Shown here: one piece after another, positions 1 to 64,000 of the stretch
Layout of the letters: every line of letters starts with the position of its first letter
Numbering within the stretch: position 1 is the stretch's first letter
IMG/VR virus record: IMGVR_UViG_3300042922_000643
Coordinates: 1-64,000 of that record
Length of the DNA: 64,000 bases
Strand: one strand, 5' to 3'
Made by a program: the position numbers and the translations under genes
The notes under the pieces: model-generated
Database searches by the model: none
Told to the model about the DNA's origin: nothing
The model's input: the letters and a program-made list of their open reading frames with translations, nothing else

Positions 1-1
1 T

Positions 2-181
2 GCGGGTATAGAATGTACAGCTATGAATATCATAAGCATGATAGTTAAAAAAGCTCCTCCATTAGAATCATTCAATCGCGCTCATGCCTTGTCGTATAGC
101 TTTATCAGCCATCCTGACACCTATGAAGGCTTGCTTACTAGTAACGAAAAATGCATGTTTTTACTGGATGATCAGGAGTGA
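2..181 (+). CDS. Partial hypothetical protein (5' end outside window) with C-terminal tag NEKCMFLLDDQE
   Basis: Frame open from base 2 to TGA at 179-181 (my translation; not in the ORF track). Confidence 0.65.
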   Translation, partial: AGIECTAMNIISMIVKKAPPLESFNRAHALSYSFISHPDTYEGLLTSNEKCMFLLDDQE

Positions 182-186
182 TACCT

Positions 187-330
187 ATGATCGATGAATA
201 CAAGCCTATGTCTAGTGAGGAAATAGATCTTTGGATAAAAAAAGTACAGAAGGAAGTTAATGAAACTTTAATCCGATTATTGTGGAGAACGAACGAGGAT
301 TATTCTAAAGATTTACAAGATTGTGAGTAA
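187..330 (+). CDS. 47-aa hypothetical protein with C-terminal tag NEDYSKDLQDCE
   Basis: AGGAG RBS upstream of ATG187; MIDEYKPMSSEEIDLWIKKVQKEVNETLIRLLWRTNEDYSKDLQDCE; below the ORF-track size cutoff. Confidence 0.75.
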   Translation: MIDEYKPMSSEEIDLWIKKVQKEVNETLIRLLWRTNEDYSKDLQDCE

Positions 331-342
331 GGAGGTTGGAAT

Positions 343-690
343 ATGTCCTGGGCATGGATCACTGGTGAACTATCGACTAGAGACGTAACTGAAATCGGAT
401 CAAGGAGAGGGAACATTGGATATACTCCGCAGCCTGTCACTTTCCCTGTGTCAAGAGAACAGCAAATAGCTAGACCGCTCAATCAGTCTCATATTTATAC
501 GTCATTAGATGCTACTGAGTATCTAGTGAATAGTAGTAGGAGTATGCACTATTCAGGTTCCCTAGAGGAATTTAATCTCATCGTTCGAGATCGCGCTCGC
601 CTGATAGAAAGAGATATTTACCAAACATTTTTTGCTTTTAGCTCCAGATCGAACGAAGATTATATCAAAAATCTACAAGATATTGATTAG
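343..690 (+). CDS. Hypothetical protein with C-terminal tag NEDYIKNLQDID
   Basis: AAGGAGGT RBS; ORF track. Confidence 0.8.
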   Translation: MSWAWITGELSTRDVTEIGSRRGNIGYTPQPVTFPVSREQQIARPLNQSHIYTSLDATEYLVNSSRSMHYSGSLEEFNLIVRDRARLIERDIYQTFFAFSSRSNEDYIKNLQDID

Positions 691-700
691 GAGGATTCAT

Positions 701-1021
701 ATGGATATCGGTAATGCAATGGGATTAATTAAGGAAGGAAGAAAAGTTGGACGAAAGGCCTGGGGCAAAAACAATGTATTTGCTTCTTCTTCCAATGATC
801 GTACATGGATTGTTCTTATGCCTGAGTTAAAGCTTCCTGCTTACTCCGCTCAAATTGCTGGAGCAAAAGTCAATGACAGAACCGCTAAACATATTGGTCA
901 TGATACACCACTTAATTCCCAGCCTTACATCGCGCTTTGGGTAGGTGATGGTCGTTGGCAGCCAGGCTGGATACCTACACAAGAAGACCTCTTGGCCATG
1001 GATTATTTTATTGTAGATTAA
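701..1021 (+). CDS. DUF2829 / Tad2-like (Thoeris anti-defence sponge family) protein
   Basis: Start moved to ATG701 after AGGAGG; family pattern AMGLIKEGRKVGRKAW ... GWIPTQEDLLAMDY. Confidence 0.75.
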   Translation: MDIGNAMGLIKEGRKVGRKAWGKNNVFASSSNDRTWIVLMPELKLPAYSAQIAGAKVNDRTAKHIGHDTPLNSQPYIALWVGDGRWQPGWIPTQEDLLAMDYFIVD

Positions 1022-1042
1022 ATATGACATGGAGGTAAGACT

Positions 1043-1213
1043 ATGGCAAAAGCAATCATAACTATTGATGCTGAGGAATTTTGGGTAGCACTTCGTGAGT
1101 ATATTCAAAAACATTATGGAATTACTGCTATGGATCTCGTCGTGAAGTATAGCAGAGGAGAAATCACACAGATTATCGCAGAATATGAATTTAAAAAGAT
1201 ACTTGAAAACTAG
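1043..1213 (+). CDS. 56-aa hypothetical protein
   Basis: GGAGGT RBS; MAKAIITIDAEEFWVALREYIQKHYG... Confidence 0.7.
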   Translation: MAKAIITIDAEEFWVALREYIQKHYGITAMDLVVKYSRGEITQIIAEYEFKKILEN

Positions 1214-1258
1214 CCCACTAAGGTGGGTATACATAAAGGATTAGGAGGTGCTAAGCAA

Positions 1259-1627
1259 ATGTATCTACTTGAAATCAAATATGAAGATAAAATTCATATT
1301 ATTGAGAAGATCCAAGTTTTGGAGCAATCTTCTGATTACCCAGAAGTTAAGTTTGCTTACATTGAAGTGCCACATAACGTACTTCAGCTTTCTCATAACG
1401 ATAGGTTTCTACGTACTTTTTTTAGCGGTATAGGTTCAAGTTGTTACCCTATTATTTATCAAGACCCTGATTTCCCTATGGATGAAAATGCACAAACCTC
1501 AAGATGTGTGTCTAGTAGTCCGTATCGATGGATTGAAATATCTACTTCGGAAAAAGGAAAACTTGCAACCTTACTTACCGATGCAGTTAATCAAGAATTT
1601 GCTCGTCACTTACCTGATTTTGAGTAG
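1259..1627 (+). CDS. Paralog family A member 1, with C-terminal tag NQEFARHLPDFE
   Basis: AGGAGGTG RBS before ATG1259; shares AYI/AFI and YRWIEIS motifs with downstream genes. Confidence 0.8.
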   Translation: MYLLEIKYEDKIHIIEKIQVLEQSSDYPEVKFAYIEVPHNVLQLSHNDRFLRTFFSGIGSSCYPIIYQDPDFPMDENAQTSRCVSSSPYRWIEISTSEKGKLATLLTDAVNQEFARHLPDFE

Positions 1628-1638
1628 GAGGCTTTAAA

Positions 1639-2007
1639 ATGTATACTGTTGAAATTACAGCGAATGGTCTTCATTTGATCAAGGATGTCTTATACCTTGA
1701 AAAGATGACGGATTGGGATAATCAAAGATGGGCGTTTATTAAACTAGATAGTAAAGAAGAACTTCAAAGATATCGACAAGACGATAGCTTGAGGCATATA
1801 TTTGGTGTTTTCGGCTGGACCGCATACACTTTTGAATATATACAGCCAGGTTTTCAACTTGCAGATAAGCATGATGCGACAATGTTTGGACAAGACTCTA
1901 TATATCGATGGATTGAAATATCGAATTCATTAAAAGGTCAACACGCTGTACTCCATCGGGCATTATATAATGAAGAATATTTGCCTATACTATCAGATTA
2001 TGAATAG
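1639..2007 (+). CDS. Paralog family A member 2, tag NEEYLPILSDYE
   Basis: RBS; WAFIK and YRWIEIS motifs. Confidence 0.8.
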   Translation: MYTVEITANGLHLIKDVLYLEKMTDWDNQRWAFIKLDSKEELQRYRQDDSLRHIFGVFGWTAYTFEYIQPGFQLADKHDATMFGQDSIYRWIEISNSLKGQHAVLHRALYNEEYLPILSDYE

Positions 2008-2018
2008 GAGGTGCTACT

Positions 2019-2408
2019 GTGTATACCGTATACCTGGCATCCGATCCAGAAAAATTTCGATTTAAGGTCTGGGCTTTTGAGAAAGTGCATGGAAATTTGG
2101 ATGCAACTACAAGAGCGTGGGCTTGTATTAAATTCAAAGACAGGGCAGAACATGATAGATTTAAGACTGATCCTATCACTTCAGTTCATTATGAGGGAAG
2201 CGCTGGCCCACCTAAAAACGATGTCTATTACCGCATCGAAGGTTTCAGCATTGAAGATGATAAAATTTTAGAAGAGATGGAACGTGAAAATAGCTGTTAT
2301 CGCTGGTTACTATCTTCTAACAACATAGAAGATGGAACATATTGGATATACGAACTTGAACCTCAATCTAATGAAGATAGTCTATGCTTGCTTTGCGATG
2401 CTGAGTAA
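2019..2408 (+). CDS. Paralog family A member 3, tag NEDSLCLLCDAE
   Basis: AGGAGGTG RBS, GTG start; WACIK and YRWLLSS motifs. Confidence 0.8.
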   Translation: MYTVYLASDPEKFRFKVWAFEKVHGNLDATTRAWACIKFKDRAEHDRFKTDPITSVHYEGSAGPPKNDVYYRIEGFSIEDDKILEEMERENSCYRWLLSSNNIEDGTYWIYELEPQSNEDSLCLLCDAE

Positions 2409-2411
2409 GGA

Positions 2412-2735
2412 GTGTTTCCTATGGTCAATTTATACTGGGTTTATTCGGATCAGAACTGGGTCATTCAAAAGGGCACAGTAAGTTATTGGTTGACTGATCA
2501 TATGTATGAAGCAGTAAGGGATGCTAATGGAAGCTTCCTAATTTCCAGTGAATATGAAAATGTAATTTTCAATGATATGCCGACAGATATGTTTGAGTTT
2601 ATTCCAAGGGAGGAAGTTAAAATGCAACCTGTTCTACAGATCACCTGTCTTGAATGTGGCAAAAATGCGGATATTAAGCCAGGCGAGCATTGGATTTGCG
2701 GCGACTGCAAAAATAAACAGGAAAAAAGCAGTTAA
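2412..2735 (+). CDS. Hypothetical protein with C-terminal Zn ribbon
   Basis: CLEC...CGDC. Confidence 0.65.
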   Translation: MFPMVNLYWVYSDQNWVIQKGTVSYWLTDHMYEAVRDANGSFLISSEYENVIFNDMPTDMFEFIPREEVKMQPVLQITCLECGKNADIKPGEHWICGDCKNKQEKSS

Positions 2736-2738
2736 GAG

Positions 2739-3077
2739 GTGATGTTAATGAAATTTCTTGTCTATAAAAAGAATCCTGATTTGTTTCGAAAGAGAGTTCT
2801 TGTCATCGATATATGGATGAAAACAGATAAGTATGCCTGCTTTGAACTTGCCGAGGACGAAAGCTGTCCTTTTAGCTGCGGAGAAGGTGCTCCAGGATCT
2901 GATAGTGATATCTTATATGTTGATCCATCTTTTCAGCTCACCGAAGAAATATTAGAAGAAATGGATGCTTCAGATACTCGGTTTAAGTGGGTTAAACTTA
3001 GCAATGAACATGTTGAATTCGTTGATGTCCTTGATACAAATGAATCTATGGTCAGTATTCTACGAGAGTGTGAATAG
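2739..3077 (+). CDS. Paralog family A member 4, tag NESMVSILRECE
   Basis: YACFE and FKWVKLS motifs; shares EEILEEM with 2019..2408 (DKILEEM). Confidence 0.75.
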   Translation: MMLMKFLVYKKNPDLFRKRVLVIDIWMKTDKYACFELAEDESCPFSCGEGAPGSDSDILYVDPSFQLTEEILEEMDASDTRFKWVKLSNEHVEFVDVLDTNESMVSILRECE

Positions 3078-3483
3078 GAGGTGTTTAGGTGACTGATTAT
3101 ACTCATGTAAAAAAAGAACAATGGACTGCTGAAGAAATTACGGAACATCTTAAAAATATTGGTGTGACTGGGCCTATTGATAAGCCTAAAAGTTCAAAGC
3201 TAGGTACAACAGCGCCACAACAAAAATACGGTAGTTCTCGCTATGTACAGCGCGGCGGAGAACGATGGTAGGAGGTATAGATAATGGAATTCATTGGCGA
3301 AAAGGACCGTCAAATCTGGAAAGCATTGTATTCAACACTTACCACTGCTCAGATTGAAAAAGCTTTACGCAATGCAAAACTCAGCCATGAAGACTGGATC
3401 TTATTTCTTAAAATATTTCACAAATAATTTCGTTGCTACAACCATAACCTTATGGTACTATAAAAAGGAAAAGGAGCTCTATT

Positions 3484-3768
3484 ATGGAACGCACTGTACA
3501 AGAATGGATTAAACAACGGCGGCGACAGATGCTTCTCCATTCCTTCATGTATTATCGTATGGGAGAAAGTCTAGTGTCGGATGAACAATTTGATAAGTGG
3601 GCAAGAGAACTACTCTTTCTACAAACGGAATATCCTCAGGAGTCTCTTGAAGTTGAATTCTATGAAGATTTCAAGACGTGGGATGCAACAACAGGCTATC
3701 ATCTTTCTTTCCATGAATATGATTGGCTAGAACCGCTAGCTCGTTCCATGCTTGATTATCATAAATAA
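3484..3768 (+). CDS. Stand-alone NAD+-dependent DNA ligase domain Ia-like protein
   Basis: LLHSFMYYRMGESLVSDEQFDKWAREL..LQTEYP matches the LigA N-terminal H..YY....ISD.EYD...EL..LE..P pattern. Confidence 0.7.
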   Translation: MERTVQEWIKQRRRQMLLHSFMYYRMGESLVSDEQFDKWARELLFLQTEYPQESLEVEFYEDFKTWDATTGYHLSFHEYDWLEPLARSMLDYHK

Positions 3769-3782
3769 GGAGTGATTTATTA

Positions 3783-4022
3783 ATGAAGAAGATTGGCCAT
3801 TTTCTGCTTAGGAATATACACTGGGGATTTATTGCTTGTATGATTTACTGGATATTTAACGGAATCCAGGTGATTAGAGGAGAATGGGTCTTTGACAAAG
3901 GAGATTCTGTATTCTCATGTATTATGGTAGCTCTCTTCTTTGCACAGGCCACTGTTCAACACCTTAGAGATATCAGACGTAATCCTGAGTGGTATGGCAA
4001 AGTAACAAAACGGGATGTATAA
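3783..4022 (+). CDS. Small membrane protein (2 TM)
   Basis: Two hydrophobic segments; RBS. Confidence 0.6.
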   Translation: MKKIGHFLLRNIHWGFIACMIYWIFNGIQVIRGEWVFDKGDSVFSCIMVALFFAQATVQHLRDIRRNPEWYGKVTKRDV

Positions 4023-4058
4023 TTCAACTACCATCATTGACGAACAGTAGGTGATACT

Positions 4059-4304
4059 ATGCGTGCAAGAGGCGAAAAACATTATAAAGCTGTTTTGACC
4101 GATATGCAAGTAGCCATCATACGGGAAATGATAAACGACGGTATTCGTTTGAACGAAATCCAAGAAAACTTTGGTATTTCCAGAAGTGTTCTTCATAGTA
4201 TTAGTGCGAATTTTAGCTGGAAACATATTGCGCCACCTTCTCGTGCAAAAAAAGGTCGTGCGGATGGTCGATTGAGAGAAAAAGAAACTTCAGAAAACCC
4301 ATAA
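4059..4304 (+). CDS. HTH protein resembling the C-terminal DNA-binding module of phage HNH endonucleases
   Basis: RGEKHYKAVLTDMQVAIIR...IQENFGISRSVLHSI....SWKHI. Confidence 0.6.
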   Translation: MRARGEKHYKAVLTDMQVAIIREMINDGIRLNEIQENFGISRSVLHSISANFSWKHIAPPSRAKKGRADGRLREKETSENP

Positions 4305-4677
4305 AGGAGATTCTAGTATGTTTAAACCAAATGTACATTTGAAGTATGTCATGGAAGTAGAAGATCTTCTTATAAAAGCTGTAGCTGCTCTCGATGAAGT
4401 ACAAAGTAAGGATATACTTGATGGTCGCGCTCAATATGCTATTAGCCAAATCCAAAAAATGATTCATGCAGTAGATCACGCCATCATTTCAGAACGTTAT
4501 GTTATGATGAATACGTTTGAAGCTGCAAAAGATAACCAGAAAGAATTATTAAATCGATCTGAACAACAACGTTTAGAACGTCTTGAAGGTATTAAAGAAA
4601 GAGCAAAAGAAGAAGGTAGCACTTATATTAGGTAAAATTTCTGGGTGGCGGTATGTTCTATCCAGGCATCGGTGCAT

Positions 4678-4748
4678 GGGGTAGGTAGCCCAAGTGAGAG
4701 GCGGCCTGACAAGGGAGGAGATGGCGGCGAAAACCCGCCCCTACCCCT
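4678..4748 (+). ncRNA. tRNA-like RNA A (no anticodon loop)
   Basis: Acceptor GGGGTAGG/CCTACCCC, then TA, D-arm GCC-CAAGTGAGA-GGC, CCT-GACA-AGG mini-hairpin, T-like arm GGCGG-CGAAAAC-CCGCC stacked on the acceptor; followed by a T-run. Confidence 0.6.
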
Positions 4749-4785
4749 ATACTTTTTTTATAGAAGTAGCACTACATAATGGGAG

Positions 4786-5121
4786 GTGAGATCCATGCAA
4801 AAACTTATTCGTGACAATGAAAAATGGATCATCGAAGAGTTACACGGCAAAGAAGCATACACTCGAACTATTGACGATGATACTTCTTTCATCTATGAAG
4901 GCACTAGAAAGCTTCTTCTTGATGCAGGAGAGTACGCAAGATCCAAAGATGTCTGTGAAAATTTGGAGAAGCTTGCAGATATTCTTGAGATTGTATATGC
5001 ATTAGGTGCTGCAAGCGGATTTTCTCCTGAGTTATTGGATGAAACAAGACAGAGCAAAGCAAAAACATACGGTCGATTTGATAAGAGGATCTTTCTTGTC
5101 GGAATTGATAACGGTCAATAA
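4786..5121 (+). CDS. Phosphoribosyl-ATP pyrophosphohydrolase / MazG-like NTP pyrophosphatase
   Basis: KLIRD N-terminus; LADILEIVYAL; K...GRFDKRIFL C-terminus. Confidence 0.7.
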   Translation: MRSMQKLIRDNEKWIIEELHGKEAYTRTIDDDTSFIYEGTRKLLLDAGEYARSKDVCENLEKLADILEIVYALGAASGFSPELLDETRQSKAKTYGRFDKRIFLVGIDNGQ

Positions 5122-5569
5122 GGAGATTTTTCTATGAGAGTTAACTTACAAAATAACGCAATGAAGCCGCGAATCAAACTCCTATCTCATAAAGAAATTC
5201 TTACCTGTTCTGACACTCAGTATGTCGTTAAGGAAAACAATGGATACTACTTGGCAACAAGAGAGCCAGAACATCTAGGAAGTAGGCCGACCATGCATGT
5301 TAAATTCCTTCGTGATTTTATAGTCACTTCTAAACCTAATCAGTCATCAAGAATATACAAAATCTTAGGATCGAAGTAAACTGAAATTGGGAGGTGAAGA
5401 AATGAACGAGAATGAAAAGCTATATCTGTGTGATACTATCACTATTCTCATTGATTACGATGGCTTTCGTACACCTGAAGGTTTGATGTCCCTAATCGAT
5501 GAAGTGAAAGAAAGACTCGTTAATATCCGTGACAATAAAGTCACATCGGATACGGTTTAACTTTTTAAT

Positions 5570-5747
5570 GTGCGCCTCGCTAGTTGGAGCATCAAGCTGG
5601 TTCGAGTCCAGCAGGCATGGGGTTGTTGGTGACTCACAAGGCAGCTAGAGGAACCAACAAATACTACAGAGGGAGTCCCACCAGAGGGAAATAAGGCTGT
5701 GGTTCAAAACTTCCGACACTGAGGTTTGTCCTGGTTTCTCAGTGTCA
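5570..5747 (+). ncRNA. tRNA-like element B (D and T arms only) followed by further hairpins
   Basis: GCT-AGTTGG-AGC D-arm; GCTGG-TTCGAGT-CCAGC T-arm; GCCT/AGGC closing stem; downstream stems TTGTTGGT/ACCAACAA and GACACTGAG/CTCAGTGTC. Confidence 0.55.
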
Positions 5748-5772
5748 CCCTATATATTAAGGAGCAATCATT

Positions 5773-6006
5773 ATGCAGTGGCTATACACAATATTCGAAT
5801 GGACGTGGCATTTGAATTCTTTCGGGAACTTTATGTGGACTGTTTTTCTGATTGCGATCTTTATCTGGTCATTTTTGGGCATGCTATTCATCGCTGGAGC
5901 TAATGATCCTACGTTAGGTAGATTGATTAGATTTTTTACTATATGGTTTACTAGTCCACTGATTGTTCTTTTACTTGTTGGTTACATTGGATATTTGTCA
6001 TTTTAG
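5773..6006 (+). CDS. Small membrane protein
   Basis: Hydrophobic; AAGGAG RBS. Confidence 0.65.
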   Translation: MQWLYTIFEWTWHLNSFGNFMWTVFLIAIFIWSFLGMLFIAGANDPTLGRLIRFFTIWFTSPLIVLLLVGYIGYLSF

Positions 6007-6271
6007 GTATGTCTAGGAGGTTATAAACCTTGAAAATCGGAACAATTGGTAAAGGAAAGTGGCACCATATCGTAGAATACCGTAAGAGCTACTCAGGTGA
6101 ATATTATTACTGGTATCCTATTTGCCATAGTAGTGGACGATCCATCGAAAAGGCTATTGAATATCATCCTAATCATGAACGCTACCTGTGTCCTTCATGT
6201 GTACGACAAGCTTATCAAGATGGCATTATTCGTATATCCATAGCTGAATAAATATCTGAGGGGGAATCTAA

Positions 6272-6664
6272 ATGAAAAAGAAGCTCGCAATTATGGTTAT
6301 AGCTCTTATGACAATTATCTTAACATCATGTACTAGTGAAGCAGACACCGTATCTCATAACCTATCGAAGTCCGCGGACTCATTTGAAGTACAAAGACGA
6401 GTCGTATTCTTTAATGGGATAACAGATAAATATCTGCTTACTGTTGAAGGTCTATGCTCCCTGAATACTGATAGTGAGAAGAAGTTGACCGTTACTTGTA
6501 AGGTTGGAGACGGTCAATACAAGAAACACTACCTTGGTTTGAGCGATAATGTAAGTTATTTTGTGGAACAAACAGACGCGAAGTATGAAGATGCATTCCA
6601 CTATAAAGTAATATTTAGACCAGAATCAATCATTCCAAATATAGACCTTCAGACAAGTAAGTAA
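6272..6664 (+). CDS. Phage lipoprotein
   Basis: Signal peptide MKKK-hydrophobic-LTSC lipobox. Confidence 0.7.
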   Translation: MKKKLAIMVIALMTIILTSCTSEADTVSHNLSKSADSFEVQRRVVFFNGITDKYLLTVEGLCSLNTDSEKKLTVTCKVGDGQYKKHYLGLSDNVSYFVEQTDAKYEDAFHYKVIFRPESIIPNIDLQTSK

Positions 6665-7032
6665 TCATTATGGAAAAGAAGACAAAGCAAGTACGATGTG
6701 ATAATACAAGATGTACAGCGTTGGTCGATGTTCCTGATGATTTTGAATATGAGTTTTGTTGCAATGGTTATATGTGCGGCTGCTATGGATATGCAATTAA
6801 CCCAGTATTTTGTGAAGTCTGCGAGAAAGAAATTCTGGGGAACACGCTCTAGCTGTAACAGAATGAAAAAAGGAGTTGTTATAATTGAAAACATGGAATG
6901 ATATGAAAAAGGAAATTACATCTATAAGTCCGAAGAAAAAAGCATTAATTGCTACTTTAGCAAAGAAAACGAATAATGGTCAGATAACAGAAGAAGAAGC
7001 AATGAGCATCTTATCAAAGATTAAATAAAATA

Positions 7033-7170
7033 TGCTGGAAGTAGCTTAGAGGGAGAGCGGCCCTGTGTAGGGGTGTATAAAGGCCGACATGGATATAGTT
7101 TACTGTTCAGACAGTGTTCTAAACATGGCGTCAACCTTAGCAGCGATGGTTCGAGTCCATCCTTCTAGCA
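7033..7170 (+). ncRNA. tRNA-like RNA C (anticodon arm replaced by a tetraloop hairpin, ~70-nt extra arm)
   Basis: Acceptor TGCTGGAAG/CTTCTAGCA; TA-GCTT-AGAGGGA-GAGC D-arm; CCCT-GTGT-AGGG; long arm capped by ACTGT-TCAG-ACAGT; GATGG-TTCGAGT-CCATC T-arm. Confidence 0.65.
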
Positions 7171-7489
7171 GTACATATCTTTACCGAAGGGGGTGCTGTA
7201 AATATTGGATTATTTCAACTACAAAACTGCATGTGAATATATGGCTAAAAACTATTTGGTATCTGGCCCAGGTAATTATGATTATTATTTGCTGGTACAA
7301 GACAAACTTTATGGACAGTTTAGCTGTGACGATACTATATATCCTATTAAACATACACCTCAAATGCTTGAAGATATGCAGGATGATGCACTATACTGGT
7401 ATATAGTTGGCGGATGCGGCGTATGGTATGAAAATAAAGCAGAACACGATCCCCGACCTTACGGCATTTCCAGGAGGTGATAAACAACT

Positions 7490-7873
7490 ATGAAATGTCC
7501 TTATTGTCAAGGCGAAGTTATGTTTCTCACCAGTAAACAGTTTTATGGAGTAGACTATGGAACAAACGTTTATTCATGCAAGCCATGTGACGCTTACGTG
7601 GGCACTCACGGTAATACTAAGCAACCTCTAGGAACTCTCGCGAATAAAGAGCTTCGGAAATATCGGAGTCTTGCACATAAAGCATTTGATCCATTGTGGA
7701 AAACTAAAGGAATGACTCGTACTGCTGCTTATCGATGGATGTCTGAACAGATGTCTATTGCGCCGCAGGAAGCGCATATCGGAATGTTTAATATTAATCA
7801 GTGTAAGCAGATAATTGAACTACTCTCAGTAGTAAAATACTTTGTAGAAGGGAATTATGATGAAAGATTCTAA
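7490..7873 (+). CDS. DUF3268-like zinc-finger protein
   Basis: CPYC...CKPCDAYVGTH...PLGTLA...AHKAFDPLW...AHIGMF. Confidence 0.75.
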   Translation: MKCPYCQGEVMFLTSKQFYGVDYGTNVYSCKPCDAYVGTHGNTKQPLGTLANKELRKYRSLAHKAFDPLWKTKGMTRTAAYRWMSEQMSIAPQEAHIGMFNINQCKQIIELLSVVKYFVEGNYDERF

Positions 7874-8886
7874 TTTAGTTATAGACACACACTGTGAAGT
7901 ATGTAAAAGCGATTTTATGATACCTTACAGTACACATCTTGAAAATGATGTATACTGTGATACATGCAAAAGCCTCTTGGTCAAAAAAGGAGAGTTGGTT
8001 TATGAACAATGATATTGTAGTGCGTATCGTAGATCGAATCCTATCCAACCTTACAAACCGTTCTGGCTTTGGTGAGGTTTGGTGTAGCTGTGAAGAAATC
8101 ACTCATGAAAACATTAAGGCAGACCTGGAGAATATTGTTCGTCGCGAAATGGAAAGAGCGGGTATATCATGAGCCGAAAACCAAAGAAAGAATCTTCGTG
8201 GCTGAATATAATTGGAGATATATTTGAAGCCTTGGCAGATCTAGTCGAGGCTATTTTTGTGAAGTAGGAGGACTCTTATGAGTTTCGTTGATCTTAAAAC
8301 AATGGAAGACTTTATTACTTTTGAATTAGGTTCTGATGTAGTAGCTGTTGTCTTTAATAATCAATTTGAAAATCTTCTAAAAAATGGAGAAATCATTTTC
8401 TTTACACTTGAAGATGGGTATGGAACTTGTTACATGAAAAAGGGTTTCGGATTTTCCAAGCCTAAAGTTGAAATGACAATTTTTTCTTTTGACAAGGATG
8501 AATTTCTTTCCTATCGCCACAAGGATATTGGAAAAGCAATAAAGGTGTTTGAACAATTTTACAAGGATGGAACTCGATTTTTTTATGAGCCAGGTCTTCA
8601 ACAAGAAAGGCTGATGAAATGATGTATCAAGATCCTTACGATACACTCCACCTGGACGTATCAGGAATCAAAGTATCCTATGCACTAAAAAGGGATTTTA
8701 AGAATGGAGATATTGTACGATTGAGGGAGCCTTACAAGGGCTATACTCATGGTGTTATTGTTTATCATAACGAAACCTTGGGTGTTCTTGTACGTCTTCC
8801 TGGAACTTGGCAGAATGAACGTGGTGTATGGAATTATCATAAGTATTATTTCGAGCACGAAATTGACTGTGTAAAGGAGAATTGAA

Positions 8887-9246
8887 ATGAGTGGTGGAAG
8901 CAACTCTAACGCCGAAGCGGGAGGATTAGCCATATTCCCTCTCGTCGGCCTGATATTTATCATCCTTAAGCTTACTGGAGCAATTGGATGGAGTTGGTGG
9001 TGGGTTACCGTTCCATTTTGGGGGCTTCCAGTACTAGGCGGCGGACTAGTTATTGCAGGCATGATCCTTTATGTTATATTCTCTTTCTTTGGTCTTGTTT
9101 TTTCTTCTTTAGCTCTGAATGTAGCTAACAAAACCTTAGATAAAAAGAAAAAAGAAGTAGAGCTTAAAAGAATGATACAAGAACAGAGTCGTCCATACAG
9201 TGCTGATGAAATTCCGTCAAAAACAACAACAAAACATTATCTTTAA
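8887..9246 (+). CDS. Membrane protein
   Basis: LIFIILKLTGAIGWSWWWVTVPFW, a common phage TM motif. Confidence 0.7.
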   Translation: MSGGSNSNAEAGGLAIFPLVGLIFIILKLTGAIGWSWWWVTVPFWGLPVLGGGLVIAGMILYVIFSFFGLVFSSLALNVANKTLDKKKKEVELKRMIQEQSRPYSADEIPSKTTTKHYL

Positions 9247-9310
9247 GTAAGGAGATGATAGTTATGAAAAAGAAGTTTGATCACCTGTAGGTAAGTCCAC
9301 CTATAAGGAG

Positions 9311-9952
9311 ATGACTGTTTTGAAATATTATATTCACAGCCTGACGAAGAATACGTACTTTACTCTCGATTCTTTTGAAGAGATGATTCAATGGTTTGCT
9401 CGTCAGAATAGGCCGAATCACCGTCAAATTTTTTACGGGAGTCATCCTTGGGAATATCGCCGCGAGGAATTGCCTATCAATCCAAAGATTCATCATTGGT
9501 CACTGTTCAATAGTGCGCTTGCAGAGATTGCAATGAATCCTACAGATGTTCGTCATCGGTATGATTGGGATGGAGCAGGTGGATACATTGCCGTCAGAGA
9601 CATTATGGTGACTGATGAACTGAATCGAACCATTGATCCGCGGCATTACTGGGATAAGATCGCGACTACTGTTGTTAACTACACTTATAGAAGTAACATA
9701 CATCCGTATGTCTACCGCTTTGATCCTGTAGAACGCACGGGAAAGCGTCGCGGAGGACCTTCTTCTAAGCGTATTGCTACATTCCAAGAGCGAAAGCTCT
9801 CTTGCGATCCTGAAATCAAAGAATTTGTTCATCCTAAACGAAACATGATGAATCTTCCTAGTTCTTGGGATCAGCATCCTCGTAATACAAACCACTGCTG
9901 GAAAGCAAAAAAACTAAAGAAGCAGTGGATGAAACACCTAAAAGGAGCTTAA
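9311..9952 (+). CDS. Hypothetical protein with basic C-terminus
   Basis: AAGGAG RBS; 213-aa ORF. Confidence 0.7.
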   Translation: MTVLKYYIHSLTKNTYFTLDSFEEMIQWFARQNRPNHRQIFYGSHPWEYRREELPINPKIHHWSLFNSALAEIAMNPTDVRHRYDWDGAGGYIAVRDIMVTDELNRTIDPRHYWDKIATTVVNYTYRSNIHPYVYRFDPVERTGKRRGGPSSKRIATFQERKLSCDPEIKEFVHPKRNMMNLPSSWDQHPRNTNHCWKAKKLKKQWMKHLKGA

Positions 9953-10151
9953 TGAAATGCAAACCGCCGTATTCGATGCCAATGGTAACATTGTCACTGA
10001 GGGAGATTTTGTACGCTCCCTAAAAACAGGATTTACCTGGGTTGTACTGGGAAGCAATGAAGTGATTGTTTCCTTAGCTTATGGCCCCATACAAGAAGCA
10101 GTCCGTCTTGAGGTATTCCGCACTGAATTTGTGCTTGAAAAATAGAGCATG

Positions 10152-10400
10152 CTTTTTACGTCCTTCCTCCCCTAAGGTCCTCAGATAAAGGTAGCTTACA
10201 GGTATCTTTATCAATTCTTCATTCATATAACTTACCGAGGGGCAAATCGGTAAGGTGAGGGAGCCGCCTAAAACTGTTGACCACAGCAGAAGGTTGGAAT
10301 CGTGGCGGTGAGCGGAACCGTAATAATCCGTTAGCTCTGGAGGTGGGATGTCTTGGTCGGCATTCATGTCGCCACCTCTGGGGCGAATCTTTTAAAAAAG
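10152..10400 (+). ncRNA. Candidate multi-branched structured ncRNA
   Basis: Nested stems in an intergenic gap: GATAAAGGTA/TATCTTTATC, CTTACCGA/TCGGTAAG, CCTCA/TGAGG, GCCGCC/GGCGGT, GAGGTGG/CCACCTC; ends pair through CGTCC/GGGCG and CTTTTTA/TAAAAAAG. Confidence 0.5.
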
Positions 10401-10411
10401 GGGGTATATTT

Positions 10412-10687
10412 ATGAGTGACTTTAGCAAGTTAGACCTCGTACATGCCACGCTAAGCGCTTTAAGGGACGGGTATAGACCGTCTATTCTATCTCCCGTAAA
10501 AACTCATGACGTAAAGCGACAGTGGCACTGTTGCCATATTACATGTGACAATCTGGCTGACTTTGTATTACATAGTGATAATCACTTCGAGGATTACACT
10601 CATATGTGTACTGACCACGTTGCACATTATCAAGAAGATTATGACCATAAGACGCCTATTACTCGGCCAGAGAGAGGAGAAACTTAA
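10412..10687 (+). CDS. Cys/His-rich hypothetical protein
   Basis: ATG10412 after AAGGGGGT; CCHITC...HMCTDH. Confidence 0.65.
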   Translation: MSDFSKLDLVHATLSALRDGYRPSILSPVKTHDVKRQWHCCHITCDNLADFVLHSDNHFEDYTHMCTDHVAHYQEDYDHKTPITRPERGET

Positions 10688-10818
10688 AAAATGATATTTA
10701 TTAATGCACTAGAAAAGTTCGTCAATTTTCTTGCTCTTATAGAAATGGTTCTTTTGGAACACGAGGATAACTCTTGAAGTCTGTATAATCAAAATCTTGA
10801 TATGGGAGGTGATATAAG

Positions 10819-11337
10819 ATGGCAAGTAGAAAAATGTTCAAAACTTCACTGTCATGGAGTAATTATCTTTGGGTTTTTGCTGTAGAACCTAAACCTCGAC
10901 CAGATATCATGAGAGGAATTACATCTCGTGGATCGATAAGTCCTTATGAAACTTACAATGCTAGAAGTTATGTTATTGTAACTGTCGATTCACCATTGGC
11001 AAGAACTTTGGGTGTCAGCATTCCAGACATACCTGTTATTCAAGCAATCCTTGATATGGGTTTTCGTAATGATAAAAAGAGCTCACATTATCCTGGCCAC
11101 CATTACATTCCAGGACTACGTGTTGAACGTATCGGAGAACAAAGAGCCCATCAAATTGTCAGTGAACCTGAACGATTCTTTAGGCAGGATGTCATTGAAT
11201 TTTATAAGGAGAGAGGAATTACATTGGACCAAATGGTAATAGAACTATTGCAACCTATGGAATCATACGAACTACCCATATCTTTTGAATTACCCAGATA
11301 TCACAAGCTTGGTCCAGAATGGACCCACTTAGAATGA
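10819..11337 (+). CDS. Hypothetical protein
   Basis: GGGAGGTG RBS; TGTATAAT upstream. Confidence 0.7.
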   Translation: MASRKMFKTSLSWSNYLWVFAVEPKPRPDIMRGITSRGSISPYETYNARSYVIVTVDSPLARTLGVSIPDIPVIQAILDMGFRNDKKSSHYPGHHYIPGLRVERIGEQRAHQIVSEPERFFRQDVIEFYKERGITLDQMVIELLQPMESYELPISFELPRYHKLGPEWTHLE

Positions 11338-11358
11338 TCATAAAGGAGAGGAAACGTT

Positions 11359-11820
11359 ATGGAAGAGAGGGGGACGAGTCAGAACCTATTCTACGAAGCT
11401 GAATTCGATGGTTCTTCAAAACCTGATATACAATTTTCTAGTGTTGGCGGTGTGATCTATAACCCCGCTGGCGATATTATTTGTGAATATGGACGCGAAG
11501 TACCTTTCACGAATAATATTTACGAGCTTGAATATTTAGCACTTATTGAAATCATGAAAGAGCTACATCGTTTAAACGTGAAGAATGTTATCATCTCTGG
11601 CGATAGCAAATGGGTTATCTACAAAGTTTATCTTGGTAGCTCCAGATTAAAACTCCATGAAGAAAACCTTAAGCGTGTTCACGAAAAGGCTAGAAATTTA
11701 TTCCGAGATTTCGATTATTGCAGACTCAAGTGGGTTTCCCGAGATCTTAATTGCTATGCTCATAATCTATGTAATTCAGTTACCCAAAAAGAGAAAGACG
11801 AGCAGAAGAGCATAATGTAA
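11359..11820 (+). CDS. RNase HI-like protein
   Basis: FDGSS, ELEYLAL, GDSKWV, WVSRDLNCYAHNLC; the usual last Asp appears as His. Confidence 0.85.
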   Translation: MEERGTSQNLFYEAEFDGSSKPDIQFSSVGGVIYNPAGDIICEYGREVPFTNNIYELEYLALIEIMKELHRLNVKNVIISGDSKWVIYKVYLGSSRLKLHEENLKRVHEKARNLFRDFDYCRLKWVSRDLNCYAHNLCNSVTQKEKDEQKSIM

Positions 11821-11844
11821 TCCCTTCGTCTTTCTCTTTTTGGG
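11783..11844. repeat. Perfect 19-bp inverted repeat with 24-nt loop (possible terminator)
   Basis: CCCAAAAAGAGAAAGACGA (11783-11801) / TCGTCTTTCTCTTTTTGGG (11826-11844). Confidence 0.8.
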
Positions 11845-11925
11845 GTCCTGTAAATTTATTTCGGGATCGCAAATAATGTACTTCCCTTACCTAGTATATT
11901 TTGCTATGATATCTATAGTAAAGTT

Positions 11926-12366
11926 ATGGATAAGGGTAATCAGAAGAGGAGTGTGAATGTATTGAGTTATTCGTCTCATAGTTTTATCGGTCGATTGACT
12001 AGAGATCCTGAAGGCCGCAATGTGAATGCTGGCGGCGAAGAAGCCCGTGTAGTAAACTTCACAGTTGCAGTGGATCGCCCAGGCGTTAACAAAGGCGCTG
12101 ACTATTATCCCGTTGTTGTTTGGCGGAAACTGGCTGAAAATTGTGAACGTTACCTAGGGAAAGGTCGTCTAGTACATGTTGAAGGCCGTCCTCAGCAACG
12201 TAGTTATAAGACTCAGAAAGACGGCGTGGAAGTTACTGTGAATGTAACTGAAATTATCGCCAATGATGTTCAGTTCTTAGACCGTGCAGATGCGCCAGCA
12301 GCTCAGACACCTCCACCTGAAACGGACTATGCTCTAAATATCAGTGATGACGATTTGCCATTCTGA
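11926..12366 (+). CDS. ssb: Single-stranded DNA-binding protein
   Basis: IGRLTRDPE, VVVWRKLAE, KGRLVHVEGR, acidic DDDLPF tail; true start probably ~11953-11962. Confidence 0.95.
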   Translation: MDKGNQKRSVNVLSYSSHSFIGRLTRDPEGRNVNAGGEEARVVNFTVAVDRPGVNKGADYYPVVVWRKLAENCERYLGKGRLVHVEGRPQQRSYKTQKDGVEVTVNVTEIIANDVQFLDRADAPAAQTPPPETDYALNISDDDLPF

Positions 12367-12378
12367 GGAGGTACACTC

Positions 12379-12696
12379 TTGTCTGACCAAAGAAGAGATC
12401 GTATCGAGATGCGCCAAGGATTTCACCAATTCATGATGCATATGTATCAATCATATCTTCAGTCTAATTCCGAACAAAAAGCTAAAGAGATCGTCGCCGA
12501 GTGTATTAAGGAGCAGCTAAACTTGCTAATTGGCGACGATTTTCTGTCCTCTTCGGAGTGTGCAAAGCTAAAAGAACGGAAAGAAGCTTTGGATAAAGAA
12601 CTTGCTGCTTCTGACAATTACGACATGCAGCTTTATCTAGCGGAGAAGATTGATACTTTGCAAGGCGCAATCGATATAATGACTGAATCGTATTAA
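12379..12696 (+). CDS. Hypothetical protein
   Basis: GAGGAGG RBS, TTG start. Confidence 0.7.
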   Translation: MSDQRRDRIEMRQGFHQFMMHMYQSYLQSNSEQKAKEIVAECIKEQLNLLIGDDFLSSSECAKLKERKEALDKELAASDNYDMQLYLAEKIDTLQGAIDIMTESY

Positions 12697-12733
12697 ACCC
12701 TTGGTTTCAAACAGTATAAAGGAGTAGTGATAT

Positions 12734-13861
12734 ATGGATAGCGATCTGGTCAAACTCTTTAGCACTATTAATAAAAATTATGACAAATCCTTGAAGCATC
12801 AAACAATTCGAATGTTAACAAAAGAAAACATGCCAGAGATTAAGACTTTCCCTTCAGGTTCTTTAAATCTTGACCTTGCGATAGGTCGTGGCGGTCTTCC
12901 TCGTGGACGTATTATCGAAGTATTTGGTCCTGAAAGTTCGGGTAAAACAACAGTATGCCTACTGCACATCGCTGAAGTTCAGAAAGCAAATGAAGGCTTG
13001 TGCGCTTTCGTGGATGCGGAGCACGCTTTTGACCCCATGCTTGCCCATGATTACGGAGTTGACCTCGACAATCTTGCTTACGTTGATGCTCTCACTGCGG
13101 AGCAATCTCTTGATACCGTAGAAGCACTTGTCCGCACAGGGAAATTTCGATTGGTTGTTGTAGATTCAGTGTCTGCACTTACGCCTACAGTTATTGCAGA
13201 AAGTTCTATCGAGAAGCAAACGATGGGTCTTCAAGCTAGACTAATGTCTACAGCGATGATGAAACTCAATGGTGTTGCCTATCAAAACGATTGTAGCGTT
13301 ATCTTCATCAATCAGCTTCGTGAAAAAGTGGGCGCATTCAGTCCAATCCCTGGACAGGCTGCTACAACTACTTCTGGTGGGCGTGCTCTTCCTTTCTATA
13401 GCTCTGTACGTCTGAGAGTTACACGCGTAGAAAATATTGGAGAGAAAGAAAACGTTATCGGTCATGTCATGAAAGTAAAAGTCGTCAAAAATAAGATCGG
13501 AGTACCTTTCAAAGAGGCTACTTTCCCAATCTACTATAATGTCGGTGTTGATAAAGTCTACGAAATTGTAACCATCGCCATTCTTGCTGGAATCATTTAT
13601 AAATCTAGTGGCTGGTATAGCTATCGTGACGGAAACAACGAGATTATTATTCGAGATGGAGAGAAGTATCAGTGGAATGGTGAATCTTCTGTTATCGACT
13701 TTGTTCGTTCTCACGAAACCTTTATGAACGAACTGGAATCCCGTGTACGTGGAGTAGAGGTAGAGGCTCCGACAGGTGCTCCTGAGTCTGAAGATGGCTA
13801 TAGCATCGAAGAGGCGGCCGCAGCCGCGGTAGCAGCTGGATTGGAGACCCCTAATGAGTGA
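12734..13861 (+). CDS. recA: RecA recombinase
   Basis: GPESSGKTT Walker A, VVVDSVSAL, IFINQLREKVG, GGRALPFYSSVR. Confidence 0.97.
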   Translation: MDSDLVKLFSTINKNYDKSLKHQTIRMLTKENMPEIKTFPSGSLNLDLAIGRGGLPRGRIIEVFGPESSGKTTVCLLHIAEVQKANEGLCAFVDAEHAFDPMLAHDYGVDLDNLAYVDALTAEQSLDTVEALVRTGKFRLVVVDSVSALTPTVIAESSIEKQTMGLQARLMSTAMMKLNGVAYQNDCSVIFINQLREKVGAFSPIPGQAATTTSGGRALPFYSSVRLRVTRVENIGEKENVIGHVMKVKVVKNKIGVPFKEATFPIYYNVGVDKVYEIVTIAILAGIIYKSSGWYSYRDGNNEIIIRDGEKYQWNGESSVIDFVRSHETFMNELESRVRGVEVEAPTGAPESEDGYSIEEAAAAAVAAGLETPNE

Positions 13862-14204
13862 GGAGCCCATCCATATCAATGATTCTGAAATGATTGCGTA
13901 TATCACGAAGCGTGTACTAGAGGAGTATCATTATAAGATATCTCCTAGAGTAGTCTCTATCGTGATCGACATGGAATCTGAATACTATGATTCTATAGGG
14001 CTTTCAATGTCAGAAGAAGAATTTGATGCGGAGGTAGAAGTTATAGACCAGAAATGGTCTATGGCTCTACTTAACATCGAAAACATCATCGATGATATCA
14101 TTGAAATGAGACGAAACGAATCCTTTGACAACTACGAGTCTTTACAGGTTGAAGCAAAAAATTTACAGGACATTCTACTCGATCTTTCTGGTAAAAAACT
14201 GTAA
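13854..14204 (+). CDS. Acidic hypothetical protein
   Basis: Overlaps the recA stop (translational coupling). Confidence 0.65.
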   Translation: MSEEPIHINDSEMIAYITKRVLEEYHYKISPRVVSIVIDMESEYYDSIGLSMSEEEFDAEVEVIDQKWSMALLNIENIIDDIIEMRRNESFDNYESLQVEAKNLQDILLDLSGKKL

Positions 14205-14423
14205 TAATTGACAATATTTACCTATAGGGGTTTCAAAATTTCAATATTTTTGGAGGCGATTTTGCGATGGAAGAGTTTGAAAATGTAACAATTGACTTTA
14301 CCTCTCCTGAATTTATCATCAAGACCCTGAATCTTCTTATTGAAGAAGGGCAAACTCAGTTTAGTTATGATGATATTCAACTGATCGCGTCTGCTATGAT
14401 TACTCTTGCTATTGGAGTAGCAC

Positions 14424-15356
14424 ATGGGGAAGTTTGATCATTGGTATGATGAACATGTAAAATACATCCTAGAAAACGGGACTTGGGATACAAGTACAGA
14501 TGTCCGTACGAAATGGGCAGATGGAACTAGCGCCTATACGATTAGTACTGTAGGCTGCCAAGCCCGTTTTGACAACAGTGAGCTCCTTATCCCAACCAAG
14601 AAACGGCTTGCATGGAAGAGCGCTATTCATGAGGGACCTATCTGGTTCTATATTAAGCGCACAAGCGATGTCACTTACTTGAAGGAAAATAAGGTAAAGA
14701 TCTGGGATGAGTGGACGCGGCCAGATAATACTATTGGCCGAGCCTACGGATATCAGCTAGGAAAAGCTATACCAGATATGAAGACGATTCGTAAGGATAA
14801 ATATGGAACCTCTTATTCCACAACAAATCAAATTCATCAATTGCTTGAGGGATTGAAGAATAACCCTGCCTCCAGGCGACATATCACTACGCTATGGGAT
14901 GCTAAAGAGATCTGGGATATGGCTCTAGCTCCCTGCTGGTGGAATACTCAATGGCTTGTGAAAGAAGGCAAACTGTACTTGATAGTGCAGTCTAGATCTT
15001 CTGACACAGGTTTGGGTCTATCTTTTAATATCTTCCAGTATCAAGTACTGCTGAGAATGGTAGCACAAGTAACGGGATATGAAGTTGGAGAACTGATCTG
15101 TAATATCAGCGATGCTCATATTTATGATCGTCACGTTGAACCTCTTAGCCAGTTAGCAAAACGTAAAGATTTCCCAGCTCCGAAGCTATGGATTAATCCG
15201 AACATCGAAGAGTTCGATCATTTTACAATCGATGACTTTGTACTGGTGCATTATGCTTTTGAAGATGAGGAAATCAAAAAATGGTCCCGACAAGATGCAT
15301 TACTTCACGCATATTACGAGCATGGCGGCAACCTGGAAATGGAAGTTGCCATCTAA
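14424..15356 (+). CDS. thyA: Thymidylate synthase (Bacillus ThyA type)
   Basis: IWDEW, YGYQ, SRRHI, MALAPC, RSSD...SFN, DAHIYDRH. Confidence 0.95.
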   Translation: MGKFDHWYDEHVKYILENGTWDTSTDVRTKWADGTSAYTISTVGCQARFDNSELLIPTKKRLAWKSAIHEGPIWFYIKRTSDVTYLKENKVKIWDEWTRPDNTIGRAYGYQLGKAIPDMKTIRKDKYGTSYSTTNQIHQLLEGLKNNPASRRHITTLWDAKEIWDMALAPCWWNTQWLVKEGKLYLIVQSRSSDTGLGLSFNIFQYQVLLRMVAQVTGYEVGELICNISDAHIYDRHVEPLSQLAKRKDFPAPKLWINPNIEEFDHFTIDDFVLVHYAFEDEEIKKWSRQDALLHAYYEHGGNLEMEVAI

Positions 15357-15960
15357 GTGTGAATATGTGGATAATCTTGGGGATAACCAAGGAGGTGCCA
15401 GTCATGGCAAAGGATCACGATTGTCAAAGTTGTTCATGGTGCCATGACTTTGGCACTTTCGGTTTCTGTACAAATATAGATATAAAAAGCCCCAAAGATC
15501 TTCAAAATCGATTAACATATGAGGACCTCGTTACACAGAACGAATGTCCTGGTTTTGCCGATAATCTTTGGTTTGGCGGATAAAGATAAAAGGGGAAATG
15601 AACGTGAATCGTATTGATGAAATCCTTGAAGAACTAGCACAGCGTCCTGATGTTACGATTACTTATGTAGATCGAGGTGCTTCATGGAATGTTAGCAACT
15701 TTAAAGGTAGCGAAGGCGTTAGCTATGTAGGTGATGGCAAGGCTGCTATCGTTATTGTTGAATTTGAGGAGGAATTGTAAATGCCAAAAGAACAAGGTGT
15801 TTGCTACAGCACCTGCATCATGAAGGAGCTCGATTATTTTCTTTCTATACTTAGTACGCAGAATCTGTCGGAAGAAAATATCATTATCGTGAATGGGCTC
15901 ATATCGCATCTTCTTCATATGTATGCAGAACCTAATGTTGTGATAACTGTATAAAGATTT

Positions 15961-15984
15961 GGGGCGCTTCGGCGCTCCTTTTAT
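15961..15984 (+). terminator. Intrinsic terminator
   Basis: GGGGCGC-TTCG-GCGCTCC followed by TTTT. Confidence 0.75.
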
Positions 15985-16108
15985 TTGGAGGATGCTATGT
16001 CCGTAAATAAACCGAGCGCTGTGCTTCCACCTAAGTCATTAATCGCTACTAAGAAAAATAATAAAACTCCAAAAACCGTATACCGAGTGGGCTATATCGA
16101 GAGGAGAG

Positions 16109-16711
16109 TTGGGTTTGAGTCGTCTATGGACTAAAGAAGAGGATGAGATCGCTATTTATTGTTTGGGCCGTATGACTTATGACGCGATAGGGAAAAAGCT
16201 AGGTCGTACAGCGCAAGGTGTTGAGAAGCGTATGATTAAGCTTGGTTACTCAAGCACAAGAGAATGTTGTCCGTATCTTACCATGCGTCAATTCCAAATG
16301 GCGATACGTACTGATCATCATATTGTTACACGCTGGATCAAAAAACACGGTATGCCTATTAAAAACATGAGGATCGCTTATAAACGAGACCTTAAATATA
16401 AGAGTTTGTTTGTTGATCCCGAAGAATTCTGGATTTGGGCTGAGCAAAATAAATCCTTGGTCGATTTTTCACGAATAGAAAAACATGCTTTACTTCCAGA
16501 ACCTGATTGGGTTGAAGAGGAAAGAATTAAAGGTCCAATTTCAAAGATTAGAGAATGGACTGCTGAGGATGACCAAGAACTTTTCGAATTATATTATAAA
16601 CAGTGTAATAGCCAGAAGGAAGTAGCCAGAATCATGGGGCGATCACATACTGTTATTGGAGAGAAAGTTGCTTTGCTGCGAAATACGCAGAAGAAAAAAC
16701 ATACGGGATAG
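16109..16711 (+). CDS. DNA-binding protein with two Myb/HTH-like WT.E.D repeats
   Basis: WTKEEDE...IGKKLGRT and WTAEDDQ...VARIMGRS. Confidence 0.7.
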   Translation: MGLSRLWTKEEDEIAIYCLGRMTYDAIGKKLGRTAQGVEKRMIKLGYSSTRECCPYLTMRQFQMAIRTDHHIVTRWIKKHGMPIKNMRIAYKRDLKYKSLFVDPEEFWIWAEQNKSLVDFSRIEKHALLPEPDWVEEERIKGPISKIREWTAEDDQELFELYYKQCNSQKEVARIMGRSHTVIGEKVALLRNTQKKKHTG

Positions 16712-16714
16712 GAG

Positions 16715-17026
16715 ATGCGGTTGATGAATCAAATACCTTTAGAATGCGTAATACCAGGAATGCGCGTAAGGCTATCACCACAATCTCCATTTCACGAAGC
16801 TGGTCAGTCTTGTGATTGGGAAGGAAACGAATATGATGGGACCGTAACTTATGTTCACAAGGCTAATATAGATTGGTTCCCTATCAATGTAATATGGGAC
16901 GGCGAGCTAGATCATTCTATTCCAGTCCTTGAACAAAAAGGAGAGTATTGTTATGGTGTTTCTGATTTGATTTTTCTCCTTGTAAATAATGAACAGCTTA
17001 CACTATTCCTGGAAGATTTCGATTGA
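16715..17026 (+). CDS. Paralog family B member 1, tag NEQLTLFLEDFD
   Basis: PGMRV...GNE..GTV...WFPINVIWD...Y.YG..DL. Confidence 0.75.
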   Translation: MRLMNQIPLECVIPGMRVRLSPQSPFHEAGQSCDWEGNEYDGTVTYVHKANIDWFPINVIWDGELDHSIPVLEQKGEYCYGVSDLIFLLVNNEQLTLFLEDFD

Positions 17027-17036
17027 GAGGTGCATT

Positions 17037-17333
17037 ATGCAGAATATCCTATCGGATTTCAAACCTGGTACGCGAGTCGGGATGTCGAAGAACTCTGCAT
17101 TTTCCCATTTAAATCAATCTTTTGATGCTAGGGGAAATGAATGTCTTGGAACAGTAATAACTATCAGCTCTAGTGGAAGATGGTTTCCAATCAATGTTCT
17201 ATGGGATTACGAGGTAAGTCCTGGTTGGAAAGCATCCTGGCACCGAGGTACCTATAGTTACGGCCCAACAGATCTTGTGATTATTGGCGACAGTAATAGT
17301 AGTATGGTAGAATATCTATTAGATATAGAATAG
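17037..17333 (+). CDS. Paralog family B member 2, tag NSSMVEYLLDIE
   Basis: ATG17037 after GAGAGGTG; PGTRV...GNE..GTV...WFPINVLWD. Confidence 0.75.
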   Translation: MQNILSDFKPGTRVGMSKNSAFSHLNQSFDARGNECLGTVITISSSGRWFPINVLWDYEVSPGWKASWHRGTYSYGPTDLVIIGDSNSSMVEYLLDIE

Positions 17334-17345
17334 GGAGTCGATAGT

Positions 17346-17840
17346 ATGATATCTATAATTACAGCGATGGATAGAAACTATTTAATAGGGAAAGAGAATG
17401 GCTTGCCATGGAATCTACCTGCTGATATGACACATTTTAAACGGAATACCCTTGGAAAGACAATTGTAATGGGTAGAAAGACAGCAGATTCCCTTCCGAA
17501 TCCTTTGGTGGGCCGCAACAACATTGTCCTGAGTAGACAGCAGATGGCGATGAAAGGTTTTGTAATAGAAAATTCAGTTGAGAATATATTAAAGCATTAT
17601 CGCGGTAGTGACATCTTTGTAATCGGCGGGGCTGAGATTTACAGGGCTTTCCTACCTTATGCAGATCGCTTAATCATCACTCGAATACTCGATTATTTCG
17701 AAGGAGATACACACTTTCCTATTGAAGATGTTAAGTGGGAACAATGGGACCTTTCGCATGCTGAATCTCATATGCCAGACGAAAGAAACAAATATAGTTA
17801 CATCTTTCAGACATATACAAAACGCAGAAATGTGACTTAA
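17346..17840 (+). CDS. dfrA: Dihydrofolate reductase
   Basis: IGKENGLPWNLPADM, VMGRKT, GRNNIVLS, VIGGAEIY, GDTHFP. Confidence 0.96.
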   Translation: MISIITAMDRNYLIGKENGLPWNLPADMTHFKRNTLGKTIVMGRKTADSLPNPLVGRNNIVLSRQQMAMKGFVIENSVENILKHYRGSDIFVIGGAEIYRAFLPYADRLIITRILDYFEGDTHFPIEDVKWEQWDLSHAESHMPDERNKYSYIFQTYTKRRNVT

Positions 17841-17942
17841 ATCACACCAGTTTTTCCCTGTTTGGATTATGATGAAAGTCCACTATATTTTTATCTAGTA
17901 TATAAACTTTCATCATATAATCCCAAAGAAGAGGTGTCCGAG

Positions 17943-19901
17943 ATGCACGAAAAGCACGTTGAATCACTACATCAAATGGCAGAAAACATTATCCAAGTTC
18001 AAGATGTTGATCTGGCAAGAGAAAACGCTAACCTGAATGGGGAGTCTTTCTCTGGCAAGATGAGCAAGATGGGTAGTGAGTTCTCCAAATGGTATGCAAA
18101 ATCGGTAATGATGCCAAGCAAATTGGTCAACGCCATTGACGAAAACTTTGTTTATGTTCATGATTTAGACCAATATGTATTAGGTACTACCAATTGTATC
18201 TTTATACCGTTTGGAAAGCTTCTTGAACGCGGATTTAATACAGGGAATGGTAGTGTACGGCCACCGAATTCGATCATGACAGCAATGTCTTTGGTCGCCA
18301 TCATCTTTCAGTCTCAACAGAACTCTCAATACGGCGGAGTCTCAGGAAACAAAATTGATTGGGACCTTGCTCCGTATGTAGACAAATCTTTTGCAAAGCA
18401 TTTCCTGGTAGGACTAGAGTTCCTGGAAGAAACTCTGCCACATCCTTTCACTATAGAAAACAAAGCTGACCTTACGTTCGACAATGCAATGCTTCGCGCT
18501 GTGTGCCCTAAGGCTTTTTCATATGCAGAAAAGCTGACTATCAATGAAACAAACCAAGCCGCCGAGAGTATGATCCACAATTTGAATACAATGTCGAGTC
18601 GTGCTGGTGGACAGATTCCTTTCACTAGTATCAACTATGGAACATGTACTTCACCTCAAGGGCGATTGGTTATCCGTGCAATCTTAAGAGCAACCATGAA
18701 TGGACTTGGGAATGGAGAAACTCCGATTTTCCCGCAACATATTTTCAAATGTAAAAAAGGTGTGAACCAATCTACAGAAGATCCAAACTATGATCTGTTC
18801 CTCGAAGCAATTGAGTGTTCGTCGAAGCGTCTTTACCCTAACTTTGCGAATATTGATGCACCATTCAATCTTCAATACTATAACCCCGAAGATCCTGATA
18901 CAGAGTTTGCAACAATGGGCTGCCGTACACGCGTAATTTCTGATCGCTTCGGCTACAACCATCTTTCAGGTAAGGGAAACCTTTCTTTCAACACTCTGAA
19001 TCTAGTAAAGCTAGGGCTGGAATATGGTATCGCTTTAGGAGAACGTTCAGAAGCGGACTTAGAAAGTTTCTATTACGAACTCTATCACTATATGGATCTA
19101 TCTTTAGAAGGTTTGATTCATCGCTTTGAGATTCAAGCGGAGCAACAAGCCAAGGCCTCTGATTTCATGATGCGTGAAGGTGTCTGGGAAAATGGCGAGA
19201 AGCTTGAACCAGAAGATAAGGTTCGTGAACATATCAAACATGGTTCCTTGTCTATTGGTTTTATTGGAGTCGCTGAGTGTATGAAGGCACTCTTTGGCAA
19301 GCACCATGGTGAGGACCCTGAAGTAATGAAGTTTGCAGTTGATCTCATCGATACGATTCGACAATATTGTGATCGTAAATCAGACGAGCACAACCTGAAC
19401 ATTACACTATTTGCTACACCTGCTGAAGGACTATCTGGTAAGTTTACCAAGAGTGATCGTCAGTACTATGGAAACATAGAAGGCGTAACAGACCGTGAAT
19501 ACTATACAAATTCGTTCCATATCCCTGTATACTACGATATGAAAGCTGCTGATAAGATTCGCGCCGAAGCACCGTTCCATGAACTGTGTAACGCAGGAGC
19601 TATCTCTTATATCGAACTAGACGGAAACGCACGGAACAATCAACTGGCTTTCTTAAAGATCGTACAGTACGCATTGTCTCAAAACATCAGTTATTTTAGC
19701 GTTAATCATCCCGTAGATCGATGCCCTTCCTGCGGCTACGAGGGCTCTATTGGAGACACTTGTCCGAACTGTGCAGCAGATGAATCTACTCATCCTTTCA
19801 GACGCTTACGCCGTGTCACAGGCTACCTGACAGGAGACTATACGACTCGATTCAATAGTGCGAAACAAGCTGAGGTTAGAGATCGGGTTAAACATCTATG
19901 A
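17943..19901 (+). CDS. nrdD: Anaerobic (class III) ribonucleotide reductase, without ATP cone
   Basis: ENAN, YVHDLD, TTNC, TMGCRT, TPAEGL, YYTNSFH, CPSC/CPNC, RRVTGY glycyl-radical motif; ATG17943 after GAGGTG. Confidence 0.96.
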   Translation: MHEKHVESLHQMAENIIQVQDVDLARENANLNGESFSGKMSKMGSEFSKWYAKSVMMPSKLVNAIDENFVYVHDLDQYVLGTTNCIFIPFGKLLERGFNTGNGSVRPPNSIMTAMSLVAIIFQSQQNSQYGGVSGNKIDWDLAPYVDKSFAKHFLVGLEFLEETLPHPFTIENKADLTFDNAMLRAVCPKAFSYAEKLTINETNQAAESMIHNLNTMSSRAGGQIPFTSINYGTCTSPQGRLVIRAILRATMNGLGNGETPIFPQHIFKCKKGVNQSTEDPNYDLFLEAIECSSKRLYPNFANIDAPFNLQYYNPEDPDTEFATMGCRTRVISDRFGYNHLSGKGNLSFNTLNLVKLGLEYGIALGERSEADLESFYYELYHYMDLSLEGLIHRFEIQAEQQAKASDFMMREGVWENGEKLEPEDKVREHIKHGSLSIGFIGVAECMKALFGKHHGEDPEVMKFAVDLIDTIRQYCDRKSDEHNLNITLFATPAEGLSGKFTKSDRQYYGNIEGVTDREYYTNSFHIPVYYDMKAADKIRAEAPFHELCNAGAISYIELDGNARNNQLAFLKIVQYALSQNISYFSVNHPVDRCPSCGYEGSIGDTCPNCAADESTHPFRRLRRVTGYLTGDYTTRFNSAKQAEVRDRVKHL

Positions 19902-20392
19902 ACATTTGCGGATACTACCCAGAAAGCATTAACGAGGGTCACGGCTTACGAGCCGTGATCTTTATTAGTGGTTGTAAACATGCCTGTAAGGGTTGCTTCA
20001 GTGAGAAAACATGGGGCTTCGATGTGGGAGAGCCACTAGATCTTGCAAAGCAATTGGAGCTAATTGAGGATATGAATAATAATGGTCTTCTCCAAGGAGT
20101 TACATTCTGTGGAGGAGATCCTTTTTTCTCTGCTAAAGAGCTTGTTCCATTCGTTGAAATGATACGAGAGCTGGCACCCCATCTAGATGTATGGTCTTAC
20201 ACAGGGTTTACTTTTGAAGCTCTTATTAAAAATAAAGAAATGTCTAGCTTCTTAAGCCTTTGTGATGTTATTATAGATGGAAAATACGTCCAAGATAAAA
20301 AGGATTTAACCTTACTTTATCGCGGTTCTTCTAATCAGAGAATCATAAATGTCCGCGCCAGCTTACAATCAGGTCAAGTTGTCGAACTATAA
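19898..20392 (+). CDS. nrdG: Class III RNR activating radical SAM enzyme
   Basis: GLRAVIFISGCKHACKGC, GGDPF, YTGF, RGSSNQR; overlaps nrdD. Confidence 0.95.
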   Translation: MNICGYYPESINEGHGLRAVIFISGCKHACKGCFSEKTWGFDVGEPLDLAKQLELIEDMNNNGLLQGVTFCGGDPFFSAKELVPFVEMIRELAPHLDVWSYTGFTFEALIKNKEMSSFLSLCDVIIDGKYVQDKKDLTLLYRGSSNQRIINVRASLQSGQVVEL

Positions 20393-20663
20393 TTGACGAA
20401 TCTATAAAGGTACAGACAGTACATTAAAGAAAGAAGAAAATACTTGTACTGTCTGTACCTTTATGAAGGAGGAGATTAAATGCAGGTTCAGCACAAAGGA
20501 AGAGTGACAGATACAGGTAAGCATAATGGGACGGGGATGGTATTTATGAAGCTCACTTCTGCCCCAGGTGTAAACTTTCGTACGGACTTTATGTCTAAGG
20601 AAGAAATCGAAGAAGAAAGTGGCCCATGCGTAGTTATTGTGCCAAAAAAGGAGGGTGATAAAA

Positions 20664-21377
20664 ATGATTAATAAACCAAGAAGTGAATTGCTGTGGTTCA
20701 ATCAGATCATGGAAATGAAACTGGCTAAAAATGATGATCGTGATGGATGGAGACATGAAAGGTTCTCTTATCTTCTTACAAGACTAAAAGATGAAGTTGA
20801 AGAGCTTGAAACTCTTCTTCAAATTTCAGGTGGATCTACTGATAATATGGCTCAAATCATGGAAGAATCTGCTGATATTGCAAATTTCGCTATGATGATC
20901 GCGGATAAGATTGCTTCAGAAGCATCTTACAGAGAGGCCTGGGATCAAGCTGTTGTAAGAGGGAACGTCCCTAAAGAGCAGACAAACTTAGCTGTAGATT
21001 ACTGGGTTAATATTGAAGGTACCAAATTCTATCCAGGTGATATGACTAATGCTCATCTTCAAAACACAATCAATCTGATTGAGCGAAAAATGCCAGTTGT
21101 CAAATTTTTAGATCCACTAGTGGATCGTCAGGAGTATCTAATCTATTTCCTTCTTAAAGAAGAGAAACAATTTCGTGAAAACAAGTCAAAGATGAAAACT
21201 TATCAATTCACTGTCACCTGGTTAAAGGGCTGTATCGTTGAGATCCTTGCTGAAGATTCCATTCAAGCAGAAAGAATGATACATGAACATAATGAGTCTT
21301 GTAAAGATGAACCATACGAAGGTCATTATATCGAAGGAAGCTTTGAAATTGATTACATTCAAGAGAAGGAGTCTTAA
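20664..21377 (+). CDS. MazG-like (all-alpha NTP pyrophosphatase) domain fused to an unknown C-terminal region
   Basis: RLKDEVEEL...EESADIANFAMMIAD. Confidence 0.6.
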   Translation: MINKPRSELLWFNQIMEMKLAKNDDRDGWRHERFSYLLTRLKDEVEELETLLQISGGSTDNMAQIMEESADIANFAMMIADKIASEASYREAWDQAVVRGNVPKEQTNLAVDYWVNIEGTKFYPGDMTNAHLQNTINLIERKMPVVKFLDPLVDRQEYLIYFLLKEEKQFRENKSKMKTYQFTVTWLKGCIVEILAEDSIQAERMIHEHNESCKDEPYEGHYIEGSFEIDYIQEKES

Positions 21378-21380
21378 AAA

Positions 21381-21833
21381 TTGAAAAGTACGCTCAGGCT
21401 GATAATGATATTATCTATCAGTCTTTTAAGTGCATGTAATTTTGAATATAGTTCTGAGCCTAAGCCTACTCACTCTGATCAAACAATAACTGTGCATGGA
21501 GAAGTATACGATGTCATACTGTACTTCCCGACAGATAGGTATCCTAAGACAGCTGAGCACATCACAGAAGCTATTGAGAGTGGAGAGTCTGATATATGTA
21601 CCATCGATAGAGAGGGAGCAGATGAGAACCGTCAGGAGTCTCTGAAGGGCATTCCTACTAAGGATGGATATGATCGTGACGAATGGCCAATGGCAATGTG
21701 TGCAGAGGGCGGCGAGGGAGCCGACATTGAATATGTACCACCAAAAGATAATAGAGGTTCGGGTAGCTGGGTAGGGCATCAACTAGATGACTATCCTGAC
21801 GGCACAAAAGTTTTATTTGTGTTAAAACCATAG
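21381..21833 (+). CDS. NucA/NucB-family DNase, lipoprotein
   Basis: LLSAC lipobox; [34 protein letters not shown]. Confidence 0.88.
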
Positions 21834-21847
21834 TATATATACTGGAG

Positions 21848-22321
21848 ATGTTATATCATAATATGAGATACACAAATAGAATGTTTGAATCATTGTGCGC
21901 CCAATGTGGTTCTAGTTTTATGGTTACTATAGGCGACGACTTTAATCAATACTGTTCTGATATTTGTAGTGGAAAAGGTTCTAATGATAATAGGCTGCAA
22001 CAACTTAGCAGAGTCTTAAGAGCAAGAGAAGCTTGGAGATATGTACAGCTTAATACTTATCTCAATGAACATAACATTCCACATCAGTTTGAGTTCCCCT
22101 TAGGAAATTACGTCTTCGATTTGGCACTTACAGATGAACAACTACTTATTGAATTTGACGAACCGTATCATGAAGGATTAACACAGGCCAGTAAAGACCT
22201 TCAAAAAGATTCTTACGCCGAACAGCATAAGTTCTCAATCGTTCGAATTCCCGTTGGTGTTAATACCATCATTTCAGCTGAGCTTATTGAACCTATCATC
22301 AATATCTGTAGGGGGAATTGA
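21848..22321 (+). CDS. Zn-finger plus DUF559/Vsr-like endonuclease
   Basis: CAQC..YCSDIC; YVFDLA...IEFDEPYH...KD. Confidence 0.7.
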   Translation: MLYHNMRYTNRMFESLCAQCGSSFMVTIGDDFNQYCSDICSGKGSNDNRLQQLSRVLRAREAWRYVQLNTYLNEHNIPHQFEFPLGNYVFDLALTDEQLLIEFDEPYHEGLTQASKDLQKDSYAEQHKFSIVRIPVGVNTIISAELIEPIINICRGN

Positions 22322-22795
22322 AGAGTGTCTACGTATCACTATGTAGCTTGTCACGACTGTAAGCAGTATGGAATGCTACCAAAGAGTAGTGTGCCACATA
22401 TCTTTGCTGTAAAATGGATTGAAAAATATGGTCATGCTTCTCACAATACCCAATGGGCCAGTGAGTATGATGAAGAATTTGAGGCAAGAGTACATGGTTC
22501 AGAGATAATCTCCTATGGGTACTACGGACCCGAAACTAGGCGCGTTGCTGAACCTTATAACGATGTAACGAAACAAACATTGGAGTAAGGAGGATTAGGC
22601 ATGAGTCATATGGGTGAGGTTAAAATCACTATGGATGAAGTTCATAAAGCTATTAGTGAGTATGTTGAACGAAAATATAGTGTCAAAGCAACTGGTAATT
22701 CTATACATTATACATCCTATGGAAGCGTGACCTTTCAAGGTGCTACAGTCAAATACCAGATGATCCCGAAAGATATAACATAAGGAGGTGAATTC

Positions 22796-23509
22796 ATGAG
22801 TAGGATATTTATCACGGGCGATCTTCATGGTGAAGTGGATATTCACCGTCTCAATACTGGGGGATTTGTTGAGCAGAAAGATCTTACAAGAGACGATTAC
22901 CTAATTATTGCTGGTGATTTTGGACTCGTCTGGAACATGGATAAAACAGATCAATACTGGCTGAAGTGGATGAATGAAAAGAACTTCACTACACTTTTTA
23001 TTGATGGCAACCATGAAAACTTTGATCTGCTAGATGCTTATCCTGTAAAGGAATGGAATGGCGGAAAGGTACATCAGATCATGCCGAACATCTATCACTT
23101 GATGCGTGGACAAATGTTTACGATCCATGGTAAAAACTTCTTTACCTTTGGTGGAGCATCCTCTGTAGATATCGAGAGAAGAACAGAAGGAAAGTCCTGG
23201 TGGCCTAGAGAAATTCCTTCATATGCTGAGTTCGAAGAAGGACTGGCTACGCTAGAGAAACATGGCTGGAAAACAGACTATGTTATTACACATAATTGCC
23301 CGACAAAAACACTAGAGTGGATGGCTGCAAAGTATGGGTTCTATTTGAAGCCACCTGATGCTGTTAATGCTTACTTGGATCGAATCAAAGAGAACTTGGA
23401 ATACAAACACTGGTTTTTCGGCCACTTCCATGAGAATTTAAATCTTCCAGACAACTTGGCCATGTTATACTACGACATTGTCGAGCTGAAAGGAGAAGAG
23501 AACTCATGA
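22796..23509 (+). CDS. Calcineurin-like metallophosphoesterase
   Basis: GDLHG, GDFG, DGNHEN, ITHNCP, FGHFH. Confidence 0.92.
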   Translation: MSRIFITGDLHGEVDIHRLNTGGFVEQKDLTRDDYLIIAGDFGLVWNMDKTDQYWLKWMNEKNFTTLFIDGNHENFDLLDAYPVKEWNGGKVHQIMPNIYHLMRGQMFTIHGKNFFTFGGASSVDIERRTEGKSWWPREIPSYAEFEEGLATLEKHGWKTDYVITHNCPTKTLEWMAAKYGFYLKPPDAVNAYLDRIKENLEYKHWFFGHFHENLNLPDNLAMLYYDIVELKGEENS

Positions 23510-23937
23510 AGATCGCTTTAATCATTCTAATCATTACTCAACTAGTGTCTATCCTGATTATTATTGATCACAAAATAGCAATTAAAATGTTGCAAGAAAT
23601 GGTCCATGATTATATGAATAGATATTGGCTCCAGAGTATGAAAGATGCAGGTGCCGAAATTGTTTCTATTGATAAGGAGGACATGTTGTGAAAGAAGTTG
23701 GCAAGTGTGATGAATGCTTAAGCCTTGAAGAACTAACACCTTACGAAAACTCAGACGGTTTTGTTTCTTATCTCTGCAACGATTGTATTGGTGACTATGT
23801 TTTTCACGATTTTATTAAGGAACTAGAAGAAGAAGATAATGAAGAGCTGGAAGAAGACCTGGATGGAGAAGACGAAGATTAAGTCTTCTTTTTTCTTTGC
23901 TCTGTGGTATAATATGAAAACGAAAGAAGGTTTATCC

Positions 23938-24231
23938 ATGAGTCAAGTATGGAAGTTCCCTCTAGTGCCAATTGGAAATTCAAACATCGTTGAGGTTGAT
24001 ATGCCGTTTTACAGTAGCCCGATATCTGTTACCAATCAACATGGAGATATCATGCTCTATGCACTCGTAACGCCTCCATTAGAGAATGAGCCTAAAGTAA
24101 AGCGCCGTTTTCTAGTTGCACCTACAGGTGGGGAGATCCCCGAGTGGCCCGAAGATCGTTTTATTGGAACTGTCACGATAACTAATATTTACAATATGCA
24201 GTATGTGTTTCACATCTTTGAGGTTGACTAA
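23938..24231 (+). CDS. Phage hypothetical protein
   Basis: VWKFPL...LYALV...TGGEIP...FIGTV...VFHIFE; preceded by TGGTATAAT. Confidence 0.65.
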   Translation: MSQVWKFPLVPIGNSNIVEVDMPFYSSPISVTNQHGDIMLYALVTPPLENEPKVKRRFLVAPTGGEIPEWPEDRFIGTVTITNIYNMQYVFHIFEVD

Positions 24232-24425
24232 GCTAGGAGGTGATGAAGTTGGAAACCACAAGAATCAATGAGAAACAATTACTAGAGTACCTTGATACCC
24301 TCTACGCTCGTTCGGAAGCACATCGCAGAGCAGGTGAAAAGGATATTGGAGAGGCTCTATTTCGTGTGACCAATGAAATTCTTCATCTGCTCGGCCATAT
24401 TTAACAAAACTGGGGAGGTTTATTC

Positions 24426-25199
24426 ATGAGTATTGATTTAGCAAAGAAGCACTTGATTGATCTGACGAAGAAAGCAACAGAGGTTGTTCAAAAGGTTGGG
24501 TTGGGAGATCAAAAAGCTAAAGTCGCCGTTGCTTTTGATGTCTCTGGATCTATGAGTGATCGCTATCGTAAAGGTGAAGTACAAGAAGCAGTGGATCGTA
24601 TCTTGGCTCTTGCTGTAAATTTTGATGACAACCGAGCGCTAGATATGTTTGCTTTTGATACTCGCGGCCATAGCATTGGTGAAATTAGTGAAGAAAACTT
24701 CTATCAATTCATTAATAAGAATGTGCAACCTCTAGTGGGTGGCGGCACAGCGTATGCTCCTGTCATGAAAATGATATTAGCTAGCTATGGGATTTCGATT
24801 GATGGAGAGACTGCTCCACAACCAGTAGTAAAGAAACGTTTCGGGTTCTTCGGTAAGAAAGAAGAAGCTCCTGTGGTAACACAGAGCAATGGGCCACTGG
24901 ATGAGCCCATCTTTATTATCTTCGTAACCGACGGGGAAAACGGGGACCATCAAGCCACTGAGCATGTTGTTCGGGAAGCCTCTAAGTATGGTGTGTTCTT
25001 CAAGTTTGTAGGTATTGGAAATGAACGTTTCTACTTCTTGGATAAACTGGATAACCTTACAGGTCGTTTGATTGACAATGCTAACTTCATTAAAGTGAAT
25101 GACATTGCAAATATTAATGAAGAAGATTTATATGCTGATCTTCTCAAAGAATTTCCTGAGTGGCTCGTCGAAGCACGTAGCAACAATTTGATTAAGTAA
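24426..25199 (+). CDS. vWA domain protein (TerF-associated vWA-like)
   Basis: MIDAS DVSGSM, GGTAY, FVTDGE, FVGIG, LDNL.GR.IDN. Confidence 0.85.
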   Translation: MSIDLAKKHLIDLTKKATEVVQKVGLGDQKAKVAVAFDVSGSMSDRYRKGEVQEAVDRILALAVNFDDNRALDMFAFDTRGHSIGEISEENFYQFINKNVQPLVGGGTAYAPVMKMILASYGISIDGETAPQPVVKKRFGFFGKKEEAPVVTQSNGPLDEPIFIIFVTDGENGDHQATEHVVREASKYGVFFKFVGIGNERFYFLDKLDNLTGRLIDNANFIKVNDIANINEEDLYADLLKEFPEWLVEARSNNLIK

Positions 25200-25216
25200 G
25201 ACAAAGGAGCGAGGAT

Positions 25217-27142
25217 ATGCGTGATCTTTTAGACAAGCTAGATCCCAGACAGCGAGAGATTGTTCAAGATACCGAAGGCCAAGTACTTGTATTGAGTGGT
25301 GCTGGCAGCGGTAAAACACGCGTTCTTACTTATCGCATTGCTTACTTGATAGAGAATGGTGTACCGCCATGGGCAATCCTGGCGGTCACCTTCACTAACA
25401 AGGCGAAAAGAGTCATGGAAGAACGTATTCAGGAGCTAGTGGGTGACCAAGGTAACGAAGTGTGGATGGGTACTTTCCATAGTATCTGTATTCGTATACT
25501 ACGCCGCTTTGGTGGTCAGATAGGATTGGCTCCTAACTTTACGATCATTGACGACAAAGAACGCACTAAGATTTTGAAGGATGCTATTGAAAAAGCGGAG
25601 TGCCAGTATGAACCAGAAGTAATGGCTTCAATTATAGGTAATGCAAAGAATGATCTGCTTACACCAGCAGAACTTCGAATGAATGCTTCCAACAGATACG
25701 AAAGAGATGCAGCTTATGTTTACGAAATATATGAAGAAAAGAAAGACAAGTCTGGTTATGTTGATTTTGATGACATGATTATGAAAACGGTTCGTCTTCT
25801 TCAAAATTCAACAGAAGCTCGTGATCTTTACCAGAAACAGTTCCGCTATATACTTGCAGACGAAGGGCAGGATACAAACACCGCGCAGTATACTTTGCTC
25901 AACTTGCTGATGGGCGAACATCAAAATCTGTTCGTTGTAGGAGACATTGACCAGAGTGTGTACCGCTGGCGTGGAGCAAAGATCGAAAACATGATCAAGT
26001 TTCAAGAGGTTTATCCCGAATCTCGTATCCATCAGCTGGATCAGAACTATCGTTCCACTGCTAATATTGTCAACGCAGCTAACGCAGTGATTGAGCATAA
26101 CGTAGAACGTCTTGAGAAGACGGCCTGGACGAGCAAAGAAGCTGGACCACCTATTGTTCTCTATGAAGCAGAGGATGACTCTCGCGAGGCAGAGTTCGTT
26201 GTGAGTGCTATCCAGCGTATGGTGGACGTAGAAGGACAGTCGTATAATAACTTTGCAATTCTTTACCGTATGGGTAGACAGTCAAGACTGATTGAAGTGG
26301 CGCTTACTCAAGCGGGGATTCCATACAAAGTTGTTGGCGGCAAATCGTTCTATGATCGGAAAGAAATCAAAGACCTGGTAGCGTATCTTCGTATCATTGC
26401 TAATGAGTTTGATGCCTTAGCTATGGAGCGTATCATTAATGTTCCAAAGCGTGGGATTGGGGACACAACGGTAAAGAAGATTGATCAATACGCTAAGGAC
26501 TGTTCTATCCCGTTTCCTAAAGCGCTGGAGTATATTGATGACATCCCTAAGATTTCCAAGGGCACCAAGCTTAAGATTGAAAATTTCGATCACTTCATAC
26601 TTAGTCTTCGTGAGTTTGCTTGTGTCCCTGGGGTTAGTATTCCTGAAATTATTCAGCACATCTTGAGTCAGACAGGATATCTAACCGAGCTTGATCCTGA
26701 TAAAGAAGAGGATGAAAGTCGGATTGGAAACATCCGTGAATTGATTAAGGTTGCCGAAGAATGGGAAAACACAACCTCTAATCCTGGTTGTATCTCAGAC
26801 TTCTTAAGCGAGACTACCCTCTCAGGAATTGAGGAAGGCGAAGAGGAAGTCGATTCTGTGACTTTGATGACAGCACACTCTTCAAAAGGACTTGAATTCC
26901 CATGTGTCTTTATGGTAGGTATGGAAGAGAATATCTTCCCACACTCCAGATCGTCTAATGATCCAAAGAACATGGAAGAGGAAAGACGCCTTGCTTATGT
27001 CGCAATTACTCGCGCTGAGTATAGACTTTTCATTACTTACTGTTTCAATCGGTATGAATATGGCGATCCTAGACCTAAGAGAAGTAAGGTTTCGAGATTC
27101 GTCCTTGAAATTCCCAGCGAATTAGTTAGGAAAATAGGTTAA
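25217..27142 (+). CDS. pcrA: UvrD/PcrA SF1 helicase
   Basis: GAGSGKT, TFTNKA, DEGQDTN, VGDIDQSVY, QNYRST, TAHSSKGLEF, EERRLAYVAITRA. Confidence 0.96.
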   Translation: MRDLLDKLDPRQREIVQDTEGQVLVLSGAGSGKTRVLTYRIAYLIENGVPPWAILAVTFTNKAKRVMEERIQELVGDQGNEVWMGTFHSICIRILRRFGGQIGLAPNFTIIDDKERTKILKDAIEKAECQYEPEVMASIIGNAKNDLLTPAELRMNASNRYERDAAYVYEIYEEKKDKSGYVDFDDMIMKTVRLLQNSTEARDLYQKQFRYILADEGQDTNTAQYTLLNLLMGEHQNLFVVGDIDQSVYRWRGAKIENMIKFQEVYPESRIHQLDQNYRSTANIVNAANAVIEHNVERLEKTAWTSKEAGPPIVLYEAEDDSREAEFVVSAIQRMVDVEGQSYNNFAILYRMGRQSRLIEVALTQAGIPYKVVGGKSFYDRKEIKDLVAYLRIIANEFDALAMERIINVPKRGIGDTTVKKIDQYAKDCSIPFPKALEYIDDIPKISKGTKLKIENFDHFILSLREFACVPGVSIPEIIQHILSQTGYLTELDPDKEEDESRIGNIRELIKVAEEWENTTSNPGCISDFLSETTLSGIEEGEEEVDSVTLMTAHSSKGLEFPCVFMVGMEENIFPHSRSSNDPKNMEEERRLAYVAITRAEYRLFITYCFNRYEYGDPRPKRSKVSRFVLEIPSELVRKIG

Positions 27143-27197
27143 CAATCCTATTTTCCTATGCTATAATGATTTTACAATTAAAGAGGAGGCTGTTCAA

Positions 27198-28139
27198 ATG
27201 ACAAGAAGAATTGTTACTAAGCCTATGATGAGAAAAATACAATCTGCTTTTGAACGTATGCTCGAAAGTGGTAATTTTGGTGATAGCTACGAACGCCTTA
27301 CTTTCGGATACAAAGATGTTATCGAATACTCTAACGGTAACTTTGCATTCGCAAGTGATGTTAGTGGATTGATGAAGGCATTTGAGGCGATCAACTACGT
27401 TGTTCGGCTGCGCAGAGGAACTCAGGGTGTTAAATCAGAGTTTAACATTGCAAAGCTTATGAATTCTTCACCTATTCGTGTTGATGCTACTGGTCCAGAG
27501 CCAATCATTCAGGCCGACAACAAATTCAATCATCGAGACACTGTTAATGTGCCCGAATCATCTTTGAATATTCCTGAATCTGAGGAAGAAGTTGTAGTAA
27601 CAGAGGAAGAGCAAGTTATTGTAGAGACTGTTGAAGAAGCTGTTGAAGCCGAAGTTGTTGAGCCAGTTCTAAGTATTCCTGTGGTAGCTCCTGAAGTTAT
27701 CAAGGTCAGCCGCGAAGAATTTAAGAATGAGATTCGTGAAATGGTCACATTTATGCAGTCCATTCCTAAACAAATGGTTGGTAGTTTAACTGAAATGCTG
27801 ACTCAACTTGATAGCCAAGACCCTGCCTATGTTGCCGAGTTGGAGAACATGCTTGATAATACCCTGAAGGAAAGAGACCAGGCACGTAAGGAAAAAGAAG
27901 ACGCCTTATTCGAAGTTGCAGTTCTTAAAGAACAGCTGCGTAGCTCTAATGGCATTTCCGACATTGACCTGCATGAACTGTATCGTGTTCGTAACTCAAT
28001 CTTGGATGAAATGGAACGGTATATTTACACTCCAGGATGGAAGAAACAACCGTCTGCTGAAAGTTTCAGAAAAGCTATAACTTCTAAACTGGATAGCATC
28101 TTTGATAAGATCTCGCCTAAAGAAGAAACAGCTGTCTAA
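27198..28139 (+). CDS. Hypothetical protein with acidic linker and coiled coil
   Basis: TGCTATAAT promoter and GAGGAGG RBS. Confidence 0.75.
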   Translation: MTRRIVTKPMMRKIQSAFERMLESGNFGDSYERLTFGYKDVIEYSNGNFAFASDVSGLMKAFEAINYVVRLRRGTQGVKSEFNIAKLMNSSPIRVDATGPEPIIQADNKFNHRDTVNVPESSLNIPESEEEVVVTEEEQVIVETVEEAVEAEVVEPVLSIPVVAPEVIKVSREEFKNEIREMVTFMQSIPKQMVGSLTEMLTQLDSQDPAYVAELENMLDNTLKERDQARKEKEDALFEVAVLKEQLRSSNGISDIDLHELYRVRNSILDEMERYIYTPGWKKQPSAESFRKAITSKLDSIFDKISPKEETAV

Positions 28140-28176
28140 TCGTGCGACTAAAATAATTTCATGGGGGAATCGTTTA

Positions 28177-28644
28177 ATGCATGAGCTTCACTACTTGCCA
28201 ATTCATATCAAGTTTTTGAGTAACTATAAAGGGCCAAAGGAAGGTCCTAAGTATGGGTCTGATCTGGCCGCTGCATTTGACTTTAATGCAGGGATTGAAG
28301 GGGTAATTGAAATTGCACCAGGAGAAACAAAGTTGATCCCCGCGGGGTTCTCTCTGGCCCTACCAGCTAGTATTGCGCTACTCCCTGTCCCTCGATCTGG
28401 ATTGGCACTTAAATTCCAGGTGGGCGTTGGTAATAGTCCAGGTGTTGTAGATGCTGACTACAGAGGTGAAGTTGGTATTATCGTACAAAACCTTGGTAGC
28501 GCAGTATTTACTGTATACCCAGGTGATCGTATCGCTCAAGGACTCTTGGTGGATACGTACCGAGCTCAGTGGCTTGAAGTTGATGAGCTTCCTGAAACAG
28601 AACGAGGCTCTGGCGGATTCGGTTCAACAGGTGTACAAGCTTAG
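28177..28644 (+). CDS. dut: Trimeric dUTPase
   Basis: AAFD, PRSGLA, GVVDADYRGE, GDRIAQ, RGSGGFGSTG. Confidence 0.96.
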   Translation: MHELHYLPIHIKFLSNYKGPKEGPKYGSDLAAAFDFNAGIEGVIEIAPGETKLIPAGFSLALPASIALLPVPRSGLALKFQVGVGNSPGVVDADYRGEVGIIVQNLGSAVFTVYPGDRIAQGLLVDTYRAQWLEVDELPETERGSGGFGSTGVQA

Positions 28645-28701
28645 TTGACCTAAGCGTTACTCTTTGATAGAATGAAAGACCAGGTTTGAGTAGGTGCTAT
28701 C

Positions 28702-28734
28702 GGGTGAACCAATCACCTTGTAGCACCTTTTTTT
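28702..28734 (+). terminator. Intrinsic terminator
   Basis: AGGTGCTA..GGGTGA/TCACCT..TAGCACCT followed by a T-run (coordinates approximate). Confidence 0.65.
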
Positions 28735-29451
28735 ATAGAAAGGAGTCAATGAAAATGAGAGAAATGAATATCAAGCCTTTAAGATGTGAGGTTCTTCGTC
28801 AGCAACTTTGGGAAATCCAGTTCGCTGAAGACCCTGCAAAACATGTCGCTAAACTTGCAAGGGTATTAGAGGAAATTATTGATATGATTGACCCATTACC
28901 TGGTGCGCCAAAGGAGGAAGTATGATGTTTGATCTTCGAAACGACTTTAAAACAAGACTTAATCTGCCTGATGATACAAGTTTTAGTTTTAAAGAAATTC
29001 GATTATATGAAAAAATTGATTGGTGGACTAAAAAATTTAAAAATGGTGATGAAACCAAAGCTATTGACTTGAAAAACCTTCTTGATACAAAACATGAATA
29101 TGATACTAGCATACTGTTATTGAAAGATCTTCTCAATGATTATGTTAATCACGGTAAATATGAAGAAGTTTCTAACGTTGTTACCCGTATGAAAATACTT
29201 GAACATCGCTGGAATTGTTTTAATATGATCCAAATTTAAAGGAGGAAATATAATGTTTGGGCAAAAGAAAAAAAAGGTTGAGAATGCATACACTCTTGTA
29301 ATTGATTGGGACAAGGTAAAGACGGTAGAAGATATGACGTCTATCCTAAGACTGATACACCCATTTTCTTTTATCGTTCTTAACGAAGAAGCAGCTGAAA
29401 AAGGTCGTATACTTCATCTTACGAAAAAAGTAATAAAATAGGAGGCACCAT

Positions 29452-30651
29452 ATGATTCCACAAAAGTTTGTTGAAGAGCTTAAGAGCAAGATTAACATCC
29501 TTGATGTCGCTTCTAGCTACTTTGACATTGAGAAATCTGGATCGGTTTATCAGGCTTACTGCCTCCATGGAGATAAGAATACAAAGTCTTTAACGTTTTT
29601 TCCTGAAACGAATACCTTCCATTGTTTTGGATGCGGTGCGGGTTCAAAGCAGGTTACAGACGGATCAGATATTGTATCCTTCATGATGTGGGTAGAGAAA
29701 TGTAACTTTCCAGAGGCTGTAGAGAAACTTGCAGCTCTAGGTGGAGTCGAGGTTCCTCAGAAAGATTTGAATGCAGAAGAAAAGAAGCGGCAAACGATGC
29801 TGTTCAAAACACTTCAAGAAAATCGACAGTATTATAACACTCTACGTGGTAATGAGGAGATGCTTAAGTATCTCTGGGGACGTGGTATTGGGAATATGGA
29901 GATCGAGAAATGGAGAATCGGATACGTCGGCAAGGACGATGTCACCAAGGCAGCAGGACGTATTGCTTTTGCGATCATGGATAGCTGGGGAGATACAGTT
30001 GGATTCTCTTATCGAAACATGGAATCCTACATACCCTCTGCGGACAATCCAGATACGGGTCCGAAGTATATTAACTCTCCGAAGTCAGCCCTATTCGACA
30101 AGGGAGCGATCCTGTACGGACTGAACTTTATCAAGAAGATGATCCGCGAGAGGGATTATGTAGTCATCGTAGAGGGGTTCGGCGATGCGATCATTGGTCA
30201 GAAATATGACTGTCCATTTGTAGGCCTCATGGGGACCTCGTTAACTCAGGCTCATTTGGATCTACTTAGCCTCTATACTAAGAACATTTATGTCTGGTTT
30301 GACGGTGATGCTGGAGGACTGAATGCATCTCTTCGTCATATCGACGCGCTACGTTCCAGAGGTTTCTTGGTTAAAGTTATCTACACACCGAATAATGATC
30401 CTGATGATGTCATTCAGGGTGTTGGTTCTGATCTTGAAGAATGGATTATGGATAACGCTATTCTTGCAGGACAATTTCAGATCAATCTCATCATGAATAA
30501 GCACAATTCGGCGATGACAGAACAGAAAATCAAAACAGTTTCTCTCATTAAAAATCTGCTTGCTGGAATCTCTGATGGACACGAGAAAGAAATCTACTGT
30601 AATCAGGTTGCTGAACATTTGGGTGTAGATCCAATCACTTTAAGGAGGTAG
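29452..30651 (+). CDS. dnaG: DNA primase
   Basis: CHC2 Zn finger (CLH...CFGC), PKYINSP, VEGFGD, FDGDAGG TOPRIM, DPDD. Confidence 0.95.
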   Translation: MIPQKFVEELKSKINILDVASSYFDIEKSGSVYQAYCLHGDKNTKSLTFFPETNTFHCFGCGAGSKQVTDGSDIVSFMMWVEKCNFPEAVEKLAALGGVEVPQKDLNAEEKKRQTMLFKTLQENRQYYNTLRGNEEMLKYLWGRGIGNMEIEKWRIGYVGKDDVTKAAGRIAFAIMDSWGDTVGFSYRNMESYIPSADNPDTGPKYINSPKSALFDKGAILYGLNFIKKMIRERDYVVIVEGFGDAIIGQKYDCPFVGLMGTSLTQAHLDLLSLYTKNIYVWFDGDAGGLNASLRHIDALRSRGFLVKVIYTPNNDPDDVIQGVGSDLEEWIMDNAILAGQFQINLIMNKHNSAMTEQKIKTVSLIKNLLAGISDGHEKEIYCNQVAEHLGVDPITLRR

Positions 30652-30944
30652 AGATATGAAACGAACTAAAACAAAAATTAAACTGGAGAAGCTGGATGAT
30701 CTGGCTTCTTCTATTATTTTTTATACTCAAGGTGATCGAAAATATTTCACAGAAAAACACCTTGAAGGGTATAGATTTAAAGCAGGCGCAAACTTTCAAA
30801 CTCTTATTGATTTGGGTTTTAGAGCTCGTAAGCATGGTGGGTTTAAGTTTGAGCGTGAAGTTTCTTATGTTCGAGCAGAGTTAGAGCAATATATTGAACC
30901 GTTAAGAGTTAGGGATCGATGGTTCTTCCCCTGGAATTCATGAC

Positions 30945-31205
30945 ATGGATGCTCCAAAATTCAACGTAAGGGATGAGGTTGTTGTCACTTTTCCTGACGG
31001 ATCTAGGATCAGAGGGAAAATATATCCTATTCCTGGGGCTTTTTTAAATGAGAAAGGCTACCTCGTGCTATATGAACATACAAGATTTTATATTGAAAAT
31101 GGGAAACGTTATTTCACAAGCGGAGCAAGACACCCTGAGTATATGATCACTTTATTCATAGAGAACAATGACTACTACCACCTTCAACTCGACGACCTGG
31201 AATAG
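30945..31205 (+). CDS. Small beta-barrel-like hypothetical protein, tag NDYYHLQLDDLE
   Basis: PKFNVRDEVVV N-terminus; C-terminal tag. Confidence 0.65.
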   Translation: MDAPKFNVRDEVVVTFPDGSRIRGKIYPIPGAFLNEKGYLVLYEHTRFYIENGKRYFTSGARHPEYMITLFIENNDYYHLQLDDLE

Positions 31206-31314
31206 CAAACATTGCCAAATTCCATGATATGTTATATAATTCATCTAGTATATGGGTGTGTTTTAAATAGATTGCAATCCTTGAGACGACCAATGAAATA
31301 AGGAGGACGCATGA

Positions 31315-32091
31315 ATGGGTTCTAAGCATTCAGGGCGAGCCTATCGTTTCCTTGTACCTATTGTGATTATTGTAGTTCTATTAATTGCATGGGGCACTAG
31401 AGAACATAGTCTAAGCCAGAAGCACCAGTCTACGATCTCTTCCCTTAAATCAGAACTAAGTAGCAAGGGTCAGGTTATTGAGAATAAGAATATCCTCATT
31501 CAGCAGAAACAAGCTGAACTTGATCTCCAGTCTTCGCTGCTGGAACAACAGCAAAAGAAGCTAGACAAAAGACAGGCTATTATCGAGCTGAATATTAAGG
31601 AGGCGCAAGTCTCCGATAATAAGATCGAAGCTCAAAAGAAGACTATCAATCAATTGCAAAAGAAGTTGTCTTCGGAACAGTCCAATACCAGTTTGAAAGC
31701 CAAGCCAACCACTGTAAATGCTACTACAGTCTCGGCAAAAGCATCAGGAAGCTTTCAATCTGGATGGACTGCAACTTACTATTCGCTAAGCGTGGCTTCC
31801 ACTGGGAAGAGACCAGGTCACCCTGGCTACGGAATCACGGCTAGCGGACGTAAGGTAGTAGACGGTGTTACGATTGCCGTTGATCCACGATACATTCCTT
31901 TGGGAACTTGGATCGAAATTAAAATGCCTAACGGCGAAGTCATCAAACGAAGAGCCGACGATACAGGCTCCGCCATTAAAGGACATAAGCTAGATATTTA
32001 TGTGGCTGGCGTCAGTGACTCATACATCTATCAAGAACTTGGTAAGAAACAAATCTCTATCCGTATTCTCGGAAAGGGAGAACTGAACTAA
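31315..32091 (+). CDS. Membrane-anchored coiled-coil plus 3D-domain cell-wall protein
   Basis: N-terminal TM; ATYY, GITASG, IAVDPRYIPLGT, ADDTGSAIKGHKLDIY. Confidence 0.9.
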   Translation: MGSKHSGRAYRFLVPIVIIVVLLIAWGTREHSLSQKHQSTISSLKSELSSKGQVIENKNILIQQKQAELDLQSSLLEQQQKKLDKRQAIIELNIKEAQVSDNKIEAQKKTINQLQKKLSSEQSNTSLKAKPTTVNATTVSAKASGSFQSGWTATYYSLSVASTGKRPGHPGYGITASGRKVVDGVTIAVDPRYIPLGTWIEIKMPNGEVIKRRADDTGSAIKGHKLDIYVAGVSDSYIYQELGKKQISIRILGKGELN

Positions 32092-32156
32092 AAATCTGTA
32101 AAAATATACTAGACGCTCTGGGATTGCGTTACTTTGTACTGCTGCGATATAATGTT

Positions 32157-32248
32157 GGTATAGCGAGAACACACCCTCTCGCTGTGCCGATCTGTGGTTG
32201 CAACCAGCAGAACAGCATCAAGGGTTTCTCACTAGAGAGCCCTTTTTG
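32157..32248 (+). ncRNA. Candidate ~90-nt small RNA with its own promoter and terminator
   Basis: TTGCGT-N18-TATAAT (32124-32153); 12-bp 5' stem with ACACACCC loop; second hairpin; AAGGGTTTCTC-ACTA-GAGAGCCCTT terminator plus T-run. Confidence 0.55.
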
Positions 32249-32324
32249 TTTGTAAATTTTTGAAGACGTATATAGAAATATAAGGTATAATACTGTTACT
32301 ACCATAACACGGAGGTTATGAACC

Positions 32325-32507
32325 ATGGCAAAAAGCAGTGCAAGAAAGAAGAGAGAACATAGGGTGCGACAAGGAAAATTAAATCCTGAGAATTCCAGAG
32401 GCAGTTGGAATGGTGTTATGCCTGTGACTAAGGTGAAACCAAACAAGAAAAAAGATCACCGCTTTGGTGATTATGATCGAGCTTACAACATTGTTGTAGG
32501 TTGGTAA
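32325..32507 (+). CDS. Small basic protein
   Basis: TATAAT and GGAGG upstream; MAKSSARKKREHRVRQGKLNP. Confidence 0.7.
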   Translation: MAKSSARKKREHRVRQGKLNPENSRGSWNGVMPVTKVKPNKKKDHRFGDYDRAYNIVVGW

Positions 32508-32532
32508 ATAATCATGAGAGAGGAGACCAACA

Positions 32533-32850
32533 ATGTGGTGTAGAATCATGGAGAACACGGAGAATCCTTCTAATATCTTTGAATTTGAAAGCAACAATGA
32601 TTTAATTGTTCATTATACCGTATCGAAAGAAACAAGCACTCCAGTTGTTGAGATTACAAAGTTAGCTACTATTGAAAATAGACTGGAAACATGTGCTATT
32701 AGTCTTATCAAAAATGAAATTCAGATCCACCTATATACAGGAGAACAGTTATTCAGAGTTTGCGTAGGTGGAATCAGAAGATTCATGTTGTTTGAGCATA
32801 ATGATACAGTTCATGAACGACTAATTATTGATGTAACGAAAGACTTGTAG
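32533..32850 (+). CDS. Hypothetical protein directly upstream of the rSAM cassette
   Basis: AGGAG RBS; its stop is followed immediately by the RBS of 32862. Confidence 0.7.
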   Translation: MWCRIMENTENPSNIFEFESNNDLIVHYTVSKETSTPVVEITKLATIENRLETCAISLIKNEIQIHLYTGEQLFRVCVGGIRRFMLFEHNDTVHERLIIDVTKDL

Positions 32851-32861
32851 GAGGAGTAGAA

Positions 32862-33392
32862 ATGGCCGTACCAGGCAGCCTGTGGGTTCAAGGGACCCAG
32901 CTTCGTTTTACGAGTCAAAGCGGAGTCAACTTTGCATATGAAGGTACTTATAGTAGCTCGCCTGCTGGAGCTAAACCAGGCAGCTCATGGATCGAAGGCG
33001 ATAACTTCGCTTATATCGACCAGTATGGTTCTAAAAGACTCGTTATTAATTATACTGCTACTAATATTCCCGCCGCAGTTGCAGGCAGCTTATGGATTTA
33101 TGGCAATTATCTTTATTGGATTAACACTAATAAGAATAAAACCTACGGACATGGAGATGCAACTCATCAGAATACAAGCTATAATGATGGTAGTTATAAC
33201 GATTATAATAATTCATCAACATCCCATGGTGATTCTACGGTAACTTTCCAAGATTCGCCGACACATGGTAATCATGTACCCTACCATGCGGACTGGCCTG
33301 CTTCACATACGGATAGCTATAACTATCAAGATACACACAACAATAGCTACCATACGGATACTCCACATGCTGATTATCCTATTCAAGTGTAG
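32862..33392 (+). CDS. Putative radical-SAM substrate: three GS(L/S)W repeats plus a tail with 14 aromatic-X-(D/N) motifs
   Basis: Repeats PGSLWVQG / PGSSWIEG / AGSLWIYG at 35-aa spacing; tail HGD,HQN,YND,YND,YNN,HGD,FQD,HGN,HAD,HTD,YQD,HNN,HTD,HAD. Confidence 0.75.
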   Translation: MAVPGSLWVQGTQLRFTSQSGVNFAYEGTYSSSPAGAKPGSSWIEGDNFAYIDQYGSKRLVINYTATNIPAAVAGSLWIYGNYLYWINTNKNKTYGHGDATHQNTSYNDGSYNDYNNSSTSHGDSTVTFQDSPTHGNHVPYHADWPASHTDSYNYQDTHNNSYHTDTPHADYPIQV

Positions 33393-33407
33393 GGAGGAGA
33401 GAACACA

Positions 33408-34628
33408 TTGACAACAGAAGTGAGACCTATGGGTGTTTCGTGTCCTTTAAAATGTGTTTATTGCTATCAAGAACCCCAGAGGGTTGCGGGAAATACTAAT
33501 GCAAAATATGATTTGGCGAAGATGATTCAGGAGATCTCAAAGACTCGAACAAAGAATATTAATTTCTTTGGTGGCGAGATCTTAATGATGCCTATAGAAG
33601 ATCTAGAGGTACTGCTGGCTTACGCTCATGTTAAGTTCGGTGGATCAGGTGTTCAAACCAGCGGATCTATCATGAGAGATGAACATATTGAACTCTTCAA
33701 AAAGTACAATGTTCAGCTGGGCTTCTCCATTGACGGTCCTAACGAGCTAAACAGTCTCCGAGTTCCACGCAATCCAAAGACTCCTATTGAAAGTACAACG
33801 GATAATACAATGAAATATATCAAGCTATCAAAAGAAGCTGGGCTTGATGTAGGCCTTATTATTACCCTTCATAGAGAAAACTCTACTCCAGAACGTATTC
33901 CACGGTTGTTTAATTTTATCAAGTGGTTATGGGATCTTGGTATTCGTAGCGGGAATATTCATACTCTAGAAATTGAATCTACAATGCCGAACCACGACTT
34001 TGTATTGACACAAGAAGAGAACATCTGGGCTTACACCCAACTTGCCGAGTTCTTTAAAACGCTTCCTGACCATGGATGGAATCCTTTCGCAGAGATTAAA
34101 GACTTACTGATGGGTAACGATCAAAAAACTCTTTGTTATTGGCACCGATGCGATCCATTGAATACTCAAGCTGTCCACGGAATCGAAGGTGACGGTGCAA
34201 TCTCTAACTGTGGACGAGCAAATAAAGAAGGAATTGACTGGGTCAAAGCTCCTGATAATTATTATGCAAGATACATCAGCTTCTATCATACGCCTCAAGA
34301 TATGGGTGGCTGTAATGGATGCCGCTTCTGGACAGTATGCGGAGGAAGTTGCCCAGGTGAATCCGATCAGGGGGATTTCAGAAATAAAACAACACATTGC
34401 TCTACTCAGAAAGCAATACTTTCCTATTATGAAAAAGAACTTATTGATGAAGGCAAGCTACCCATTACGACATCGCCTTTGCTTCCTCTTGTTGAACAGC
34501 TCGTTCTTAATGGTCTTGAAAGAGGAGAGAACTTATATCTTAATACTGTTATTTCAATGATTGAAGAGATGAGAACAGAAGTCATCCAACTGGAAGTCGT
34601 AGAGGAGGATATCAATGAAACTACTTGA
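33408..34628 (+). CDS. Radical SAM/SPASM peptide or protein maturase
   Basis: CPLKCVYC, FFGGE, QTSG, FSIDGP; SPASM cysteines CYWHRC, NC, CNGC-x5-C-x3-C-x15-C. Confidence 0.92.
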   Translation: MTTEVRPMGVSCPLKCVYCYQEPQRVAGNTNAKYDLAKMIQEISKTRTKNINFFGGEILMMPIEDLEVLLAYAHVKFGGSGVQTSGSIMRDEHIELFKKYNVQLGFSIDGPNELNSLRVPRNPKTPIESTTDNTMKYIKLSKEAGLDVGLIITLHRENSTPERIPRLFNFIKWLWDLGIRSGNIHTLEIESTMPNHDFVLTQEENIWAYTQLAEFFKTLPDHGWNPFAEIKDLLMGNDQKTLCYWHRCDPLNTQAVHGIEGDGAISNCGRANKEGIDWVKAPDNYYARYISFYHTPQDMGGCNGCRFWTVCGGSCPGESDQGDFRNKTTHCSTQKAILSYYEKELIDEGKLPITTSPLLPLVEQLVLNGLERGENLYLNTVISMIEEMRTEVIQLEVVEEDINETT

Positions 34629-35559
34629 TTTTAGTATGCCACCATTTGCAAGAACGGTTTGGGCCTCTCAAGAAATAGAGAAGGAGTGGCGTCCCAAACT
34701 GGCTTTAGCCTCTCAAGCTTATGAGCGTTTAGAGTATGAAACGGTTGTTCATGGCCTTAGAGCCTGTACAACAGCACATTGTACTCCTGATGATATGGTT
34801 CGTCGGATTCAATTTTATGCAAAGAAAGGTCTTATGTATCATCCCTTACAGCAAGTAGGTGCTTATACAGGGTTCGCTCATACACACCCTCCAGTTATTC
34901 CAGGAAAACCTTGGACCTGGTTCGGTGTTGTAGCTAAAGACCCTCTTGATGCTTACACCTTTGCTGAGGCATCTGCATTGACAGAAGATTCCGCGGGTAA
35001 GGAAATAGATCACTCAACGATTGGCACTCTTCTTGGATACCCTGAATGCTGCCGAAAGTTCTTCACAGATGTATGGGCCGCGGGATATGTTGATCCTGTA
35101 TGGCAACAAGCAGAAAACTGTGAAGGTGAATACGTAGTGAAGAAAGAAGAGCATCTTATTCAGCTAAGCAAGGAGACTCCATGGGAGACTTCACCACTAC
35201 TGAGATACATTGGAGTACGTATCATGCCTCACATTCCATGCTCTCATGATTGTAAACCTTCTCTGGTTATCGCAAGAAGTTGGTTGGATCTTGGTAGAGA
35301 GTTGGCCATACCAGGCATGGAAGAGCTTGAGCAATTTCTTCGGATGCCAGTAGAATGGGATTGCTTGAAGGGGATAGCCTATGTGTCTACTCCAATCTTC
35401 AAGATTGAAACGAATTCCATGACATGTTATCCACGGCATGTTGTTCAAAAGGAAGGAACATTTAGACCAAAGAGTGGAGCAAAAGGACTGAAGTTTCCTT
35501 TTATTCCGCTAGGATCTGATAAGTTTGCTCACCTCTTTGGAGGAGGAAGCGGGTGCTAA
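34615..35559 (+). CDS. Cys/His-rich partner protein (GYPECC motif, tentatively DUF483-like)
   Basis: Overlaps the rSAM stop; IGTLLGYPECC, HIPCSHDC, AHTH. Confidence 0.65.
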   Translation: MKLLDFSMPPFARTVWASQEIEKEWRPKLALASQAYERLEYETVVHGLRACTTAHCTPDDMVRRIQFYAKKGLMYHPLQQVGAYTGFAHTHPPVIPGKPWTWFGVVAKDPLDAYTFAEASALTEDSAGKEIDHSTIGTLLGYPECCRKFFTDVWAAGYVDPVWQQAENCEGEYVVKKEEHLIQLSKETPWETSPLLRYIGVRIMPHIPCSHDCKPSLVIARSWLDLGRELAIPGMEELEQFLRMPVEWDCLKGIAYVSTPIFKIETNSMTCYPRHVVQKEGTFRPKSGAKGLKFPFIPLGSDKFAHLFGGGSGC

Positions 35560-35562
35560 TTC

Positions 35563-35808
35563 ATGTTTAAACAACGTTTATGGGATTGCCTTTTGGCAGT
35601 CCTTTCTTTTATTGTAGCAATAGTATTAATCATTGGTATAGCTTTTCTAGCTGTTTTCTTGTCAGACATCTATTGGTTTAAGATACTTGTAAGTACTGTT
35701 GTTATTCTTATCTTGTCCTTCGTTGTTATTATCGCTCTTTCACTGTTTGTTAACTGGCTGTTTATTGAACCATACAAACATTGGAAAGAAGAAAATAAAA
35801 ACAGATAG
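35563..35808 (+). CDS. Small membrane protein (2 TM)
   Basis: Highly hydrophobic; 3 nt after the previous stop. Confidence 0.65.
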   Translation: MFKQRLWDCLLAVLSFIVAIVLIIGIAFLAVFLSDIYWFKILVSTVVILILSFVVIIALSLFVNWLFIEPYKHWKEENKNR

Positions 35809-35915
35809 ATCAAAGATGATCCTTGCCAAAATTTGTATTCTGTATTAAAATGGTAATTATTACAGGACCTATAAGTTTCGTAGTTCCTAGTGATTAAATT
35901 CACTAAGATGAAGGG

Positions 35916-36245
35916 ATGTTGATGAGATTGAGTTCGCAAAATGTAAGTAATGCTTTTATGACGTTCATGAAAGAGGCTCCTAAACAATACGAAGCTTGGC
36001 AAGAAATGATTATGAAACTTGACGTAGCAAGCGCACTTGTCAATAAGACAGAGGAGCTTGCCTATATTTCAGTTCTTGCCGCTGTTAGACTAGAAAGCGG
36101 TTTGGAGTTCCATGTAAAACAAGCAAAATCTTTTGGAGCTACGCGGGATGAAATCATTAGTGCAATTCTATTACCACTTCCCGCTGTTGGTAATGTAGCC
36201 ATTCAATCTCTACCAATCGCATTACAAGCTTACGATGTGTCATAA
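35916..36245 (+). CDS. Carboxymuconolactone decarboxylase (CMD/AhpD-like) family protein
   Basis: KTEELAYISVLAA...FHVKQAKSFGATRDEI. Confidence 0.8.
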   Translation: MLMRLSSQNVSNAFMTFMKEAPKQYEAWQEMIMKLDVASALVNKTEELAYISVLAAVRLESGLEFHVKQAKSFGATRDEIISAILLPLPAVGNVAIQSLPIALQAYDVS

Positions 36246-36350
36246 TCTTCAAAATTATACAGAAGAAAAACAGGGTTTACTATATAGGCTCTAAAGGTTA
36301 TAGTGCTTGTGTTCAATCAGTTTGCACTATTTACATAAGGAGGATGTACA

Positions 36351-36707
36351 GTGAAACTTGTATTTACCAAGACACTACTGAACAACATCTACACAGTTAA
36401 TTTGGCTGTCGAAGAAGTTGAGGACACCGACACTGCTCTGTTCGCAGATTTCGGCGAACCTTCCATCAACATCGGTGGAGAGATCAAGTCAGGCGCTACC
36501 ACACTAGCGACATTGCCTGCGAACTTCCGTAAGGTTGTATCTCAGATGCCTGTCGTCATGCGGTTTGCTGACAAGGATTATTCCAACAATGCCAAAGCCG
36601 TAGCTGAAGCATGGGTGTTGACCGTCGAAGGTCGCATCAACACAGAGATGACAACTATCCGCGCAAAGACTGATGACTTTAGCGGTCCTGAGGAATTCAT
36701 CATCTAA
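36351..36707 (+). CDS. Monocistronic hypothetical protein, possibly highly expressed or virion-associated
   Basis: AAGGAGG RBS, many C-ending codons, own terminator. Confidence 0.75.
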   Translation: MKLVFTKTLLNNIYTVNLAVEEVEDTDTALFADFGEPSINIGGEIKSGATTLATLPANFRKVVSQMPVVMRFADKDYSNNAKAVAEAWVLTVEGRINTEMTTIRAKTDDFSGPEEFII

Positions 36708-36721
36708 TATCTACTTGCGCA

Positions 36722-36748
36722 AAGAGGGGCCGAAAGGCCTCTTTTTTA
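36722..36748 (+). terminator. Intrinsic terminator
   Basis: GGCC-GAAA-GGCC hairpin followed by TCTTTTTT. Confidence 0.75.
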
Positions 36749-37192
36749 TCTCTTGATTTTACCTACCATGATTTGTATAATTAAATCTAGTAGGGTTTCG
36801 TGGATTACGAGACCCATTGTTGCTATCGTTTAGTTTCAATAGGTTAATATGGTCGGGGGGATCATCGTGAAGAAAAAACTAGAAAAAGCTTGGACACTGG
36901 AACCAGGACAAAGGTACCTACTGGACAAGAAGCTTGAGCGGATTATTGATACGTACCATTCAGAAAACCAAGGAAAAAATATTCTGATCTCCAACCAGCA
37001 TGAAGACGGCATTTATTTTATGATTCTAAATTCAGATGGTACGGTTATCGATGCAGATGTCGCCCTATTATTTCAGGACGACTATTCTTTTTTACAGAAG
37101 GAAAAAGCGCTTACCTTAACCCAGTCGTACATGAGGTACATGAGGTTGCTGGGCGAAGCAATTAACCAGCTTGAAGAAGAGAGTGACCAGCC

Positions 37193-37900
37193 ATGAAACA
37201 GCTGGTTGCTATCTCTGGCAAGATCGCCTCGGGAAAGACCACAGTGTCGGATTATTTTGTACGGGAGTATGAATACCAACGGGTATCCTTTTCTTCTCCA
37301 TTTAAGTGGATCGTCGAGCACTGGTATAAAACTCAATACAATACAATGTTTGCAGATGAAAGAGGGTATTACACTGGTCTTTTTGAAAAAATGGATCTTC
37401 AAATTCATTTGAGTCAAGTGTGTGATTCTCCTGTCTCTGCAAATAAAGCTTACAATATTTTAATGTACGAGATTTTTCCCAGCACTCCTGATATAGATTG
37501 GGAAGTGGAAAAGAATCTTGAATGGAGACAACTTCTTCAGCGGGTTGGGAATACGTTAAGAGATCAAGTCGATCCAGACATATGGGTAAAAGCTTTAGTT
37601 CGTAGTCTTTCACCTGGTAATCTTTACATCTGCGATGATGTACGATATCCTAATGAATATTTTGGACTAGAAGAAGCTGGATTTGTGAACATTAGACTAG
37701 ACATCTCTCCTGAAGAACAGGCTCGGAGAATTAAAAGGAAATACGGTGAGCTGCCCCGCGAACGACTGGAGCATATCTCAGAAGTCGCACTAGACAATCA
37801 TCCTTTTCCTTATCGCGTTAATGCAGACATGCCTCTAGCTGATGTTATTAACGAGGTGAGTATTATAACGCAAATGGGGGATATGGATGACAGTTATTGA
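37193..37900 (+). CDS. Deoxynucleoside monophosphate kinase
   Basis: ISGKIASGKTT, RQLLQRVG, DIWV, DDVRYPNE, HISE. Confidence 0.88.
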   Translation: MKQLVAISGKIASGKTTVSDYFVREYEYQRVSFSSPFKWIVEHWYKTQYNTMFADERGYYTGLFEKMDLQIHLSQVCDSPVSANKAYNILMYEIFPSTPDIDWEVEKNLEWRQLLQRVGNTLRDQVDPDIWVKALVRSLSPGNLYICDDVRYPNEYFGLEEAGFVNIRLDISPEEQARRIKRKYGELPRERLEHISEVALDNHPFPYRVNADMPLADVINEVSIITQMGDMDDSY

Positions 37901-38345
37901 GCTTTCTGATGATCAGTGGAACATAAGAAAGAGGGAATACAAAGCAAGAATCTCTTCTATCATTATTCCACTGGACATTAACACAGGAGTTGCGCTGGGT
38001 TTGCTCTCACGGATCGACAGTTTCTTCTCTGAAGTCCGAGTTGAATTTGGCGAAGTAGAAGAACAAAAGGAAATCATCGAAGGTATTATTTATGAATGGG
38101 AACGCACAAAGATTGAGGGTACGAACGATATGATCCGCAAGAAAAGCGCTTCAGTTGCCATTCAGAATTACGAGATGGCAGGGGAGCTGATCAACCTCTA
38201 TGAGGTCCAGAGACAGGTCCGAAGTCGCCAGGCATATCTGAAGGGAGTACTCAGCTCTCTTGAAGGAAAACAGTCTCGATTGATCACCATTCTTGGCTTG
38301 TTGAAGATCGAAAATAATTTAACTCCTTTCTCAAAAAATGATTGA
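37887..38345 (+). CDS. Helical hypothetical protein
   Basis: Coupled ORF. Confidence 0.65.
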   Translation: MTVIELSDDQWNIRKREYKARISSIIIPLDINTGVALGLLSRIDSFFSEVRVEFGEVEEQKEIIEGIIYEWERTKIEGTNDMIRKKSASVAIQNYEMAGELINLYEVQRQVRSRQAYLKGVLSSLEGKQSRLITILGLLKIENNLTPFSKND

Positions 38346-38402
38346 TTTTATGAGGACAAGCGTTCTCTGGTTATGCTATAATTACCAACAAGGAGTCTTT
38401 CT

Positions 38403-39038
38403 ATGGAATACAAATGTAATGTAGAGATGCACAAAGTGTGTACAAATAGCGCTATATGTCATCTCTGTGACGGCGAGCGATTATTCAAAGACCCTGTTGC
38501 TGAACGTAAAGCAAAAGAAGAAGCTAAGATTCAGCGACAGGTGGAAAAAAGAAACGCTCCACATAAGGTACATTCCCGAGAGAAGAAAGAAGGTATGGGG
38601 TTTGAGAAACAGGTTGCTAAAAAGTGGAACAGCGCCTTTAGTCAGCAAAGAAAACCCATAACTGATAAGCCGCGTTTCCAGGTCGAAAGCGATGAAGCCC
38701 AACGACAGCCAAACTCAGGTGCAACCTGGAGAGCAAAGGGCGATATCAAACTTTACCATGCACTGATGGAATGCAAACAACGAGGAACACTCTCCAGCAA
38801 AGGGGAGAAACAAATTGCAATCATGAAGGACTGGCTAGACAAGCTGGAGATTGAAGCCTTTCAAGAGAATCGGGAATTCTGGTATCTACCTTTTGGTTTT
38901 AAAGGTAGCGATGACATCTACCTTGTCAAACCCTATGAGCATGAAATCCAGATGGTCTTGGAGCTTCGTCAAGCTAGAGAACGTATCGAAGAATTGGAAT
39001 CCCGAGTAGGAGGTGAAAATAATGGGAGTAATAACTGA
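38403..39038 (+). CDS. PD-(D/E)XK nuclease / Hjc-like resolvase with N-terminal Cys cluster
   Basis: FEKQVAK, PNSGA, GD...ECK, DWLDK. Confidence 0.7.
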   Translation: MEYKCNVEMHKVCTNSAICHLCDGERLFKDPVAERKAKEEAKIQRQVEKRNAPHKVHSREKKEGMGFEKQVAKKWNSAFSQQRKPITDKPRFQVESDEAQRQPNSGATWRAKGDIKLYHALMECKQRGTLSSKGEKQIAIMKDWLDKLEIEAFQENREFWYLPFGFKGSDDIYLVKPYEHEIQMVLELRQARERIEELESRVGGENNGSNN

Positions 39039-39696
39039 AGATTTCCATCGTTGTACTGAATGTGGTAATCCATATTTCGTTATAAACGAAGTAGTTCTCA
39101 TTAGTAAGGAATCTACCTATAGTGATCCTAAGGTCATTAAAAGAGTTTCCGAATATAAATGTAGCCAATGCGGAGCTGTCGAATACAAAGCACGAGAATA
39201 GTTTAGGAGGCCACATAATGTCAGACTTTTTACGTAACCCGCAGTTTCAACCTGACGAAGAAATGAAGAAATTCATTGAAGGACTCTTCGCTGAAGCACC
39301 AAAGAAACCTTCTAAACCAAAAGGTAAGATTTCACCGCCAGCACCAGAGAGCATGCCGACTTTAGAACTATCTATGGACTATGACGACGATCTTCCTCAG
39401 TTCGATATGGATCTAGCAACAAAGTATGCCAAAGAAGAGATGGAGAGTATTCGTGTTATCTATCTTGAGTTCCAAGATAAAATATCGGATATGGCAATCT
39501 ATCCTTATCTGTATCCAGGCATACAAGATCTGGGAGAGATTTGCAGAGACATGGACAGCATGATTGAAAACACCTTCGATACCGAAGAGCTCAGCTCTAT
39601 GGGCGAAGTTGACTATAAAAAAATGCTGAAGATTCGGGCTCGTATTCTAGCATCAGTATTTAACAAATACAAAGGTAAAAAATAGGGGGAATCGAA

Positions 39697-40014
39697 ATGA
39701 GTTCAGTCGTAGAAAGAGCAAAGTTGGTTCGGGCAAATGTCTTTGAGATCCTGTCTAAGTTTCCTGAAACAAGAGATAGTGATCGTCGGCTCCTCCTTCG
39801 GTATTGGAACCATGTTGACGGACTCCAATTCGATTTTACATTCCCTGAACAATTCGCAACTACTGGGACATCTGCTGAAAGTATTACCCGCGCCCGTAGG
39901 CAGATTCAGAAAGAAGGTCACTTCGTAGCTTCTCAAGAAGTTTTGGAGCGCCGAGAAGAAAGTCGTAGCGGAATGCGAGAATACTTTATCGGTTCTGAAG
40001 TATCCAGAGCTTAG
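39697..40014 (+). CDS. Paralog family C member 1
   Basis: PETRDSD..L...YW...ESITRARR. Confidence 0.7.
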   Translation: MSSVVERAKLVRANVFEILSKFPETRDSDRRLLLRYWNHVDGLQFDFTFPEQFATTGTSAESITRARRQIQKEGHFVASQEVLERREESRSGMREYFIGSEVSRA

Positions 40015-40019
40015 TCTTT

Positions 40020-40301
40020 ATGGCTGAGCAAGAGTTCAAAAGGGCAGATCAAAAAGCTGCCTACCTGATGGACGCAGCCCCGCAAACAAGACAGGACCAT
40101 TTGCTACTCATCCTAATGTACTGGCAGATATTCGACAATATTGATTTGCCTGACACAGTGGTAAAAGAAATTATAGAGAAAGCCACTGCACCCGAGACCA
40201 TTACACGTTCTAGGAGAAAGGTCACGGAAAAGTTAAGGTACAAACAATTGTTTGAACTTCAAAGGATGATAAGGGAACAGGTACAGGAAGAGGCTCCTTG
40301 A
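40020..40301 (+). CDS. Paralog family C member 2
   Basis: PQTRQDH..L...YW...ETITRSRR. Confidence 0.7.
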   Translation: MAEQEFKRADQKAAYLMDAAPQTRQDHLLLILMYWQIFDNIDLPDTVVKEIIEKATAPETITRSRRKVTEKLRYKQLFELQRMIREQVQEEAP

Positions 40302-40660
40302 AAAATTGAGGAGGACTTCTATTGTCTAGTGAAAATAAATCTTACGATTATAACAACCAATCCCGCGGTCATAAAACCAAAGGGGCTTCCTACAAGGAGC
40401 GTTATGTGAATGACGTCGTTTGTCCAAATCCAATCTGCGGTCACAACAAGGCATACAAGGATACATGGACAACACGCATCGTGTACACCTGCATGAAGCG
40501 GGACTGCCGTACCAAATGGTATGTAGCATTGACACAGGAAGAAATTCAGGCTAACAATGCGGCCAAAGAACAAGCTGCTTTGCTCGAAAAAGAAAACAAT
40601 CAGGAGATGGAGGGCTAAGCCCCTCTGGGCCCTGCTCTTTCTCGACAAAGGAGAGTTCAT

Positions 40661-41248
40661 ATGAAAGGCACATTAACAGTCATCACAGGTAGTATGTATG
40701 GTCGCAAGTCTCTTGATCTAATTGAAGAGATTAAGAGCTGGGAGTATCAAAGTATTCCATATGTTGCTTTCTCTCCTATCAAGTCTAGTATTACCTCAAG
40801 AGGATCAAACACATCGATTCCAGCAGTTCATATTGTTCGTCAACATGCTGCTATCATCTCTTACTATATTGGATCTTTAATTCAAAAAGGTCAACTGGTA
40901 AAAGCTGTCGCTATCGACGAGGTAAGTTTCTATGACGAAGGGATTGTGTCTGTTGTTGACATCCTACTGGAAGAGGGAATCGATGTTATTGTCGCAGGAC
41001 TAGACCTCGATTTTGCTAACCAGCCCTTTGGCTACATCGGCGATTTGATGACTATGGCTGTAGATGTACGAAAAAAATATAGCGTTTGCATGAAATGTAA
41101 GACAGCTCTAGCAACAAAAACTCAGAGGCTTCTGAATGGACAACCTGCACCACTGGATAGTCCATTAATAGTTGTCGAAAGTGAGACGGAGCAGTATACT
41201 TATGAATGCAGATGCAAAGACTGCTACGAACGGAGCACACTACTATGA
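40661..41248 (+). CDS. tdk: Thymidine kinase
   Basis: ITGSMYGRKS, AIDEV, VAGLDLDF..PFG, CMKC...CKDC Zn site. Confidence 0.9.
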   Translation: MKGTLTVITGSMYGRKSLDLIEEIKSWEYQSIPYVAFSPIKSSITSRGSNTSIPAVHIVRQHAAIISYYIGSLIQKGQLVKAVAIDEVSFYDEGIVSVVDILLEEGIDVIVAGLDLDFANQPFGYIGDLMTMAVDVRKKYSVCMKCKTALATKTQRLLNGQPAPLDSPLIVVESETEQYTYECRCKDCYERSTLL

Positions 41249-41599
41249 GTCGAGAAAAGGAGAAAGAAGTTGCGCAATCGACACGGCACTCTAAACAGCG
41301 TACGAAGGACAGGCTAGGCTTAAGCAAGAAACTCGCTGACAAAAAAGCTCAAGAAGCTCTTGATCATGGTCTACGCCATAAAGAACTTACGGGTGGGCTC
41401 AAAAAGTATATTACGTCTTTGTACTTCTATAATGAAACCGCAAATAACATTCGTGTATATCAACAGAAGGTATATATATTTAGAGACACGAAGTGTATTA
41501 CGATTCTAAATTTACCTCAGAACTTGTGTAATGTAGCTAATAAGTTACAAAAACGTAAAGATTCTTTGAGAAATAACGAAGCGATTTAACTATGAAGAG

Positions 41600-43441
41600 G
41601 TGGTCCCATTGTTCTCTGTTCGTCTGAAAGGCGATTTCTTAGATATTCGATTTGAAACTTACCTATCTCCTAGGGAATATGCACTCACCAGTCAGATTTT
41701 CGAGGGAATGAAGGGATCATTTTTTCACGAACCGACTAATTCTTGGCGCATACCGAAGGAATTTGTAGACGATATCAACGATGCGTTCACTGATAAAGTC
41801 GCATGGTATACTTCTATCAATGAAATCAAAGGGATTCGTGAAGTTATTTTACCTAAGTTCACCGTATATTCAGAAGGGCTGGAAGATTTAAAGCTCCAGC
41901 CTTATCCTTTTCAAGTGGTAGGTGCTAGCTTCTTCCATGATTTAATGCAGGGATTACTTGCTGATGAGATGGGATTAGGAAAAAGCTTACAGTCAATTGC
42001 AGCTACCCACCTTCTTTGGAAAGAAGGACATGTTCATAAAGCTTTGGTGATCTGTCCATCTTCATTAAAATATCAATGGGCAAACGAGATTGAAAAGTTT
42101 ACTGATCATAAAGCCGTTGTTATTGATGGCACACCATCAGGACGCAAGAAACAGCTTCTTCAGTGGTTTGAAGGAGATGAATTTCTTTTTGCAGTCATTA
42201 ACTATGAGCTTGTTCGTAATGACTTAGAGCTAATCAAAGCGATTCCTGTTGATGTCATTATTGCTGATGAAGTCCATAAGATTAAGAATCATCTGACAAA
42301 GACTAGCATAGCTTTAAAACAGTTACGATCCAAATATAAGTTTGGAATGACAGGCACTCCTGTACAGAACAAGCCCGAAGAATTATATAATATTATGGAT
42401 TTCTTGAATCCGACAATTCTTGGAAACTTCTGGGCATTTCGTAATCGATATGTCGTTACAGGAGAAAAGTTTGGTCAGAAGAACGTGGTCATTGGATACA
42501 AGAATCTTGATGAACTCCGTAAGCGTGTTTCACCTTACATGCTACGACGCATGAAAAAAGACGTAGCTCCTGAGCTTCCTGATATTACAATCAGTGACTA
42601 TCCTGTTGAGATGACATCCGAACAGAGACGTATCTCAGAGGCGATGTCAGAGGACTTACTTGAACTCCTTAAAGAGATTACCGAATGGAGGAAAAGCCAG
42701 CCAGCAGGAGCGCAGGACGGCTCTGACGGCGAGGTAAAGCATCCGAAGGAAGGTCAGCAGATGGGATACTTCACTATGATGCTTGAAGTTTGTGATTCAC
42801 CTCAGCTACTACTCATGAGTGATGCAAATATGCCCAAACGTTATGCTGAAGGTATTGATGCGTCTAATGTTAGAAGTCCTAAACTAGATGAGATCTATGA
42901 TCTTTGCACTGACCTTATTGATTCTGGCAATAATAAAATCATGATTTTTACACAGTTCACAAGTATGCAAAAGTTGGTTGTTGACCGTCTTAGTAAAATT
43001 GGAAAATGTGAGATCATCAATGGATCGATGAAGCCTTTCGAAAGACAAGCATCGTTGGACCGTCACAAGTATGATGAAGAAATAAACTTCCTTGTCTGTA
43101 CAGATGCTGCAAACTATGGTCTTAATGCTCAGCACTGTAGTGTTCTGATCCATGTGGATCAACCATGGAATCCTGCAACTTACGACCAGCGTAATGGACG
43201 TATCCATCGTATTGGTTCAGCATTTAAAGAGGTTAACATTATCAATTTGATTACCCGCGGCGGGATTGATGAGCGTATCCAGGAAGTACTCTATAAGAAA
43301 AGAGAATTCTCTAATCAGCTGGTTGAGAAAAACGCTGATGAACGCGCTGAATTAGGACGACTAAACAGCAATGTCATGAAGTCCTTGCTCAAGCAGCCTG
43401 CCAAACGGGGCAGAAAGAAAAAAGAAGAGGAGGTTGAGTGA
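41600..43441 (+). CDS. SNF2-family helicase
   Basis: LLADEMGLGKS, DEVH, TGTPVQN, MLRRMK, WNPA.YDQRNGRIHRIG. Confidence 0.95.
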   Translation: MVPLFSVRLKGDFLDIRFETYLSPREYALTSQIFEGMKGSFFHEPTNSWRIPKEFVDDINDAFTDKVAWYTSINEIKGIREVILPKFTVYSEGLEDLKLQPYPFQVVGASFFHDLMQGLLADEMGLGKSLQSIAATHLLWKEGHVHKALVICPSSLKYQWANEIEKFTDHKAVVIDGTPSGRKKQLLQWFEGDEFLFAVINYELVRNDLELIKAIPVDVIIADEVHKIKNHLTKTSIALKQLRSKYKFGMTGTPVQNKPEELYNIMDFLNPTILGNFWAFRNRYVVTGEKFGQKNVVIGYKNLDELRKRVSPYMLRRMKKDVAPELPDITISDYPVEMTSEQRRISEAMSEDLLELLKEITEWRKSQPAGAQDGSDGEVKHPKEGQQMGYFTMMLEVCDSPQLLLMSDANMPKRYAEGIDASNVRSPKLDEIYDLCTDLIDSGNNKIMIFTQFTSMQKLVVDRLSKIGKCEIINGSMKPFERQASLDRHKYDEEINFLVCTDAANYGLNAQHCSVLIHVDQPWNPATYDQRNGRIHRIGSAFKEVNIINLITRGGIDERIQEVLYKKREFSNQLVEKNADERAELGRLNSNVMKSLLKQPAKRGRKKKEEEVE

Positions 43442-44032
43442 TGTTTACATTCATTTTTGGAGTTGTAGTCGGCGCTTTTGGATATCGTTTCTTTGCAAAA
43501 AAATAGACTAGGAGGCGAAATGCTAGAACATTTGATTGGACACGTTCGTAGATGGCAAATTGGCAGCACTCATTTCAAAGAAAGAATTATTCGCATTGAA
43601 AAGGATGGTGCTGTCGCTGAGCTACAGGCTGTAGATCGAAGCAAGAATCGCTCCTCGATTACCATGATTAAACTTGATTACCGCGAACTTATAAGTCGCG
43701 GCTTGATTACTACTGAAGGGGACTGGCTATAAAGCGAGTCTCTTTCTCTTTACAAGGAGGGATAATATGGTACAATATCGAATATTAAAGGCTGTCACGG
43801 CGACTCAGGAATACATTGTAGAGGCAGATAGCCAGGCTGAAGCCGTTCATCTAGTATACTCCGACACTGTTAATCCCGTTTCTATAGAAATCGGGGGCCT
43901 AGATTACACTAGAGGTCTTGATTTAAGTGTTATTGACAGAGACCTGATGCTTGAAATTCTAGAGCATGGTTACATTTACACTGAAGGTATCCTAGAAGGA
44001 ATCACTTTGATCGAAGAAGTGGAGGAAAAGTA

Positions 44033-44644
44033 ATGTCTACCTCAAACACTCTGGCAATTTACGCTGGAGAAGAAGTCTCTCTAGAGCAATACATTATTAA
44101 TTGCTCCTATTCTTTTGGAGCTATGCGTGGTCTTGCGGGTTCTGATATTCCTCAAAAGTTTGAACCTAGCACATATCACCCTAGAGCCATAGAAAAAATC
44201 GAGAAAGAATTGGCGGAATTCCTTTCTAAAAGTAAAGACGAACACGAAGCTGATCGCCAAACCTCATATGAAGAAGATATATATGAGCTCGAAAAAACGA
44301 TAGCAGACAATGATTCAGCAAAGTCACGGTACGAAGCAATGATCGAAAAAGTTAAGGGTTGGACACCGCCGACTCCAGATCATGATAAGTTAAAAGAAGT
44401 AGCAATCAAAGAGCTCGAAGAAAGTATCGCATTCGATTGCAATAATAATTGGGTTGCTACAAACCTTAGCCAAATCAAAGAAAGATATGAAACGACTACA
44501 ACAGATCGGTGGATTGCAGAAAAAGTCGAAAGATTTAAAAGAGATATTGAATACCACGAAATAGCATACAAAGAAGAGATTCGGTTCACAGATGAAAGAA
44601 GCAAGTGGGTTCAGGCATTAATCAATAGCTTTACTAACAACTAG
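44033..44644 (+). CDS. Helical phage hypothetical protein
   Basis: 203-aa ORF; WTPPTPDHDKLK. Confidence 0.7.
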   Translation: MSTSNTLAIYAGEEVSLEQYIINCSYSFGAMRGLAGSDIPQKFEPSTYHPRAIEKIEKELAEFLSKSKDEHEADRQTSYEEDIYELEKTIADNDSAKSRYEAMIEKVKGWTPPTPDHDKLKEVAIKELEESIAFDCNNNWVATNLSQIKERYETTTTDRWIAEKVERFKRDIEYHEIAYKEEIRFTDERSKWVQALINSFTNN

Positions 44645-47276
44645 GGGAGCTGATATCATGAGTGAGTGTGCTCACGAAGGTGAAGCTCTTTTGATTGATA
44701 AGCAGGAGGGCTATGGCATCTATCTTTGTACATGCGGACAAAGTTTTATCCGATTGGATGAGGAGGAACAAAGTGATTGTTTCAATATGCTGTCAGGCCC
44801 AGACCCTAAAGGGAACTTATACTAGACTTATTAATGGAGCTTTGAAATTAACAGAAAGAGAAGAAGATATTACAATCTGCTGTTCATGTTGCAAGCCCTG
44901 TGAAACGATGATGAAGGAGGAAGATAAATATGTCTCAACCAGATTCAATGGTATTAAGATCCCAAAGTTCTATAAACGCGTACAGATCTAGTCATGTTCA
45001 TTACCTTCTTCGCCGAGCTGAAGGCCTTCGTAAACGGGCAGAAGCAATCGAAGCTGACGCCCTTAAGCTACTAGCTAATACTAAAAAAGAGGAGGAAGTT
45101 TAAGATGAAAGAACCAATCGTAAAAAGTAGAGAAGATCTTGTAGGACTTACAGGTAGTTATACTCGAACTTTTGAGATCATTGAAGCTAAAGAGTATGTA
45201 TATGAAAGCGGAAATCTTGGAGGTGTTGAAGTTCGTATCTCTGACGATATGGGTAACACTTTCTGGACGAGCTACGATAATGCTTTGAGTATGGACTAGG
45301 AGTGAAAAATATGAGACTGGAATCATTTAATCTTAACAACGATGTCTATATGAGGTTGACTCCTACAGGAAAAAAGATATTGAATACTCAGCCATATAAG
45401 TTAAGTGCTTGGAAAACGGATGATGAAGGATATATTCATATACCGCTTTGGGAAGTCATGAGGATTTTCGGCAAAGAAATGCGAATGGGAATGTCGGAAG
45501 TTCCTTTTGTCAATAATGAGATTATGATCGATACTGATAAGTTTGAAAGAGCTTCCCAAAGGGAGGCTCTTTACTTTAAGGAGGATGTATGATGAGGAAA
45601 TTTATTATTCCAGTTTTCTGGACAATGTCTAACGATTTGGAAATCGAAGCAGAAACTTTGGATGAGGCCATTATAAAAGCAAGAGAATGGACTAATATCC
45701 CTGAGCAGGGTTCTGAATATGTTGCTGATAGTTACACTGTAAATACTGAATGTGCAGAGATGCTAAATGATCCAAGTCCTGGCAATACTAAAGATAGTCG
45801 GCAAATTCTAAGAACTATCTATCGATACAGTGAAGATGTATTAATGCAAATGACTGATGAACAGTGCGAAGAGGAAGTATCCGCGAATCAAATGTACCCA
45901 GAAAACTGGTAAAATGAGGAGGATTCGTCATGGATAAAACAAAAGAACGATTATTGATCTATACTCAGGTCCGTAAACAACATCCAGAATATAATGATTA
46001 CCAAATGGCAAAAACTGTTGAAGATATCATGAGTATGATGGAGCAAGTTGAGGAGGTCAAAGAATATGGATCTTATATCTATGGCTCACTCGGAGAGTAC
46101 TAATTACGGGGGAGCAGGCATTAGTCGTTATATGCAGCAGTATATAGATGAAGGGCTTGAAGTTAGAAATCGAGCGATTGAAAATATTGTTCGTGGATAT
46201 TTGGAGGCTCTGGATATTGAATACGATAAAGAAAATATTCAGGAAATAAATCAGTTCCTTAGGGATAATGGATACTCTATTCTTGCTCGCGGAATTCCAT
46301 CTGAGAATCTTGGAGTCGAAAGAATGTTTATTGATCTTGTTCGTACGAAGAACACTGGACATTACGTAGAAAAGTTCACAGTTCAATCCAGGGTTGTTGA
46401 AGTTAGATATCTTTAAAGAAGGAACGAGGAGTTACCATGTCGATTACTTTATATGAACAACCGAAGGGAAAATGTTTACACTGCGGACACATAGGACGTA
46501 TAAATACTCTACAGATTAATGGGATAAGTGGAGGATCAATAATTAGTTTATGTGATCAGTGTAAAGGGATGGTGAGTAACTTGTTGACAAAAGATACAGA
46601 AGAAAAAGATATTAAAGAGCTATTGATAAATATGGGGATGGATTACATGGCAGCTTCATTATCTGCTTATGGTTTTATACCTACAGACAAGTTGCTTGAA
46701 GATACCTCTATTGAAGCTGTAAAATTAATGACGAAACATATTGATGACGCTGTTCGAGATATCGTGAATAAGATGAGGGGAGGATTACAGTGACTTGGGA
46801 AGAAGAAACTATAAAAACGATTCGTAATAGTGGTGCAATTTACAGATATTACGCGCACATTCTAGATGAAGTTTGTGAGGGTATTGAGCTGATGGCTGAC
46901 CATGAAGATGCGGAAGAGATGTTGTATTTCCTTGAGAAGAAGAAAGAATGGATGGAGAGCAATTCCTTCTCTGTCCACTACCTTTGGCTAAAAGGTATTC
47001 TAACTTACCTGCGTGATTCATATTTAGATAAGGAGGATATGGGATGATGAAAGAAGTCGGCTATGTTATTATATGGAGAGACACAAACAAGCAGGAACAT
47101 TCAGAATATATTCATATTAATCAGGCCGACGAGCTAGTGGCCAAGTATGAAGAAGCTCTGACAATGTGCGGGGAAGAACATATCTATATTTATCCCGTTA
47201 GTGATATCCTGTCTATGTGGCAAACCCGTAATTTAATTGTAGAACTCAAAAACAATACAGCAGGAGTGGAAGCTTA

Positions 47277-47594
47277 ATGGTTCAATTCAAAACAGGTGAA
47301 TGGGTTTATGGAATTATCGGGATGCGCAAAATGACAGGTTATCTTCTTGAGGTAGGCGAGACTCAGTCTCTCATGCGAATAACGCTGCCTGAGGAAGATA
47401 AGGATCTTTCCGTCATTGTGGAAACGAGGGATTTGATTCCTTCTGCATACACTGTGCATCCTGATGACATTCCGAATCTAATTGATCTTGCTCTAAGCAT
47501 GAAAGACAAAGAATGGTTTGACCAACTGACACATGAACTTAGCTTGTGGAAGAGCGCAACAGAATATTTTGGAGGAGGTGGAATTATTGGTTGA
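47277..47594 (+). CDS. IDEAL-domain protein
   Basis: LIDLALSMKDKEWFDQLTHEL. Confidence 0.8.
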   Translation: MVQFKTGEWVYGIIGMRKMTGYLLEVGETQSLMRITLPEEDKDLSVIVETRDLIPSAYTVHPDDIPNLIDLALSMKDKEWFDQLTHELSLWKSATEYFGGGGIIG

Positions 47595-47800
47595 GTCGAT
47601 CACTTATATGGTATGCTGGCACGACGAGACTGGTCAAAAAGAATGGGAGTCTATGACACCTCAAGAATTGTTTAATTTTTTGCAAGATAAGTTCATAGAG
47701 TATGGTCTTGCTATCGATGATGTATTTATTTATAACGAAGTTTCATATCAAGATCCAGCAGAGCTCTTTTTAAAGCTATTAAAAGAATGGGGAGAATAAT

Positions 47801-48700
47801 ATGCCAACAATGATTTTTAGCCACACCGATCTCGATGGAGTTGGTCCAATTGTGATTGCCAAAAAATATTTTGATGAAACTGTAGACTATAAGATGTGTA
47901 ACTATGATCGAATCGATGAAACGGTTCAGGAGTTTATTACTAGCGGCTCTTATATGAAATATGATAGAGTCATTATCACGGATATTTCGGTCAATAAAGA
48001 GACCGCTGGCCTTATTGATCACGTCACGAAAAATAACTGGCTCTTATTTGACCACCACCCGACGGCTCTTTGGCTCCATGACGCTTATTCTTGGGCGAAT
48101 GTGCGTGAGTATGAAGAAGATGGTGTTACCAAAACCTGTGGAACAAAGATGTTTTATGATTCCCTTGTAAGACACAATGAAATTATTGGTGGTGCTTCTG
48201 CATTCGTTTATCTGGTTCAGCAGTATGATACATGGGCCTGGAAAGAAACTAACAATCAGCAGGCTAAGAGATTGAACGATCTTTATTATCTGATTGGCCC
48301 TTCGAAGTTCATTGCTAGATTCTCTAATGAGATATCAACTACGCTTACCTATGAAGAAGAAACAATCCTTGATATCGAGAATGAAAAGATTGAAAAGTAT
48401 ATCAAGAAAAAGGCAGACGAAGTCTTAGCTCATAACATTGGAAAATATTCAGCGGGTGTTGTCTTTGCTGATCGTTACATTTCTGAGCTTGGTAATAAAC
48501 TTGCTGAAGCTTACCCTCAATTTGATTTCATTGCTATGGTAGATATGTCTAGTAAGAAGGTTAGCTACCGTACAGTTAGAGATGATATTAATGTTAGCGA
48601 GATTGCACAATATTATGGTGGCGGCGGACATCCAAAAGCTTCAGGCTCTCAGTTCAACCATAGACTGATTACACGTTTTCTAGACAATATATTTGAATAG
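47801..48700 (+). CDS. DHH/DHHA1 phosphoesterase (oligoribonuclease-like)
   Basis: SHTDLDG, ITDIS, FDHH, YDTW, GGGGHPKASG. Confidence 0.92.
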   Translation: MPTMIFSHTDLDGVGPIVIAKKYFDETVDYKMCNYDRIDETVQEFITSGSYMKYDRVIITDISVNKETAGLIDHVTKNNWLLFDHHPTALWLHDAYSWANVREYEEDGVTKTCGTKMFYDSLVRHNEIIGGASAFVYLVQQYDTWAWKETNNQQAKRLNDLYYLIGPSKFIARFSNEISTTLTYEEETILDIENEKIEKYIKKKADEVLAHNIGKYSAGVVFADRYISELGNKLAEAYPQFDFIAMVDMSSKKVSYRTVRDDINVSEIAQYYGGGGHPKASGSQFNHRLITRFLDNIFE

Positions 48701-49410
48701 GAGGATACTCTCATGGACGAATTATTAGAGCGCGTCAAGAAACTTGAATTCGTGGACACTTCTTTTTCTGGTGGAGAGGTTGAATACATGATGATTGAGA
48801 ATAGCATTGAGAATGTTGAGCTTCTTAGAGAGATTGGTATTCCCGAATTTGAAATCTGGTCATCTACAGATACTGATAGCGCAACGATTGATGTGGCTAT
48901 GTACATCTTTGACTTTTTATCAAGGTATAATATTACCCATTACCATACCAATCAAGGGTTTATGACTGAAAAAGAATATAGGTTGGTGACAGAAGATGAG
49001 TAGAGGTAGATATATGTTCATCGTTCAAACAGATAAGTATGCTGGAAACTTTGAACGTGAGATGTGTGCATATATGACAGGGCAATATGGCGAATGCGAA
49101 GTTGGCGATAGGGAAGCTGATGAGTTCACTGAAAGCGAAGGGGACGATCTCAAGAAATTGTTTGAGACTTTTATCCTTCAAGTTCCCGATGAACATGCAA
49201 TTGAGCGCCCTGTTGAAATTTCGAACATACATGATGATGGACACAAATCCTTTGCTATATTCTTCAGTAAAATACCACCTCGTAAGCTAGTAAAGATTAT
49301 GAAACATCGTGGTGATGAATATGCAGAGGAACATAATTTCAATGTATTAGGATACTCTCTGTATCTAGAGAGAAAAATAGTAGAAAGAATCGAATTGGAG
49401 CTGGATAAAG

Positions 49411-49662
49411 ATGAATAAATTTGTTTTCCGCGATGTGGAAGTTGAAGGTATCGCTGCTCGTATCCCAAAAAAAGACAGAGACCCTGAGTATTACTACTAT
49501 GAATTACGCCACGGAGATGAACCTCACCCGCCATTAACTATTGAACATGCTGTGATGGTGAATTTTTATGGAACTATCCGATCAGTTCTACCTATCCTTG
49601 TTGACGGAGAAGTTATTGATCTTACCGAAGACGAATCCTACGATATCGGATCAGAGATGTAA
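49411..49662 (+). CDS. LPD28-like domain protein
   Basis: YYYELRHGDE...TIEHAVMVNFYGTI. Confidence 0.65.
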   Translation: MNKFVFRDVEVEGIAARIPKKDRDPEYYYYELRHGDEPHPPLTIEHAVMVNFYGTIRSVLPILVDGEVIDLTEDESYDIGSEM

Positions 49663-49708
49663 AGGAGAAATAACAGGGAATGATAGAGTAATTACTTGAC
49701 CTGTAAAA

Positions 49709-49737
49709 GAAAAAGGCCCCTACTCGGGGGCCTCTTC
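49709..49737. terminator. Probable bidirectional terminator between convergent genes
   Basis: GGCCCC-TACTC-GGGGGCC hairpin preceded by an A-run. Confidence 0.6.
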
Positions 49738-50142
49738 TGTGGCTTCTGGGAGCCATTCTCCTGCTCTGATCTTCTCTTGCTCCCTAGCTTCCATCCAAAG
49801 ACGAACGGTGTCTTCAGGGACCTCACGGAAGTTGATGTTGTCTACTAGACCTTCAACTTGGTTATGTATATCATGTGCATCAAGATCGGGTTCATGCCAA
49901 ATCTTCCTACACGTACCACACTGCAAGATCACCGTATCTGTCTTTTCTCGGTATTCAAAGAACTTCAAATGGCCTGCGCATTTTGGGCAGTCACGACCTG
50001 TAGACCATTGGCTTTCAGCCACAGGCTGACCAGTTGTGCTTGGAGCTTGGATAATCTGTCTCCATATCGCACCAACTTGATCTAGTAGCTCCTCAGTTAA
50101 ACCATCATCGTTATTATAGGGGGTTCCTTTATTAATTGGCAT
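49720..50142 (-). CDS. Zn-ribbon hypothetical protein, isolated on the minus strand
   Basis: CPKC...CGTC; AAAGGAG RBS on the minus strand. Confidence 0.7.
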   Translation of the reverse strand: MPINKGTPYNNDDGLTEELLDQVGAIWRQIIQAPSTTGQPVAESQWSTGRDCPKCAGHLKFFEYREKTDTVILQCGTCRKIWHEPDLDAHDIHNQVEGLVDNINFREVPEDTVRLWMEAREQEKIRAGEWLPEATEEAPE

Positions 50143-50250
50143 CGGGATTCTCCTTTACGTATTGGTATAAAAATGGTATAATTCTTTATGACAAGTGTTT
50201 ACATTCCAGACTAAGCATAAGCGATTCAGGGTAAGGAAATCAATATATAA

Positions 50251-51117
50251 ATGGGGAATCAAGATATGACTGATGATTTTAAAAGACGTTACGATCAATT
50301 TGGTGACAACGCAAACCTAATCAATATGGTACACAACTTCTTACAGGAAGAAGGCCGTGCAAACCATCAGAAGCGTATCGACGAAGGACGCACAGGTAAA
50401 TTTTACCCTAGTTCTGTAGGCCGCTGTAATCGTCAAATTGCGTATCAGATGCTGGGCTACCCTGGAGCAGATAAAGCAGGGCAAACCATTCTGATTATGG
50501 ATAATGGAACCTACTTTCATAATCGTATGGAGGATATGTTTGAGCGTATGGGAATATTAGTAGCTCCTGAACTCAAGCTCGTTGATCCCGACCTAAGAAT
50601 TAGTGGTAGATCCGATGCGATCATCTGGAACTTTTTAAAAGAAGAAGATGAGCCTGACGGTGAGATCATTAGTCTGTACCAACCTAAAGCGATATTCGTG
50701 GCTGACGGAGAAGATATAGAGGTAATCTCTGAAGTCTATCATGGTCCCGCCAATAATGTTATGATCGTAGAATTTAAAAGCATTAAGAGTAAGAACTATG
50801 ACAAGCTTCCCAAGTCTAAGCCTAAAAAAGAACATGCTATGCAGTTACAGCTGTATATGTATATGACAGGAATTCGCAAGGGGCTTGTATACTACGAGAA
50901 TAAAGATACGCAGGAACAAAAATATTTCATCGTTGATTATGACCAGTCTGTCGTCGATGGTGTGATCAGCTCGATCCGCTCCATCATTGCTATGGTGGAC
51001 ATTGGCCAGCTTCCTGACAGAGAACACCCACCTATTAGCTTTGAATGCATGTATTGTGACTTCAAAGACATCTGCTATCCACAAAAACAAGAATTCAATA
51101 TTGACGATATATTTTAG
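50251..51117 (+). CDS. Cas4-like PD-(D/E)XK exonuclease
   Basis: YPSSVGRC, GTYFH, GRSD, VEFKS, QLQLYM, C-terminal CMYCDFKDIC. Confidence 0.88.
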   Translation: MGNQDMTDDFKRRYDQFGDNANLINMVHNFLQEEGRANHQKRIDEGRTGKFYPSSVGRCNRQIAYQMLGYPGADKAGQTILIMDNGTYFHNRMEDMFERMGILVAPELKLVDPDLRISGRSDAIIWNFLKEEDEPDGEIISLYQPKAIFVADGEDIEVISEVYHGPANNVMIVEFKSIKSKNYDKLPKSKPKKEHAMQLQLYMYMTGIRKGLVYYENKDTQEQKYFIVDYDQSVVDGVISSIRSIIAMVDIGQLPDREHPPISFECMYCDFKDICYPQKQEFNIDDIF

Positions 51118-51171
51118 AATATGATACAATACTTCTATAAGGATCGCTATCTTACCAAGATCACCTCAAAG

Positions 51172-51212
51172 AAAAGCCAGGGCCCGTCTAGTCAACGGAA
51201 GTCCTGGCTTTT
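51172..51212. terminator. Bidirectional terminator at the strand switch
   Basis: AAAAGCCAGGGC...GTCCTGGCTTTT. Confidence 0.75.
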
Positions 51213-51219
51213 GTCATGT

Positions 51220-51897
51220 CTATTCGTAATCAGGTAAATACTTGAGGAAGTCTTCGTTGGTATAACCAGCGAGCGACTCGTATGGACCAAGTTCTTGAGC
51301 AAAGGCTTCGGGACTATAGACTTCTCGCAAATGTTTAAGCTCGTCTTCATCATAGAGTCCTAGTCGTAATGCATCTCGATAATCATATTGTAAACATAAG
51401 AATTCATTTAGTGATTTCCCTTTGTTCTCTTCAATAAGCCGATCCATGAATGAACCTTTATGTAAGTAGCTGCCTGTAACTAAAAGTTTTGCCTGTGGGA
51501 AGTATCTTAGAATATCATCATCATTCATTCGAGGACCTTCTATAGCTCGTTTATATCCGCCCTCGTCAACTGCGATTCTTTCGAGTCGCAAACCTCTCAT
51601 TTCTTCCAGGTTCGAAGCAAAACGAATTGTAGATCCATTCTTAAGTACGATAATATCCCGATTACATATCTCAATTTGGTCTGCGTATCTATCCATGACA
51701 TCAACAACAATATGGTTTATCACATGCTTCCATTGTGTGAAATACAAAGCGTTTCCCTTTGTCTCTGCCAACCAATCAACAAGCATTGTTGTTTTTCCCA
51801 TCCGTCGTGCCATACGAACGATTGAGATTTTTGCGTCACTCTCATACAAAGCTGTCCGAATATCTTTCCCCAGTTCTAAAAGTCTTGCCTCACTCAT
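51220..51897 (-). CDS. Truncated terminase large-subunit ATPase-like protein, tag NEDFLKYLPDYE
   Basis: MARRMGKTT Walker A, LKNGSTIRF, MRG...IAVDEG Walker B, FAQE; no nuclease domain. Confidence 0.7.
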   Translation of the reverse strand: MSEARLLELGKDIRTALYESDAKISIVRMARRMGKTTMLVDWLAETKGNALYFTQWKHVINHIVVDVMDRYADQIEICNRDIIVLKNGSTIRFASNLEEMRGLRLERIAVDEGGYKRAIEGPRMNDDDILRYFPQAKLLVTGSYLHKGSFMDRLIEENKGKSLNEFLCLQYDYRDALRLGLYDEDELKHLREVYSPEAFAQELGPYESLAGYTNEDFLKYLPDYE

Positions 51898-52437
51898 CTA
51901 CTTTTCCTCCCCAAATAATTGGATGCCGAGCTTTGCGTCGGCTGCATAAATCTTTCCTTTAACCAATTCCTCTGTGATCTTTTCATTGTGCGCAATGCGA
52001 ATTAATGTGACGTTATTCTTTTTACACCCGATATCTTTCAGGCGATCACATTCTTGATAGTACTGGAAGTTCTTCACGCTTTTATGTATGTATTTTTTAT
52101 ACTCCGTATGTGTAGAGCCATCGAACTCAAAGCCAAGCCGAAGCTGTGGGTAGTAACGATCTATCTGTAGCTCACTGTTTTTAGGGCTGCGTAGGAATGA
52201 GTAGAAGCCGTGGTTGATATATTCGTAGCTTCCAAGGAGAGGTTCTAATACGGAGAATAAAGAGAGTTCACCTTCGGTGTTCTTGTTCTTAGGATAGCGG
52301 CGCTTACCTCGCTTGCTTTTAGACTTAGCTTTCGGAGGAGCTTCTTTCTTAACCGATTTACACTCCTCGCATTTGAGCGGCTTCTTCGTTGTGTATTCCA
52401 TAACGATGCCGCAGTTGATACACTTTGTATACTTCAC
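51898..52437 (-). CDS. Zn ribbon plus Vsr/DUF559-like endonuclease
   Basis: CINC..CEEC; LQID.Y...FEFDGSTH...DRLK...LIRI. Confidence 0.75.
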   Translation of the reverse strand: MKYTKCINCGIVMEYTTKKPLKCEECKSVKKEAPPKAKSKSKRGKRRYPKNKNTEGELSLFSVLEPLLGSYEYINHGFYSFLRSPKNSELQIDRYYPQLRLGFEFDGSTHTEYKKYIHKSVKNFQYYQECDRLKDIGCKKNNVTLIRIAHNEKITEELVKGKIYAADAKLGIQLFGEEK

Positions 52438-53285
52438 TGGTATCCTTCCTTTGAAATCCTCTCCATAGCGATTTGGATTAGATTGATCGCTTTCTGTCTG
52501 TACTTGAATATTGTGTTCAGATGCATCCCCATAGACTTGGCAATATCTTTATCAGCCATTTTGTCTTCATAATGCATCTTCAATATCATGCGGTAAAGCG
52601 GTGATAAACCCTCAAATTCTTCTCCACAGGTCAACCCTCGTACCCAAGCATTTCCCAGATCATCATCCTCAACTAGCAAAGGCGTGTTCACCATAATCTG
52701 TTTGTTATATTCTTCTTCGCTTTTTTCGTCAACGGCAAAAGCTTCGTTCATCACAACAAATTTTGATTTGCGATACTGTAGATTATAAGGTTCCATTTTT
52801 CTCACATGGCGCTGAATATAATCAATGATTGCATAGTTATAAGAGTTGTAAAGATAGCCTTGGAAGTAAACGCTTTTCTTAATATGTCGATAGCGATACA
52901 TCTGCTTTATAAAGAGGCATCGAAGTTCTTGTTTCAAATCCTCGTCAGGCACAGAGCTTAAGTAAGAGACGATCATGTCCACAGTTTCATAGACCTTTAA
53001 GCGAACATCGGTGTATTGGAAGAAGCGTTTCATCGCATTACGTGTTTCGACTTCCTTAATGAAACAGTTTATGAACTCTCTAGCGTCACGATCCTTGAAA
53101 GGGAATCTTCCCTTCCGTAAGATCTGATAATATTTACCTACATAAAGACTCATAGGTTCATCGGGATGACAACCAAAACGTCTCATTACTTCTTCGCCTG
53201 CTTCATGATCGCCTGATTGGAATCGTAACACGAGCTCGTCAACTTCGAGCATCTTTTGTTTTTGGTATCCACTCGCGACTTTCAT
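52434..53285 (-). CDS. Phage RNA polymerase sigma-70-family factor
   Basis: ELVLRFQSGD, EDLKQE, region-4 HTH LSPLYRMILKMHY...DIAKSMGMHLNTIFKYRQKAI. Confidence 0.8.
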   Translation of the reverse strand: MKVASGYQKQKMLEVDELVLRFQSGDHEAGEEVMRRFGCHPDEPMSLYVGKYYQILRKGRFPFKDRDAREFINCFIKEVETRNAMKRFFQYTDVRLKVYETVDMIVSYLSSVPDEDLKQELRCLFIKQMYRYRHIKKSVYFQGYLYNSYNYAIIDYIQRHVRKMEPYNLQYRKSKFVVMNEAFAVDEKSEEEYNKQIMVNTPLLVEDDDLGNAWVRGLTCGEEFEGLSPLYRMILKMHYEDKMADKDIAKSMGMHLNTIFKYRQKAINLIQIAMERISKEGYQ

Positions 53286-53714
53286 GTATTGACCTCAGCT
53301 TTCTTCTTAGATGTCTCCAAAGTGATCTATGATGCGGATAATTGTGTGTTCGTCCTCAGAAATGTGTCCTTCGGGACCGAAAATTTTACTTAGAGGACTC
53401 TCTCCAAAAGAAGAATTTCCATCAAAATCTATGACTTCAAACCCCTCCATATTCAATAGCTGATCAATAAAATCATTCATGCCGCCCATTTCACTAGCAT
53501 CAATCTCAATGACCTGGTAACCAATCTGTTCGCCTTCACCGTCAAAGCTAGTAAAGAAAGGGTTTTTTGCTATTTCCTGATCAGCTTCAGAAAGATCAAG
53601 GATCATCGTAATGAGATCCCCTGCTTGATTATTATCTAGCATCTCGGCCAATTCATCAACACTTATTTCAACAGAGATACTTCCTTTTTGGATCTTCATT
53701 ATGTATGCCCCCTG

Positions 53715-54209
53715 TTATGCCTGATTTTCTTTAGCTTTACTCACACATACATGCGCCATAGCCAAGGCTTCTGCAATATCATTCTGAACAAATTTTAGTT
53801 TAAGGCCATACATATCATTAATTGCGCGGACACAATCCTTCTTGTTTGCTTTACCACTTTGTAAACCTATGAATGCTTTCCGCCAGGAGCTAGGTGCCAT
53901 TGTGCGGAAAGGAATTTGTTTCTGTGCAGCAAGCAGCATGATTGCGCCACGGTTCTGTGACAGCTTCTTTAAGGTGTCTACGTTGCATCCTTGGTATTGG
54001 TCTTCACAGAGGATACTAGACACACTATACTTAGCAAGAAGCTCGGAGAGGAAGCGGTACTGCACCTCAACCACCTCGTGGATAGCTAGGTGCTTATCAG
54101 CCTTGATCCTACCATAATCTACAATCTCGTGATTACCATTCAGTAGTCCCCAGCCTGTAGACCATATGCTTGGATCAATACCTAGGTAGTACTCTTCCAT
54201 CTCCGCCAT
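53715..54209 (-). CDS. ruvC: RuvC-like Holliday junction resolvase
   Basis: LGIDPS..TGWG, CEDQY, PSSWRK, ANK, NDIAEAL. Confidence 0.88.
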   Translation of the reverse strand: MAEMEEYYLGIDPSIWSTGWGLLNGNHEIVDYGRIKADKHLAIHEVVEVQYRFLSELLAKYSVSSILCEDQYQGCNVDTLKKLSQNRGAIMLLAAQKQIPFRTMAPSSWRKAFIGLQSGKANKKDCVRAINDMYGLKLKFVQNDIAEALAMAHVCVSKAKENQA

Positions 54210-54217
54210 CTCCCTGT

Positions 54218-54658
54218 CTATTCTACCTTTTTCTTTGCAGATGTTTTCTTCTTCGGAGCAGTCTGTTCTTCTGCTTTCTCAAGAGCTTCTACTTCTGCAT
54301 CATAATTTGTATTGAAGGATACATAGTAATCAATGATCGGGCTAGATAATGCACAAGCATAGCTACAACCCATTTCTAGCATGTACTGAGCTAGTTCCCT
54401 GGCTGTGACACCACGAGAATCTTTCCCACTCTCCACCTGTACTAGAATTGTTTTGCCGTCTTTAACACCGATACTAGATTTAGCTGTAGGTGTATGAGTT
54501 TCCTCGCGGAACCCCTCTACATTGTATTCAATATCAACTTCCCCGTTCTTTACGATTCTAGGATAAGTACCTATAGAATAGGCAGAAGTGCCGTCCTCAG
54601 GGATTACATCCAATTCCAAAATCTTCATGTTACTATTATACTTTCTTTCTTCTCTCAC
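54218..54658 (-). CDS. Partial phosphodiester-glycosidase (NAGPA-like) domain protein
   Basis: PRIVKNG, AKSSIGV...GVTARELAQYMLEMGCSYA; lacks the LDGGGS motif. Confidence 0.55.
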   Translation of the reverse strand: MREERKYNSNMKILELDVIPEDGTSAYSIGTYPRIVKNGEVDIEYNVEGFREETHTPTAKSSIGVKDGKTILVQVESGKDSRGVTARELAQYMLEMGCSYACALSSPIIDYYVSFNTNYDAEVEALEKAEEQTAPKKKTSAKKKVE

Positions 54659-54718
54659 GTATATCCATCCTCCTTGATATTTTTGTAACCCTAAATCTAC
54701 TACTTTGTAAACCTTTTT

Positions 54719-55807
54719 TTATTTTAACTCTTTATACCGTTCCTTTGCTACAATATAAAGAGCATTACTCCAACCCAAAGGCGTATTGCCATTATAGTTA
54801 CCATCTGCACCAGAATAGTATAACTCTGGAAGGGCGCTGCCTTCTAGCATGATTGATTCTGTGAGCTTAATATAATGCTTAGCTTTAGCCATGTCACCCA
54901 TTTCCATATAGCAAAGAGCTAGCCATGGAAGTCCGAAGGTCCACTCTGCTTCTCCACCCTTATAATATTCTCTAGGCATATCTCTGCCAGCGATCATCTC
55001 ACCTAGAGAGTAATAGCTATCCCCTTCATAGCGGATCACTCCGTGGCTTCTCAGAAGCTGTTCTTCAACACTTCTAACTATGTCTGCGAAGTGATTATAT
55101 CCAAGACCCTTAACGCGGTATGGATATACAAGAGACAACATTGCTAGATCTATCTTTTTATCAACACTTTCCCGCGGGAGGAGTCTGTAAAGCGCTGTTA
55201 CGCCAAACTCAATCCACTCCTGAGGCACTTTGAACTCCCACCCTAGCAACCTTCTGTTAACCCTCTTAATCGCCTCTAAACCAGCCACACAAGCTCCTAC
55301 GCTAGATGCATGAACTTCTCGCCACTCTTCCCACATTCCATTATCAGGATCTTCCCAGTACCTGCAACACCCAAGATAGTCTACGAGCTTCTGCACAATA
55401 CGAAAGTCGTCAGGGCCACGGAACATCGCCTTACCTTCTTCAAAACCTTGAGCTATGCCGAATAGGAAAGCACCCACTGCATCATGCTGTGCATGTCCCC
55501 ATTCTTGATGGTGTATCTCTGTGACACTATCTGCATCGTATTTAGCATGTATGTATTCCCAGATATGTACAGGGCGCTGTGCGGTATGTATCGTAATCTT
55601 ATCTTCAAGAGAAAGGAACAGGTCTAACATTCGCCAGTAAGCCTTTTCATAATAGCCATCCTTCTTGTCTAGATATGGCATCGACATATAGACGCTATCC
55701 CGTAACCATACATAGCTATAGTCATCAGAAGGGCTTGCTAGATAAAGTCCATGGTCCAGCCTAAGACTGTCTAGTATCTTATAGCTTTCTTTTACATGTT
55801 TATTCAT
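54719..55807 (-). CDS. Glycoside hydrolase family 15 protein
   Basis: YVWLRDS, QHDAVG, DNGMWEE, SSVGACVAGL, GVIRYEGD.Y, LPELY, PLGWS. Confidence 0.85.
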   Translation of the reverse strand: MNKHVKESYKILDSLRLDHGLYLASPSDDYSYVWLRDSVYMSMPYLDKKDGYYEKAYWRMLDLFLSLEDKITIHTAQRPVHIWEYIHAKYDADSVTEIHHQEWGHAQHDAVGAFLFGIAQGFEEGKAMFRGPDDFRIVQKLVDYLGCCRYWEDPDNGMWEEWREVHASSVGACVAGLEAIKRVNRRLLGWEFKVPQEWIEFGVTALYRLLPRESVDKKIDLAMLSLVYPYRVKGLGYNHFADIVRSVEEQLLRSHGVIRYEGDSYYSLGEMIAGRDMPREYYKGGEAEWTFGLPWLALCYMEMGDMAKAKHYIKLTESIMLEGSALPELYYSGADGNYNGNTPLGWSNALYIVAKERYKELK

Positions 55808-55811
55808 CTCT

Positions 55812-56201
55812 TTACTCCTTTATATATCCAAAGTATGCCAATGGAGTGTTAGAAAGTTTTTTATCAATCTTTGCAGTCTCCAGTAGCTCAACGTTTTCGA
55901 TGAGTATGATACTTTTTTCACCAGACTCATTTGCGTGTGTAATTTCAATTTCACCGCAATCAAGATAATGATCTAATGATTCAAAAAGGAGAGTGCCTCT
56001 TACTTGTCCAGTTTTTTTATTGTGTATATATGAAAGAATTTGAATCTTACCCACTGTAACGGTAACGCACAAAACTGGATTATTTTTACTAATCGTTCTT
56101 TTAATATATTTGATAGGCATTTCCTGTGAGGATGTATAAGTCTCTATTTGCATAGTTCGTCCACTTCCAATTCCCCAACAAATGTAATTACAGTAGACCA
56201 A
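55812..56201 (-). CDS. Paralog family D (most degenerate member)
   Basis: VGKIQILSY...TGQVRGTLLF; true start probably downstream (MQIET). Confidence 0.55.
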   Translation of the reverse strand: MVYCNYICWGIGSGRTMQIETYTSSQEMPIKYIKRTISKNNPVLCVTVTVGKIQILSYIHNKKTGQVRGTLLFESLDHYLDCGEIEITHANESGEKSIILIENVELLETAKIDKKLSNTPLAYFGYIKE

Positions 56202-56476
56202 AGCTTATTGTTAATCTCTGGGGTTTCATCAAACTGAATGTCTTTGAAATAAACTCTTGCTGTCTGCCTATACTCATTACAGAAATTGATTTGAATTTTC
56301 CCGTTCTGGACCCATCGATCTAGCTTGCAAAAAATAATGCTTCCAGAAGCCTTCCCTGTCTCTTCATCATACCGATAAGTGATCGCCTGCATCTCCCCTA
56401 GGACATTAATCTTTTCAGTACCATCACAATAGATCATGTCGCATCCGCCAAAAGCTGTTAAGCTTCTTCTAATCAT
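56144..56476 (-). CDS. Paralog family D, tail-tube-like motif
   Basis: TAFGGCDM...LGEMQAITY...ASGSIIF...NEY. Confidence 0.65.
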   Translation of the reverse strand: MIRRSLTAFGGCDMIYCDGTEKINVLGEMQAITYRYDEETGKASGSIIFCKLDRWVQNGKIQINFCNEYRQTARVYFKDIQFDETPEINNKLWSTVITFVGELEVDELCK

Positions 56477-56521
56477 TACTTCTCCTCCTTATAAGAAAGG
56501 CAGGGTTTCCCCCGCCCACGT

Positions 56522-57187
56522 TTAGTCTGTCAGATCAACAAGAGATGAAACCATATTTCTTACTCTATCTTCGACATCTGCTTCGGCCCACTCAGGGACG
56601 ACAATCCCTTTCGAAGAACTACCATAACCAATGATTCGTTGCAATTGGTATGCCCTGTCTCTGAGATCATCGATCTCTTTCTGGACAGGCTCTCTTAGTT
56701 TCCATGGCAAACTACGAAGAGCCTCTTCAAGATCATCCACACTTTTTTCAATCTCATTGATAACTTTTCGGCAAGCTTTGCGAACAAAATAATGAGATAT
56801 GATCTTCATATAAGGATCAGCCTGGATAACCCCTTCAACATTACCCGTAAAGGTTTTGTTCTCAACAATCTCAATCACATCTGGAGTTAACTTCTTAACC
56901 TGAGCGACAGAGAGATCTACATTATATACTTCCTCTTCTGTTTCTTCTTCTACGGCGTTATTCGAAAGAGCATCTTGCTGTGGGTTATTGATCGCAAACT
57001 TATCGATATGTGAGAATAGCTTCTTATCTTCTTGTTCACCAATAGCTTTAAGTTCTTCAGGTGTCATATCATTTCGAGGATCACCTTCAGGAAAGACAAA
57101 TTTCTTTGTAAGGACTTCTTTAGCCACAAGGCTTCCCTTCGGACTATTATCACCGAGTACATAAATATCGTTCTTCTTCTTCGTCAT
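56522..57187 (-). CDS. Hypothetical protein
   Basis: GGGGAGG RBS; 221 aa. Confidence 0.7.
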   Translation of the reverse strand: MTKKKNDIYVLGDNSPKGSLVAKEVLTKKFVFPEGDPRNDMTPEELKAIGEQEDKKLFSHIDKFAINNPQQDALSNNAVEEETEEEVYNVDLSVAQVKKLTPDVIEIVENKTFTGNVEGVIQADPYMKIISHYFVRKACRKVINEIEKSVDDLEEALRSLPWKLREPVQKEIDDLRDRAYQLQRIIGYGSSSKGIVVPEWAEADVEDRVRNMVSSLVDLTD

Positions 57188-57210
57188 TTCTTTTTCCTCC
57201 CCAGGATGTA

Positions 57211-57780
57211 TTACTTGAAATTATTTTCAAGACACAACAGCACTGTTTCTTCAAGAATACCCTCGTCAACAGCTCGCCGAATAAAATACTCATAAGCTCT
57301 ACGATAAGGGTCATCAAGATAAGTCTCGACATCCGTATTTACATTCATGATATGATCTAGAATTTCTTGGAATCCTTTTGATTTTTTAATGGATTCATAG
57401 CTCATTGTACGTACTTTTTCAGCAGCGAATGTGAATTTATCTTCCAGTACATAACCATCAATAGAAACAACAGATTCCAAGGTTAAGAATTCAACGTCTT
57501 CAACAACTCGTACTAAGGAAAACATCTTGTCATTGTGCATCTGGATGAACTCAATTACGATATCATAAGTTCCTTCGCCAGAGAAATGCTCATTGAATAA
57601 TGAAAGTATGACCTCTCCGTCTACGCCGCTGCCAAGAGTCTCTGTAAATCTTAGATATCGAAAGTCATAAAAAACTCGACTTTTCCCCGTGCTCTTATCT
57701 ACAAGATGCGCGATAAGATCTGAACCGCCAAAACTAGAGAATGTAGAGGTATGTTTTTTCCCATTCATTAATTCAGCCAT
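57211..57780 (-). CDS. Paralog family D
   Basis: TFSSFGGSDL...EDVEF...SID...DDPY. Confidence 0.7.
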   Translation of the reverse strand: MAELMNGKKHTSTFSSFGGSDLIAHLVDKSTGKSRVFYDFRYLRFTETLGSGVDGEVILSLFNEHFSGEGTYDIVIEFIQMHNDKMFSLVRVVEDVEFLTLESVVSIDGYVLEDKFTFAAEKVRTMSYESIKKSKGFQEILDHIMNVNTDVETYLDDPYRRAYEYFIRRAVDEGILEETVLLCLENNFK

Positions 57781-57793
57781 TTGCTATATCCTC

Positions 57794-58486
57794 CTATAGA
57801 ACATCTTCAGCAGTAAGTTTGCCATCTTGTAAAGCTCTTTCGATAAACATTCTGAAAGTTGCTTTATAAGGGTCATAAAAATCATCTGTATGGTCTCTAG
57901 CGTACTTTACAATTTCTTTCCATCGACGATTATCCGTAATACTACTATAGTTGACAGTCTCTACGCCTTTTGCACTCGCGCTTCTAAAGTCGTACTTCAA
58001 TGTAAACGAGATGTCGTCAATCGAAGACGTTGAACTTACGTTCGTAAATACCACATCCTCAATCTCACGGAAAAAAGCTTGACCAAATTCATTGAGATAC
58101 ACTAGTGTTAATGTCGTCAAACCTCTTGGCTTGAAATTTGTATCATCAAAGACGGTAATCACCAAGTCTCCATAGACTGTGTCTTGATCCGAATCTCCTG
58201 CTAATGTCCATGCTGAATTGCGCGGGCGTTCCAAAATCTCATGATAATTAAACGCTTGTAGCTCTCCAAGAGTCTTAGTTACTCCTGTTGTTTGATCCTT
58301 GTAAAACAGAATCATATCGGCACCGCCAAAACTTGTATACGTTTTTTTGATAGGCAGCTGTACGGTCTTCTCTATAAAATCATTAGATTTAAGAGAAGAC
58401 CCCGCAATCAGATTAGATGCAAACGTAGTTGTCGTAATACCACCACCTGTAACCTCTTTTGTATAATTAACTTGCTCTTCTGACAT
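57794..58486 (-). CDS. Paralog family D, tail-tube-like motif
   Basis: TYTSFGGADM...LGELQAFNY...NEFG...IEDVVF...SIDD. Confidence 0.7.
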   Translation of the reverse strand: MSEEQVNYTKEVTGGGITTTTFASNLIAGSSLKSNDFIEKTVQLPIKKTYTSFGGADMILFYKDQTTGVTKTLGELQAFNYHEILERPRNSAWTLAGDSDQDTVYGDLVITVFDDTNFKPRGLTTLTLVYLNEFGQAFFREIEDVVFTNVSSTSSIDDISFTLKYDFRSASAKGVETVNYSSITDNRRWKEIVKYARDHTDDFYDPYKATFRMFIERALQDGKLTAEDVL

Positions 58487-59022
58487 TATTTTTTCCCCTT
58501 TCGTTTTCCCTTTTTCTCTTGAGCCATTTTCTCCATACGCTTCTTTGCCAGGTCAAGTACATTTCCCTTTTCCATCAACTGATCAATCTGAGCTACCGCA
58601 GCAACCAGAGCTTCTTTGTCATTTTCACTCATAGCCTTTTCAGCTGCACGGCGTTGTTCACGACTCATATTTGTGTAGTAAGCTTCAACTACAATAGAGC
58701 CTTCATCATCAATACCCGTCTCGATAACGTCTACCTGCGGACGGATCGTTTCAATACACTCCAGATAGTAGATCGTAGTCTCAATAGTGAGTACTGTTTT
58801 AATCTTCTCTACCTGCTCTTCGGTTTCGAGTTCTTTCCAGTTCGGCGTACGGCGCACCAAATCATCGACAGCTTCTTCTTGATCCTTTAAAGGCAGCTTG
58901 ATAAGCTCAAGGATCTGTAAGGTTGCAGGCAAGCTCACAACGATACGCTGTAGGGTCATATTCGAGATAGGATGCTCCGTAACAAAAATACCACTGACAC
59001 TATTCTTCGCTAGTTGTTCCAT
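58486..59022 (-). CDS. Hypothetical protein
   Basis: Coupled ORF; basic C-terminus. Confidence 0.7.
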   Translation of the reverse strand: MEQLAKNSVSGIFVTEHPISNMTLQRIVVSLPATLQILELIKLPLKDQEEAVDDLVRRTPNWKELETEEQVEKIKTVLTIETTIYYLECIETIRPQVDVIETGIDDEGSIVVEAYYTNMSREQRRAAEKAMSENDKEALVAAVAQIDQLMEKGNVLDLAKKRMEKMAQEKKGKRKGKK

Positions 59023-59120
59023 CTTCTTTCTCCTTTACATCTTCTTGTACGTCGCCCAAACCTGAGAGCTTCGCATCTAGTATGATTAGGTCTCCGTTGT
59101 CTTTAATCTCCAGCATCTTC

Positions 59121-60370
59121 TTACCGTTCTTTACTACCTTGATCATTAGAAGTACCTCCGTTTCTTATAGACTCATTAAGTCCGCTATATATTTCATTAA
59201 TGGTATCTAGGAAAATAGATGCGATAGAACCTTCCTTAATATCTAGTCCTGTATATTTTTCAATATCTCTACGAGCATTTTCTTTGTCCGTCTTCTCAGA
59301 AGAAGTTTTTATTTTCTCTTGAAGGTTCTGCATTTTTTGGATAGCCTGATCGATGGTGATTAAGAAACACCTTGCTTCACTACCTTCTTCTGTCGGAAAG
59401 GTGTAATGAGGTTCCTCCTGTTCGCTCTCCACATAAAAAGTAATGATTTGTCGATTCCTATCTACCTCAATATCGCTGAGTATAACTTCGTCTGGCAACC
59501 CTAGTATGTCTGACATCTTAGTATAAGTGACGCTCGTTTTTCCTCGGTTGCGTTTATTCTTCATTGTTTAAACTTTCCTTCCACCGAAGCTCTTCAATTA
59601 CAGCAGCTTCTTCGCAACGCTTTTTTACTTCTTCTACTTCTGGATTCGATGCGACGTATTCATCATAGGCAGTTACGATTTTACGCATTTGAACAACAGC
59701 ATTGTCTAGCGTCATATCGAACTTTGGAGTACTTGCATGTTCATCAACTTCTTTAGTATAAAAGCTTCTCATAGTACTAGTTACATAAGTAGAGATAATT
59801 TGCCGATCTCTGTCCACATCAAAGTCTGTGATTGTAAGATGCTCGGGAAAACCTAAAAGGCTGGATAACCACTCATACGAAAAATCAACTCTACCACGGA
59901 ACTTCTTTTTACTTTTCATTTGCTTCATCCTCCACTTTCATTCTCTGTTCTAGTTCTGCAACTTGTTGTTTTAAATCCTCTAACTTTGACTCGTCCCACC
60001 GACGCTGCATATCTGGCGTGATTGTGATATAAGTTTGGCCTTGTAGATCGTCAATACTGACTTGTGGATGTAGCAAATCTTTCAGTTTCTGAAGCCAAGC
60101 TTCACTTTTCTCATTCCAGCCAGCTGCACAGATGCGTTTTGTCTTTTCCATCTTCGCAATTTGGAGGGTAGCATATTCTATCTTTAAAGGTCTACCATCC
60201 CCGTTGTATGTTGTAAAGTTTGGAACTGAATAATTGCTTAATAGTAAGATATCACACTCATCATATAACGGGTCTTGGATGATTCGAATGTTAACATCCT
60301 TTGGTAATCCTAGCTGAACACGTATCTCGTCATTATGAATACGGTAAGTACCTTTTGAAAAGTTTGGCAT
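59121..60370 (-). CDS. Three tandem paralogs, family E (59121-59564, 59554-59928, 59909-60370)
   Basis: Shared LG(L/F)P motif; first two share VDR.RQII. Confidence 0.65.
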
Positions 60371-60821
60371 GTGGTTCCCCTCCCACGAAAATAGGGGCAG
60401 TTGCCTGCCCCATCAGTTTCTATTCTTTACCTTTGATAAGATTTTCCCACATCTGGTCTTTACGCTGACCAAAGTAATCATGCAGTCCAGCGATAGTAAT
60501 GAGGTTTTGATTCGTACCATAAATATAAAAGAATACAGAACCATCCGCATTCAATCCAACACGAACCTCACAAACAACTTCTGGTGTTACAACTGGAGCA
60601 GAGGGTGCAAATTCTCCTTCTACTACCTTACGTTCTTCCTTCATTTCTATTCTTCCTCCTTGATTCTATTCTCTAGTATAGTTGTATATATTTCGTAATC
60701 CCATACTGCTGCACAGCTTGTGCAAGCAACGATCTTTTGCTTCTCGCCATTCCATACATTCTTACCATCTAGCACTACTACTTTTTCCCCACAATAGAAA
60801 CAATCCATGCGATACACTCCT

Positions 60822-61628
60822 TTAGAATTTCACCCGATCACACATATCCTTATAGCTACATGCCTTGCACATATGACTCTGTCTAGGATAATGAAGCTCA
60901 GCCTGAATGCCTTGTTTCACACCACCAATGATAGATTTCATTCGAGCGAAGTCGGATTCTTGTTTGTGTATGATGATATCTCTACCTGTCTTCAGATAGT
61001 GATATTTCACATGGTCTTCTGTCGATTGAAAAAGTTCTCGGAAGGCATAGGACGCGAGGGATAGATCCAAGTCATGTTTTACTAGAAAAGGATCTATAGT
61101 GTCCGTTCCAGTCTTGAAGTCTACTATCTCAATATATCGCTTCCCGCTAGTGCTGTCAATAATTTCCCTTACAAGTTCAAAACTTCCTATAATTGTAACA
61201 TCATCTAGTGCGACTCTGTAAGGTAAATCGACACCAATAATATTCCCAGGATTGTCTTTGTTGAAGCGATAGAAGTTGTAGATCATTTCAATACCACTCA
61301 TCTGATACTTTGTGGATTCAGGATCTTTCTGCTGAACATTTCCTTTTTGTTTGTAATGAAAACTTGGATGTACTGATAAAATCTCATCGATCATAGACCT
61401 TGGATTGTAAGTTTCTTCCCACATCGCGGACCACTTCTCTTTCATCTGGCCAAGAGAGGGGAGCGTGCCATTCATTACGCTGAAAAAGAAGAAAGAAATT
61501 GTTTTATGTATTGCCTCTTTAAAGATAATACTATTTGTTTTTGCAATGGAAGATTCGTCTTTATGTACAAACTTATATTTCAAAGGGCATTCAAGATAAG
61601 AGTGTAATTCATTAAGGTTCAATTCCAT
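60822..61628 (-). CDS. RecB/AddB-like PD-(D/E)XK nuclease
   Basis: YLECPLKY, IVDFKTG, CKACSYKDMC. Confidence 0.8.
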   Translation of the reverse strand: MELNLNELHSYLECPLKYKFVHKDESSIAKTNSIIFKEAIHKTISFFFFSVMNGTLPSLGQMKEKWSAMWEETYNPRSMIDEILSVHPSFHYKQKGNVQQKDPESTKYQMSGIEMIYNFYRFNKDNPGNIIGVDLPYRVALDDVTIIGSFELVREIIDSTSGKRYIEIVDFKTGTDTIDPFLVKHDLDLSLASYAFRELFQSTEDHVKYHYLKTGRDIIIHKQESDFARMKSIIGGVKQGIQAELHYPRQSHMCKACSYKDMCDRVKF

Positions 61629-62194
61629 AGCTTGTCATCCTTTGCTGGAAGCAACCAGCATGTATTTGATTCTGTATTTCCCAGTCATAGTATTGACCGC
61701 CCTGTTGAATGTCTCTGCCGCATTCGACGCAGTAGGTAATATGATTTTCAAGAACTGACTTCTGCCAATCTGCAAATCCTTCTTTCCAGTTCTCTGGATT
61801 AATAGACTTTTTGGGATCTTTATGATCAAGAAAGTCGCCCCACATGCCGTGTTTAATACCAGCCATATTCCTTCTCCCCCAGTTTTTCAGTTGAACTAAC
61901 TCTTCGGCGGATATCCTCTTTGGTTTCACGCTCTTTTTGGACTGCCTTCCAATACTCATCCCACCACTCTTGGTTGTAAACATGAGCGTCTACATATGGT
62001 GGCCGCTTAAACATAGTAATCATCGTCCCTCAGATAAAGTAATGGGTAGGACTCTGCGGGTTCATGTTCTTTACTTTCGCAAATCGGACATTCTGGATCA
62101 ATCTCATAAGACTCAATATAATACTCATGCCCACAGGATATGCAAGCTACCCATATGTCTGTCGTTACTCTCTTTTTGAATCTCTTTCGTGTTG

Positions 62195-63532
62195 TCATTG
62201 CAATTTTTCCACTCCCAGTTGAGCCAGTTTGGAGCGGACCACTGTTTCCAATGTGATGTGACCAACGATATCTTCACCTTTGAATTTATCCACCGTGTAT
62301 GTAAGACCATTGCTGCTTGGCGTTAGTCGATGATCATCGATCTGTTGTGAGCTAATGTCTCCCAGGAAGACTACCTTACTACCCTCAGCAGCACGAGTAA
62401 TGATTGTCGCAGCTTCATGTGCTGTTAAGTTTTGTGCGTCATCCACAATGATGAACTGACCAGGAATACTTCTACCACGAAGATGAGCCAACGCTTCAAG
62501 CTCTAGAAATTTATTGTCAATGAGTCTTTGAATCTTATCACTTGAAGCCATGAATTTATCATCTTTATCTTCTTCTTTTTCAAGAAGGTACTCTAGTGCG
62601 TCAAAGGTGGAAGCCATCCATGGACTTAGCTTTTCAAGCTTATTCCCAGGTAGATAGCCAATATCTTTACCCACAGGAATCAGTGGCCGCATTACTACGA
62701 CTCTATTATATATTCCGTCTTTTCCTAATACTTGTTCTAGCGCTGCTGCCAATGTAAGTAATGTCTTTCCTGATCCAGAAGGACCGATTGCTGAAACAAA
62801 TTCAATACTTGGGTCAAGCAAGAGATGGAGCAAGAACTTTTGTTCTAGAACTTCATTGCCTTCTTTATCTTTTTTCGGCTTAATTCCCCACGCACGATAT
62901 TCATGTTTCAATGCTTGGATACTATGTGTTCCCGAATCATAAATACCTTGATGAATACCACCCGCTGGATCTTTCATAATTACAAACTGATTATGTACTA
63001 ATCTACGAGTACCTACATCAAAGCCCTGGATCGGATATGAACTATAGAACTCTTTTAATTCTTCTTTTGTAATATCGATATGTCGTACACCTGAATAAAG
63101 TTTACTTACGTTTACATCTTCAGGAGCGAAGTTCTGAGTATCAATTTTCAGAGAGTCTGCAATAACTCGAACATTAATATCTTGGCTGATTAAGGCCGCA
63201 TCTTCATCTCGCGCTGCTTTAATGATTTGGTGATCGTTCTTCTTCAGATCAAGGTCTTCCGCCTTGACAAGGACCTGAACCCAATGGCCTTCGTATGGAA
63301 CACCCGCATCCAGCTGGCCTCTTGTACGAAGCTCATCCAAGAATCTTGTAGTTGCTCGGCAATGTTCATTGATAGGGTCGTGACCCTTCTTGAACTTGTC
63401 TAGCTCGTTTAAAACTACTAGAGGAATAATTACATGAGTGGGTTCACCAAAACTCTTCAGTACGTCATACAGTGGCCGATCTAAAAGCACATTGGTATCA
63501 ACCACGACGCGTTTCAATTGTTGCGCTGCCAA
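62195..63532 (-). CDS. phoH: PIN plus PhoH ATPase (PhoH2/YlaK-like)
   Basis: VVDTNVLL PIN motif, GPSGSGKT, GYLPG, RGRS, DDAQN, GD..QID. Confidence 0.92.
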   Translation of the reverse strand: MAAQQLKRVVVDTNVLLDRPLYDVLKSFGEPTHVIIPLVVLNELDKFKKGHDPINEHCRATTRFLDELRTRGQLDAGVPYEGHWVQVLVKAEDLDLKKNDHQIIKAARDEDAALISQDINVRVIADSLKIDTQNFAPEDVNVSKLYSGVRHIDITKEELKEFYSSYPIQGFDVGTRRLVHNQFVIMKDPAGGIHQGIYDSGTHSIQALKHEYRAWGIKPKKDKEGNEVLEQKFLLHLLLDPSIEFVSAIGPSGSGKTLLTLAAALEQVLGKDGIYNRVVVMRPLIPVGKDIGYLPGNKLEKLSPWMASTFDALEYLLEKEEDKDDKFMASSDKIQRLIDNKFLELEALAHLRGRSIPGQFIIVDDAQNLTAHEAATIITRAAEGSKVVFLGDISSQQIDDHRLTPSSNGLTYTVDKFKGEDIVGHITLETVVRSKLAQLGVEKLQ

Positions 63533-63697
63533 TAAGGTTGCCTCCTTAGAATATCTTCATTAGTTATAGGTATCGGGATAATCCAAAATCTAGTGGCAAC
63601 ACCTCTCTCTCTAGTTCCATTCAAAACGTTTTTAAGACGTAAGTCAATACGAAAACAAAAATAAAAAAAGACCCCTTTTCAGGAGTCCTTACATGGG

Positions 63698-63919
63698 TTA
63701 TACTGTCCATTCTTCAGCTACGATTTCAATATGAATCCAGCCTGCGCGGACTATGTGTAACTTGCCTGAACTATCTTTTAGCCTATGGTTCCCTGATTCC
63801 CTCACAGAGAGTTCAACAACACCTACTATACGTACAAATTCATCCCCAGGGAAACGATAAGTTCTTTGTCTCTCACCGTGAATAAGAGTTGGTGCAAAGG
63901 ATGTAACAGATACAGCCAT
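63698..63919 (-). CDS. Small phage hypothetical protein
   Basis: AAGGAGGT RBS; ERQRTYRFP...SGNHRL. Confidence 0.7.
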   Translation of the reverse strand: MAVSVTSFAPTLIHGERQRTYRFPGDEFVRIVGVVELSVRESGNHRLKDSSGKLHIVRAGWIHIEIVAEEWTV

Positions 63920-64000
63920 ACTTAGACCTCCTTGTCTTTCGTCAGGTCTTCGCCATTAGTCCAGTCACCAACAGTACCTTTGGAACGGTAATTGGAAACA

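Follow-up and report, generated by a model that had tools for sequence, protein, structure and literature searches.

A phage DUF483-like protein as a candidate docking subunit of a SPASM radical SAM enzyme that may cross-link H-x-[D/N]-rich proteins

The DUF483-like protein encoded at positions 34615–35559 of the window (the whole 64,000-nucleotide stretch of DNA analysed here) is, on balance, probably a metal-binding protein that serves as obligatory accessory or docking subunit in a phage triceptide-like maturase acting on the H-x-D (HxD) protein encoded upstream. The window belongs to the 251.5 kb genome of a soil jumbo phage. The order of the cassette is fixed: an H-x-[D/N]-array protein, a SPASM radical SAM (rSAM) enzyme and the DUF483-like partner. 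Because the partner always travels with the rSAM and the HxD protein, we consider the role of a docking subunit in a protein-crosslinking machine the most likely one.

All features described below lie on the plus strand. The first gene of the cassette (32862–33392) encodes the candidate substrate, an HxD protein of 176 aa. Immediately 3′ of its TAG stop is a ribosome-binding site (GGAGGAG, 33393–33399), located 8 nt 5′ of the TTG start of the 406-aa SPASM rSAM enzyme (33408–34628). The rSAM ORF, which finishes with a TGA stop at 34626–34628, contains near its 3′ end the ATG start (34615) of the 314-aa partner, and the two genes overlap by 14 nt; the ribosome-binding site of the partner (GAGGAGG, 34602–34608) lies within the rSAM coding sequence, 6 nt 5′ of the ATG. 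The initial annotation had described the ORF as translationally coupled to the rSAM gene, and both the reality of the ORF and the coupling are borne out by the overlap, by the ribosome-binding site of its own and by conserved relatives. A word search retrieved 77 homologues with E-values down to 1e−177, and a profile search for the subfamily collected 3,510 cluster representatives. The partner is a real, conserved gene. Within the window, the cassette has genes for a dUTPase, a primase, a thymidine kinase and an SNF2 helicase as neighbours. Eight further neighbouring genes, including 81-aa membrane, CMD-like and 105-aa upstream ORFs, have no homologue in related loci, and only the trio of HxD protein, rSAM and partner is conserved there.

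The clade rSAM is present in all 82 loci in which the partner was found, wherever sequence exists, mostly directly upstream of the partner and with stop and start codons overlapping or nearly abutting. The reverse search, starting from the rSAM, found the partner in 67 of 74 phage loci, and the seven rSAM loci without it all end within ~1.8 kb of a contig end. At the loci of six distant rSAMs (<75 bits) neither the partner nor an HxD protein was detected. The co-occurrence proposed earlier as a check is thus upheld within the subfamily in both search directions. When genome contigs were searched with the closer relative set, only Chengkuizengella axinellae was found. Natural fusions connect the same components: P0086 combines Radical_SAM, the DUF483-like part and a methyltransferase, keeping the order of the operon; P0088 consists of PqqD, the DUF483-like part and a methyltransferase; P0176 joins the DUF483-like part to PqqD; and P0083 and P0138 are GT2–DUF483-like fusions. 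Fusions also occur among phage relatives, and most DUF483-like relatives are fused to class I methyltransferases. The suggested partnership with the rSAM is therefore corroborated by the adjacency of the two genes at all related loci that are sequenced far enough, by the rSAM fusion and by the predicted complex described below.

These fusions invite comparison with PqqD of the PqqD/PqqE pair, which is likewise a discrete small protein partnering a SPASM rSAM, is sometimes fused, and may act as an accessory subunit. However, the partner has no sequence or fold relation to PqqD, and the two are not equivalent, because some relatives carry PqqD besides the DUF483-like part. The separate fusion of PqqD in some relatives also argues that the DUF483-like part is probably not the leader-recognition element itself. 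Pfam searches yielded no PqqD (PF05402) match in either the rSAM or the partner, and neither a RiPP recognition element nor a wHTH fold was among the fold matches of the partner. In the relatives, the DUF483-like part could also act as a hub through which additional tailoring domains reach the substrate on which the rSAM works.

DUF483 (PF04467) has been without a function since it was defined, and the subfamily of the partner alone comprises ~3,500 cluster representatives, mostly from phages. The initial annotation tentatively named this family from the cysteine pattern, which proved right at the family level by way of intermediate relatives. The partner itself matches PF04467 with 19.8 bits (E-value = 8.5e−4; residues 129–154 aligned to profile positions 31–56 of 122), below the gathering score of 25 bits, and 19.4 bits were obtained when the genome was searched in all six frames. 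PF04467 nevertheless matches 51 of 59 full-length relatives at E ≤ 0.01 (best 2.6e−7), some of them above the cut-off (L031 with 28.2 bits, L070 and P0188 with 25.7 bits), and the Atlas structure clusters nearest to the partner carry PF04467. The GYPxCC and PCxxxC signature is found in canonical DUF483 members (L172–L176) as well. Judged by these matches, the partner is a member of a divergent DUF483 subfamily. The two share a core of ~100 aa, with GYPxCC followed ~60 residues on by (H)xPCxxxC, whereas the subfamily has in addition its own N-terminal domain and a C-terminal sheet, through which it is predicted to bind the rSAM. Canonical members occur in archaea (those of M. jannaschii and S. 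acidocaldarius served as controls) and in some bacteria. Four canonical genes (25–35 bits) in bacterial genomes have neither an adjacent rSAM nor an HxD protein, and the expectation that the gene context would provide a functional lead for the DUF483 family as a whole fails on these genes.

Nor is the context the first functional lead for the family, as had been supposed, because a module of rSAM, DUF483 and a third gene was already described in the Thermus phages Cumys and phiMa in a 2024 preprint (bioRxiv 10.1101/2024.08.14.607894). That study left the function open, suggested DNA modification and did not recognise a substrate in the repeat protein (bioRxiv 10.1101/2024.08.14.607894); it is the only literature link between DUF483 and rSAM enzymes that we found. 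Cumys, phiMa and phiLo encode direct homologues of the partner, with 41–47% identity over 92–94% of the protein, and their modules have the same order of HxD protein, rSAM and DUF483; in Cumys these are gp13, encoded upstream of the rSAM, gp12 and gp11. The Thermus phages differ in genome size (50–178 kb versus 251 kb for the soil jumbo phage) and in host. In addition, the C-terminal tails of the Thermus rSAMs themselves contain HxD motifs, whereas the rSAM of the window is without them.

The product of 32862–33392, which the initial annotation did not mention, has a two-part organization. Its N-terminal domain (residues 1 to ~95) contains a triple GSxW(V/I)xGxx(L/F)xY(I) repeat, and 43 loci have a homologous N-terminal domain encoded 5′ of the rSAM gene. 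The tail (residues 97–176; nt 33150–33389) is rich in His, Asp, Asn and Tyr, ends in HADYPIQV and contains nine H-x-[D/N] motifs in addition to Y/F-x-[D/N] motifs. This is the sole ORF in the 251.5 kb genome with at least four HxD/N motifs per 60 aa. An HxD-rich ORF is present in 76 of 82 loci, and the remaining six are either cut short or have F-x-N. Among 83 distinct HxD-rich proteins, the i+2 position of repeat-region histidines is occupied by D (77%) or N (18%), together 95%. Proteins of this kind range from 170 to 1,470 aa and carry up to about 110 motifs. In bacterial clusters, short leader-plus-core peptides adjoin the module, and the core of one of them, FHTDFHGDHSDSGHTDTG, displays the same H-x-[D/N] pattern. 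Taken together, these sequence patterns indicate that the HxD protein is likely the substrate of the rSAM and the partner. The large HxD proteins match only PHROG 8917 (unknown function), Gly_rich_2 and, weakly, a tail-fibre family; a virion role for them rests mainly on the gene order in Cumys. No NCBIfam model matched the candidate substrate or the partner at E ≤ 0.1. Our literature search found no paper naming an HxD protein as substrate and, for triceptides, cyclophanes or SPASM enzymes in phages, no description of the cassette; a report on the conversion of aspartate to aminomalonate (PMC12186529) proved to be unrelated to it.

The rSAM has its CxxxCxxC motif at residues 12–19 and, because the motif begins at residue 12, has no N-terminal recognition domain. 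Its SPASM region contains a complete seven-Cys pattern plus C243 (C243, C248-x14-G263-x4-C268, C302-x2-C305-x5-C311-x3-C315 and C331), all invariant across 61 sequences. The enzyme matches Pfam Radical_SAM with 59 bits and PHROG 1802 with an E-value of 8e−29. Its top NCBIfam matches are cyclophane and peptide maturases, namely, AmcB (72.5 bits against a cut-off of 425), YhhB (50 against 445), XyeB (38.8 against 450) and GrrM/OscB (38.7 against 310); all are far under their cut-offs, and the rSAM reaches that of no characterised cyclophane maturase family in NCBIfam. A PADLOC match to prokaryotic viperin (pVip; 47 bits) is confined to the rSAM core, residues 11–159, and was rejected; the partner and the substrate had no PADLOC match.

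Enzymes forming three-residue cyclophanes act on Tyr-x-Asp (YxdB), His-x-x (HaaB, YhhB) and Trp/Phe-x-Asn/Asp (OscB, XncB) (PMC11002830). The cassette resembles these triceptide systems (XncB, OscB, MscB, YxdB, HaaB and YhhB) in combining a SPASM rSAM with a substrate of repeated aromatic-x-X motifs, and Y-x-D, H-x-x, F-x-N and W-x-D/N are known cross-link sites (PMC11002830). In contrast to the short peptides of triceptide systems, however, the candidate substrates of the window family are whole proteins of 170–1,470 aa. The rSAM also differs in scoring far under the family cut-offs and in its missing N-terminal recognition domain, and the triceptide review names no DUF483-like subunit (PMC11002830). 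A second comparison is offered by the His-Xaa-Ser system, defined bioinformatically, which comprises the target HxsA with its His-x-small-polar repeats, the rSAMs HxsB and HxsC, and HxsD (TIGR03978 etc.). The rSAM of the window matches HxsB weakly (36 bits; cut-off 370), while the partner and the substrate are unmatched; the third residue of the motif is Asp/Asn rather than Ser, and there is one rSAM instead of two. The cassette was therefore not assigned to this system.

Structure prediction places the partner on the SPASM domain of the rSAM. Complexes of the two proteins had ipSAE values of 0.88, 0.90 and 0.86, compared with 0.00 for the best control; the ipSAE mark used separates solved complexes (58 of 80 attain it) from mismatched pairs (2 of 110), a calibration that is only rough here, with our own alignments. 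Across the runs, the pLDDT of the partner was at least 87 and at least 96% of the contacts were in common. The N-terminal strand of the partner (residues 4–22; 34624–34680) is predicted to touch the SPASM domain, and the main contact is predicted to be made by its C-terminal β-sheet (residues 251–308; 35365–35538), which faces rSAM residues 287–295 and 323–326 and includes an L-[K/H]-G-I-A motif with the near-invariant G253. Predicted contacts link the invariant G263, R288, D323 and R325 of the rSAM with R13, W16 and G253 of the partner; R13 is retained in 57/59 and W16 in 57/61 sequences. Interface residues as a whole are barely more conserved than the rest of the chain (permutation p of 0.09 and 0.12). 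A number of invariant charged residues (E40, R49/K, D160, R197 and R202) are located neither in the predicted interface nor at the Cys site and may form an active site or a binding groove.

All four Cys/His motifs quoted in the initial annotation, ACTTAHC (residues 50–56), FAHTH (87–91), LLGYPECC (139–146) and HIPCSHDC (206–213), are present in the translation of the partner. Their suggested role in metal binding stands for the last two, whose cysteines are conserved, but not for the first two, which are variable. Conservation was counted in two sets, of 59 and 61 sequences. C145 and C146, within GYPECC (residues 141–146; 35035–35052), and C213, within HIPCSHDC (35230–35253), are invariant in both. 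C209 is retained in 55/59 and 54/61 sequences (89–93%), its only replacements being His (1 and 7) or Asp (3), and H206 is retained in 51/59 and 57/61. By contrast, C51 is kept in 36/59 and 22/61, H55 in 37/59 and 18/61, C56 in only 2/59, H89 in 47/59 and 28/61, and H91 in 46/59 and 27/61. Since only GYPxCC and HxxCxxxC are conserved, we confine the metal suggestion to these two motifs, from which a Cys-based metal site is plausible. Its ligands would be C145, C146, C209 and C213, perhaps with H206, and the metal, in a structural or a redox role, would be zinc or an iron–sulfur cluster; C209 is proposed as a ligand because it is swapped only for His or Asp among relatives.

In the mechanism that we propose, a heterodimer of rSAM and partner would process the tail of the 176-aa upstream protein. 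The rSAM would most likely join the ring of His (or Tyr/Phe) to the β-carbon of the Asp/Asn at i+2, and each such C−C cross-link would be expected to lower the mass by 2 Da per motif. The partner may stabilise or activate the rSAM and help to hold the repetitive substrate. Between an accessory or docking subunit and a catalyst, we favour the former. The latter, raised in the initial annotation beside a chaperone, would make the partner a second tailoring enzyme that acts on the H-x-D motifs, either ahead of the rSAM or following it, and that would bind the rSAM only to channel the substrate. For catalysis it would rely on its conserved Cys, His, Asp and Arg residues or on a catalytic metal held at the Cys site. 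We regard this as rather unlikely, yet it is the likeliest of the alternatives. Outside the predicted interface, there is little or no variation at E40, R49, D160, R197, R202, W154, W248 and the Cys4 site; C145 and C146 begin a helix (residues 144–155), and the N-terminus of a helix is a common place for nucleophilic cysteines; and the PqqD–DUF483–methyltransferase fusions resemble a recognition domain feeding enzymes. Yet the replacement of C209 by His or Asp suits a ligand better than a nucleophile, and an adaptor is more likely than an enzyme to turn up fused to three unrelated kinds of enzyme. Neither did sequence comparison connect the partner to any enzyme family: profile searches of PDB sequences produced nothing below an E-value of 1, and no match was found in PHROGs or NCBIfam.

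Fold comparison, proposed earlier as a check, was no more informative. Foldseek returned no PDB match for the partner at E ≤ 0.001 and none among the BFVD viral models. VIA-align against 48,161 PDB representatives gave only 2guk and the cysteine methyltransferase NleE, a weak likeness that spans residues 35–158 in both cases and could be taken in favour of a second enzyme. However, the scores for 2guk (Z 6.1, rmsd 3.7 Å, 104 aligned residues) are within reach of unrelated models and those for NleE (Z 4.4, rmsd 3.5 Å, 106 aligned residues, 11% identity, Foldseek E-value = 0.6) within the chance range; a literature search on 2GUK found nothing relevant. The Cys-bearing C-terminal half (residues 126–298), when modelled alone (pLDDT 94.5), had a best Z of only 2.1. 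In the ESM Atlas, only DUF483-type clusters were retrieved, plus DUF3793 at a TM of 0.36–0.58; a feature match to DUF6302, at 0.76, was under the useful range.

An improbable alternative is that the partner is a dedicated iron–sulfur electron-transfer subunit, with a cluster in its Cys4 site that would exchange electrons in either direction with the SPASM auxiliary clusters and free the phage enzyme from host reductants. Four conserved cysteines, one of them at a position where His or Asp is tolerated, agree with this, as does predicted docking directly on the SPASM region that contains the auxiliary-cluster cysteines. But the cysteines of the partner are not among the confident interface residues, and canonical DUF483 proteins without an adjacent rSAM have this Cys module too. 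Moreover, we know of no ferredoxin-type motif that agrees with an adjacent CC pair and CxxxC spacing. Modification of phage DNA rather than protein by the rSAM/DUF483 module, as speculated for Cumys and phiMa, appears very improbable: homologues do adjoin deazapurine DNA-modification genes in some cyanobacteria (bioRxiv 10.1101/2024.08.14.607894) and the cassette of the window sits among nucleotide-metabolism and replication genes, but the third gene of the module always codes for a protein with an H-x-[D/N] array, Cumys gp13 with its 54 motifs among them; PqqD fusions exist, and bacteria encode short leader-plus-core peptides beside the module; the SPASM motif of the rSAM is complete and its best family matches are peptide maturases; and the Cumys module comes after baseplate and tail-fibre genes.

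If the partner is indeed an accessory subunit of a protein maturase, the earlier DNA-modification suggestion for Thermus phages would be redirected, and phages would be applying RiPP-type rSAM cross-linking to large proteins that are probably structural. A SPASM enzyme lacking a recognition domain could then depend on an unrelated docking subunit, and the Cys module of DUF483 would bind a metal. We consider it possible, if somewhat short of probable, that in tailed phages and some bacteria such an rSAM/DUF483 maturase installs dozens to ~100 His/Tyr/Phe–Asp/Asn cross-links in whole proteins, many of them virion or tail-fibre proteins. Triceptide-type chemistry would in that case extend to protein-scale structural modification of phage particles, and the DUF483-like domain would represent a new class of rSAM accessory, a hub for methyltransferase, glycosyltransferase or PqqD modules. 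As to its distribution, the stretch of DNA that forms the window was found in three soil metagenomes, none of them RNA.

The full virus record, from soil metagenomes, is 251,543 bp long, rated complete by CheckV, and has a G+C content of 42%; the window covers its first 64 kb. The partner gene (ORF 34615-35559, +, 314 aa), encoding a DUF483-like protein, lies directly downstream of a SPASM-type radical SAM enzyme (rSAM; 33408-34628, +), itself downstream of a 176-aa protein carrying H-x-[D/N] arrays (HxD protein; 32862-33392, +). The gene layout fits the translational coupling proposed in the initial annotation: the partner ATG lies 14 nt inside the 3′ end of the rSAM ORF, with its own GAGGAGG 6 nt upstream, and the rSAM starts 15 nt past the stop of the HxD gene, preceded by GGAGGAG. 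All four motifs attributed to the partner (ACTTAHC, FAHTH, LLGYPECC and HIPCSHDC) are present in its ORF.

A word search returned 77 partner homologues (E-values down to 1e−177), and a profile run against 1.84 billion representatives retrieved 3,510 partner-type representatives at E ≤ 1e−3 and 1,048 at E ≤ 1e−30. Among the loci fetched through the partner (80 from IMG/VR and two bacterial or metagenomic), every one with sequence on the relevant side encodes a homologue of the window rSAM, counting locus L009 as positive despite ambiguous bases. The rSAM is mostly directly upstream; ORFs were called from the longest start, so that gaps and overlaps outside the window are approximate. Conversely, the partner is present in 67 of 74 loci found through the rSAM and belonging to its clade. 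Each of the other seven ends within ~1.8 kb of the expected partner position, loci being counted as truncated by distance to contig ends, and six distant rSAMs lack the partner. The suggested co-occurrence thus holds wherever a related locus extends far enough. Eight other neighbouring genes of the window have no homologue in the related loci. Strong matches occur in three of 401 genomes sampled from the phylum of Chengkuizengella, a sporadic distribution that would be expected of mobile DNA.

Partner residues 129-154 score 19.8 bits against Pfam DUF483, below the 25-bit cut-off, but by sequence the partner represents a divergent DUF483 subfamily, because 51 of 59 relatives match this family, a few above the cut-off; the tentative assignment to DUF483 is therefore upheld by the relatives rather than by the partner alone. 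PHROGs, NCBIfam and PADLOC gave no matches for the partner. In two alignments (n = 59 and n = 61), C145, C146 and C213 are invariant, C209 is conserved in ~90% of sequences (His or Asp in the remainder) and H206 is present in 86-93%. Invariant or near-invariant are also E40, R49 (or K), D160, W248, R13, W16, W154, R197, R202 and G253. The exchange of C209 for His or Asp would fit a role as a putative metal ligand. Metal binding had been proposed from all four motifs; the cysteines of GYPECC and HIPCSHDC are conserved, whereas the Cys and His of ACTTAHC and FAHTH are poorly so. One bacterial genome encodes a second, shorter DUF483-like paralogue (L170:318-1001, −, 227 aa, GYPRCC ... PCTLRC) ~0.4 kb from its rSAM-linked partner gene; this paralogue has no Pfam match at E ≤ 0.01.

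Weak matches in five of the 401 genomes are all DUF483 proteins of about 300-340 aa that have nothing but the GYPxCC...PCxxxC core in common with the subfamily; against DUF483, four reach 29-35 bits and the fifth, at locus L176, 24.9, just under the cut-off. In the four DUF483 neighbourhoods fetched (L177-L180; genomes G038, G308, G345 and G319), a small sample with crude annotation, neither an adjacent rSAM nor an HxD protein was found, and one rSAM-like ORF lies ~3.5 kb from the DUF483 gene of L180. These canonical proteins have their own conserved N-terminal domain in common and, because their genes lie close to genes for membrane proteins and redox functions instead of rSAMs, they probably do a different job with the same Cys module. 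The rSAM link is thus a property of the partner subfamily, while the Cys module is common to the whole DUF483 family. Gene context consequently offers a lead for the subfamily but not for these four canonical genes; nor is it the first, since the three-gene module, along with InterPro fusions, was noted in a 2024 preprint on Thermus phages (bioRxiv 10.1101/2024.08.14.607894), the only report of a radical SAM-DUF483 link found in the open literature. That preprint did not propose a substrate role for the repeat protein. No description of HxD arrays with rSAM/DUF483 machinery was found in the open-access literature, which is no proof of absence.

In the HxD protein, an 80-residue tail containing nine H-x-[D/N] motifs and additional Y/F-x-[D/N] motifs comes after three GSxWxxGxxLxYI repeats; it is the sole ORF of this kind in the 251-kb genome. 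Of the 82 loci, 76 contain an ORF with at least six such motifs per 60 aa, in almost all cases immediately preceding the rSAM or partner, the six exceptions being truncated or having F-x-N instead; 4,769 of 5,817 other ORFs in these loci contain no motif. In 83 distinct proteins (95 to 1,471 aa), 95% of repeat-region His residues have Asp (77%) or Asn (18%) at i+2. The most frequent motif spacing is 5, and H-x-D-[Q/N/Y]-P-x-x-V-G forms the end of many tails. In Thermus phage Cumys, the gene for the HxD-type protein gp13 (54 motifs) has baseplate/tail-collar-fibre genes on one side and those for the rSAM (gp12) and the DUF483 protein (gp11) on the other. Some phages have F-x-N/F-x-D arrays in place of H-x-D (PFDNTPFSNTPF..., AFTN, PFSN) upstream of the rSAM (L068:2908-3945; L054, L056, L058, L065, L066), which suggests that different residues can occupy the aromatic position, as they do with known cyclophane enzymes; a Cys-rich knot forms the C-terminus of some of these proteins. 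Two or three tandem HxD/HxN-array genes precede one rSAM and one partner-methyltransferase gene in L043, L056, L058, L065, L066, L103, L104 and L112, implying several substrates per maturase. H-x-D motifs also occur in the C-terminal tails of several clade rSAMs themselves, e.g. HGDYTDHGDAPHGDHWDG (L083:3734-4984, Cumys; L084:3427-4875, phiLo; L009:4628-6004). Such tails may act as self-substrates or pseudo-substrates, or bind the partner; the window rSAM has no such tail.

Four-fifths of the best 150 partner relatives exceed 400 aa, and in nearly all of these the DUF483-like part is N-terminal. Of ten such long forms that were scanned, nine are extended by a class I SAM methyltransferase; the other, P0080, has no methyltransferase match at E ≤ 0.001. 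Further architectures are GT2 glycosyltransferase-DUF483-like (L014, L016, P0083, P0138), PqqD-DUF483-like-methyltransferase (P0088), DUF483-like-PqqD-unknown part (P0176) and Radical_SAM-DUF483-like-methyltransferase (P0086). At the last three loci an rSAM is adjoining or fused and an HxD-rich ORF is present. The HxD-rich ORF of L087 (7008-7244), adjoining a PqqD-DUF483-methyltransferase gene, is a 78-aa bacterial peptide with an RRxxLLK-type, twin-arginine-like leader (RRRTLLKAGWALPV) and a four-motif core (FHTDFHGDHSDSGHTDTG); this layout hints that the product is exported and perhaps binds metal.

The AlphaFold2 model of the partner (59 sequences) is confident (pLDDT 93.4, pTM 0.89), but the proposed Foldseek search yielded nothing at E ≤ 0.001 in PDB or viral models. 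An exhaustive aligner returned only 2guk (Z 6.1, rmsd 3.7 Å, 104 residues) and NleE (Z 4.4, rmsd 3.5 Å, 106 residues) for residues 35-158, both within the range of unrelated models, and the Cys-bearing half (126-298) modelled alone (pLDDT 94.5) reached a top Z of just 2.1. Atlas matches are DUF483-type clusters only: a single bacterial one, the remainder being viral and including methyltransferase domains. Complex prediction supports binding of the partner to the SPASM domain of the rSAM: ipSAE was 0.88, 0.90 and 0.86, against 0.00 for three controls, with partner pLDDT at least 87 and contact agreement between runs at least 96%. Of 80 solved complexes, 58 attain that ipSAE mark, as do two of 110 mismatched pairs, a calibration that holds only roughly here because own alignments were used. 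Predicted contacts join partner residues 4-22 and 251-308 to rSAM residues 23-29, 251-301 and 323-326, including invariant G263, R288, D323 and R325 of the SPASM domain. Taken together, the interface residues exceed the others in conservation only slightly (p about 0.1). The Cys site lies outside the confident interface.

The rSAM has a full SPASM cysteine pattern and, as its CxxxCxxC is already at residues 12-19, lacks an N-terminal recognition domain. Its top family matches, all far under their cut-offs, are peptide maturases, cyclophane formers first. At W/F-x-N/D, Y-x-D and H-x-x motifs, characterised three-residue cyclophane enzymes join an aromatic ring at i to the C-beta at i+2 (PMC11002830), a chemistry with which the H/Y/F-x-[D/N] grammar agrees. 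We therefore read the cassette as a triceptide-like maturase of the HxD protein, with the partner as its obligatory docking subunit, probably metal-binding. Linkage, fusions, motif statistics and conservation pattern are observed and the interface is predicted, whereas the metal, a cross-link and a role of the partner in substrate handling are what we infer. In relatives, the partner would serve as a hub carrying methyltransferase, glycosyltransferase or PqqD modules. Alternatively, the partner may be catalytic in its own right, as several of its invariant charged residues lie outside the predicted interface. A role as an Fe-S electron relay is possible but unsupported. The universal presence of an HxD protein, the fusions to PqqD and the peptide type of the rSAM are hard to reconcile with DNA modification by the module, which the Thermus-phage preprint had put forward.

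Downstream of the cassette, an 81-aa ORF (35563-35808) begins 4 nt past the partner stop, with GGAGGAGG ahead of it within the end of the partner gene, and has two stretches predicted to span the membrane. Although packed closely against the cassette, this ORF has no homologue in the 82 related loci. A further ORF (35916-36245), a cysteine-free 109-aa carboxymuconolactone-decarboxylase/AhpD-like protein (Pfam, 39 bits), is no conserved neighbour of the cassette at other loci. GC skew changes sign at ~48000-52000, with a cumulative maximum near 48-50 kb, which suggests a coding-strand switch or a replication-related boundary of the phage genome.

What the first reader, a model, noticed from the sequence alone, without database searches (positions are those of the whole stretch)
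51220..51897. Stand-alone truncated terminase ATPase carrying the C-terminal tag
Seen: 225 aa with terminase-type Walker A (ARRMGKTT), KNGS.I.F, RG..., Walker B (VDE) and FAQE, ending in the 12-mer tag where the nuclease domain would begin. It lies outside any packaging module. Known: Avs-type STAND defence proteins sense the terminase ATPase domain. Inference: a decoy or bait for terminase sensors, or a packaging regulator. Clean replacement of the nuclease domain by the tag argues against a simple pseudogene.
Basis: partly seen in the sequence, partly recalled or inferred. Interest (0 to 1): 0.62.

Follow-up and report, generated by a model that had tools for sequence, protein, structure and literature searches.

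The report
Stand-alone terminase ATPase paralog, jumbo phage
A soil jumbo phage, probably of Bacillus, carries beside its normal DNA-packaging enzyme a second, short copy of that enzyme's ATP-driven motor domain; it is an intact, conserved gene whose job is unknown, not a broken remnant.

Summary
Window 51220-51897, minus strand, is a 225-aa ORF with terminase-type Walker A, RG/Walker B and motif III. Its model (pLDDT 86.8) superposes on the whole ATPase domain of large terminases (P74-26 Z 15.9; T4 gp17 residues 144-357), and it ends in a 12-residue tail.

"Truncated" is wrong. It is a full-length member of a family of about 205-250 aa (34 cluster representatives, aligned end to end). The gene always sits last in a RuvC / acidic protein / sigma factor / Zn-ribbon nuclease-like operon. 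This holds in Bacillus jumbo phages WH1, Edson and KLEB27-3 and in uncultured relatives.

The phage has a separate intact 601-aa TerL 122 kb away, so this is neither a split terminase nor a pseudogene.

The tail did not simply replace the nuclease. Its core (N-x-x-F/Y-x-x-L-L) is among the best conserved parts of the family. In this phage about 13-18 unrelated small ORFs end in the same motif, which suggests a shared docking site.

Most likely it is an ATP-binding, TerL-like accessory motor or switch that the tail tethers to a partner. The Avs-decoy idea is untested and not favoured. It is a new variant of a known kind, of moderate interest.

The parts
51220..51897 (-). CDS of the 225-aa stand-alone TerL-type ATPase (P0001), stop codon included
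   Evidence: ORF and translation. Fold and profile matches to large-terminase ATPase domains. Full-length family member.
51787..51813 (-). Walker A / P-loop, residues 29-37 (MARRMGKTT)
   Evidence: In the family alignment R31 and G34 are 30/30, K35 is 28/30 and T/S36 is 30/30. The segment aligns to RRHGKT of HSV pUL15.
51556..51597 (-). RG motif plus Walker B, residues 101-114 (RGLRLERIAVDEGG). R101 lies 11 residues before the catalytic E112.
   Evidence: D111 is 27/30. Position 112 is E in 15, D in 14 and N in 1. G102 is 27/30, R101 16/30 and R104 21/30. The segment aligns to IRGQDFNLLFVDEA of pUL15. Equating R101 with the trans arginine finger of P74-26 (R139) rests on spacing and on my knowledge only.
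51469..51486 (-). Motif III / coupling motif, residues 138-143 (LLVTGS)
   Evidence: S/T at position 143 in 26/30 members. It aligns to IIFVSS of pUL15.
51280..51303 (-). Lid-subdomain signature, residues 199-206 (FAQELGPY; family consensus F-x-x-E-F-G-P-W)
   Evidence: F199 is 28/30, E202 25/30, G204 30/30 and P205 29/30. The folded model ends near residue 208, at the TerL ATPase/nuclease boundary.
51223..51258 (-). C-terminal tail, residues 214-225 (NEDFLKYLPDYE). The model gives a short helix at 214-220 with low confidence.
   Evidence: N214 is 30/30 and L221 29/30; the family consensus is N-x-x-F/Y-x-H-L-L. pLDDT is about 60. The same motif ends 13-18 other ORFs of this genome. It is kept in a 172-aa lid-less relative, L046.
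51173..51211 (.). Hairpin between the convergent genes, a likely bidirectional intrinsic terminator. It ends the operon right after the stop codon.
   Evidence: Fold gives dG -22.3 kcal/mol, z -3.1, and no shuffle of 200 does as well; a U-rich run follows. The simple scan missed it because the stem has an internal loop.
51898..52437 (-). Upstream gene, 179 aa: a four-Cys Zn ribbon plus a domain shared with homing endonucleases. Its stop TAG abuts the ATG of the ATPase gene, and its last codons carry that gene's Shine-Dalgarno (51906-51910).
   Evidence: PHROG 27771, 559 and 19778 at E about 3e-9; no Pfam hit. It is 49-61% identical in relatives. It is also present in 0305phi8-36 (gp194), which lacks the ATPase gene.
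52434..53285 (-). Sigma-70-family factor, 283 aa; overlaps the 179-aa gene by 4 nt
   Evidence: Pfam Sigma70_r4_2 at 27 bits. PHROG 36 and 351. The KLEB27-3 and WH1 orthologues are annotated as sigma factors.
53307..53699 (-). Acidic 130-aa protein of unknown function, a conserved member of the cassette
   Evidence: Weak but syntenic homologues in L008, L010, L046, KLEB27-3 and WH1. No family hit.
53715..54209 (-). RuvC-type Holliday-junction resolvase, 164 aa; first conserved gene of the cassette
   Evidence: Pfam RuvC at E 1.7e-18. Syntenic in all relatives.

Best explanation
SHOWN.
The ORF encodes a complete stand-alone paralogue of the ATPase domain of the large terminase (RecA-like core plus lid). 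It derives from the TerL of this phage lineage. It is a full-length member of a family of about 205-250 aa. That family occupies a fixed slot as the last gene of a RuvC / acidic protein / sigma factor / Zn-ribbon nuclease-like operon, facing a Cas4-like exonuclease gene. This arrangement is found in a clade of jumbo phages that includes Bacillus phages WH1, Edson and KLEB27-3 and several uncultured relatives. The genome has its own intact 601-aa TerL elsewhere.

INFERRED.
1. The P-loop is invariant, and this copy keeps Walker B D-E, the RG arginine and motif III. The protein therefore binds ATP and, in this phage, probably hydrolyses it. It would do so as a TerL-like oligomer on DNA.
2. The most conserved family-specific parts are the lid signature F-x-x-E-F-G-P-W and the C-terminal helix N-x-x-F/Y-x-x-L-L. 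The tail is therefore a docking peptide that tethers the ATPase to a partner.
3. In this phage the tail carries the same ending as 13-18 small, unrelated ORFs. These proteins therefore compete for, or are gathered at, one docking site.
4. From its operon (resolvase, nucleases, a middle/late sigma factor), I commit to this role: an accessory DNA-dependent motor or nucleotide switch acting on replicated or recombining phage DNA during its maturation for packaging. It is not the packaging motor itself.

Confidence differs by layer: identity and functionality about 0.9, tail as docking peptide about 0.5, the specific role about 0.3. The single figure given (0.55) is for the statement as a whole.
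For: Fold:
- pLDDT 86.8.
- VIA-align Z 15.9, 15.0 and 12.6 to the P74-26, Sf6/HK97 and T4 TerL ATPase domains, covering model residues 9-208.
- Foldseek lists hold only terminases at the top.
- ESM Atlas neighbours are all Terminase_6N.

Descent from the lineage's TerL. Family-profile bit scores fall in this order: Moorella phage TerL 71.8, 0305phi8-36 TerL 62.9, own TerL 56.5, Acinetobacter ME3 38.1, HSV pUL15 38, T4 gp17 27.

Full-length family: 34 representatives at E below 1e-3, nearly all 203-252 aa and aligned end to end.

Conserved slot and tight coupling:
- The genes abut or overlap.
- The ATPase gene has its own Shine-Dalgarno and is followed by a terminator.

Motif conservation is counted.

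Separate intact TerL: 601 aa, Terminase_6N at 26.6 bits, 64% identical over 98% of its length to the TerL of Bacillus phages Edson and WH1.

Tail:
- It is enriched at C-termini in this genome.
- The conservation is at peptide level.
- It is retained in the lid-less 172-aa relative.
Against: - No experiment and no expression data exist; only soil DNA runs hold the sequence.
- Half of the family has D, not E, at the catalytic position. The RG arginine is kept in only 16 of 30 members, and two members have GRT in the P-loop. Hydrolysis may therefore not be the conserved activity.
- The protein is the fastest-evolving gene of the cassette apart from the acidic protein: 24-28% identity against 34-61% for its neighbours. 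That fits a conflict interface or weak constraint better than a core enzyme.
- 0305phi8-36 keeps RuvC, the sigma-like gene and the nuclease-like gene but lacks the ATPase. The ATPase is therefore dispensable for that trio.
- The docking partner is unidentified. The genome has no phage beta-clamp and no ClpP.
- Tail enrichment is absent from WH1 and KLEB27-3.
- Synteny in phages is conserved even between functionally unlinked genes.
Confidence: 0.55

Rival explanations
1. Regulatory or poisoning subunit of a terminase ring. The ATPase-only paralogue would co-assemble with full-length TerL, either the phage's own (to time or tune packaging) or that of a competing phage or satellite. It would use the conserved ring interfaces of the ATPase domain, and its tail would dock on the portal or on the TerL nuclease domain.
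For: It covers exactly the ring-forming domain of TerL and is closest to TerLs of its own lineage. TerLs of own, WH1 and KLEB27-3 carry E-F-G, then 7 residues, then N-K-D-F/Y at the ATPase/nuclease junction. This resembles the family's E-F-G-P-W ... N-K-D-F-K-H-L-L. The extreme C-termini of lambda gpA and T3 gp19 bind the prohead (my knowledge). No TerS is annotated in this lineage.
Against: Own TerL is 64% identical to WH1 TerL while the mini-ATPase is below 28% identical between the same phages. Such drift is hard to reconcile with a shared, co-evolving ring interface. BLASTP of the two proteins shows only the P-loop. A profile of the lid plus tail does not detect any TerL, so the N-K-D-F resemblance is by eye only. 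The gene lies 122 kb from the packaging genes, in a DNA-metabolism operon.
Confidence: 0.17
2. One reading: an anti-defence decoy or bait. The protein would show terminase-sensing Avs-type STAND proteins a TerL ATPase fold, soaking them up or failing to trigger them. The tail would mark it as one of a set of counter-defence or take-over proteins.
For: The fold matches the PhiV-1 TerL that Avs3 binds (8dgc_E, Z 13.4). The protein diverges fast within a conserved cassette. It shares its tail with many small ORFs in gene arrays typical of early or take-over regions. Avs recognition is fold-based rather than sequence-based (my knowledge of Gao et al. 2022).
Against: Nothing here tests Avs binding. 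The nuclease domain, which Avs3 also contacts (my knowledge), is missing. The gene sits in a middle-type DNA-metabolism operon behind a sigma-factor gene, not among the early arrays. A stoichiometric decoy would have to be made before, and in excess of, TerL. The most conserved parts are the lid and tail, not the TerL-like surface. WH1 and KLEB27-3 keep the gene without any tail enrichment.
Confidence: 0.1
3. Transcription-linked DNA-tracking ATPase. The ring-forming motor would work with the co-translated sigma factor and Zn-ribbon protein to couple late transcription to DNA, by analogy with the T4 clamp / gp33 / gp55 system, where C-terminal tails do the docking.
For: The sigma, 179-aa and ATPase genes overlap or abut in every relative. 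The 179-aa family also ends in a tail-like motif, N-x-x-L-Y-x-x-hydrophobic-hydrophobic.
Against: 0305phi8-36 has the sigma-like and Zn-ribbon genes without the ATPase. The complex prediction of ATPase with the 179-aa protein gave no verdict, so it is not evidence either way. The T4 analogy is from memory only.
Confidence: 0.08
4. Decaying remnant of a duplicated TerL, or one half of a split or intron-interrupted functional terminase.
For: The length and end point equal the ATPase domain alone. Short Terminase_6N-only ORFs are common in metagenomes and in split TerL genes; one example is a 235-aa TerL piece of Pectobacterium phage CBB in the BFVD list.
Against: The same length and end-to-end alignment hold in 34 representatives. 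Invariant residues are spread along the whole protein. The gene has its own Shine-Dalgarno and terminator and is followed by a convergent gene, not a nuclease ORF. The genome has an intact TerL with its own ATPase.
Confidence: 0.02

Closest known systems
N-terminal ATPase domain of large terminases (T4 gp17 residues 1-360; Thermus phage P74-26 TerL 1-256; Sf6 gp2; HK97 TerL; HSV pUL15)
   Same: The fold matches over the whole domain, core plus lid (Z 12.4-15.9). It shares the arginine-containing P-loop, the RG ... hhhhDE motif and motif III. It is closest in sequence to TerLs of its own lineage.
   Different: It has no RNase H-like nuclease domain and no long N-terminal extension. It is encoded 122 kb from the packaging genes, as a second copy beside an intact TerL. 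A family-specific lid signature and a conserved C-terminal docking-type helix take the place of the interdomain linker.
phi29 gp16 / phi28 gp11 packaging ATPases
   Same: These are terminase-related ATPases that work without nuclease activity. They resemble the model structurally (5hd9 Z 11.4; 7jqp Z 10.5).
   Different: They are the sole packaging motors of their phages, sit in the packaging module and carry a C-terminal domain of about 120 aa. Only 1 of 30 family members touches Pfam Podovirus_Gp16, at E 0.046.
Hypothetical proteins KLEB27-3 gp091 (UNY39891.1), WH1 gp028 (BCO16081.1) and the Edson orthologue
   Same: They are orthologues by position in the same cassette and by profile match (51.4 and 47.2 bits). 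They come from cultured Bacillus jumbo phages.
   Different: They are annotated only as hypothetical. They are about 25% identical or less to this protein, and their C-terminal tails are degenerate. Their genomes show no enrichment of the tail motif.
Short Terminase_6N-only proteins of metagenomes and split TerL genes
   Same: They are 225-290 aa proteins with only the TerL N-domain, nearest by language-model features and by structure.
   Different: Many of them are likely pieces of interrupted TerL genes. This one coexists with a complete TerL and has its own conserved tail and genomic slot.

Membership tests
Large-terminase ATPase domain (Pfam Terminase_6N, ASCE P-loop) | Three-dimensional fold of the TerL ATPase domain, core plus lid | tested here: met
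   The model has pLDDT 86.8. VIA-align gives Z 15.9 with rmsd 3.1 A over 189 residues to P74-26, and TerL rows stand above helicases at Z 11 or less. Foldseek top lists hold only TerLs.
Large-terminase ATPase domain (Pfam Terminase_6N, ASCE P-loop) | Walker A with conserved arginine (R-x-x-G-K-T/S), Walker B hhhhD-E preceded by R-G, and motif III S/T | tested here: met
   All are present in P0001. In the family R31 and G34 are 30/30 and K35 is 28/30. The catalytic position is E in only 15/30 and R101 is kept in 16/30.
Large-terminase ATPase domain (Pfam Terminase_6N, ASCE P-loop) | Score above Pfam's gathering threshold for Terminase_6N | tested here: not met
   P0001 scores 12.4 bits against a cut-off of 22 (E 0.12). 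Eleven of 30 family members match, with a best E of 6.7e-7. Membership of the superfamily therefore rests on profile and fold evidence.
Functional large terminase (TerL) proper | C-terminal RNase H-like nuclease domain on the same polypeptide or in an adjacent ORF | tested here: not met
   The protein ends 17 residues after the ATPase domain. What follows is a terminator and a convergent Cas4-like gene. The same holds in all relatives.
Functional large terminase (TerL) proper | It is the genome's only TerL and lies in the portal/capsid packaging module | tested here: not met
   An intact 601-aa TerL lies at G000:C1:173782-175587. The neighbours of this gene are RuvC, a sigma factor and nucleases.
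Anti-Avs decoy / anti-defence protein | Binds or blocks a terminase-sensing Avs protein | not testable with these tools
   No host and no Avs sequence is known for this soil phage. There is only fold similarity to the Avs3-bound TerL (8dgc_E, Z 13.4).
Proteins of this genome that carry the C-terminal tail | Ends in N-x-x-hydrophobic-x-x-hydrophobic-L-x-D/E-x-D/E at the C-terminus | tested here: met
   P0001 ends N-E-D-F-L-K-Y-L-P-D-Y-E. Thirteen to 18 other ORFs of at least 6 unrelated families share the pattern, against 0.33-5 expected.
Sliding-clamp clients (PIP-box or beta-clamp motif) | Q-x-x-L/I/M-x-x-F/Y-F/Y or Q-L-S/D-L-F motif, plus a clamp to bind | tested here: not met
   The tail starts with an invariant N, not Q. 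No phage DNA_pol3_beta gene was found. T4-type clamp (gp45) and PCNA families were not searched, and binding to a host clamp was not tested.

The most novel reading that the evidence does not exclude
The tail is a phage-wide docking code. One site, on a still unknown hub such as the portal or procapsid, a replication/recombination factory, or the mini-ATPase's own core, would gather a TerL-derived motor together with more than a dozen small, unrelated proteins. In that case a terminase ATPase domain has been re-used as a tail-addressed motor or loader outside DNA packaging, for example to deliver or remove tagged proteins or to pull DNA during entry or maturation. The small proteins would imitate a peptide that descends from the TerL ATPase-nuclease linker.
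Probability: 0.12. Interest if true: 0.8.

Novelty: new variant of a known kind. Interest (0 to 1): 0.5.

Why it matters
Large terminases are treated as single-copy hallmark genes of tailed phages. Their ATPase domain is known only as part of the packaging motor.

This is a conserved, intact, ATPase-only paralogue with its own docking tail, kept in a fixed slot next to a resolvase, nucleases and a sigma factor in a whole clade of Bacillus-type jumbo phages. It shows that the motor domain has been duplicated and put to another, still unknown use.

The protein is annotated only as 'hypothetical' in the cultured relatives KLEB27-3, WH1 and Edson. The question can therefore be tested directly in tractable Bacillus hosts.

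There is also a practical point. Terminase-based phylogenies, TerL-based virus detection and studies of terminase-sensing immunity could all pick up this second copy.

The shared C-terminal tail in this phage is a separate lead. It points to a peptide-addressed interaction hub among phage proteins.

Tried and rejected
- Single-sequence AF2 gave an unusable model (pLDDT 40). The alignment-based run replaced it.
- Direct family scans of P0001 were sub-threshold.
- phmmer against the PDB gave nothing.
- Megablast and tblastn against 50,697 phage records gave nothing.
- The word-index protein search found only the protein itself.
- All contigs that carry the exact protein are identical over 10 kb, so no dN/dS could be computed.
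- The search for related loci with P0001 or the full alignment failed or found nothing. The subfamily alignment gave one viral, no genomic and three metagenomic loci.
- Uncultured jumbo contigs L007, L008 and L010 are not held for whole-record searches. I could therefore not test whether the tail flavour co-varies with other tagged proteins across phages.
- Homologues of a tagged small-protein family were found only in a near-identical phage.
- Complex prediction of the ATPase with the 179-aa neighbour returned 'no answer' (score 0.00). That is neither support nor evidence against binding.
- The idea that the tail reflects a repeated DNA element was rejected. Leucine and other codons vary. Only the final GAR plus TAG/TAA plus GAGG is DNA-level: it is the next gene's Shine-Dalgarno, and P0001 lacks it.
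- A phage-encoded beta-clamp or ClpP as the hub was rejected: neither family is in the genome.
- Homology of the tail to the TerL junction segment (E-F-G ... N-K-D-F) was seen by eye. A lid-plus-tail profile does not support it.
- No RNA runs hold the region.
- The papers searched describe no such paralogue.

Full report
WHAT IS THERE

The window is the first 64 kb of a 251,543-bp IMG/VR virus record that CheckV rates as complete. The same sequence occurs in several soil metagenomes.

The finding is an ORF on the minus strand, 51220-51897, of 225 aa.
- Its ATG follows directly on the TAG of the upstream gene.
- A GGAGG at 51906-51910 lies 8 nt upstream of the ATG.
- The stop codon is followed at once by a strong hairpin at 51173-51211 (dG -22.3 kcal/mol, z -3.1) with a U-rich run. 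This hairpin separates the gene from a convergent Cas4-like gene.

IS IT A TERMINASE ATPASE? YES.

Direct scans of the single sequence were sub-threshold: Terminase_6N E 0.12 and PHROG TerL E 0.0057.

An exhaustive phmmer search found 34 cluster representatives at E below 1e-3. Their alignment (A1) gave much stronger evidence:
- The A1 profile hits HSV pUL15 (E 1.3e-8), T4 gp17 (2.3e-5) and P74-26 TerL (6.7e-5) in the PDB.
- Eleven of 30 members match Terminase_6N.
- An AF2 model built with A1 reaches pLDDT 86.8.
- Its Foldseek hits are only large terminases: the PDB top 35 and the BFVD top 50.
- VIA-align gives Z 15.9 to the P74-26 ATPase domain (model 9-208 on chain 17-253), Z 15.0 to Sf6 and HK97, and Z 12.6 to T4 gp17 residues 144-357. 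Helicases stay at Z 11 or below.

The folded part therefore equals the entire TerL ATPase domain, core plus lid. It stops at the ATPase/nuclease boundary. The last 17 residues are a low-confidence tail with a short helix.

NOT TRUNCATED, NOT SPLIT, NOT DECAYING

Nearly all relatives are 203-252 aa and align end to end. Invariant or near-invariant residues are spread along the whole protein: R31, G34, K35, G88, G102, D111, D175, F199, G204, P205, N214 and L221.

The genome has a separate intact TerL of 601 aa at 173782-175587.
- It passes the Terminase_6N cut-off.
- It is 64% identical over 98% of its length to the TerL of Bacillus phages Edson and WH1.

BLASTP between the two proteins shows only the P-loop. 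The family profile, however, scores the own TerL at 56.5 bits. It scores 0305phi8-36 TerL at 62.9 and Moorella phage TerL at 71.8. These are higher than the scores for Acinetobacter ME3 (38), HSV (38) or T4 (27). The family is therefore an old duplicate of this lineage's TerL ATPase domain.

A FIXED GENOMIC SLOT

The order RuvC, a small acidic protein, a sigma-70-family factor of about 283 aa, a Zn-ribbon/homing-endonuclease-like protein of about 170-179 aa and the mini-ATPase recurs in every relative examined. A Cas4-like gene faces the ATPase gene, directly or after a few small ORFs. The relatives are:
- the uncultured jumbo contigs L007, L008 and L010 (197-239 kb);
- the smaller contigs L046 and L060;
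- the cultured Bacillus phages KLEB27-3 (gp086-gp091), WH1 (gp032-gp028) and Edson.

In the cultured phages the ATPase is annotated only as hypothetical. In most relatives the last three genes overlap or abut.

0305phi8-36 keeps RuvC, the sigma-like gene and the nuclease-like gene (gp192-gp194) but has an unrelated 102-aa gene in the ATPase slot. The ATPase is thus an add-on of a subclade and is not required by its neighbours.

Within the cassette it evolves fastest apart from the acidic protein. It is 24-28% identical between phages, whereas sigma, the nuclease-like protein, RuvC and Cas4 are 34-61% identical.

THE TAIL

The final 12 residues are N-E-D-F-L-K-Y-L-P-D-Y-E.

Across the family the core N-x-x-F/Y-x-H-L-L is one of the best conserved segments. 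N214 is 30/30 and L221 is 29/30, in a family with about 25% overall identity. A 172-aa relative that lacks the lid still ends in N-S-S-Y-K-F-L-L. The tail is therefore an ancestral, selected part of the protein and not a recent substitute for the nuclease.

What is special in this phage is the acidic ending and its spread to other proteins:
- Thirteen ORFs end in the narrow pattern, and nine match the strict 8-position pattern against 0.33 expected.
- Twenty-four match a looser pattern against about 5 expected.
- They belong to at least six unrelated families, mostly in arrays of small plus-strand genes.

Codons for the conserved positions vary, so selection acts on the peptide. Only the final GAR-stop-GAGG is a DNA signal, namely the next gene's ribosome-binding site. 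P0001 lacks it.

WH1 and KLEB27-3 show no such enrichment.

The simplest reading is a short docking motif for one shared partner. I could not identify the partner:
- The genome has no phage beta-clamp and no ClpP.
- The complex prediction with the upstream 179-aa protein returned no verdict.

HOW IT MOST LIKELY WORKS

Shown: an intact TerL-type ATPase domain with an invariant P-loop. This copy also has canonical Walker B D-E, the RG arginine 11 residues upstream, and motif III.

Inferred: it binds ATP and here probably hydrolyses it as a TerL-like oligomer on DNA, and its tail tethers it to a partner. From the operon context (resolvase, nucleases, sigma factor) I favour an accessory role in processing replicated or recombining DNA on the way to packaging.

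Caveats:
- Half of the family has D at the catalytic position, and the RG arginine is kept in only 16 of 30. Nucleotide binding may matter more than turnover.
- Phage synteny is weak evidence of a functional link.

RIVALS
- A subunit that mixes into TerL rings. The by-eye resemblance of E-F-G ... N-K-D-F in the lineage's TerLs is not supported by a profile, and the two proteins evolve at very different rates.
It is untestable here. The fast divergence and the shared tail fit it. The operon position, the missing nuclease domain and the pattern of conservation do not.
- A sigma-linked DNA-tracking ATPase.
- Decay or a split gene, which the evidence contradicts.

NOVELTY

The searched literature on jumbo phages and terminases describes no such paralogue. 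The database copies are unnamed or 'hypothetical'.

Short Terminase_6N-only proteins are common in metagenomes. The general phenomenon is therefore not unique. What seems not to have been reported is a conserved second copy with its own tail and slot.

Noticed in passing
window 178-330, 343-690, 1223-1627, 1639-2007, 2019-2408, 2739-3077, 16715-17026, 16989-17333 (all +). Outside the window: G000:C1 198514-198939, 199081-199497, 224232-224501, 224511-224753, 224765-225025, 237911-238234, 238579-238881, 241191-241472, 243817-244236.: Small ORFs of at least six unrelated families, several in tandem paralogue arrays, end in the same C-terminal motif N-x-x-hydrophobic-x-x-hydrophobic-L-x-D/E-x-D/E. 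Nine match the strict pattern against 0.33 expected. The partner of this tail is unknown.
   Followed up: partly
same tagged ORFs, e.g. window 1625-1640, 2005-2020, 17331-17345: Most tagged ORFs stop in GAR-TAG/TAA followed at once by GAGG and a start codon about 8 nt later. The last Glu codon and the stop codon therefore form part of the next gene's Shine-Dalgarno, which indicates tight translational coupling in these arrays.
   Followed up: partly
window 47801-48700 (+): The 299-aa DHH-family phosphoesterase ends in a tail-like N-H-R-L-I-T-R-F-L-D-N-I-F-E with slightly different spacing. It may be a further client of the same docking site.
   Followed up: no
L011 998-3922 (WH1 TerL), L013 1001-3955 (KLEB27-3 TerL), L048 498-3422 (Edson): The TerLs of the three cultured relatives are 974-984 aa. 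The family profile matches them in two pieces, about residues 31-58 and 479-611. They therefore carry an insert of about 420 aa right after Walker A, probably an intein. The TerL of this phage (601 aa) has no such insert.
   Followed up: no
L060 4258-4593 and 4686-5495: In this soil relative the Zn-ribbon/nuclease-like gene is interrupted. A 111-aa N-terminal piece stops inside the conserved Q-L-D-R-Y-Y-P-D-L-K-L-A-F-E block. A 269-aa ORF with weak similarity follows. This may be an inserted element or a rearrangement.
   Followed up: no
L060 41-355, 357-767, 832-1029: Three consecutive small ORFs of another phage of the clade end in S-N-(N)-R-x-A-x-x-hydrophobic-L. This may be that phage's own version of a C-terminal tail.
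   Followed up: no
L046 3636-4154: The mini-ATPase of this 12-kb viral contig is only 172 aa. The lid subdomain is missing, but it still ends in N-S-S-Y-K-F-L-L-E-S-A-Y.
   Followed up: partly
window 51898-52437 (-) and relatives (A4): The 179-aa neighbour is annotated 'homing nuclease' in WH1 and 0305phi8-36. Yet it is a syntenic gene, 36-61% identical, across the whole clade including 0305phi8-36, so it behaves as a core gene and not as a mobile endonuclease. One relative (L010) has Q where the others have the acidic residue of the F-E-F-D-G block.
   Followed up: partly
window 50251-51117 (+): A Cas4/PD-(D/E)XK exonuclease (PHROG 1706, E 5e-33) converges on the ATPase gene in all relatives. 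It is the most conserved gene of the neighbourhood, at 52-61% identity.
   Followed up: partly
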